DNA of 36,108 nt from a virus (lineage: Duplodnaviria > Caudoviricetes). A model generated the notes under the pieces. It did no database searches and was not told the origin of the DNA. It worked only from the letters and a program-made list of their open reading frames with translations. Position numbers and translations under genes: made by a program. Every line of letters begins with the position of its first letter. Position 1 is the first letter of the stretch. Shown here piece after piece: positions 1 through 36,108 of the stretch. Where the stretch lies: positions 1 to 36,108 of the IMG/VR virus record IMGVR_UViG_3300023283_000215. One strand, given 5' to 3'.

Positions 1-8772: not shown

Positions 8773-9774
8773 ATGTACCGAAAATTCCGTATTTTACGAG
8801 ATCCGGAGGATCAATCCCAGACAGGAGGCGGAACTCCTCCGGCAGAAACGTCCCAGCAGCCTCAACAGCCTCAACAGCCTCAACAGCCGGAGGAAGGGCA
8901 ACGGAGACCGAAGGTAGATCTGAACCAGCGGTTCAACTTGGAACGAAATGGTGAACAGGTTTATCCGACCCTCGCCGAGTTGGCCGACTCTTTCCGCAAT
9001 TCGCCTCCCAAGGAGGAACTCGAGCAATTCCGTTTGTACCAGAAGGCGATGAAAGGGGACAACGAAGCAGCCCAGCAGTACTTGAATTCTCTTGGTGTAA
9101 CTCCTGAACAGGCACAGACGCCACAACAGGTGCAGCCGGGTGATTCTGATGAAATCAAGGCTCTCAAGGATCAGATCAACCAACTCCAGCAGGTTGTTTC
9201 ACAGCAACAGCCTGTATTCGAGCAGCAGACGGCTCAGATGGAGCTTCAGGCTCTTTCCCAGCATCCGAAGTTTAAGGAGAGCAAGTTCATTCAGAAACAT
9301 GTCCAGGGTCTCCAATTGGCTCACCAGAATCTGAAGAAGATTCAGCAACTGGCTTCAAGCAAGGGTATTGACTTGAACAAGAATCCGGATCTTCTCCAAC
9401 AGGCCGTGGAGCGTTCGTTCAAGGAAGCCGACAGTCACATCGAGCAGTTTTTGAACATCTTCGGTTCGGGTAAGTCGGAAGCTCCGGTTCAGATGCCTTC
9501 CGTGTCCAATGATCAGAACAATCAGAGTCCCCAAATGCAGAATCCGTTCGGGTCGGGCAACTGGATTCCGCCCCGTCAGATGGTGGATCTGCAACCCCAG
9601 CAACCTCAACAGGTACAGAATCAGCAGATCAGTCCCCAGCCGGTGGTTGCTCCTATCGGGGGTGGAACCACAGGACAGCCCCAGATGGATCCCCGGACCC
9701 AGCGGTTTGATTCCGGTCAGTTGAGGCAGATGATCGGCGCTCGAAAATCCCAGATTTCAGGAAGGGGGAACTAG
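8773..9774 (+). CDS. Capsid scaffolding protein (Gln/Pro-rich)
   Basis: Lies between portal and MCP. N-terminus FRILRDPEDQSQTGGG, coiled coil, low-complexity Q/P regions. Confidence 0.72.
   Translation: MYRKFRILRDPEDQSQTGGGTPPAETSQQPQQPQQPQQPEEGQRRPKVDLNQRFNLERNGEQVYPTLAELADSFRNSPPKEELEQFRLYQKAMKGDNEAAQQYLNSLGVTPEQAQTPQQVQPGDSDEIKALKDQINQLQQVVSQQQPVFEQQTAQMELQALSQHPKFKESKFIQKHVQGLQLAHQNLKKIQQLASSKGIDLNKNPDLLQQAVERSFKEADSHIEQFLNIFGSGKSEAPVQMPSVSNDQNNQSPQMQNPFGSGNWIPPRQMVDLQPQQPQQVQNQQISPQPVVAPIGGGTTGQPQMDPRTQRFDSGQLRQMIGARKSQISGRGN
8857..8888 (+). repeat. 9-bp tandem repeat (CAGCCTCAA)x3.5 encoding QPQ
   Basis: Read directly; in frame within the scaffold gene. Confidence 0.9.
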
Positions 9775-10143
9775 ATGTCGGCAAATATCGAAGAGGCTCT
9801 TTACAGCCCGGTCATTGATTCCCTTCCGGCGAATCTCAAGAACTTTGAACCGGAGGATTTTCATCCCTGTTCGGGTTCGGTCCTGGTGGTGATTCCCCCG
9901 CCGGAGGATCGAGTAGGAAGTATCCACCTTCCCGAAATTGCTCAGACGCCCTCCCAGGCGGCGAAGGTTGCAGCGGTTCCGGAGGACGATAAATGTCCGG
10001 TTCGGCCCGGGGATTGGGTGTTTTTCCGCCATTCAGCCGCTGTAACCCTGGAGTTGGGCGGCCGGAAGGATCTTGGATTGCTGAACTATAGCGACGGACC
10101 TTCTTCGGAGATTATCGGCTTTATCCGGGGGTCCGATCTTTGA
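9775..10143 (+). CDS. groES: GroES/Cpn10-like co-chaperonin
   Basis: FHPCSGSVLVV (cf. PLxDRVLV), mobile-loop-like GSIHLPE, AKVAAV, VRPGDWVFF, terminal EIIGFI. Confidence 0.82.
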   Translation: MSANIEEALYSPVIDSLPANLKNFEPEDFHPCSGSVLVVIPPPEDRVGSIHLPEIAQTPSQAAKVAAVPEDDKCPVRPGDWVFFRHSAAVTLELGGRKDLGLLNYSDGPSSEIIGFIRGSDL

Positions 10144-10145
10144 AC

Positions 10146-10174
10146 TTGAACTTGTCATATTTTTTCCGTAGTAT
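10146..10174 (+). promoter_or_regulatory. Putative sigma70-type promoter for the major capsid gene
   Basis: TTGAAC (10146-10151), 17-nt spacer, TAGTAT (10169-10174) in an AT-rich gap; AGGAG SD at 10265-10269. Confidence 0.55.
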
Positions 10175-10277
10175 TTCAGTAGCGTCTTGTAACGGCTGAA
10201 ACTTTTCCCACCAGTCTTGTCACTTTTGTTTGGCCTTGTAGCCCACCGAAGAGGAACGTTTATCAGGAGCTACAATT

Positions 10278-11753
10278 ATGGCCAATGCTTGGGATCAATT
10301 CGAGATCCTTCTTCAGGAGTTCATGGCGCCTTCCGCCGTGAATTTGGAATTCGAGGATGATGATCCGGGCTGGTCTTTGATGGGCCTGGCCGAACCGGTA
10401 ACCAATGCCGGAAGACGCCGGGATGAGGGTACTTCCACGCTGAATCCGGAAGGTTTGGAAGCCCGATACACTGTCAAGGTTCAGTCCGGGGGTCGGGTAG
10501 CCGGGGGAACCTTCGCGGGCAACAACGTGGTCCAGATGGGCAAGGACGACCATCTTTACATGGGCCAGTCGGCTTCCGCGAAGTATCTTGATCCGGTAAA
10601 AACACCGGCTTCTTCCCATGTGGACGTTGTTATGGAACTCATGCGGATGCGGGGTTCCGTGACTATCAATCACCAGCAGATCGAAGCCGATCTTGCTGCC
10701 CGGACCGTGGATGATGTTGGATTGGAGGTATTGGAGGACTCCACTCGGAGGCTTCGAAGTTACATCCTCAACCAGTGGTACGGGGATGGAACCGCTTCGG
10801 TTGCCACGGTCAATGGAGCAGCTACGGTTTCGGAAACCACGCCTGACGAGATTACGCTTGACCAGTCGGGTACGTTTGCCCGGTTCATGATGGGTGATCT
10901 TGTCGTGGCTGGTTCCAATGCCGATCCTTTCGTGCAAAGAACCGGGGCTATTTCCGGATTGATGCGCGTCGTGGACGTTGATACATACAACCGGAAGATC
11001 AAGCTCGAATCGGAGCCGGGAGAGGGGAATATTTCCCTTTCGGATGGGGACCATCTGATTCTGGCGGATACCTACGATTTCTCCGGGGCATCCCATAGTA
11101 CCAATGCCTTGACCGCTGAAGGTTTCGAGTCCCTTATCGATAACACGGGCGTATTTCCGGGAACCACTTCCACGAGATTCGGTTCGGGTTTGAACAGGGA
11201 CGATCATTCATACCTCAAGGGTGTGGTGGTTGACCATCGTTCTTCGGGTTCTCCGACTAAGGAACCCACGATGTCGGTGATTGCGGAGATCCTGGACAAC
11301 ATACTCAATGGCGGAATCATGCCTCCTACGGCTTTGATTGCGGAGCGTTCCATTTGGACGCTCCATTCTATCCTGGAACGTGAGTCCCATTCGATGGTGA
11401 CCGTTCCCATGGGTCAGATTTTCGCCGGTGCCGGGGGTGTCGCGGGTCCGGTTCTCCAGCATATGGAGCACAGGTTCCAGAGGTTTTCCTCGGTCCGCAT
11501 GCGTCCCAACTCGGTTTTCGGTTATGCCCCGGATACATGGGCCAAGTTCATCCCCCTCGGAGACCGGACTGTCCGTTGGGTTCTAGGAAACGGACCCTTG
11601 GCGGGTGCCGGTTCTATCTTTGGTGCTGTCTATTCTGGAACGCAGTTGACGGAACTGGCTGATGCCCCGTTCAACAGCTACGTCCAGTTTGGCTGCAAGG
11701 ATCCTCGACGCAATTTCCGTGTATTGGGAATCAAGGCCCAGCGGGACATTTAA
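10278..11753 (+). CDS. Major capsid protein (HK97 fold, with insertion domain)
   Basis: 491 aa after the scaffold, strong SD. Spine-helix-like LEVLEDSTRRLRSYILNQWYGDG; C-terminal YVQFGCKDPRRNFRVLGI. Confidence 0.82.
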   Translation: MANAWDQFEILLQEFMAPSAVNLEFEDDDPGWSLMGLAEPVTNAGRRRDEGTSTLNPEGLEARYTVKVQSGGRVAGGTFAGNNVVQMGKDDHLYMGQSASAKYLDPVKTPASSHVDVVMELMRMRGSVTINHQQIEADLAARTVDDVGLEVLEDSTRRLRSYILNQWYGDGTASVATVNGAATVSETTPDEITLDQSGTFARFMMGDLVVAGSNADPFVQRTGAISGLMRVVDVDTYNRKIKLESEPGEGNISLSDGDHLILADTYDFSGASHSTNALTAEGFESLIDNTGVFPGTTSTRFGSGLNRDDHSYLKGVVVDHRSSGSPTKEPTMSVIAEILDNILNGGIMPPTALIAERSIWTLHSILERESHSMVTVPMGQIFAGAGGVAGPVLQHMEHRFQRFSSVRMRPNSVFGYAPDTWAKFIPLGDRTVRWVLGNGPLAGAGSIFGAVYSGTQLTELADAPFNSYVQFGCKDPRRNFRVLGIKAQRDI

Positions 11754-11765
11754 AGGAGGCTTAAA

Positions 11766-12173
11766 ATGGCCGGTGGTGATGCCAATGACCTACGGGCTCC
11801 ATGGCCCAAGGGTGAGCAGGGATGGTTGCTCCTCCAACTTGGTCCTTTTGATATTCAAAACAATGATTCCGCTGAATCCCGTTTTGAAATGACGGTACCT
11901 TTCGGGTTCAAACCCAAGAAGGCGTACCATACGTCCCGGATAGTGACTTCTACCCCCGTTGTAACTATCCAGGACGATTCGGGTACTCCCAAGAAGATTG
12001 TCGATTCTGCGGCTCTTGCCGCTGTCGCGGATGAGGCAACAACCGAGGAGGAACTTACCGTTGGTAGTGTGGAAATTAACGCCGGTGCGAAAATTTCGGT
12101 TCTTTCCACGGCCGGCGCTTCCGAGGACACGACCCAATCCATGATCAACCTGTGGGTCGAACCTGTGAACTGA
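11766..12173 (+). CDS. Probable capsid decoration / minor virion protein
   Basis: AGGAGG SD directly after the MCP gene; beta-rich, 135 aa. Confidence 0.55.
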   Translation: MAGGDANDLRAPWPKGEQGWLLLQLGPFDIQNNDSAESRFEMTVPFGFKPKKAYHTSRIVTSTPVVTIQDDSGTPKKIVDSAALAAVADEATTEEELTVGSVEINAGAKISVLSTAGASEDTTQSMINLWVEPVN

Positions 12174-12186
12174 GCGAGGAGGTAAC

Positions 12187-12810
12187 ATGTCCTTTGTAGA
12201 CTCGAAACTCAAACTCGTTCGGGCCAGCAGGTTCTACCCGGTGGGTGTGGACTGGTCATCTTTGAAACTCGTCGAGGCCGCGCCCAACACGATCGAGTCG
12301 GCCATTGCGTCGGCGGGTCAGACGGCCCTGGAAGAGTTTTCCACTGCCGGTCTTATGGGATTGAAAATGACAACGGCCACGGACCTGGCCGCTGCTTTGT
12401 TCGAACTTCCGGACGATTACGCTATCGAACATAAAGGGTACCTCTCGGTCATCTGGACGTCCAAAGCGGCAGCCGTGGGTGCCCGGGACATTACCTGGGA
12501 AGTCCAGATCGGTGGTATAACACCGGGGGTCAACGTTGCCGGCACGGCGAGCGTTACTCTGTCACTCGGTGCCCAGGCTCCCACGGGAACTTCAACAACG
12601 ATTGAAGAGACCGTCCAGAAGGAAATACCGGCCAATACGTTCGTTGCTGCCGATCGTTTAATCAACTGGACTGTCCAGTTGAAAGCTTTCGATGCTACCT
12701 TTACCGAGGACAAGTTCCTTCTGGGTTTGTTTCTGGAGTACACGCGCAGGGCGACAAGGCATCCGCTCCAGCAGGAGGCCAACGCTTTCGACAGGGAGCT
12801 TCAGTTTTAA
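12187..12810 (+). CDS. Probable virion structural protein
   Basis: GAGGAGG SD; Ala/Thr-rich, beta-sandwich-like, 207 aa. Confidence 0.55.
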   Translation: MSFVDSKLKLVRASRFYPVGVDWSSLKLVEAAPNTIESAIASAGQTALEEFSTAGLMGLKMTTATDLAAALFELPDDYAIEHKGYLSVIWTSKAAAVGARDITWEVQIGGITPGVNVAGTASVTLSLGAQAPTGTSTTIEETVQKEIPANTFVAADRLINWTVQLKAFDATFTEDKFLLGLFLEYTRRATRHPLQQEANAFDRELQF

Positions 12811-13331
12811 TGCTGTCTTCGAATCCCAAGGTTCCGTTTTTGAAAGAGAATCTTTCCTGGAATCGGATGGGGCCTCATGTGCCCCTCTGGTTCCGGGAAA
12901 GGCTCAAGAGGATCGATCCGGACATTGTGATTCAATTTATTCCTCCAAGATCGTCGAAGAATCCCCGAGGGTGCAATCCCCAGTCCCATCCGGAAGGGGT
13001 GTGGGACGTATGCAAGCGTATCGGGGGTTCATCCTGGCTTCATCCCCGGGCAGTTTTTTCCCTGGTTGATATGTATGGCCGATTCGCTGTTCCTACCGAA
13101 CGTACCGTTTCTTTGATTCGTCAATGTTGGTATGCCCACAGGAACAATTGTTTGGATCGTATCGAACGGATCATGGAGGATTCCCTCCGGCAATTTAACT
13201 CTGCCCGGGTAGTGAATTCCAGGGAACACATGAGGCAAGCTCTCTCCAGGTTTGCTTCCCTGGCTTTCGGGCGCCAGTGGCAAAACAGAGTCAGTCTCAA
13301 CAGGGATCTTCCTAAGGTGGAATCGAAATGA
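12810..13331 (+). CDS. Hypothetical basic protein
   Basis: TAATG coupling; 173 aa. Confidence 0.65.
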   Translation: MLSSNPKVPFLKENLSWNRMGPHVPLWFRERLKRIDPDIVIQFIPPRSSKNPRGCNPQSHPEGVWDVCKRIGGSSWLHPRAVFSLVDMYGRFAVPTERTVSLIRQCWYAHRNNCLDRIERIMEDSLRQFNSARVVNSREHMRQALSRFASLAFGRQWQNRVSLNRDLPKVESK

Positions 13332-13438
13332 GCGATCTTTTTCCGCGGGGTTCGGGTTTGTCGGTGCTTGCAGCGGGATTTTTCTACTTCGGCCTCCCGT
13401 GTGCTCTTATCGCCTTTTTGGTTCGGGGGTGTCTGTGA
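13328..13438 (+). CDS. 36-aa single-TM micropeptide (absent from ORF track)
   Basis: ATGA overlap, AAGGTGG SD, MSDLFPRGSGLSVLAAGFFYFGLPCALIAFLVRGCL. It exactly fills the gap to the next gene. Confidence 0.55.
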   Translation: MSDLFPRGSGLSVLAAGFFYFGLPCALIAFLVRGCL

Positions 13439-14356
13439 TTGATGAAACCTTTCCTTCAGCGCTATTACGAAGGCATTCGTAAACATATCGGTGATCCCGT
13501 GCATGCGGGCAGGATCACCGAAGAGTCGATGTATGAAGAACTGACTTCCATCGATGCGGATATCTTCGAAAAGATGCTGATGATGACGGGTCAGCATTCC
13601 CGTGTGGGTTGGGCGGAAACTCTGGTAACCGTCAAAGATGGCGTGAAGTTCTATCCGCTGCCTTTGGGCTTTCGCCGTTTCATTTCATTCAAAAGGTTCG
13701 ATGACGAGGGCCGGGAGATTCAATCCCTGGAATCTCAACCGGAGTATTCTTCTCAATACGGCGTGGAGATTCTCTCTTCCGAAAGAGGGTTCAAACTCGA
13801 CCCGGCTCCTACTCTCGAATCGGACCAGGAATGGACTTTGGAGTATCTTCGGGGTCCGGGACTGACGCATTACGCGACGGCTTCGGGTTACGGGGAGTAT
13901 TCCATTGTTTCCGGTGTTCCTCCAGAATCACCTTTCGGCGGGGAGTTGGTTCTGGTTCCCGATTATTATGCGGGGATGGTTCTTAGGGTCTATTCCGCTG
14001 ATTCAGGTGCTCCTCAGGTTCGTGTCATTTCCGGTTCCGCCGTGAATAGCGGACAGGTGACTTTTGTTCTCCGGGATCGGTTGAATCCCCTTTCGGGTGT
14101 TGTTTCCTACGAAATTCTTCCCTGTCTGCCCGATCCTTTGTTTAAGGTTCACATATTCGATGGGGCAATTCAGTTTCTAGGTGACCGGCAGAGAACCCAG
14201 AAGATGGAGGATCTTATCAGACTCAGGAGCAAAGCCTGGGATACGGCTAGGGGTCATGTCATGTCGAATGCCATGGACCGGCCTTCAACCCGGCCTCGCA
14301 AGATTCGCCCATTGGACCGGATGCCGACGGGGGAAACTATCGTTAACAGATACTAG
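13439..14356 (+). CDS. Head-to-tail adaptor (tail tubular protein A-like)
   Basis: Adaptor-like layout: N-terminal helix, VKDGVKFYPLPLGFRRF, LDPAP..WTLEY, LPDPLFKVHIFDGA and a C-terminal helix. Confidence 0.62.
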   Translation: MMKPFLQRYYEGIRKHIGDPVHAGRITEESMYEELTSIDADIFEKMLMMTGQHSRVGWAETLVTVKDGVKFYPLPLGFRRFISFKRFDDEGREIQSLESQPEYSSQYGVEILSSERGFKLDPAPTLESDQEWTLEYLRGPGLTHYATASGYGEYSIVSGVPPESPFGGELVLVPDYYAGMVLRVYSADSGAPQVRVISGSAVNSGQVTFVLRDRLNPLSGVVSYEILPCLPDPLFKVHIFDGAIQFLGDRQRTQKMEDLIRLRSKAWDTARGHVMSNAMDRPSTRPRKIRPLDRMPTGETIVNRY

Positions 14357-14365
14357 GAACACACT

Positions 14366-17300
14366 ATGCCCCGGGTACGAACGGAGGACCTGTCAGACGC
14401 TGTTCGGGATACCTATGATCAGTCCCGGATTCCCGTTCTGGACGTGGATTCTCCCCAGTGGCAGCTTCAGGAGGGACAAGCCTCTGTTGTTGTCGGGCTG
14501 GATGTCGTTCGTCGTAACAGATTCAGACCTGAACGAGGTCGCCGCGGGGTCGGTTTGTCCCTTCCCGAAGGAGAAGGTCCGGCTACTACGGCTTTTCCGG
14601 TAAACAGCGACACTCTTGTTTCCCAGCGCATTCGGGGAACTTTCGCGTCCCTGGGCGCGGACAACATGATGCACAATCAGCCCCTAGCCGACGAGGGCAG
14701 TTACACGACTGCATCCGGGGCGTTGACCAAATCCGGTGCGTTCCCGTTTTACAATATTGGAATCAACGAAACGGTTCTTGTTCGCAGCCGGGGAAATGAC
14801 GAAGGGCTTCTAAGCGGTCTGTTCCCGGTTATTTCCAGGACCAACGATAATACGATTGTCATTCCGGCGAATCTGACGTCCTCCGATCTTTTGGATGTGG
14901 ATTTCATTCTGACGCAGGGGGAGTATTACATCCCCAAGGACAATCATCTTATCAAGTCTCCCGCACTCTATGATCGGGAAGGCCCCTGGCCGGAATCGGT
15001 TGAGGATTCTTTTCTGGAGGTCAACTCCGATCAGCGGGCAAGAACTCCCGATAGCGATTCCCCGGATTTGGACAATGACGGCATCGAACGGTTCCGGATC
15101 GAATCCCGATTTACCTGGGGTCAGAAAAACGACTCCATAGAAGTTTCTTCGGACGTGAATCTGGAGATCTTCCGATCGGGAAAGTTCAATATCCTTCATC
15201 TGATTCCGGCTCGTCAGCGGGGTATTATTGTAGGAAACGGCCGGAAGTTCTGGCTGTTTGGAGAGGGAACCCGAAAACTGGTCCTCGATCTTGGTTCCGA
15301 TACGTTCCTGGGAACTTCTTGGGAAGCGGCTCGGATCAGCACCGATAAGTACATGCTCGTCTCTTCCGGGTTCGCGCCTCGGATTCTTCGAATCGACTCT
15401 TTGGAGGTTTCCCAGGAAACCGATGATTCTTCCCTGGCTGGTTTGATACCCCCGAGAAAACCCACGGAGGTTCTCGAAAACGCCCCGAACGACGAAAACG
15501 ACAGGACTGTCAACCCTTCATGGGTCATGGATGCCATTGGTTCTGGAGGGAGTCTGACCGCCGGCAACATCAACGTGTTGGTTCGTTTGGTCAATTACGA
15601 TGAGAATCTCTTTTCCGACATGGTTTCGGTGGTTGCCGGAACGATTACAGCCGGGAACAGGGACGTTTTGGTCACCGAAGGGGAATTCGATCAAACGGTT
15701 GGGGACAATGACAGTATTCGGGTTACCGCCAACTACAACAACTCCGATCGGGGCTCTTCAGACGGTGTCGGTTGGCATCCTCCCATTCATACCCGAGCTT
15801 CCCATCTGGAAATTTGGAGAACAATTTCCGGTGGTGGTGGGTTCCTGTTGGAGCATGTTGTGGAAATCGCGTCCAGGACGTTCAACGAAGTATCCGATTT
15901 TGAGGAGACCAATGAATACTGGGGATACCTTTTAAGACCCGATCCGGGCAAAAGTGCTTCCGGGGACAATATCCCGCTGCGGGTTTCCGATACGGACCTT
16001 CAGAGTTTCCAGGTTCTTTCCGACCAGGAACGGCGGGGTAATGGGCTTCCTCCGATATGCAAGGATGTTGTGTCCATGCAGGGCGTGACCATCCTTGCAG
16101 GCCGTGGGAAGGACTCTCCCGAACAGCCGGTTATCCATGCTCCAAATATACAGTATTTGGAAAATGCTTTCTTTCGTTCTTCGAGCAAACTTCTGTCTCT
16201 TTCCCTGGTCTCACCAGTTAACAATTGGGAGTTCGTGGATGGGGATCGGATCGTTGTCGAACATTTCGACAAAGCCACAACTACTTCCGCCCCGAGTTCT
16301 GTGGAGGGTCGGACGATACCCCCGGGAACTTACGACGTGGCTTCCGTGGATTCAGGGGACATTTTTCTTAAGGAGGATCCCGCTGGACTTGAAAGTACGG
16401 ATATAACGGCTACCGGATTGTGTCGTCTGTTCGCTGAACGGCCTTATACGATCGAATATCCGAGGATCCGGTCTGATGAGGATATCTGGTATTCCAGAAC
16501 CGACACTTTTGCCCCGGAATCTTTTCCTTTTCGGGTTCTTACGGTTTCCCGGATTGGGGACAAGTTCCGCCGGTTGGTCATCATGGGTCGGTACACGGCT
16601 GTAATTATGGATCAGGGGGTTCATCTGCTGCGGTTTGTCGGAGGGGATCTTGTTCAGGATACTCTTGGAGAAACCGGGTTCGGGACACCTTGGGGTGATT
16701 CGGTGGTTCGGGTTCAGAATCTTATTCTCTGGGCTTCCGTGGATGGTATCCGAGCCCTGCAAGTGACCAACGAACCAAACACGGAGGGTTCCCGGGGGCG
16801 AATCCGTCTTTTCGATGAAGGAAGATTCTCTTCCTTTTTCCAGGACGCTCTTGATAACAACGAATCGGTGGATGCTGGATTTGATTCCTCGAATTCCTGT
16901 ATCCGGTTCCGGAGGAAGAAAGCGGATCATGTATATTCCGTTCTCCAGTTCAGTTTCCGTTCCAACCAATGGACCATTCTGGAAAACGATAACGGATTCA
17001 AATACGTTTCCTCCTCCTTCGTGGAATCCGATATTCGTAAAACCCCGGCCCTCTATTCCGTAGACCCGGAAACCGGAGCCTTGTTCGAAGTGAATTCTTC
17101 CGGGGAGGATACTTACAACGGTCTGGATCTTTCGGGCTCCGTGGATTCGAATGATCGGATTTCCGGTGTGTTCTCTTCCGGTCTTGTCGGAGAGATTATA
17201 CGGATCCGGACTGACGGGGAGGAATACTTCCGGACGATCCTTACGGCTTCCACTTCGAAAATAACCTTTTCTTCGGTACCCGTGAATGAGTCCAGTGAGT

Positions 17301-17674
17301 TTACCATTGCTCCGATTCCGTTCAAAACCCGTCTTGCTTTCAATTCGGGAAGATCCCGCTCTTCTTCCAAGACACTGGAAGGTATTCGTCTTAGGGCCAG
17401 AAAAGGGGAAAGGACCGAAAATCCGGGCAGTATAACCCTCAAGGCGTACGTAGACTTCGATGTATCTGAATCCGTGGATTCGGATTCCGTACCCGTGTAC
17501 AATCCGGGGGATCCGGGAAGGACCGATGATGATGCAATAAGCAGTCTCCAGGCACAGGGTTATTCCATTGCTGTCGAGTTGTCAGCGGATGACGCCAGAA
17601 GCGATTTCGACATAGAGTTGTTCGAGGTAACTCTCGAAGAAGAAACGTCCCGGGTCATAGACACCGAGAAATAA
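14366..17674 (+). CDS. Tail nozzle / DNA stabilization protein (tail tubular B / P22 gp10-like)
   Basis: 1102 aa, beta-rich. Nozzle-like DIWYSRTDTFAPESFP, GETGFGTPWGDSVV, LWASVDGI. Follows the adaptor. Confidence 0.7.
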   Translation: MPRVRTEDLSDAVRDTYDQSRIPVLDVDSPQWQLQEGQASVVVGLDVVRRNRFRPERGRRGVGLSLPEGEGPATTAFPVNSDTLVSQRIRGTFASLGADNMMHNQPLADEGSYTTASGALTKSGAFPFYNIGINETVLVRSRGNDEGLLSGLFPVISRTNDNTIVIPANLTSSDLLDVDFILTQGEYYIPKDNHLIKSPALYDREGPWPESVEDSFLEVNSDQRARTPDSDSPDLDNDGIERFRIESRFTWGQKNDSIEVSSDVNLEIFRSGKFNILHLIPARQRGIIVGNGRKFWLFGEGTRKLVLDLGSDTFLGTSWEAARISTDKYMLVSSGFAPRILRIDSLEVSQETDDSSLAGLIPPRKPTEVLENAPNDENDRTVNPSWVMDAIGSGGSLTAGNINVLVRLVNYDENLFSDMVSVVAGTITAGNRDVLVTEGEFDQTVGDNDSIRVTANYNNSDRGSSDGVGWHPPIHTRASHLEIWRTISGGGGFLLEHVVEIASRTFNEVSDFEETNEYWGYLLRPDPGKSASGDNIPLRVSDTDLQSFQVLSDQERRGNGLPPICKDVVSMQGVTILAGRGKDSPEQPVIHAPNIQYLENAFFRSSSKLLSLSLVSPVNNWEFVDGDRIVVEHFDKATTTSAPSSVEGRTIPPGTYDVASVDSGDIFLKEDPAGLESTDITATGLCRLFAERPYTIEYPRIRSDEDIWYSRTDTFAPESFPFRVLTVSRIGDKFRRLVIMGRYTAVIMDQGVHLLRFVGGDLVQDTLGETGFGTPWGDSVVRVQNLILWASVDGIRALQVTNEPNTEGSRGRIRLFDEGRFSSFFQDALDNNESVDAGFDSSNSCIRFRRKKADHVYSVLQFSFRSNQWTILENDNGFKYVSSSFVESDIRKTPALYSVDPETGALFEVNSSGEDTYNGLDLSGSVDSNDRISGVFSSGLVGEIIRIRTDGEEYFRTILTASTSKITFSSVPVNESSEFTIAPIPFKTRLAFNSGRSRSSSKTLEGIRLRARKGERTENPGSITLKAYVDFDVSESVDSDSVPVYNPGDPGRTDDDAISSLQAQGYSIAVELSADDARSDFDIELFEVTLEEETSRVIDTEK

Positions 17675-17675
17675 C

Positions 17676-18902
17676 ATGGAACAAAGCTTATTTCCAGATC
17701 TTTTGGGCGTGGCGGACGCCGTAATTGGTTTTTTAAATCTTCTTGGAACTCTTTTCACAGGTAGTGTGGCGGCGGCCCGGAATGCCCGGGCCGAGCAAAG
17801 GCTCGATGAGTTTACGGATCAGTTCCAGGATCAGTTTTCCGATGTCCAGACGGGCGCCCTTCAGGATCTCGAGGAAGCTATTCTAGGAGGTGACTTATTC
17901 GACGTTGGCCAGACTCAATTGGATACGTTCCTGGAAAATCGTCCTTCGGATGAGGAGATTCTTTTCTCGGAAGGTTTTACCGGGTTCGACGAATTTGGTA
18001 CGGCGCTTGAGGAAGCCCAGAATCTCAGTACGGAATCCGCCCAGGCCCTTCCTGGAACGGTAGATGCCCGGCTGGACGAGATTTTCGGTGCGGCTGGAGC
18101 AGGTATTTCCCAATTGGCACAGCAGGGTCGAACGACCCAGGAGGAACTTCTATCCGGGGTGGATCTTCTGGACACCGATTTGTCGGATGTTCTCCAGGGG
18201 GATCTATCGAGGATTGTACAGACGTCTCAACGAAACATCGGGCGCCGACAGCGATTGGCTTCTGCGAACGTTTTGGAGCAGGCCGGATCCCTGGAGAATG
18301 CTGAGCGGCAACTGGAGGACATTGCGATACAGGGTACGGAGTCCCAACGAAACGCGGCGTTGCAGGCACAGGCCCGGAATCGGGCGAGGACGCAGGCGGC
18401 CCAGCAATTCAATGCTCAACTCCAATCCCAGGCGGCCAATCTGGCGGCCCAGATCGGGGCCAATCTTTCGGCTGCTCAGATTGGAGCAACCAAGGACTTT
18501 GCCACAACTCAGGCAGCCGAGTTCAGTGACGCGGAGCAACTTGCCAGTCAGATTCTTTCCCAGGACTTTGCAACCGCTTCCGACGCTCTTCTGGGTGAAT
18601 TGGAACTTCAGATCGATGCCTTCGGAGAGGATCGGGACACTGCCCTTAAGCTTCTGGATGCCCAAGTTCTATTGGAAGGTTTGGCGGAGCAGGACCAGAT
18701 TGATGAAACCCGGGCGATTGCCGGGTTGGTTGAAACCGAATTGGGGTTGTTGGATCGTCTCCTTGGATTCGGTGGTGTCTTGACAGGTGCAGGCGCTTTG
18801 GAAGAACTGTTCCTGGACGAACGGGATCTGGGGAACCGGTTGTTCGGTCCTTTCGAACAGCGGATTAAGAGTGAAACTGACACAGGTTTTCTCGGATTTT
18901 AG
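17676..18902 (+). CDS. Internal virion / DNA ejection protein (very acidic, A/Q/L-rich)
   Basis: Directly after the nozzle gene; helical, hydrophobic N-terminus; no Y, W, C, H or internal M. Confidence 0.62.
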   Translation: MEQSLFPDLLGVADAVIGFLNLLGTLFTGSVAAARNARAEQRLDEFTDQFQDQFSDVQTGALQDLEEAILGGDLFDVGQTQLDTFLENRPSDEEILFSEGFTGFDEFGTALEEAQNLSTESAQALPGTVDARLDEIFGAAGAGISQLAQQGRTTQEELLSGVDLLDTDLSDVLQGDLSRIVQTSQRNIGRRQRLASANVLEQAGSLENAERQLEDIAIQGTESQRNAALQAQARNRARTQAAQQFNAQLQSQAANLAAQIGANLSAAQIGATKDFATTQAAEFSDAEQLASQILSQDFATASDALLGELELQIDAFGEDRDTALKLLDAQVLLEGLAEQDQIDETRAIAGLVETELGLLDRLLGFGGVLTGAGALEELFLDERDLGNRLFGPFEQRIKSETDTGFLGF

Positions 18903-18914
18903 GAGGTGGTTACC

Positions 18915-19382
18915 GTGGGCTTTTTCTCTTTTTTGTTGTTTGTTCCAATCGGTTTGATTCTTCTTTCCGGACTTCGGATTTTCCCAGCTTTGGGATTGGG
19001 CGGTCTGGCTGGTTTAGGCCCTACTGTTGGGAGCACATTGGGCGCATTGGGCACCGGAGCCGCCGGCGTGGGTCTGGGTCTTGCGGGGCTTCCCATTGCG
19101 CCGGGTCTGGGTCCGGCCGGTCAAATCGGTGCTTTGTCGGGTTTTGGTCTTGGTGCTGCCAATGATATTTCCGCGGGCAGGCGCAAGACCTGGGGCGGGC
19201 TGCTGGCCGCTGCTGCCCTGGCCCATCCCGGAATTTTGCGAATCGGGGGCGAAAGGAACGCGGGAGTACCGAAGAACCCACAGGTGACCACTACTTCCGA
19301 CGAAAATCCCCTGTCCGGTTTTTTTGACAAGGAAGAGGATCTATCAAAGGCTATTCGCGCTCTGGGACTTGGCCTTCGTTGA
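18915..19382 (+). CDS. Gly/Leu/Ala-rich membrane-active ejection (pilot-like) protein
   Basis: AGGAGG (18901-18906) favours GTG 18915; hydrophobic N-terminus and glycine-zipper-like stretch. Confidence 0.6.
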   Translation: MGFFSFLLFVPIGLILLSGLRIFPALGLGGLAGLGPTVGSTLGALGTGAAGVGLGLAGLPIAPGLGPAGQIGALSGFGLGAANDISAGRRKTWGGLLAAAALAHPGILRIGGERNAGVPKNPQVTTTSDENPLSGFFDKEEDLSKAIRALGLGLR

Positions 19383-19411
19383 ATACCGACTTTTGAGATT
19401 GGGAGGTTAGT

Positions 19412-20923
19412 ATGCCGACAATTATTCAAGGACCAAGGGTTCCATCCGTTGTTGTTCCTCCGGCGCCGCCTCCTGCCCGTTCGGATGGAGGCATAGGTGA
19501 GTTCCTGGCTCTTCTTCAGATTCTGAACAATCAGAATCTCTCTGAGCGCCGTTTGGACCTGGAAGAATCCACATCCAATTTTCGGTTGAAACTCGAACAG
19601 CAAGCCGCTGAGGACATTGCAGCGCATCGGGCGAACATGGCGGAGTTGGAACGGCGTCAGCTTGAAATTGCCGAGAGAACATCCGGCATACAGGAAGGCA
19701 ATGCGCTGATTGAACGTGGCCGGTTCCTGACCGAATCCAGCAGGGGGAATCTGGAAAATGTTCTCCGGCAAAGTTTAAACCAGGCGGAAAACGAGGTCGA
19801 GATTCAGTTGGAACAGGGGGAAGGTCTGGTTTCCTCCTTCATTCCCAAAATTCGAAACGTAACCCGAAAACCTTCCACCGATCTGGATTCGTTTCTCCGG
19901 GAGGACTTCCCGGGAATGATTCAAAGCGTGTTGGACGAATCGGAAAATCCGATTCAGTTGCAATCGGCTCTGGATGAGATTACCCGGAGTTTCAGCAATC
20001 TTTCGGCTGAGCGATTTGATGAAAACCCGGAGTTATTTGAAAGGCTTGGAACCGATCTTTCAGAGCTTCGACAAGATGTTTTCCGAAGATCGAATCGGTT
20101 CCAGGATACGATACTCCAGGAAGTTCGAACGGAAGCCAACAACCGGGTCTTGTCTCTTACCAATGATTTCGCGGTCAATCTCTCCCAGGCTGCCGATACC
20201 GGGAATCCTCGTTTTCTGACCGGAGCGATTTCCGAATTTCGGGACAGATCCTTGAACGTGGAACCTGTTGATGTGAGGGAAAGAATTCGATCGATTCAGG
20301 AGAATCAGGGGGAAGGTGGGTTAAGCTTTTCCCCGGTTTTCGAGGACGTTCCGGACAATCCTTTCTTGCAGGAAGCTCTTCAGGTCCAGGAAGAACGGGA
20401 CCGACAGAACAAGAAAGCGGGAAAAGAGATTGTGCAACAATTGGAAGCGGGGGATCTTTTGGGTGCGGGAGCCAATCTTCTGGGTCTTCTCGGACGAAAA
20501 ACGGCTAATCTTGGTGCCGCTTCGTCGAGAGGGATAGGTCAGTTTATTCTGCAAGGGGGAACTCTTGCTCCCCGGACTCAGGATCCGTTGCATATACCAA
20601 CCTTACCGGATGCTCCGTCTCCCCTTCCCCAGGGGGAGCCTTCGACGTTCCGGGCCCCTCCCGGGCTGAATTTCTTCCGGGCTATACAGGAAGCCCAGAA
20701 CAACGAGGATCTTCTGATTCCCCAGGGGGAGCCTCCAGCGTTCCTGGCCCCTCCCGGGCTGAATTTCTTCCGGGCTATACAGGAAGCCCAGAACAACGAG
20801 GATCTTCTGATTCCCCAGGGGGAGTCTTCGACGGTCCGGGTCCCTCCCGGGCTGAATCTCTTTCGGGCTATACGGGAAGTCCAGAACGAAGAGGATCTTC
20901 TGAATCGTCTTTTTCAGGAATAA
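19412..20923 (+). CDS. Internal virion / ejection protein with C-terminal 31-aa repeats
   Basis: GGGAGG SD; helical, E/Q/R/L-rich; no Y, W or C. Confidence 0.6.
   Translation: MPTIIQGPRVPSVVVPPAPPPARSDGGIGEFLALLQILNNQNLSERRLDLEESTSNFRLKLEQQAAEDIAAHRANMAELERRQLEIAERTSGIQEGNALIERGRFLTESSRGNLENVLRQSLNQAENEVEIQLEQGEGLVSSFIPKIRNVTRKPSTDLDSFLREDFPGMIQSVLDESENPIQLQSALDEITRSFSNLSAERFDENPELFERLGTDLSELRQDVFRRSNRFQDTILQEVRTEANNRVLSLTNDFAVNLSQAADTGNPRFLTGAISEFRDRSLNVEPVDVRERIRSIQENQGEGGLSFSPVFEDVPDNPFLQEALQVQEERDRQNKKAGKEIVQQLEAGDLLGAGANLLGLLGRKTANLGAASSRGIGQFILQGGTLAPRTQDPLHIPTLPDAPSPLPQGEPSTFRAPPGLNFFRAIQEAQNNEDLLIPQGEPPAFLAPPGLNFFRAIQEAQNNEDLLIPQGESSTVRVPPGLNLFRAIREVQNEEDLLNRLFQE
20627..20903 (+). 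repeat. Three tandem 93-bp coding repeats
   Basis: Units start at 20627, 20720 and 20813 and encode PQGExxxxxxPPGLNxFRAIxExQNxEDLL. Confidence 0.95.
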
Positions 20924-20926
20924 CAA

Positions 20927-21352
20927 ATGCCCCTTCTTCTTAGAATCTTGCCCTTCATTCTCGGTATCGGTGGAGAGATTGCCGCTCCTCGTATTTTGAA
21001 GGCGTTGTCGAATCGTCTGGCGAAATCGGCTCCTTCTTCCGGGGCGGGTAAACGGGCGGCTGAACTGGCTTCTCGGTCCCTTGGTTCTCCGGGGGCGGAC
21101 CTGGCCAGTCGGATTGCCGGCGGGGGCGCGGGTTTTCTGGCGGGGGATCTTCTTCTTCGTCCTCCCGATGATCCCGCGGCAAGTTCCGCCAATTCGGATC
21201 AATTGGCTGCTCTTACATCTTTGCGGAATCTTCCGAATCGGACAACAAGTCTCGGAAATCAATTGGCGTTTCGGGACCAGCTTCAGGCTGAAGTCGAGGC
21301 CGGGAACCTGGCGCCTCTTTTGGAAGAACTCGGAATTTCCGGAGGTATCTAA
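20927..21352 (+). CDS. Small A/G/L-rich ejection-type protein
   Basis: 141 aa; hydrophobic N-terminus and GGGAGFLAG segment. Confidence 0.55.
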   Translation: MPLLLRILPFILGIGGEIAAPRILKALSNRLAKSAPSSGAGKRAAELASRSLGSPGADLASRIAGGGAGFLAGDLLLRPPDDPAASSANSDQLAALTSLRNLPNRTTSLGNQLAFRDQLQAEVEAGNLAPLLEELGISGGI

Positions 21353-22566
21353 TGGCTGAAAGAACTTCAGCTCTACTCGAACAAATTCTTCCGGTTATCG
21401 AAGGTCTGATTCAAAGTCCGGGTTTCGAAGAATTTTTAAACGAGGATGTTGCCGAACTCGCCAAGAGTCTGCGGGACAAATTGTTGACCAACGAAGAGAA
21501 GAACCTTTCTTTCGAGCGTCAGCTTACCTTGCTCCGGGAGAAGGCGAATCGAGAAGAAGACGCCAAGGTTCTTTCGGGTGAGGTTCAGGAGAATCTCGTC
21601 AAGGTCCGGGAACAGCGGGACATTAATCTGGAACGAACGAGGACGGAGGAACTCCAACAACGGGCTCGTGTTCGAACCGATGAAACCCTCCGGCTGGAGC
21701 GGGAGAGGCAAAGGATAGAACAGGAGGCAAAAGAAACTCAGAGAACTCAGCGTCTGGAAACCCTGGAAGATGAGATCAAGGATCTCAGGAGTCGGGTCGA
21801 GAAAGGAACTATTTCCGAGGATGTTCTCGGTTCGAGGCTTCAGTCCATTGAAAGTGAGAATCCCCAGAAGGCTGCGGTCCTGGACGAAATCCGATCCGAC
21901 CAGGCTGCCCGGATTGAAACGACTCGGCAGACGATCCAGAACCAGATTCGGGAACGTTTTAACATTCCTTCTGACCAATCTCTTCCAGGAGAGATTACCA
22001 ATGCGGTTACAAGCGAGATCAAGACTTCCTCGCCTCGCGAGCAGGATGTTCAAAAGATCTTCCGCCAAGCAGAGCCGATTGTTGCCCTGGAGCGTGAGCT
22101 TAGATCCAGGGGTTTGGATCCGGCGGACGTAGCCCGGGGCAGGATTCGGGGCAAGGGATTATTGGCCAATCTTCCGTTTGTTTCGGGCGGCGGGGAGACC
22201 GCGGCTGCTGAAGCCCTGGAATCGTTTCGCCGGAATCCATCCGGTTCAGCCGGCAAGGCTGTATCTCAAACCTTAAAGGGTCTCCGGGGCGCCCGTCTGG
22301 GGCGTCTCGGTATAGCCGGAGGCGCAGCGGCTCTTCTGGCTGCTTTGTTCTCTAGAGACAGAGAGGATCAATCCCAGGGTCAGCAATTGCCTCCTTTGCT
22401 TCAACTTCAGCTTATGCAACAACTCGGAGAATTGGAGAATAACAATCTTCTTACCCAGTCCCTGGTTCAGTCCCGCGGCGCGGCGGCTGACCGGAACCAG
22501 GCTCAGGCGGACTTGACTCGGGCAAAGCTCTTGCAGTTGATGGGGGCTTCCGGGGGTGGTCTCTAA
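21352..22566 (+). CDS. Coiled-coil internal virion / ejection protein
   Basis: GGAGG SD, TAATG coupling; long E/R coiled coil and TM-like LGIAGGAAALLAALF. Confidence 0.6.
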   Translation: MAERTSALLEQILPVIEGLIQSPGFEEFLNEDVAELAKSLRDKLLTNEEKNLSFERQLTLLREKANREEDAKVLSGEVQENLVKVREQRDINLERTRTEELQQRARVRTDETLRLERERQRIEQEAKETQRTQRLETLEDEIKDLRSRVEKGTISEDVLGSRLQSIESENPQKAAVLDEIRSDQAARIETTRQTIQNQIRERFNIPSDQSLPGEITNAVTSEIKTSSPREQDVQKIFRQAEPIVALERELRSRGLDPADVARGRIRGKGLLANLPFVSGGGETAAAEALESFRRNPSGSAGKAVSQTLKGLRGARLGRLGIAGGAAALLAALFSRDREDQSQGQQLPPLLQLQLMQQLGELENNNLLTQSLVQSRGAAADRNQAQADLTRAKLLQLMGASGGGL

Positions 22567-22592
22567 TAGGAGGACGAGGATATACACGTTAT

Positions 22593-22919
22593 TTGAGGTC
22601 GGACAAATGGAAAAGAAAAAGGAGGAAAGTTCTAACACGAGCCGGTCACAAGTGTGAGAAATGCGGTTCCCGGACTTGTCTGGAAGTTCATCATCTGAAT
22701 TACGACTCCTTTAGAAAGGAACAATTGTCGGATCTTCAGGTTTTGTGTCGTTCCTGCCACCGCAAAGCGGACCGATTACGAAAATGGAAATCCAGGGTGA
22801 ACGGTTGGATGGTAAAGGTACGCGGCAGCGAGTGGAATAAATCGTTTACCTGGGAGAAAGCAGAACGGGAGTTCCTTTCCTGGCTGAAAGTACGACAGTC
22901 GAAACGTCGTAAAAGGTAA
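22593..22919 (+). CDS. HNH endonuclease
   Basis: W..KR..VL.RA..KCEKC...LEVHH..Y......DLQVLCRSCH. Confidence 0.88.
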   Translation: MRSDKWKRKRRKVLTRAGHKCEKCGSRTCLEVHHLNYDSFRKEQLSDLQVLCRSCHRKADRLRKWKSRVNGWMVKVRGSEWNKSFTWEKAEREFLSWLKVRQSKRRKR

Positions 22920-22936
22920 AAGGTACGGGAGTAGAA

Positions 22937-23149
22937 ATGTTTGTACAAGGATTAATCCGAGCCGAGCCTGAACAGGTTTTTGAGGAAGGGTTCCAAAGAG
23001 CGATAACCCGGGCACACTTCGCTCTTACGGTTCTCCAGACAACGAAAGAATCGGAAGATATTTTCAATGAAAAGACCTGCAAGGCGGCTCATAAGTTCAT
23101 CCAGCAGTTTCTGTATTCAGGTGTTCACGACGATGAGATAGGGGGCTGA
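22937..23149 (+). CDS. Hypothetical protein
   Basis: GGGAG SD, 70 aa, TGATG coupling to the next gene. Confidence 0.6.
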   Translation: MFVQGLIRAEPEQVFEEGFQRAITRAHFALTVLQTTKESEDIFNEKTCKAAHKFIQQFLYSGVHDDEIGG

Positions 23150-26043
23150 TGCCGTCGGTTCAAAGACAACTTGAAGTAGCCCTTAATGGAATTACTCAGG
23201 GGGATATGGGCCTCCTTCAAAAGGTTTTGATGTTCCCCGAGAGCATCACTCCGAACGAGTCCCGTTCGGTGGCTGAACAATTCGGACACAGGGACGGTTT
23301 TCTCAATATGGTCACGGATCTGGCCCTTGATCCTACGGTTTGGGCTTCCCTCTGGCTGTCCAGAAGGTTCCCTACTTCCCAGTATCTCCGGGGTGCCATT
23401 CCGCAGCGATTCGTGGGCGCTTCCAACGAGTTTTCGGGACTCTCTTCCGTGGCCCGTACTGTTGAAGGCTTTTTCCGTGGCACGCATATTCCAGGACTGG
23501 TGGGTCTCAAGATGAGAAGGGAGGCGGAGGTCTTAAAGATCGGCAACCGGATGTTCGATCGTATTTCCCACCGGCCCAACTGGAAGAACGAGATGGAAAT
23601 TGTTTCGTCTCTTCTGGAAGGCCAGACACCTTCCGGTGCTACTCCGGGATTGAAGGGTCTGGCAACCAGTATCCGAAATGACATGGATGAGATCTGGAAA
23701 CTTCTGGGGAAAACCCTGAAGGTCGAGGGTGGGTTTCAGTCGGACGGGGTTTCCCGGGTTACTTCCCGCAGCTTTACGCAAGCCGAATCCCCTCGGTACC
23801 TCCGGGATTATCTGCCTCACATTCCGCTGCTTGGTCCCGATTCAACGCTTGAAATTTCCGGCCGGGAAGCGTTGAAACGATTCGGCCGGAACAAACGAGG
23901 CCAGGCGATAGCCCTGGGAAGGCAGAACCCGGCTGAAGTCTGGCAATTGGATAACACCGACCGGCTTAGTTCGGACTTTGCCCGATGGCAGAATTTCATG
24001 GACAAGGTTGGTCCCCAGGTATTCAACCCACGCCTCTTTCGCCGGAGGCGGCAACTTACCCTGAGTTCTTCCGAAGGCCGGGAGTTATTCGTTACTGATC
24101 TGAATGTCATTCTCCAGAAGTACATTCATTCGGCTGCCCGGACCTATTCGCTGAATGCTCCGCTTACTCCCCGGGAAAGAGCCCTCCTTTCCATCCCTGA
24201 TCCTAGGAACCCTGGAAGGCAGATCCAGCCCGGTCCGGAGCCGATTATTCAGCAGGTCATCAATCAGGGGTTGGACGCAACGGGCGGGCGTTTCACCCGG
24301 CGTCAGGTTCTGGGAACGAATATCTTCGAGGAACGTCTCGATCCCAGTTCCGTGAACGCACCGACCCTTGGTGCCTTGAAAAGTCTTACCCGGAATCTCA
24401 AGGGACAGGCGGAGATGGATGAAGTTCTCTTTGGAAACCTGTTCAATTCCATCCGGAGCAAGGTATCCAATTCCCTGGGCCGGGCGATGTCCAGGAAACA
24501 GCAGGTTCAACTGGAAGGGGCTATTTCTTCCGTCCAGCAGCAACAGAACAACCGGAACATCACCAATCGGATCACCAGCTTCTTCTACGCAACTACTCTT
24601 GGATTGAATCCTCTTTCCTCCCTGAAGAACCTGTTCCAGCCATTTTTGACAACCGCTCCTGCCATTGGAATCGGTCCGACCCTGGAAGGGTTCAGTGTTC
24701 TTCGAAGAAGGCTTCCGCAATATGCCCGAAACTTTTCGCATGAGTTCAATCTTCTCAAGACCAACCGGAATCTTCCTTTCCCCGGAAAGGCGAACCTTGC
24801 ACTGGAGAAGGCATATGCCCGAACGTTTCCGGAATTGGCCAAGACGGGGGTTCGTTTCGATCCACGAGCTTACGAAATTGATGAAACGGCCTTGGTAACC
24901 GATGCCTTTGGAAAGTCTCGATGGAAAAGTTACGACGACTACATGAAGTTCCTTCTCCAGACTTTCACTCAAACCGAGGCGTCCAACCAGGTTGTCAGCT
25001 TTTACGGCGCGAAGTCCGCCCTTCGCCGGGCAACCCGGCAGGGTCTGGTGGACGTTCCCGAGGGAGTTCTCCTGGATGATTTCCTGGATTTCCGAGCAGC
25101 GGATACCGTCCGGGCAACTCAATTTACTCCGGGTCCGGGTTCGAGAACTCAATTGCAGTCCATGATCCCGGCTCCTTTCCGGATGTTTACAAGTTTCCCC
25201 GTCAGACTGGCCAACTTTTTCTCGGAATCTACGGTTCGCGGAGCAATGTCGGACAGGCAACTTCAGGATGCCGGGTTCCTGACTCGCTTATTGGGAGGCC
25301 GAAATTACGGAACCGTAGCTAGAACGTTCCTGGCCGGCCGGGTCATTTCCGAGGGTCTGCGGGAAACGCTTGGTGTGGATATGGGCGATGCTGTGGGTTT
25401 GACGGGGCCTTTTTCGAACATTGTACCTTCCGGCCAATTGATCCCGGTTTTGCCCATGAGTCCGCTTCCGTCCCTGGCTTTCGGTCTGGCTTCCTATGCG
25501 GCTACCCGGGATATCAAGGAACTCCAACCCGTGGAACTTCCTGTCATGGGGGAAATCCACGTACCCAAGACCCTCCTTCCCGGGGGTATCCAGATTACAC
25601 GCATGTCTCGGGCGCTTCGGAGTTATCGTCCCGACATAGGCGGTTTCGTGGACGACAATGAACGCCTCATGTTTCGAGGCGATACAACGGACCTTGTTCT
25701 TTCTATGCTGGGCATTCCGCTGGAGAAAGAGCGACGCGAGAAGCAGATTTTGGAGGAACTCAGCGCCAACCGGATGCTAGCCCGGGACATACGCCGCCAG
25801 TATGCCGTTTCCGTAAGGAATTTCGACACCGTTGGCATGTCCCGTTTGGAACGCCGCTGGCAGGAGGCATTCCCCGACTTTGGACCTTTGGGGTTGTCCC
25901 GGCATGACTTGAGACGGTACAATCAGCAGAGCCGTGTAACGTCCGTGCAGAGGATGCTTCGAACTCTGGGGAAAGACGCTAGATTCCTGGAATCTGAAAT
26001 CTATGAAACTGATCCGGATTTGATTGTTCCGAGGCTTCCATGA
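23149..26043 (+). CDS. Large internal virion protein (T7 gp16-like position; probable inner-membrane ejectosome component)
   Basis: 964 aa, helical. Segments YLRDYLPH, TTLGLNPLSSLKNLFQ and TQF..R..FRMFTSFP resemble large ejection proteins. Confidence 0.62.
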   Translation: MPSVQRQLEVALNGITQGDMGLLQKVLMFPESITPNESRSVAEQFGHRDGFLNMVTDLALDPTVWASLWLSRRFPTSQYLRGAIPQRFVGASNEFSGLSSVARTVEGFFRGTHIPGLVGLKMRREAEVLKIGNRMFDRISHRPNWKNEMEIVSSLLEGQTPSGATPGLKGLATSIRNDMDEIWKLLGKTLKVEGGFQSDGVSRVTSRSFTQAESPRYLRDYLPHIPLLGPDSTLEISGREALKRFGRNKRGQAIALGRQNPAEVWQLDNTDRLSSDFARWQNFMDKVGPQVFNPRLFRRRRQLTLSSSEGRELFVTDLNVILQKYIHSAARTYSLNAPLTPRERALLSIPDPRNPGRQIQPGPEPIIQQVINQGLDATGGRFTRRQVLGTNIFEERLDPSSVNAPTLGALKSLTRNLKGQAEMDEVLFGNLFNSIRSKVSNSLGRAMSRKQQVQLEGAISSVQQQQNNRNITNRITSFFYATTLGLNPLSSLKNLFQPFLTTAPAIGIGPTLEGFSVLRRRLPQYARNFSHEFNLLKTNRNLPFPGKANLALEKAYARTFPELAKTGVRFDPRAYEIDETALVTDAFGKSRWKSYDDYMKFLLQTFTQTEASNQVVSFYGAKSALRRATRQGLVDVPEGVLLDDFLDFRAADTVRATQFTPGPGSRTQLQSMIPAPFRMFTSFPVRLANFFSESTVRGAMSDRQLQDAGFLTRLLGGRNYGTVARTFLAGRVISEGLRETLGVDMGDAVGLTGPFSNIVPSGQLIPVLPMSPLPSLAFGLASYAATRDIKELQPVELPVMGEIHVPKTLLPGGIQITRMSRALRSYRPDIGGFVDDNERLMFRGDTTDLVLSMLGIPLEKERREKQILEELSANRMLARDIRRQYAVSVRNFDTVGMSRLERRWQEAFPDFGPLGLSRHDLRRYNQQSRVTSVQRMLRTLGKDARFLESEIYETDPDLIVPRLP

Positions 26044-26246
26044 AAAGCTTTTCTTGTCGTTTTTGTTTCGGGTACGTTGAATCGGAGGATGTTCACCTCT
26101 TCCAGGTCTGTCCCTTTTGCGGAACCAATGTCAGGTTTAGGGAACACGACAGTCCGGACCAACAGCATTTTCCCTTTTCCGTGAAGGTGGAAAAGCAAGG
26201 CAAGGTACAAAAGTCGCAGCAGCTTGGCAACGAAGGTACGAAGTAG
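26040..26246 (+). CDS. Small zinc-ribbon protein
   Basis: CRFC...CPFCG; ATGA coupling. Confidence 0.6.
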   Translation: MKSFSCRFCFGYVESEDVHLFQVCPFCGTNVRFREHDSPDQQHFPFSVKVEKQGKVQKSQQLGNEGTK

Positions 26247-26262
26247 AAAGAGAGGTACATAA

Positions 26263-26370
26263 ATGGCTGGCAACAAACGAAGTACCAAGAAGTCTGGTTC
26301 CGGAACTTTGAAAAAGGCCGGTCCCAAGCGCCCTTCTCCCAAAAAGAAGAGCCCCAAAAGGAAGAAGTAG
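26263..26370 (+). CDS. 35-aa highly basic SPKK-motif peptide (absent from ORF track)
   Basis: GAGAGG SD; MAGNKRSTKKSGSGTLKKAGPKRPSPKKKSPKRKK. Confidence 0.65.
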   Translation: MAGNKRSTKKSGSGTLKKAGPKRPSPKKKSPKRKK

Positions 26371-26373
26371 TTC

Positions 26374-26673
26374 GTGAAGGTCGAGTACACACAGAAAGTT
26401 CTGACGTTCCGGCATAATCACAAGCCGTTGATTATTGAGACCCCGGCGGGTCTGGTGGTTATTCTCAAGGAAGGGGAGGACAAGAGGAAGGTTCAGGTAT
26501 TCACGCCTCCGGGAGTTCGAGCTTTTATCGGTGAGGAACGGATTACTTCCGAAAGCGAATATGTATCGGAGCAGAACGGAAAATTGATCCCCAAGCATGC
26601 TATCCTGACTCCGAGCTATGATGAAGCGGGGAATTTTATCGGTTTCAAAAAACCCGAGGTTATACCCCTATAG
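26374..26673 (+). CDS. Hypothetical protein, possible divergent CsrA-like fold
   Basis: KVLTFR..PLIIETPAGLVVI..RKVQVFTPPGVRAFIGEE. Confidence 0.45.
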   Translation: MKVEYTQKVLTFRHNHKPLIIETPAGLVVILKEGEDKRKVQVFTPPGVRAFIGEERITSESEYVSEQNGKLIPKHAILTPSYDEAGNFIGFKKPEVIPL

Positions 26674-26682
26674 GAGTTACGC

Positions 26683-27243
26683 ATGGGACACGATGATTAC
26701 ATCGGGAATTTGGGACAGTGGCGAACAGCCCGATACCCGGCGGGAGCCGATACGGTCCTGACCAATTACGTCGAGGCCGATCTTTCCGCTACGGTCAAGG
26801 ATAAGATGATCGATGTTCGTCCTGCTTCCGAAATCATCATCAAGTGTTTCGGGTTGGGGAGCAACAACGATACGTTTGATCTGAATATTTCCGGCTGGAT
26901 GGACCACACCAAACCGAAGGTCGGCCCCGGGCAACTTCTGGCGGAACTGGTTGGGTTGACACTCGGCAGCAAGAACACGACTCAAAGACCGGTTCCGGAT
27001 GGTGCTTGGACTTCCGCTGCCTGGCGAGAGGTAGACGGATATGGAACAGTTGACGACACGACGACCGTTGAATCTACCCTCTTTAAGGTTCTTACCCTGG
27101 ATGACAAAGGGTTCCTCGTGTTCCACACTTGCGGGTATTCCAAGATCCTCTTCGAGTTCGACAACTTTTCCGGAACGACCCAGGTAGGCATTCTCTGGCG
27201 CCCAACGGCAACCAACAAACCAATTCTTGCGGGAGGTTCTTAA
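26683..27243 (+). CDS. Hypothetical beta-rich protein (possibly virion-associated)
   Basis: AGGAG SD; 186 aa. Confidence 0.6.
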   Translation: MGHDDYIGNLGQWRTARYPAGADTVLTNYVEADLSATVKDKMIDVRPASEIIIKCFGLGSNNDTFDLNISGWMDHTKPKVGPGQLLAELVGLTLGSKNTTQRPVPDGAWTSAAWREVDGYGTVDDTTTVESTLFKVLTLDDKGFLVFHTCGYSKILFEFDNFSGTTQVGILWRPTATNKPILAGGS

Positions 27244-27587
27244 TGTACCGCTTTTGTCATCTGAAATCCGATCCCAAAACTCGCTTCTGTGCCTGGCAAT
27301 GGGACGGTTCCCAGACAGTTGATCATCCGTCCCTGGAGCCTCACCGAAACAGGAACCGGATCTACGTTCGTCTCCCCAAGGGCGCTGTGGGATATCTACA
27401 CCCGGGCTATTGGTTAATCGGCACGACCCAATCCGCCCGGCCCGGGATTGGAAAACCGATCCGAATTTTGACCAATAGCAAGTTTCATGACCTGTTCGAA
27501 TTGGAATCGGAAACGTCCATGGAGGATATGCTTCGCCCTTCAAAGGGTAAAAAGACTTTGAAGAAGAAAAAGAAAGTAACGTTCTAA
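27243..27587 (+). CDS. Phage hypothetical protein (AxQWDG...GxWLI type) with Lys-rich tail
   Basis: GGGAGG SD and TAATG coupling put the start at 27243 rather than the track's 27129. Confidence 0.62.
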   Translation: MYRFCHLKSDPKTRFCAWQWDGSQTVDHPSLEPHRNRNRIYVRLPKGAVGYLHPGYWLIGTTQSARPGIGKPIRILTNSKFHDLFELESETSMEDMLRPSKGKKTLKKKKKVTF

Positions 27588-27702
27588 TCCGGCGAACTTT
27601 GCATATCACGAAATGGCGTCAAACTATTTTGCGTATCGTTTTTCCGGTTTTTGATACACGAAACCCATTTGTCCGCAAACAATTCGGCCTTCCGGATTAA
27701 CG

Positions 27703-28008
27703 TCAGCCCACCGTGTCCATTGCGTTTTTCACTTCTTTCAGGAGTGGCGATTGTTCTATCACTTGTCGTAGTACGGGCATTACGGCATCCTGTGTCTTGT
27801 TGGTTAGCCAAAGGGAGGAGGACACCAGATTAGCCAGCCGTTCGATCAATTCATCATCGTTATCGTCCATGATTGAATCCAGCCACGCACTGTCACGCAG
27901 CCAGCGGGCCACCAGCCTCTCCAGTTTGGGGTTGTGGATAGCGTCGGTAAGCCCGTGCATTTGCATGACCAGGCGTGTTACTGCAATTTCGATATTTGTC
28001 GGAAGCAT
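27703..28008 (-). CDS. Hypothetical protein
   Basis: GGAGTAGG SD; 101 aa; last gene of the leftward unit. Confidence 0.6.
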   Translation of the reverse strand: MLPTNIEIAVTRLVMQMHGLTDAIHNPKLERLVARWLRDSAWLDSIMDDNDDELIERLANLVSSSLWLTNKTQDAVMPVLRQVIEQSPLLKEVKNAMDTVG

Positions 28009-28013
28009 GGAAC

Positions 28014-28484
28014 CTACTCCGTGTTATTCTTGGATGCACTTTTAGCCTGCTGTGCCAAACTCAACACCTCCTGCCGCACATACTCCATCGTCCGATAGGT
28101 GCCTTCCCCCCAAACATTATACGGAAGCGTATCCACATACTTTGGATTCGCATCCCCAAGATGCGAGCAATCAAAACCCAGCCACCACACGTCCCCACCC
28201 TCACCAGGGCCGACCGTGTGGCATATTTTGCCATCCTCCTGACACTTGTTCGAGTATGTAAGCTCACCATGCACGTCCACATCAATACGTGTATAATCGA
28301 CCCCGTACCAGGGATGCTCCGCCGGTACGCCGACATATCCGCATAACGCACCGACAGGACCGCGCACAATCAAACAGGGAAACCCTGTTGCCTTATCCAG
28401 CCACTGCACCTTGTCAGCCTCTTTCTGCCAGGGTCCGTCAGCCCACCCGCTCTTATCCACGTACCTTTCTTCGATTGTTTCCAT
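28014..28484 (-). CDS. Conserved phage hypothetical protein (CGYV-HP-VHG-GFDCxH family)
   Basis: LCGYVGVPAEHPWYG, VHGELTY, WWLGFDCSH, YRTMEYVRQE; a widespread phage family of unknown function. Confidence 0.85.
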   Translation of the reverse strand: METIEERYVDKSGWADGPWQKEADKVQWLDKATGFPCLIVRGPVGALCGYVGVPAEHPWYGVDYTRIDVDVHGELTYSNKCQEDGKICHTVGPGEGGDVWWLGFDCSHLGDANPKYVDTLPYNVWGEGTYRTMEYVRQEVLSLAQQAKSASKNNTE

Positions 28485-28512
28485 ATCCGGTTCCTAATTA
28501 CGTCCTTTGCAA

Positions 28513-28635
28513 CTATTCGGGCATCCGATTGAAGTTGTACCGTCCGAGTGAAGTTGTATCGCTCGGCCTCTCCAGAACCATCTCGGGTACGCCTGCTACG
28601 TAGCGGAGGACGGCTATTACGTTATCATCGCTCAC
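28513..28635 (-). CDS. Small hypothetical protein (40 aa)
   Basis: AGGAG SD before GTG at 28635. The track's upstream extension runs through a structured element. Confidence 0.4.
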   Translation of the reverse strand: MSDDNVIAVLRYVAGVPEMVLERPSDTTSLGRYNFNRMPE

Positions 28636-28656
28636 TGTTGGTGCTCCTGTTTTTAA

Positions 28657-28764
28657 GGACGAGGCGCCGCCGGTTGAGCGCACACCTGCCGAAACGGTAC
28701 CGGGGACAACCAAACCGCGGGCTCTTGCCCCTAAGCAGGTTTGTGATGTCATCGGCGCCCCGCC
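28657..28764 (-). ncRNA. Candidate structured intergenic RNA element
   Basis: On the - strand: outer stem GGCGGGGCGCCG/CGGCGCCUCGUC, then ACCUGC/GCAGGU, GGGGCAA/UUGUCCC and GAGCC/GGUUU nested inside. Confidence 0.5.
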
Positions 28765-28765
28765 A

Positions 28766-28945
28766 TTATTTCTGTTTCTTCTTTTCCTGATGCACCTTGG
28801 CGAACGCTACGCCGGTAATGGCCGTAACTGCACCTCCAAGGGTTGTCAGTAGCGTTCCATCGATCACCTCGGACGTGTACAGGATTCCGAGTACGCCCAT
28901 GGCGACAAGTCCCAGATAGCGTTTATTCCGCGTTATCCATTTCAT
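28766..28945 (-). CDS. Holin-like two-TM protein
   Basis: MKWITRNKRYLGLVAMGVLGILY...LLTTLGGAVTAITGVAFAKVHQEKKKQK: two TM segments and a basic C-terminus. Confidence 0.6.
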   Translation of the reverse strand: MKWITRNKRYLGLVAMGVLGILYTSEVIDGTLLTTLGGAVTAITGVAFAKVHQEKKKQK

Positions 28946-29114
28946 AAGATTTATCCGGTGGTTCGATCGTGATGATTGTTTCTTTTTCGCTTTCGCAACA
29001 GCGATTGCATTCAACCTTATACGCCAGAGTCAGGTGGTGGGGAGCGCAGCCGCCTGAAAGGATGAAACTGACGACTGCGGCCCACCACACACGGGATTCA
29101 TTGTACCTTGTCAT
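28923..29114 (-). CDS. Small lipoprotein (o-spanin-like?)
   Basis: TAATG-coupled ATG at 29114; signal VWWAAVVSFILSGG-C lipobox; additional Cys residues. Confidence 0.55.
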   Translation of the reverse strand: MTRYNESRVWWAAVVSFILSGGCAPHHLTLAYKVECNRCCESEKETIITIEPPDKSYEMDNAE

Positions 29115-29599
29115 TAGTGTCTCCGCTCGATACGTATGTCTGATTCCTCCGCCCGACGGAGCCATTCGGCAATAAGAAGGGCTTCCAATTCCCCTTCGCT
29201 TTCGGTCGGGAACCCCAATCTCTTGCCAGCAATCACCGATCGTTTCTTGGGATTTGCAGCCCGGATACCCCGGTGAATGGCCTTTTGCCACGTTCGAGGA
29301 TGAACTTCCACGTAGGGAATGCTCAAGCAGCAACACACTCCCTGGAATATCCCACCCGCCTGTCCCATGCGCTGCCAGGATTGCTTTCCACTTTTGGGGT
29401 GCAACATGGGTTTTTCGATTGCAGCCAGGGTCCGTTCTTTTATCCACCCTTTAAGAATCTCCCGTATTCGATCGATATCGTATTCACTGTCAATTGCCGG
29501 CATCGGTTGGGTTCGAATTTCACCGTTTCCGATATGCCCCATTCCGCCTTTCAAACCCAGATCAATCCCGATCCAACTACTTCCGACGACGGTATTCAA
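29114..29599 (-). CDS. RuvC-like Holliday junction resolvase
   Basis: IGIDLGLKGG, AAIEKP, VHPRTWQK, EALLIA; TTG start after GGAGGATAAGG. Confidence 0.88.
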   Translation of the reverse strand: MNTVVGSSWIGIDLGLKGGMGHIGNGEIRTQPMPAIDSEYDIDRIREILKGWIKERTLAAIEKPMLHPKSGKQSWQRMGQAGGIFQGVCCCLSIPYVEVHPRTWQKAIHRGIRAANPKKRSVIAGKRLGFPTESEGELEALLIAEWLRRAEESDIRIERRH

Positions 29600-29840
29600 G
29601 TTCCTTATCCTCCGGGATTCTTGTATCCAGGAAACTTTGCAAATCATGTCCCCAGGCATGGAGGATACAGACCAGGGTAGACAACTTGGGTTCCACCCGA
29701 CCATCCTCGTACCTGTTGTAATTTCCCCAGGGCATGTTTACCTTAGCCGCCGCTTTCCGGATGGACATGCCCTCCTCCAGACGAATCTTCCTTAGTTTCT
29801 TGCCCACCATAAGGCGGAACTTTTTCACGTCGAAGCTCAC
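29577..29840 (-). CDS. XRE/Cro-C1 family HTH regulator
   Basis: GKKLRKIRLEEGMSIRKAAAK...YNRYEDGRVEPKLSTL. Confidence 0.9.
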   Translation of the reverse strand: MSFDVKKFRLMVGKKLRKIRLEEGMSIRKAAAKVNMPWGNYNRYEDGRVEPKLSTLVCILHAWGHDLQSFLDTRIPEDKELEYRRRK

Positions 29841-30613
29841 GATACACGTTCTTTCCTTTCTATAGCCAGTTTTGCTTCCTTGCCATCCTCCGGGTCGCTC
29901 CCAGGTCTCATTGGCGCCACGTATGTATTGGGCCTTTGAAGTGACAGGGCTACCCGAACCGCTTTTTCATATGCGTCCCCATCCAGAAGAACAATTATTT
30001 CGTCCACGTGAATCGAATTCACGGTTCGAACCTGTTCAGGGGAAATAATCGAGCCCAGCAAGGCGATTCGTTCCTTGCACCAAATGGCATCGAATATTCC
30101 TTCGCATAAAACCAACCGTTTGAAATTCCTTTCCCGATCGAATCTGTGCAATCCCCAAAAGCTGTCCCTTTTCCGGTTGGGGAACTCCCCGTTTCGAGGA
30201 TATATATACCGGGGCACTACATGGTCCCGGGTTGCTCGGCCCACCATATACATCGGTTCATCGGATCCTCCGAGGTTGTAGCATGGAAAATAGACTCTTC
30301 TGCTATCCGGTCCGTTATGCGGTTGCAATTCGATACAGAGTTCTTCCGGTATCCCACGTTGATACAGGTACTCCGGAATCTTTCCGCAAGGCCGGTAGTA
30401 CCTTCTTGTTAGTTTGTTCGTCATCCCAACCCGGACCTTTTGATCCTTTTGAACCTTCCCAGATTCGTTGCACTTGTGACAGTAGTACAGCCCTTTTCTG
30501 AAATCCACTTCCAGTTTCCGTCGTCCATTGCAAAATGGACAGACGAAATACTGGCTTCCGTCCACCTTTGTTCCCAGCGGCCTTTGGCCAAGGAGGTATT
30601 GTTGCATTTTCAA
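29837..30613 (-). CDS. DNA primase (Zn finger + TOPRIM)
   Basis: CPFC...CHKC zinc finger; LCEGIFDA; LLDGDA; DP near the C-terminus. Confidence 0.9.
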   Translation of the reverse strand: MKMQQYLLGQRPLGTKVDGSQYFVCPFCNGRRKLEVDFRKGLYYCHKCNESGKVQKDQKVRVGMTNKLTRRYYRPCGKIPEYLYQRGIPEELCIELQPHNGPDSRRVYFPCYNLGGSDEPMYMVGRATRDHVVPRYIYPRNGEFPNRKRDSFWGLHRFDRERNFKRLVLCEGIFDAIWCKERIALLGSIISPEQVRTVNSIHVDEIIVLLDGDAYEKAVRVALSLQRPNTYVAPMRPGSDPEDGKEAKLAIERKERVS

Positions 30614-30978
30614 AACGGCACCTTTCCGTTATTCCTCAAAACCGCTTCCCTGACATTCTCGGATCGGGACAGAAGTTCCAGGTGTGCAGGGTTGCAACAT
30701 ATAGTGTTGGTACAAACATGGTGCACGTCGGAATCCGATGGGACCATTCCGAACCAGGTAGCGTAAGCTACTCTATGCACCCATCTCGTTTTCCATTGTT
30801 CCGATTCCCGTACATTCTCTCTTAATCGAATCTGTCCATATTCTCCGCTCCTCGTTCCGGTCCAGACCCAACAACCGTCCCTTTCAACCAAACGGGAAAC
30901 CATCCGCTGAATCGACCTGAGATCCGGACGATCGACAAGACTACTTTTCAAAACCGTTCTCCTTCCATGAAACGGCAT
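30610..30978 (-). CDS. HNH endonuclease (HNH_3 type)
   Basis: CWVWTG..YGQ..VHRVAY..VHHVCTNTICCNPAHLELLSRSEN. Confidence 0.92.
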   Translation of the reverse strand: MPFHGRRTVLKSSLVDRPDLRSIQRMVSRLVERDGCWVWTGTRSGEYGQIRLRENVRESEQWKTRWVHRVAYATWFGMVPSDSDVHHVCTNTICCNPAHLELLSRSENVREAVLRNNGKVPF

Positions 30979-32123
30979 ATCGAAAAATCGGCCGTTACTT
31001 TGCAGCCTACGAATCGTGACCCATGGCGGTTCTTGGACACGTACACGTTACATGTAGTCAGGCCGCTTTTCGGATCGGTATCTTCTTGCTGAAAGCCCAA
31101 AACCTGATCCGCAATCATCATCTTCTTGAGACTCGCTTCCACGTTCTCCGCCCGAAGTTGTTCCACGTCATAGGCTGATCGGTTGACCTGGCTGGCGGTC
31201 CAAACGGGTATTCCTCGAGTCATGGCAATTCTCTTCAGGTTCGAATAGATATGACCCAGATCATGGTATTCCATTCCAGCGTTGGTTCCTCCCCCGGGAG
31301 GCTGCAAGTAGTCCGCATAGTCTATAATTATCAACTCCGCTTCCTGCGGTATTTCGTTGTCCAGGCCCGAAGGACCAATGGTATGTGGAGCATGTTCTTT
31401 TACCCACAGCATCCCATTTATCTCCGCTGCTACTTCTTTCCACTTTTTCCGGCTCGGATTCTTGTCCCCCGTCAGATTTCGCCTCACCTTGGCCTCGATC
31501 TCATATTCGGGTACTTCCAGCGTCGTGTAATAAACCTTTTTTCCCGATAGAACACCCTGGCAGGCGAACCATGTAAGCAGCGAAGTCTTGCCCCCGCTGG
31601 TAGGGGCAATGACCACCGCCAGATCTCCCGCAGCTACTCCGCCCTCTAGCAATTCATCCAACTTTTTCATCCCGGTTCCCACCAGATTCTTCCGTTTCGG
31701 TATCGTCGAAGTGGATTCCAGAATGTTCCTGGGAGCCCTGCCATTCAATTGCGGGAGACCTGCTTTGCACTCTTCCATGACATTCAGGGCTTGCTGGTAA
31801 CGTCCGGAAGCATGGAGTACATGAGCCCGTTCAAAGCCCCGTTTCAACGCCTGGTGCTGCGCGAATTTCAGGACGGATTGGCGGTCGAATTCGATGTCCC
31901 CCGAAGGGGATCCCAATTTCACACCATGTCGGAAAGCAAGCTGTTTGAGTTGAGTTCGGTTCAGAACTTTCCTAGTGTTCCTCCACCGGGAAATAACCTC
32001 TTCCGCCAGGTCAAAAAAAGAGTCGAACGAGGAAGGCTCGAGTAGATGCCCGCATTCTCGCATGAACTCCGGGACGCACATTCTCGACAGCAACAGTACC
32101 TGGTATTCCTCATCGAACAGCAT
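30948..32123 (-). CDS. DnaB-like (SF4) replicative helicase
   Basis: Walker A APTSGGKT, TLE, IIIDYAD, WTASQVNR, SKNRHG. Confidence 0.93.
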   Translation of the reverse strand: MLFDEEYQVLLLSRMCVPEFMRECGHLLEPSSFDSFFDLAEEVISRWRNTRKVLNRTQLKQLAFRHGVKLGSPSGDIEFDRQSVLKFAQHQALKRGFERAHVLHASGRYQQALNVMEECKAGLPQLNGRAPRNILESTSTIPKRKNLVGTGMKKLDELLEGGVAAGDLAVVIAPTSGGKTSLLTWFACQGVLSGKKVYYTTLEVPEYEIEAKVRRNLTGDKNPSRKKWKEVAAEINGMLWVKEHAPHTIGPSGLDNEIPQEAELIIIDYADYLQPPGGGTNAGMEYHDLGHIYSNLKRIAMTRGIPVWTASQVNRSAYDVEQLRAENVEASLKKMMIADQVLGFQQEDTDPKSGLTTCNVYVSKNRHGSRFVGCKVTADFSICRFMEGERF

Positions 32124-32376
32124 CTCCCTGATCGCTCCGTCCTTGTTGTCGCTGATTAAACACTTCCAAACGATCGACGCGAACTTCCGGCGAACATACG
32201 AATCCCAACCGGGTTTTGCTTCCTGTGATGTCCACTACGATTACGTCCACTGTATCCTGAAGAGTCTTGTATGTTCCGTCCTCGTTGAGAAGAGGAACCC
32301 CCTGTTCGTCGGTTTCAATCACTTCAGGCAGCGTGATACGTATTGTTTCATCCCGTTGTCGGCTTAGTACCAGCAT
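32110..32376 (-). CDS. csrA: CsrA/RsmA family translational regulator with internal insertion
   Basis: MLVLSRQRDETIRI...VIVVDITGSKTRLGFVCSPEVRVDRLEV; start at ATG 32376 after AAGGAG. Confidence 0.88.
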   Translation of the reverse strand: MLVLSRQRDETIRITLPEVIETDEQGVPLLNEDGTYKTLQDTVDVIVVDITGSKTRLGFVCSPEVRVDRLEVFNQRQQGRSDQGDAVR

Positions 32377-33286
32377 CGGACATCTCCTTGTATTCCCTGT
32401 GTGCCTCATCCCTGGCCGTTGAGTCGTGCTCCTGAACCTCCGCCAACGCGGCCATTTCCAACAGCCTCGGCTCAATTACATACCCAGCTGCATGCTTATG
32501 TCCGCCGCCACCGAATCTTTCCGCCCACTTAGAAACATCCGGACCGTTTTCCCGACTCCGCAGCGACATCTCTATTTTCGGTCCATCAGCCGTAGCGATA
32601 GTTCGAAAGGATTTGGCTACACCGTACTTTTCGGCCATTCGGTGGAGCAGATCGGAAATGAGATTCTTGTCCGTACAGTTGACCGTTGGTACCGGCATAT
32701 CAAACATCTCTTCCAATATGGAATTTTCAAGGTGCATTCGGATACTTCGTTCCTTGTATTGCCGGACGGCGGCTCCGGCTTCGAACACGAGATTTTCGTT
32801 GCTCATCAGCAACCGATTCGCTCGATCCCACTGTTCGAATGTTTCCACCGTCTGAAGATAAGCTGCTACATCTTCCGTCCGGTACATTCGGTGCAACCAT
32901 ATATCCCGATCCCGGACGTATTTAAGAATGGGGAATTCGTCCGGCTCTGAACCAAACCAATGCGCGGTCAGGGTTGCTCCGCATTCATCCGGATCATACA
33001 GAACCCGAACCCCCAGTTCCTTCAGTTCCTTGATACGAGGTTCAGCGCTTTTGTGGTGGTCCAGGAGAACAATCGGAACACTTTCGTCCACCAACGGTTT
33101 CAGTTCCTCCGCAGAAAACGATAGATCCAGGATGTACAGGTAATTCCCTTTTCGGATTTTATCCAACGGGACAGGATCATTCGGGTGGAGGCCGATGTAC
33201 CGGGTATTTTCAGGAAGGAAACGACTGGCAATCCAGGCCGATGCTGATCCGTCGGTACAAGGATGGTGATACAATACGACATACAT
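32348..33286 (-). CDS. DHH/DHHA1 phosphoesterase
   Basis: YHHPCTDG, LDLSF, LDHHKS, DRDIW, SLRS, GGGGHKHAAG. Confidence 0.92.
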   Translation of the reverse strand: MYVVLYHHPCTDGSASAWIASRFLPENTRYIGLHPNDPVPLDKIRKGNYLYILDLSFSAEELKPLVDESVPIVLLDHHKSAEPRIKELKELGVRVLYDPDECGATLTAHWFGSEPDEFPILKYVRDRDIWLHRMYRTEDVAAYLQTVETFEQWDRANRLLMSNENLVFEAGAAVRQYKERSIRMHLENSILEEMFDMPVPTVNCTDKNLISDLLHRMAEKYGVAKSFRTIATADGPKIEMSLRSRENGPDVSKWAERFGGGGHKHAAGYVIEPRLLEMAALAEVQEHDSTARDEAHREYKEMSDAGTKPTTG

Positions 33287-33300
33287 TGTTATTCTCCGTA

Positions 33301-33372
33301 AAAAGAAAGGGCGGGTGAAGGTCTTGGCTGGACAAGCAAACGCGGTTTTATCCTGCTCGCTTCACCCACCCT
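33301..33372 (-). terminator. Nested stem-loop followed by U-tract (terminator / attenuator / processing site)
   Basis: On the - strand: AGGGUGGGUGAAG/CUUCACCCGCCCU 13-bp stem, inner CGAGCAG/UUGCUUG stem, then UUCUUUU. Confidence 0.55.
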
Positions 33373-33381
33373 GCCGTTTGG

Positions 33382-34086
33382 TTAACCTAACTTCTCTTCG
33401 ATCCGGGCTGCCAGATTCTCAAGTTCTTCCATATCGGTATCACCAGAAACTTCAGTCAGATCGAGCGGTTCATACTCTCCCCCCAAAGGGCTCGACCGAG
33501 CAGCGGGTAGTACATTATACCGAGTCTTGAACCCGGAACCCGACCGGACTATCTTGAAGTCGTATCCCGTTTCGGGATCCAGCGGATCTTCGTCAACCAG
33601 ATCCTTGGTGATGTATTCCGCCAGCTTCCGATACGCGGTAATTCGCAGCTTGACTACTTTGAGTTCATCCTGGCCATCCTCACCTCCTTCCCGGTGCACC
33701 GCATTTACTAGCATGTACCTGTCAGGTTTGATGTCCTCCCAAACCTTTTTCGGAACCGAATCCTCCAACCTGCATATTGGACACTGATCCCCGACACAAG
33801 GTACGTTCGTCTTGTCCTCACTGTCGAACTCGATCCAATGACGAAGATCTTCGACGAAAAGACGTTCCATGCCCTCGGAATCGGTGAACGGAAGTGGGCG
33901 GATTACATGCCGTCCGTCACCGGGTTTCCAAAAATGGGACGTTCCGCTGGTCCGGTTCCGGTGTTGGAGTTGTTCGCGTTCACGATCGTAAATCGAATTT
34001 TTGGCCTTCTTTCGACTTGGGGCCTTCTTTCGACTTGAGCCCTTCTTCTTCTTTTTGGTCACCTTCGTTTTCCTCGTGGTTGCCAT
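33382..34086 (-). CDS. ssDNA-binding protein, T4 gp32-like
   Basis: FWKP..VIRPLP, H..C...CPIC zinc site, DPETGYDFKIVRSGSGFKTRYNV, acidic C-terminus; Lys-rich N-terminal extension. Confidence 0.82.
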   Translation of the reverse strand: MATTRKTKVTKKKKKGSSRKKAPSRKKAKNSIYDREREQLQHRNRTSGTSHFWKPGDGRHVIRPLPFTDSEGMERLFVEDLRHWIEFDSEDKTNVPCVGDQCPICRLEDSVPKKVWEDIKPDRYMLVNAVHREGGEDGQDELKVVKLRITAYRKLAEYITKDLVDEDPLDPETGYDFKIVRSGSGFKTRYNVLPAARSSPLGGEYEPLDLTEVSGDTDMEELENLAARIEEKLG

Positions 34087-34112
34087 TTCATTCTCCTTCC
34101 TGTGTGCCTACC

Positions 34113-34409
34113 TTAGCTTTCCCTCTTGTTGCTCAGACTTTCCCTGCGGATGGTCCGGAGCAGATCAAACGTTTCGGTACAATTGGTCTTGAACACTTCC
34201 TCGAGATCCCCTTGAACCCTGGCGAACGCCTGGTCCGTGGTCTCGCCGGGGAGCATCGGCTGCGTCGTGTTACAGTCGTACTTCATCGAACCGTAGTCCG
34301 CTGATATACCCAACGTCACCGAGACCCGGCCTACACCCGGATCGGTTGACCTTTCCGGTAGTTGCTCCGACTTCTGCTTCGACTTCTTTACTCGCCTTGT
34401 TTTGGCCAT
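34113..34409 (-). CDS. Hypothetical protein with basic N-terminus
   Basis: AAGGA SD; MAKTRRVKKSKQK... Confidence 0.65.
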   Translation of the reverse strand: MAKTRRVKKSKQKSEQLPERSTDPGVGRVSVTLGISADYGSMKYDCNTTQPMLPGETTDQAFARVQGDLEEVFKTNCTETFDLLRTIRRESLSNKRES

Positions 34410-34452
34410 TTCCTTTTCCTTTCCGCAAAAACAACATTCTACTCAGGGATGA

Positions 34453-34743
34453 CTACTTGTCACCCTTCGCTTTCTCCTGCCCCTTCAGTTTTTCCTGGAG
34501 TTCCCGGAGAGCCCTCCGGGGATCCGCCATGTTTTGCGGCAACTCCAGAACCTGAATCGCTGCTTCCACACCCTGCAAGTGACCTGTCCGAACGCCCTCG
34601 TAGTATTCCGGGGATTTGTCCAGCCCGTTCAACACGGAAAAACGCTTCAGGGCTTTCTCCGGCTCCTCTCCGGCAACCGCTCCGGCGATAAGCTTCATGT
34701 CCTGCCCTTTGATCCGATACGTTGCATTCGGATCGATATACAC
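34453..34743 (-). CDS. Hypothetical protein
   Basis: 96 aa, GTG start, in the replication operon. Confidence 0.6.
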   Translation of the reverse strand: MYIDPNATYRIKGQDMKLIAGAVAGEEPEKALKRFSVLNGLDKSPEYYEGVRTGHLQGVEAAIQVLELPQNMADPRRALRELQEKLKGQEKAKGDK

Positions 34744-34774
34744 CTTTTCACCTGCCTTTTTGAAACCAAGCCGC

Positions 34775-36108
34775 TTAAAACCAATCTCCCTTTTTGATTT
34801 CGGTCGCCAGTGGTATTTCCTGCTTCAGCGTCCCGTTGGTAAATTCCATGTAGTCGGGTTGTTCCGGCAAACGAAACATCATGGCATCATCCAACAGCGC
34901 ACAGGCCCGCTGGATCTCGTTTCGGGGAGAATCCAATACGATGGAGTCATGCACCTGTAACACAAGCAGTGTCCTCATCCCCCTTTTTTCGAGGTCCCGA
35001 TCCAGCGCTATCATGGCCAGATAGGACAGGAACACAGCCGGATTCTGAATCGGAAAATTGTACGCCTGGTTCCTCTGGTGCCTGTCGCCAATATCATTCA
35101 GATACCGGCGGAAACCGAAAACGGACTCCACGAACCCCTGCTCTTGTACCGATTCTTCTATCTGTTGATGAAATCGAAGAATTTCCGGATGTTGTTTAAA
35201 CCAGTCCCGAATGAATTGTCCCCCTTTGGCAATCGGAATTCCGTACTTCTCTTTCAATCCGCTTGCGGTAATTCCGTAGATACAACTGAAATTGAGATTC
35301 TTGGCAACACTCCGCTGTTCCTTGCTGAAATTTTCCCGGAACATCCTTTTGGCGGTTTCATCATGCGGATCGAGACCCTTATCGAACGCGTCCAACATCC
35401 CGGGTACTTCAGCAACAGCGGCAATGGTCCGGAGTTCGTGTTGCGAGTAATCCCCCTGAATAATCTTTCCGCCCTTGAATCGGCTGGTCAGGGCTTTACG
35501 GTGCCGTCCCTCCCGGTCCACGTTTTGAAGATTGGGCGAACTGCACGAGAGTCGATAGGTTACGGTTGCAAAATTGTATTGCGGGTGAATCAGATTCCGT
35601 TCGTCCAAATGCTTTTCCACCCAGGGAGTCAGACGCTTCAAAAAACTTTGCTCTTTTTTCGCCTGGACCAGTGGAACCAGTTTAGATTCCATCTCCGCGA
35701 ACACTTCCAGGGACGGAAGATCAGCCTTCGGCGTCGTTCTCCTCCCATTCTTCTTGTTCCACGCCAGGGGTTCCAACCCCAGTTGGTCAAACAGTAGTTC
35801 TCTTAGTTGTTTCGACGAACTCGGGTTGAGGTCCGGGAACATCTTCTGGAGTCGTGCCAGGTGCCGTTTCTCGGCTTTCCGGGACTTTTTCAGTTCCCCG
35901 GCCAGCACGTTCCGATCGCAGTGCAATCCCCGTTTAGTCATCGAAGCCAGAACTCCGGCCAACGGAGAAAGACATTCCAGACACACTTTTTGCTGTGTCT
36001 CGGTTAGGGTTCGATCCTGGTGGTCCGCCAACAAGGCCGTGTGGATCGTATCCTGAGCACAATATTCCCCCAAAAGAGGAAGAGGAACGTTGGCGTACCC
36101 GGCAGCTT
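34775..36108 (-). CDS. polA: Family A DNA polymerase (5'-truncated)
   Basis: The frame is open to the window end. ExoIII YCAQD; RLSCSSPNLQN; motif A DYSQHELR; motif B RSVAKNLNFSCIYG; NFPIQ; motif C QVHDSIV. Confidence 0.96.
   Translation of the reverse strand, partial: AAGYANVPLPLLGEYCAQDTIHTALLADHQDRTLTETQQKVCLECLSPLAGVLASMTKRGLHCDRNVLAGELKKSRKAEKRHLARLQKMFPDLNPSSSKQLRELLFDQLGLEPLAWNKKNGRRTTPKADLPSLEVFAEMESKLVPLVQAKKEQSFLKRLTPWVEKHLDERNLIHPQYNFATVTYRLSCSSPNLQNVDREGRHRKALTSRFKGGKIIQGDYSQHELRTIAAVAEVPGMLDAFDKGLDPHDETAKRMFRENFSKEQRSVAKNLNFSCIYGITASGLKEKYGIPIAKGGQFIRDWFKQHPEILRFHQQIEESVQEQGFVESVFGFRRYLNDIGDRHQRNQAYNFPIQNPAVFLSYLAMIALDRDLEKRGMRTLLVLQVHDSIVLDSPRNEIQRACALLDDAMMFRLPEQPDYMEFTNGTLKQEIPLATEIKKGDWF

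Follow-up and report, generated by a model that had tools for sequence, protein, structure and literature searches.

Five predicted ejection proteins of a podophage lack tyrosine and are depleted of methionine and tryptophan, within a family that avoids Asn-Gly and Asp-Gly

Five consecutive podophage genes (e1 to e5, Table 1) encode proteins that are unusual in their low Tyr, Met and Trp and halved Lys, with Phe, Leu/Ile and Arg instead. The genes lie in a 36,108-nucleotide stretch of phage DNA, here called the window, which covers ~67% of the phage genome. Over the 1,609 non-initiator residues of e1 to e5 we counted 0 Tyr, 0 Cys, 1 Trp, 3 His, 4 Met and 69 Phe, which reproduces the counts of an earlier note on this DNA and its remark that Phe was common. 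A new observation is that the e1 to e5 blocks of this phage and its relatives shun the isoaspartate hot spots Asn-Gly (NG) and Asp-Gly (DG), but not Gly-Asn (GN) or Gly-Asp (GD). We lean, without great confidence, toward the view that the composition reflects selection against unrepairable chemical damage while the proteins wait in the virion. No RNA run is listed as containing the stretch, and contigs of the sole DNA run in which it occurs agree with the window; that run is possibly its source, so the agreement is not independent support.

Table 1. Coordinates and composition of the window genes discussed in the text
Feature	Position	Strand	Product	Composition or basis
putative portal	6711..8771	+	686 aa	basis: follows the terminase; size
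tail nozzle	14366..17674	+	1102 aa, T7 gp12-like	milder loss of non-conserved Tyr/Trp/Cys
e1	17676..18902	+	408 aa, predicted first ejection protein	Tyr, Cys, Trp, His and internal Met 0 each
e2	18906..19382	+	155-158 aa, hydrophobic, Gly/Leu/Ala-rich	Tyr 0, Cys 0, Met 0, Trp 1, His 1
e3	19412..20923	+	503 aa	Tyr 0, Cys 0, Trp 0, His 2, Met 2
e4	20927..21352	+	141 aa	Tyr, Cys, Trp, His and Met 0 each
e5	21352..22566	+	404 aa, charged	Tyr, Cys, Trp and His 0, Met 2
HNH endonuclease gene, between e5 and the 964-aa gene	22593..22919	+		ordinary composition, outside the purge
large ejection protein (putative)	23149..26043	+	964 aa, T7 gp16-like	Cys-free; conserved Tyr/Trp kept, few private

The first baseline consisted of the window's 39 other hand-picked ORFs (9,789 aa), from which 39 Tyr were expected in e1 to e5 (p 7e-18) and from which Lys (33 vs 76 expected) and Val (61 vs 112) also fell short. 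Fairer baselines were the blocks of eight unpurged relatives, which hold 1.0-1.8% Tyr (14-25 Tyr per block), and unrelated ejection proteins of <700 aa. The eight relatives predict 21.9 Tyr (p 3e-10), 71.5 Met against 4 observed (p 2e-26), 10.6 Trp against 1 (p 3e-4) and 60.9 Lys against 33 (p 5e-5), with 9.5 His against 3 (p 0.015), 0.1 Cys against 0 (p 0.87) and 64.2 Val against 61 (p 0.37); the unrelated proteins predict 5.5 His (p 0.20) and 1.0 Cys. Since these fairer baselines leave little or no shortfall, the Cys loss, the low Val and the greater part of the His shortage are typical of ejection proteins. The proposed purge of oxidizable residues therefore stands for Tyr, Trp and Met, while its Cys component and most of its His component are generic for the class. 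The depletion is not general: Tyr makes up 2.05-4.14% in 9/9 blocks of unrelated podophages, and the longest Tyr-free run in these reference blocks is 114-288 residues vs 1,609 here. The reference set does not include crAss001.

Because e1 to e5 sit between a podophage nozzle and a putative T7 gp16-like protein, they are very likely ejection proteins, as had been proposed, and likely the small and medium members of that class, an assignment made by synteny and not by homology. The nozzle model (pLDDT 79) found its best Foldseek matches in podophage tail nozzles (cyanophage A4 at E 6e-19, Carin-1, SU10, crAss001 and T7). Against the viral library the 964-aa model (pLDDT 62) gave E values of 2e-5 to 1e-3 at a TM of about 0.13, and among its weak-TM viral matches were the VP2 and LKA1 internal virion proteins (E 2e-4 to 5e-4); there was no PDB match at E<=0.001, the PhiM1 ejectosome being second at E 0.17. 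The putative portal had no family match. Like podophage ejection proteins, e1 to e5 are rich in Ala, Gly, Gln and Leu and free of Cys. T7 gp14-16, P22 gp7/gp20/gp16 and SU10 gp20-24 are alike in their slot after the nozzle, Ala/Gly/Leu/Gln richness, near-absent Cys, little His and large gp16-like last member, and e1 to e5 differ from all of them in having no detectable sequence homology. SU10 gp20-24 comprise five ejection-protein types, as here (PMC9509320). In its Atlas features e1 has a weak link to P22_gp7 clusters (score 0.89; 13% of members carry the family); profile comparison gave no support for placing e1 in the P22 gp7 family (PF25688), with an hhalign probability of 0.1% and no Pfam match in 11/11 e1 orthologs.

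The e1 orthologs directly follow the nozzle gene in 11/11 near relatives, and e2 orthologs are present in synteny among relatives. Translation of e2 probably starts at GTG 18915, 8 nt past AGGAGG, giving the 155 aa assumed earlier. The 3' end of e3 holds three tandem 93-bp copies (20625-20903). In alignments, the hydrophobic N-terminus of e4 is kept family-wide, and a C-terminal motif of e5, hydrophobic plus Gln/Met, is conserved. A separate e5 homolog at 33% identity (P0161, 479 aa) has no Tyr, Trp or Cys.

The phage belongs to an apparently undescribed podophage family found in planctomycete genomes, and its host is probably a planctomycete. Matches to the 964-aa profile in planctomycete genomes numbered 1/401, 2/401, 6/279 and 3/401 in overlapping samples. 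Viral contigs scanned with the 964-aa protein and the nozzle singly gave no match, no annotated phage matched the 964-aa protein or P0034, and e1 found only itself as a homolog among 7,999 candidates scored. The nozzle, the ejection genes and the large gp16-like protein occur in identical order in 24 syntenic blocks, of which the window block is the lowest in Tyr (range 0-2.6%). The counts omit L004, L006, L008, L011 and L014, which end before the block; L009, L010, L018 and L020, copies of L001 or L016; L075, L076 and L078, partial or apparent copies of L074, L069 and L079; G834, G911 and G921, whose upstream DNA is missing; the Hint domains of six e1 orthologs; and additional genes within the blocks of L001, L007, L019 and G773.

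The closest relative of the window phage retains Tyr, and e1 to e5 are ~21% identical to their counterparts in the sister phage. A single clade for the four low-Tyr blocks was rejected (AU p 0.0045 for the block, 9e-7 for the nozzle plus the 964-aa protein), and within the family low Tyr arose separately, or was reversed, at least twice. Since separate relatives share these losses, selection is likely. The loss concerns the proteins and not the DNA: at codon positions 2-3 and 3-1 the dinucleotides TA and TG have normal frequencies, and shifted sense frames of e1 to e5 contain Tyr, Trp and Cys codons. Avoidance of a DNA motif was rejected as the cause, as was genome-wide bias. It is very unlikely that neutral drift or mutational bias, acting on helical proteins that evolve fast and were Tyr-poor to begin with, produced this composition, although the Tyr baseline of the eight relatives is low and divergence from the sister phage is high. 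The Tyr and Met deficits are extreme against that very baseline, DNA-level motif loss is absent, the loss recurs across separate lineages, and the window GC of 53%, below that of 13/14 distinct related loci, should favor Tyr, Met and Lys codons.

Oxidizable residues are swapped for inert analogues, Met for Leu/Ile and Lys for Arg, with Tyr/Trp balanced by Phe. Exchanges that had been predicted do exist: Met to Leu was seen 16 times vs 1 in reverse against the sister phage, and Tyr to Phe in the nozzle 10 times vs 1 against L001. Inside the block, Tyr to Phe was not demonstrable site by site (1/15 aligned Tyr against the sister phage) because the alignments are near 21% identity. Across the 12 near blocks, the totals of Tyr+Trp+Phe (4.2-5.9%), Met+Leu (12.3-16.3%) and Lys+Arg (9.2-11.7%) vary little, and Tyr is rank-correlated with Phe (rho -0.78), Met (+0.71) and Lys (+0.73). 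The 12 distant blocks replicate the relation of Tyr with Phe (-0.75) and with Trp (+0.59), and in them Met, His and Lys do not track Tyr significantly. Phylogenetic contrasts over 119 gp16-like proteins gave 0.25 for Tyr-Trp, 0.22 for Tyr-Met, 0.23 for Trp-Met and 0.33 for Met-His (all p<0.02). The raw Tyr-Trp correlation (105 proteins) dropped to 0.12 once one four-member clade was removed, and G773, with no Trp yet the highest Tyr, breaks the joint axis.

Asn-Gly deamidates fastest in unstructured peptides (PMC4682632), and isomerization is commonest at DG sites (PMC11843600). The window block contains 1 NG+DG vs 10 GN+GD; the corresponding numbers are 30 vs 127 in the 12 near blocks, replicated at 63 vs 137 in the 12 distant blocks, and of 113 dipeptide pairs NG, DG and DS have the strongest asymmetry. 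There is no NG/DG bias in the scaffold (20 vs 17), capsid, portal, nozzle or cytoplasmic proteins, and in unrelated small ejection proteins the avoidance is weaker than in the family (26 vs 55). The family as a whole avoids NG/DG, and the Tyr/Trp/Met/Lys purge forms a further, lineage-specific layer. The strength of the avoidance does not rise with that of the Tyr/Trp/Met purge (rho -0.07 over 109 proteins; 0.42, p 0.17, over 12 blocks), so each may have a cause of its own. NG and DG also favor tight turns, and QG (81) is below GQ (112) in the distant blocks; the NG/DG bias may therefore be partly structural.

A structural origin for the whole pattern would be biophysical tuning, in which replacing Tyr, Trp, His, Lys and Met, residues that form hydrogen bonds and seek interfaces, by Phe, Leu, Ile and Arg, with fewer turn-forming NG/DG, aids non-aggregation, threading of the channel and crossing of a given host's membrane. 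The exchanges that hold aromatic and aliphatic totals constant fit such tuning, as does NG/DG avoidance common to the 24 pooled family blocks and unrelated small ejection proteins. We nevertheless judge it distinctly unlikely, since orthologs with many Tyr occupy the same genomic slot, the mean hydropathy of the window block (-0.32) lies within the range of unpurged relatives (-0.22 to -0.45), the purge is equally complete in charged and in hydrophobic contexts, and the scaffold is without NG/DG bias.

The shift reaches beyond the five genes. Non-conserved Tyr+Trp+Cys per 100 aa, in low-Tyr vs other phages, is 0.81 vs 1.86 in the 964-aa protein, 1.91 vs 2.99 in the nozzle, 1.64 vs 2.95 in the portal and 2.43 vs 3.61 in the capsid, and 4.47 vs 3.92 in the terminase. 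The putative portal has 1 private Tyr, where six unpurged relatives have 7-12. In purged phages the capsid and the scaffold are slightly shifted (p 0.02 and 0.08) and the adaptor is not. When five replication proteins are compared with those of the sister phage, the exchanges are not asymmetric (Met/Leu 8/8, Tyr/Phe 5/3). The shift is limited to virion proteins, and cytoplasmic ones are spared. The sharp boundaries once drawn around e1 to e5 are true only in part: the HNH gene is of ordinary composition, but the nozzle, portal and 964-aa protein share the shift more weakly. Nor is the 964-aa protein exempt, as had been thought, for it keeps 10 conserved Tyr and few private ones.

The portal and the 964-aa protein, which lie in the head or face it, have lost private Tyr, and this would suit a head-maturation protease that cuts at Tyr and so selects against Tyr inside the head. 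Such a protease is hardly probable: no protease was recognized among 36 window proteins scanned (in the ~67% of the genome covered) or in a 173-aa head-region gene, the 333-aa scaffold contains 4 Tyr that lie in no common motif, the nozzle, which is added outside the head, shifts too, and Met and Lys loss would stay unexplained. Biosynthetic economy, host auxotrophy or tRNA shortage could strip costly residues, among them Trp, Tyr, His and Met, and might account for the slight capsid and scaffold shifts. Such a reading has scant probability and is already largely refuted, since mean cost per residue is nearly unchanged (20.44 vs 20.84) because Tyr is replaced by Phe, 11 Tyr and 16 Met remain in the high-copy capsid, and neighboring late genes use these codons.

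The host and habitat data examined, in which habitat is tied to 3/24 blocks, point to no oxidant. Two purged relatives (L002, L012) originate in deep sediment of the Arctic, described as ferruginous and anoxic, and 3/5 hosts tested (G773, G001, G002) encode heme-copper oxidase subunits and carry phages with 1.0-1.8% Tyr; P-SSP7 and HTVC010P, both marine podophages, show no purge (Tyr 3.2% and 4.1%). These data show no link to habitat or host of the kind suggested earlier, and an aerobic host found no support as a predictor of the purge, oxidase-bearing hosts carrying unpurged or intermediate phages. Lifestyle gave a mixed result: the highest-Tyr near relatives (G773, L001, L019) are integrated prophages or integrase carriers, and L077 lacks an integrase yet has 2.3% Tyr. 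A reactive host periplasm, the cause first put forward, does not account for the shift of the portal, which stays outside the host cell. More broadly, an oxidant or enzyme of the host envelope (peroxidase, haloperoxidase, protease or Tyr-modifying defense) might attack during injection, so that phages of certain planctomycetes purge its targets. The purge is patchy across the tree, as host-specific pressure would produce, is strongest in proteins expected to cross the envelope, and occurs in an anoxic habitat where ambient oxidants are scarce. Host attack is still unlikely in our judgment, since the capsid, more weakly than the portal, also shifts though neither enters the periplasm, and one enzyme would hardly hit Tyr, Trp, Met and Lys and leave Phe, Leu and Arg untouched.

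Under selection against damage in the stored virion, which we favor, the particle would have no repair or turnover, so that damage would accumulate. Poorly folded stored proteins would have to thread the portal-nozzle channel and then refold, and one cross-link (dityrosine, a Lys/His/Trp adduct or a protein-DNA link), Met sulfoxide or isoaspartate kink would be enough to stop injection, damage that a folded shell would tolerate. With few structurally required residues, as their divergence from the sister phage suggests, e1 to e5 could have every reactive side chain swapped; the more conserved 964-aa protein, nozzle and portal would have shed only dispensable ones. The Tyr/Trp/Met/Lys purge would likely be driven by a candidate oxidizing or halogenating agent or by long waits between hosts.

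Lignin peroxidase of Phanerochaete chrysosporium offers a parallel, having few oxidizable residues (Tyr 0%, Trp 0.87%, Met 2.33%; PMC8565380) and facing strong oxidants. It is an analogy, not a relative: lignin peroxidase is a folded heme enzyme that generates its own oxidant, whereas e1 to e5 are five non-enzymatic proteins purged jointly, Met and Lys included. The N4 virion RNA polymerase is reportedly Cys-free, virion-packaged and injected, and the 964-aa protein and all mature family blocks are, like it, essentially Cys-free. The Tyr/Trp/Met/Lys purge and the NG/DG avoidance go beyond such Cys loss, which is the general case.

What limits the lifetime of a free phage particle is poorly known, and these sequences suggest that stored injection proteins are a weak point. 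Two fixes recur in the family, removal of reactive side chains and removal of Asn-Gly/Asp-Gly sites, and both can be counted in any podophage genome and tested in laboratory phages such as T7. The five proteins also provide a rare reduced alphabet, a natural multi-protein machine that uses no Tyr or Cys and very little Trp, His and Met. It is conceivable, if rather doubtful, that ejection proteins carry a readable shelf-life code, in which all avoid isoaspartate hot spots and the lineages that wait longest or meet oxidants repeatedly strip Tyr, Trp, Met, His and Lys. If so, a 1,600-residue injection machine would have been made from about 15 amino acids, damage to ejection proteins would be a main cause of phage decay, and ejectosome composition would report the virion residence time and decay chemistry of uncultured phages.

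A recount of the 1,609 non-initiator residues of e1-e5, the five predicted ejection genes that form the block, reproduced the figures of the earlier note: no Tyr, no Cys, one Trp, three His and four Met. Against a baseline of the window's other 39 ORFs, chosen by hand, 39 Tyr residues would be expected (p 7e-18), Phe stays as common as was claimed (69 vs 67 expected), and there is also too little Lys (33, expected 76) and Val (61, expected 112). The TA and TG dinucleotides of e1-e5 are normal at other codon positions, so the cause of the loss acts on the protein.

We compared these values with nine unrelated podophages (T7, P22, SU10, P-SSP7, epsilon15, phiKMV, BPP-1, LUZ24 and HTVC010P), whose blocks were delimited by annotation, or by position where genes were unnamed. 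In those blocks Cys is near zero, the small proteins contain little His and Tyr makes up 2.05-4.14%. Relative to them and to the eight unpurged near relatives, the Cys and Val deficits of e1-e5 disappear and that of His is marginal, and Tyr, Met, Trp and Lys remain far under expectation; the Tyr depletion is thus unusual, but the loss of Cys is ordinary. Of the 24 blocks, that of the window ranks last both in Tyr and in the sum of Tyr, Trp, His, Cys and Met (0.5%; next 2.3%). Tyr, Trp and Cys are also missing entirely from a separate 479-aa homolog of e5.

The 36-kb record represents about 67% of a complete genome, with family matches to terminase, DNA polymerase A, helicase and primase; its portal, scaffold, capsid and adaptor labels were assigned by gene order and size. 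The product of the 1102-aa gene upstream of the block is predicted to fold in the manner of podophage tail nozzles (pLDDT 79; E 6e-19 for the top Foldseek match), and the 964-aa protein downstream weakly resembles T7 gp16-like internal virion proteins. Since e1-e5 gave no family match above cut-off in Pfam or PHROG, and e1 no homology to P22 gp7, we infer their ejection role from genomic position and composition; SU10 also has five ejection proteins, a precedent for this set (PMC9509320). Profile searches with the nozzle and 964-aa protein led to syntenic loci, and the complete block is present in 11 near and 12 distant relatives. Two relatives sit in MAGs named Phycisphaerales and Planctomycetaceae, and we infer a planctomycete host for the window. 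Genome G773, of the same class as the Phycisphaerales MAG, carries a family member inside a 397-kb contig with host-like genes on the flanks; its block lacks Trp throughout 1,407 residues but has 25 Tyr, and e3 and e4 are separated there by an additional gene of 439 aa. Four unpurged loci carry an extra in-block gene rich in Tyr and Trp (as many as 12 Tyr in 191 aa), absent from all four purged blocks.

Features of the window, of related loci (L numbers) and of genome G773
Source	Position	Strand	Feature
Window	9775-10143		GroES-like co-chaperonin gene between putative scaffold and capsid genes; kept in four relatives
Window	17676-22566	+	e1-e5
Window	20625-20903		End of e3: three 93-bp tandem copies (90% alike) giving a 31-residue repeat
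L001	12817-15135		e1 with Hint-like domain
L002	13135-14967		e1 with Hint-like domain
L003	12553-14076		e1 with Hint-like domain
L007	2096-3682		e1 with Hint-like domain
L015	13165-14823		e1 with Hint-like domain
L019	3016-4575		e1 with Hint-like domain
L005	7188-7484		Peptidase_S74 ORF
L017	2-556		Peptidase_S74 ORF
L001	17339-17917		Extra in-block gene
L019	6670-7368		Extra in-block gene
L007	4399-4983		Extra in-block gene
L068	7985-9139		Extra in-block gene
G773	C14:210312-236686	-	Family member

The residue loss is an exchange, and it recurs in the family. Across the 12 near blocks Tyr+Trp+Phe amounts to 4.2-5.9%, Met+Leu to 12.3-16.3% and Lys+Arg to 9.2-11.7%; the correlation of Tyr is positive with Met (0.71), Lys (0.73) and His (0.64), weaker with Trp (0.48, p 0.11) and inverse with Phe (-0.78). 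At sites aligned with the sister phage (L005/L017), Met is replaced by Leu (16 vs 1) and Ile (7 vs 0) and Lys by Arg (9 vs 3), and in the nozzle Tyr is replaced by Phe against three relatives (10 vs 1, 7 vs 1 and 5 vs 2); of these, Met to Leu and Tyr to Phe had been proposed earlier. For the 12 distant blocks, Tyr rises with Trp (0.59) and falls as Phe rises (-0.75), with no significant link to Met, His or Lys. Phylogenetic contrasts over 119 gp16-like proteins tie unlike residues together (0.25 for Tyr-Trp, 0.22 for Tyr-Met, 0.23 for Trp-Met, 0.33 for Met-His, but 0.04 for Tyr-His), much of the raw covariation signal coming from one four-member clade. The distant gp16-like proteins P0099, P0100, P0105 and P0076 form a well-supported clade shifted in the same way, with 0.7-1.1% Tyr, 0-0.6% Trp and 5.3-6.9% Phe. 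In trees the window clusters with the sister phage and L007, both still at 1.2-1.4% Tyr and >4% Met, and a single clade for the purged window, L002, L012 and L013, a set defined from composition, was rejected (AU p 0.0045 and 9e-7; quick trees, the block tree with long branches). As the trees are unrooted, repeated gain and reversal of the purge look the same in them. Drift is a very improbable cause.

Five replication proteins, compared with the sister phage, and terminase, compared with four relatives, lack the shift. Purged phages have fewer non-conserved Tyr+Trp+Cys per 100 residues than the others in the 964-aa protein (0.81 vs 1.86), in the nozzle (1.91 vs 2.99), in the portal (1.64 vs 2.95) and, with p 0.02, in the capsid (2.43 vs 3.61). 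The difference is borderline in scaffold (p 0.08) and absent from adaptor and terminase; the p-values ignore relatedness, and the low terminase group is the window alone. Ten conserved Tyr remain in the 964-aa protein beside 3 private ones, so that the block's boundary reflects structural constraint and not the exemption once proposed for this protein. That boundary is sharp only in part, since the nozzle and the 964-aa protein carry a weaker form of the shift. The purge is equally complete in charged and hydrophobic segments of e1-e5, whose hydropathy is unremarkable, and biophysical tuning of these proteins seems unlikely. Biosynthetic economy is highly improbable, as cost per residue is barely shifted, and so is a Tyr-cutting head protease, none being recognized among the 36 window proteins scanned and the scaffold lacking a shared motif.

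The earlier note expected the purge to track host or habitat, which the habitat and host data do not bear out. An estuarine sulfate-methane transition zone is the source of sister locus L017 (PMC4411801), and purged L002 and L012 derive from samples GS10_PC15_940 and _1060 (numbers taken as centimetres) of an 11.2-m Arctic core (PMC6401483, bioRxiv 10.1101/577767). Published descriptions call this core iron-bearing, anoxic from about 1 m down and without detectable sulfide; below 5.5 m it is a debris flow (PMC3790079), so this DNA may be redeposited. For L001, PMC7449369 yielded no habitat. Heme-copper oxidase subunits occur in three of five host genomes tested, whose phages keep 1.0-1.8% Tyr. 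These data point to no oxidant. Attack on ejection proteins in the host envelope is a possible, though doubtful, explanation. The three Tyr-richest near relatives are temperate, by integration or integrase; none of five distant records tested, spanning 0.8-2.6% Tyr, has an integrase.

The blocks also avoid Asn-Gly and Asp-Gly (NG+DG), though not their reversed forms. The window has 1 such pair against 10 reversed ones, the four purged blocks 8 against 45 and the eight remaining near blocks 22 against 82; for each of these sets, none of 300 local shuffles fell as low. The 12 distant blocks have 63 against 137 (p 2e-7). Out of 113 pairs tested, NG, DG and DS show the strongest asymmetry. No NG/DG bias is seen in scaffold, capsid, portal, nozzle and cytoplasmic proteins. 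Small ejection proteins of unrelated phages (L038, L044 and others) tend to avoid these pairs (pooled 26 vs 55, p 0.002); P22 has 5 vs 15 and LUZ24 2 vs 10. Asn-Gly is the fastest pair to deamidate in unstructured peptides (PMC4682632), and in aged proteins isomerization is most frequent at DG sites (PMC11843600). The strength of the bias does not follow that of the Tyr purge, QG is likewise rarer than GQ in distant blocks, and the cause may be structural.

In six of 12 near-family phages e1 bears a Hint-like C-terminal domain, which follows a Gly-rich linker and has Cys as its first residue (Pfam Hint matches short of cut-off at E 4e-6 for L002 and 0.008 for L015; no match in the other four); e1 of the window, L012, L013, L016, G773 and L005 lacks it. 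The domain looks self-cleaving, and cleavage by this putative Hint domain would leave mature e1 Cys-free. The slot of this domain is taken in the sister phage by a Peptidase_S74 ORF of 98 aa (E 6e-14) directly after e1; Peptidase_S74 is an intramolecular chaperone. The e1 of L001 runs on for ~230 aa past the Hint-like part, without Pfam match there and with an HGDL motif reminiscent of kinase-like folds.

The observation stands and its interpretation is partly supported. The ejection machine is of a known kind; its composition and recurring residue axis appear undescribed, as a literature search mostly excluding subscription papers found no description of a Tyr-free ejection block or of phage proteins that avoid NG/DG. 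The residues singled out as easily oxidized are Met, Tyr, Trp and Cys, and lignin peroxidase, like e1-e5, lacks Tyr (PMC8565380). Selection on the stored virion fits most of the results and is, on balance, modestly favored. His and Lys form adducts with oxidized or halogenated partners and with damaged DNA. Because ejection proteins would be poorly folded, stored next to DNA without repair, and later have to pass through a narrow channel, a single cross-link, oxidized residue or isoaspartate would likely halt infection.
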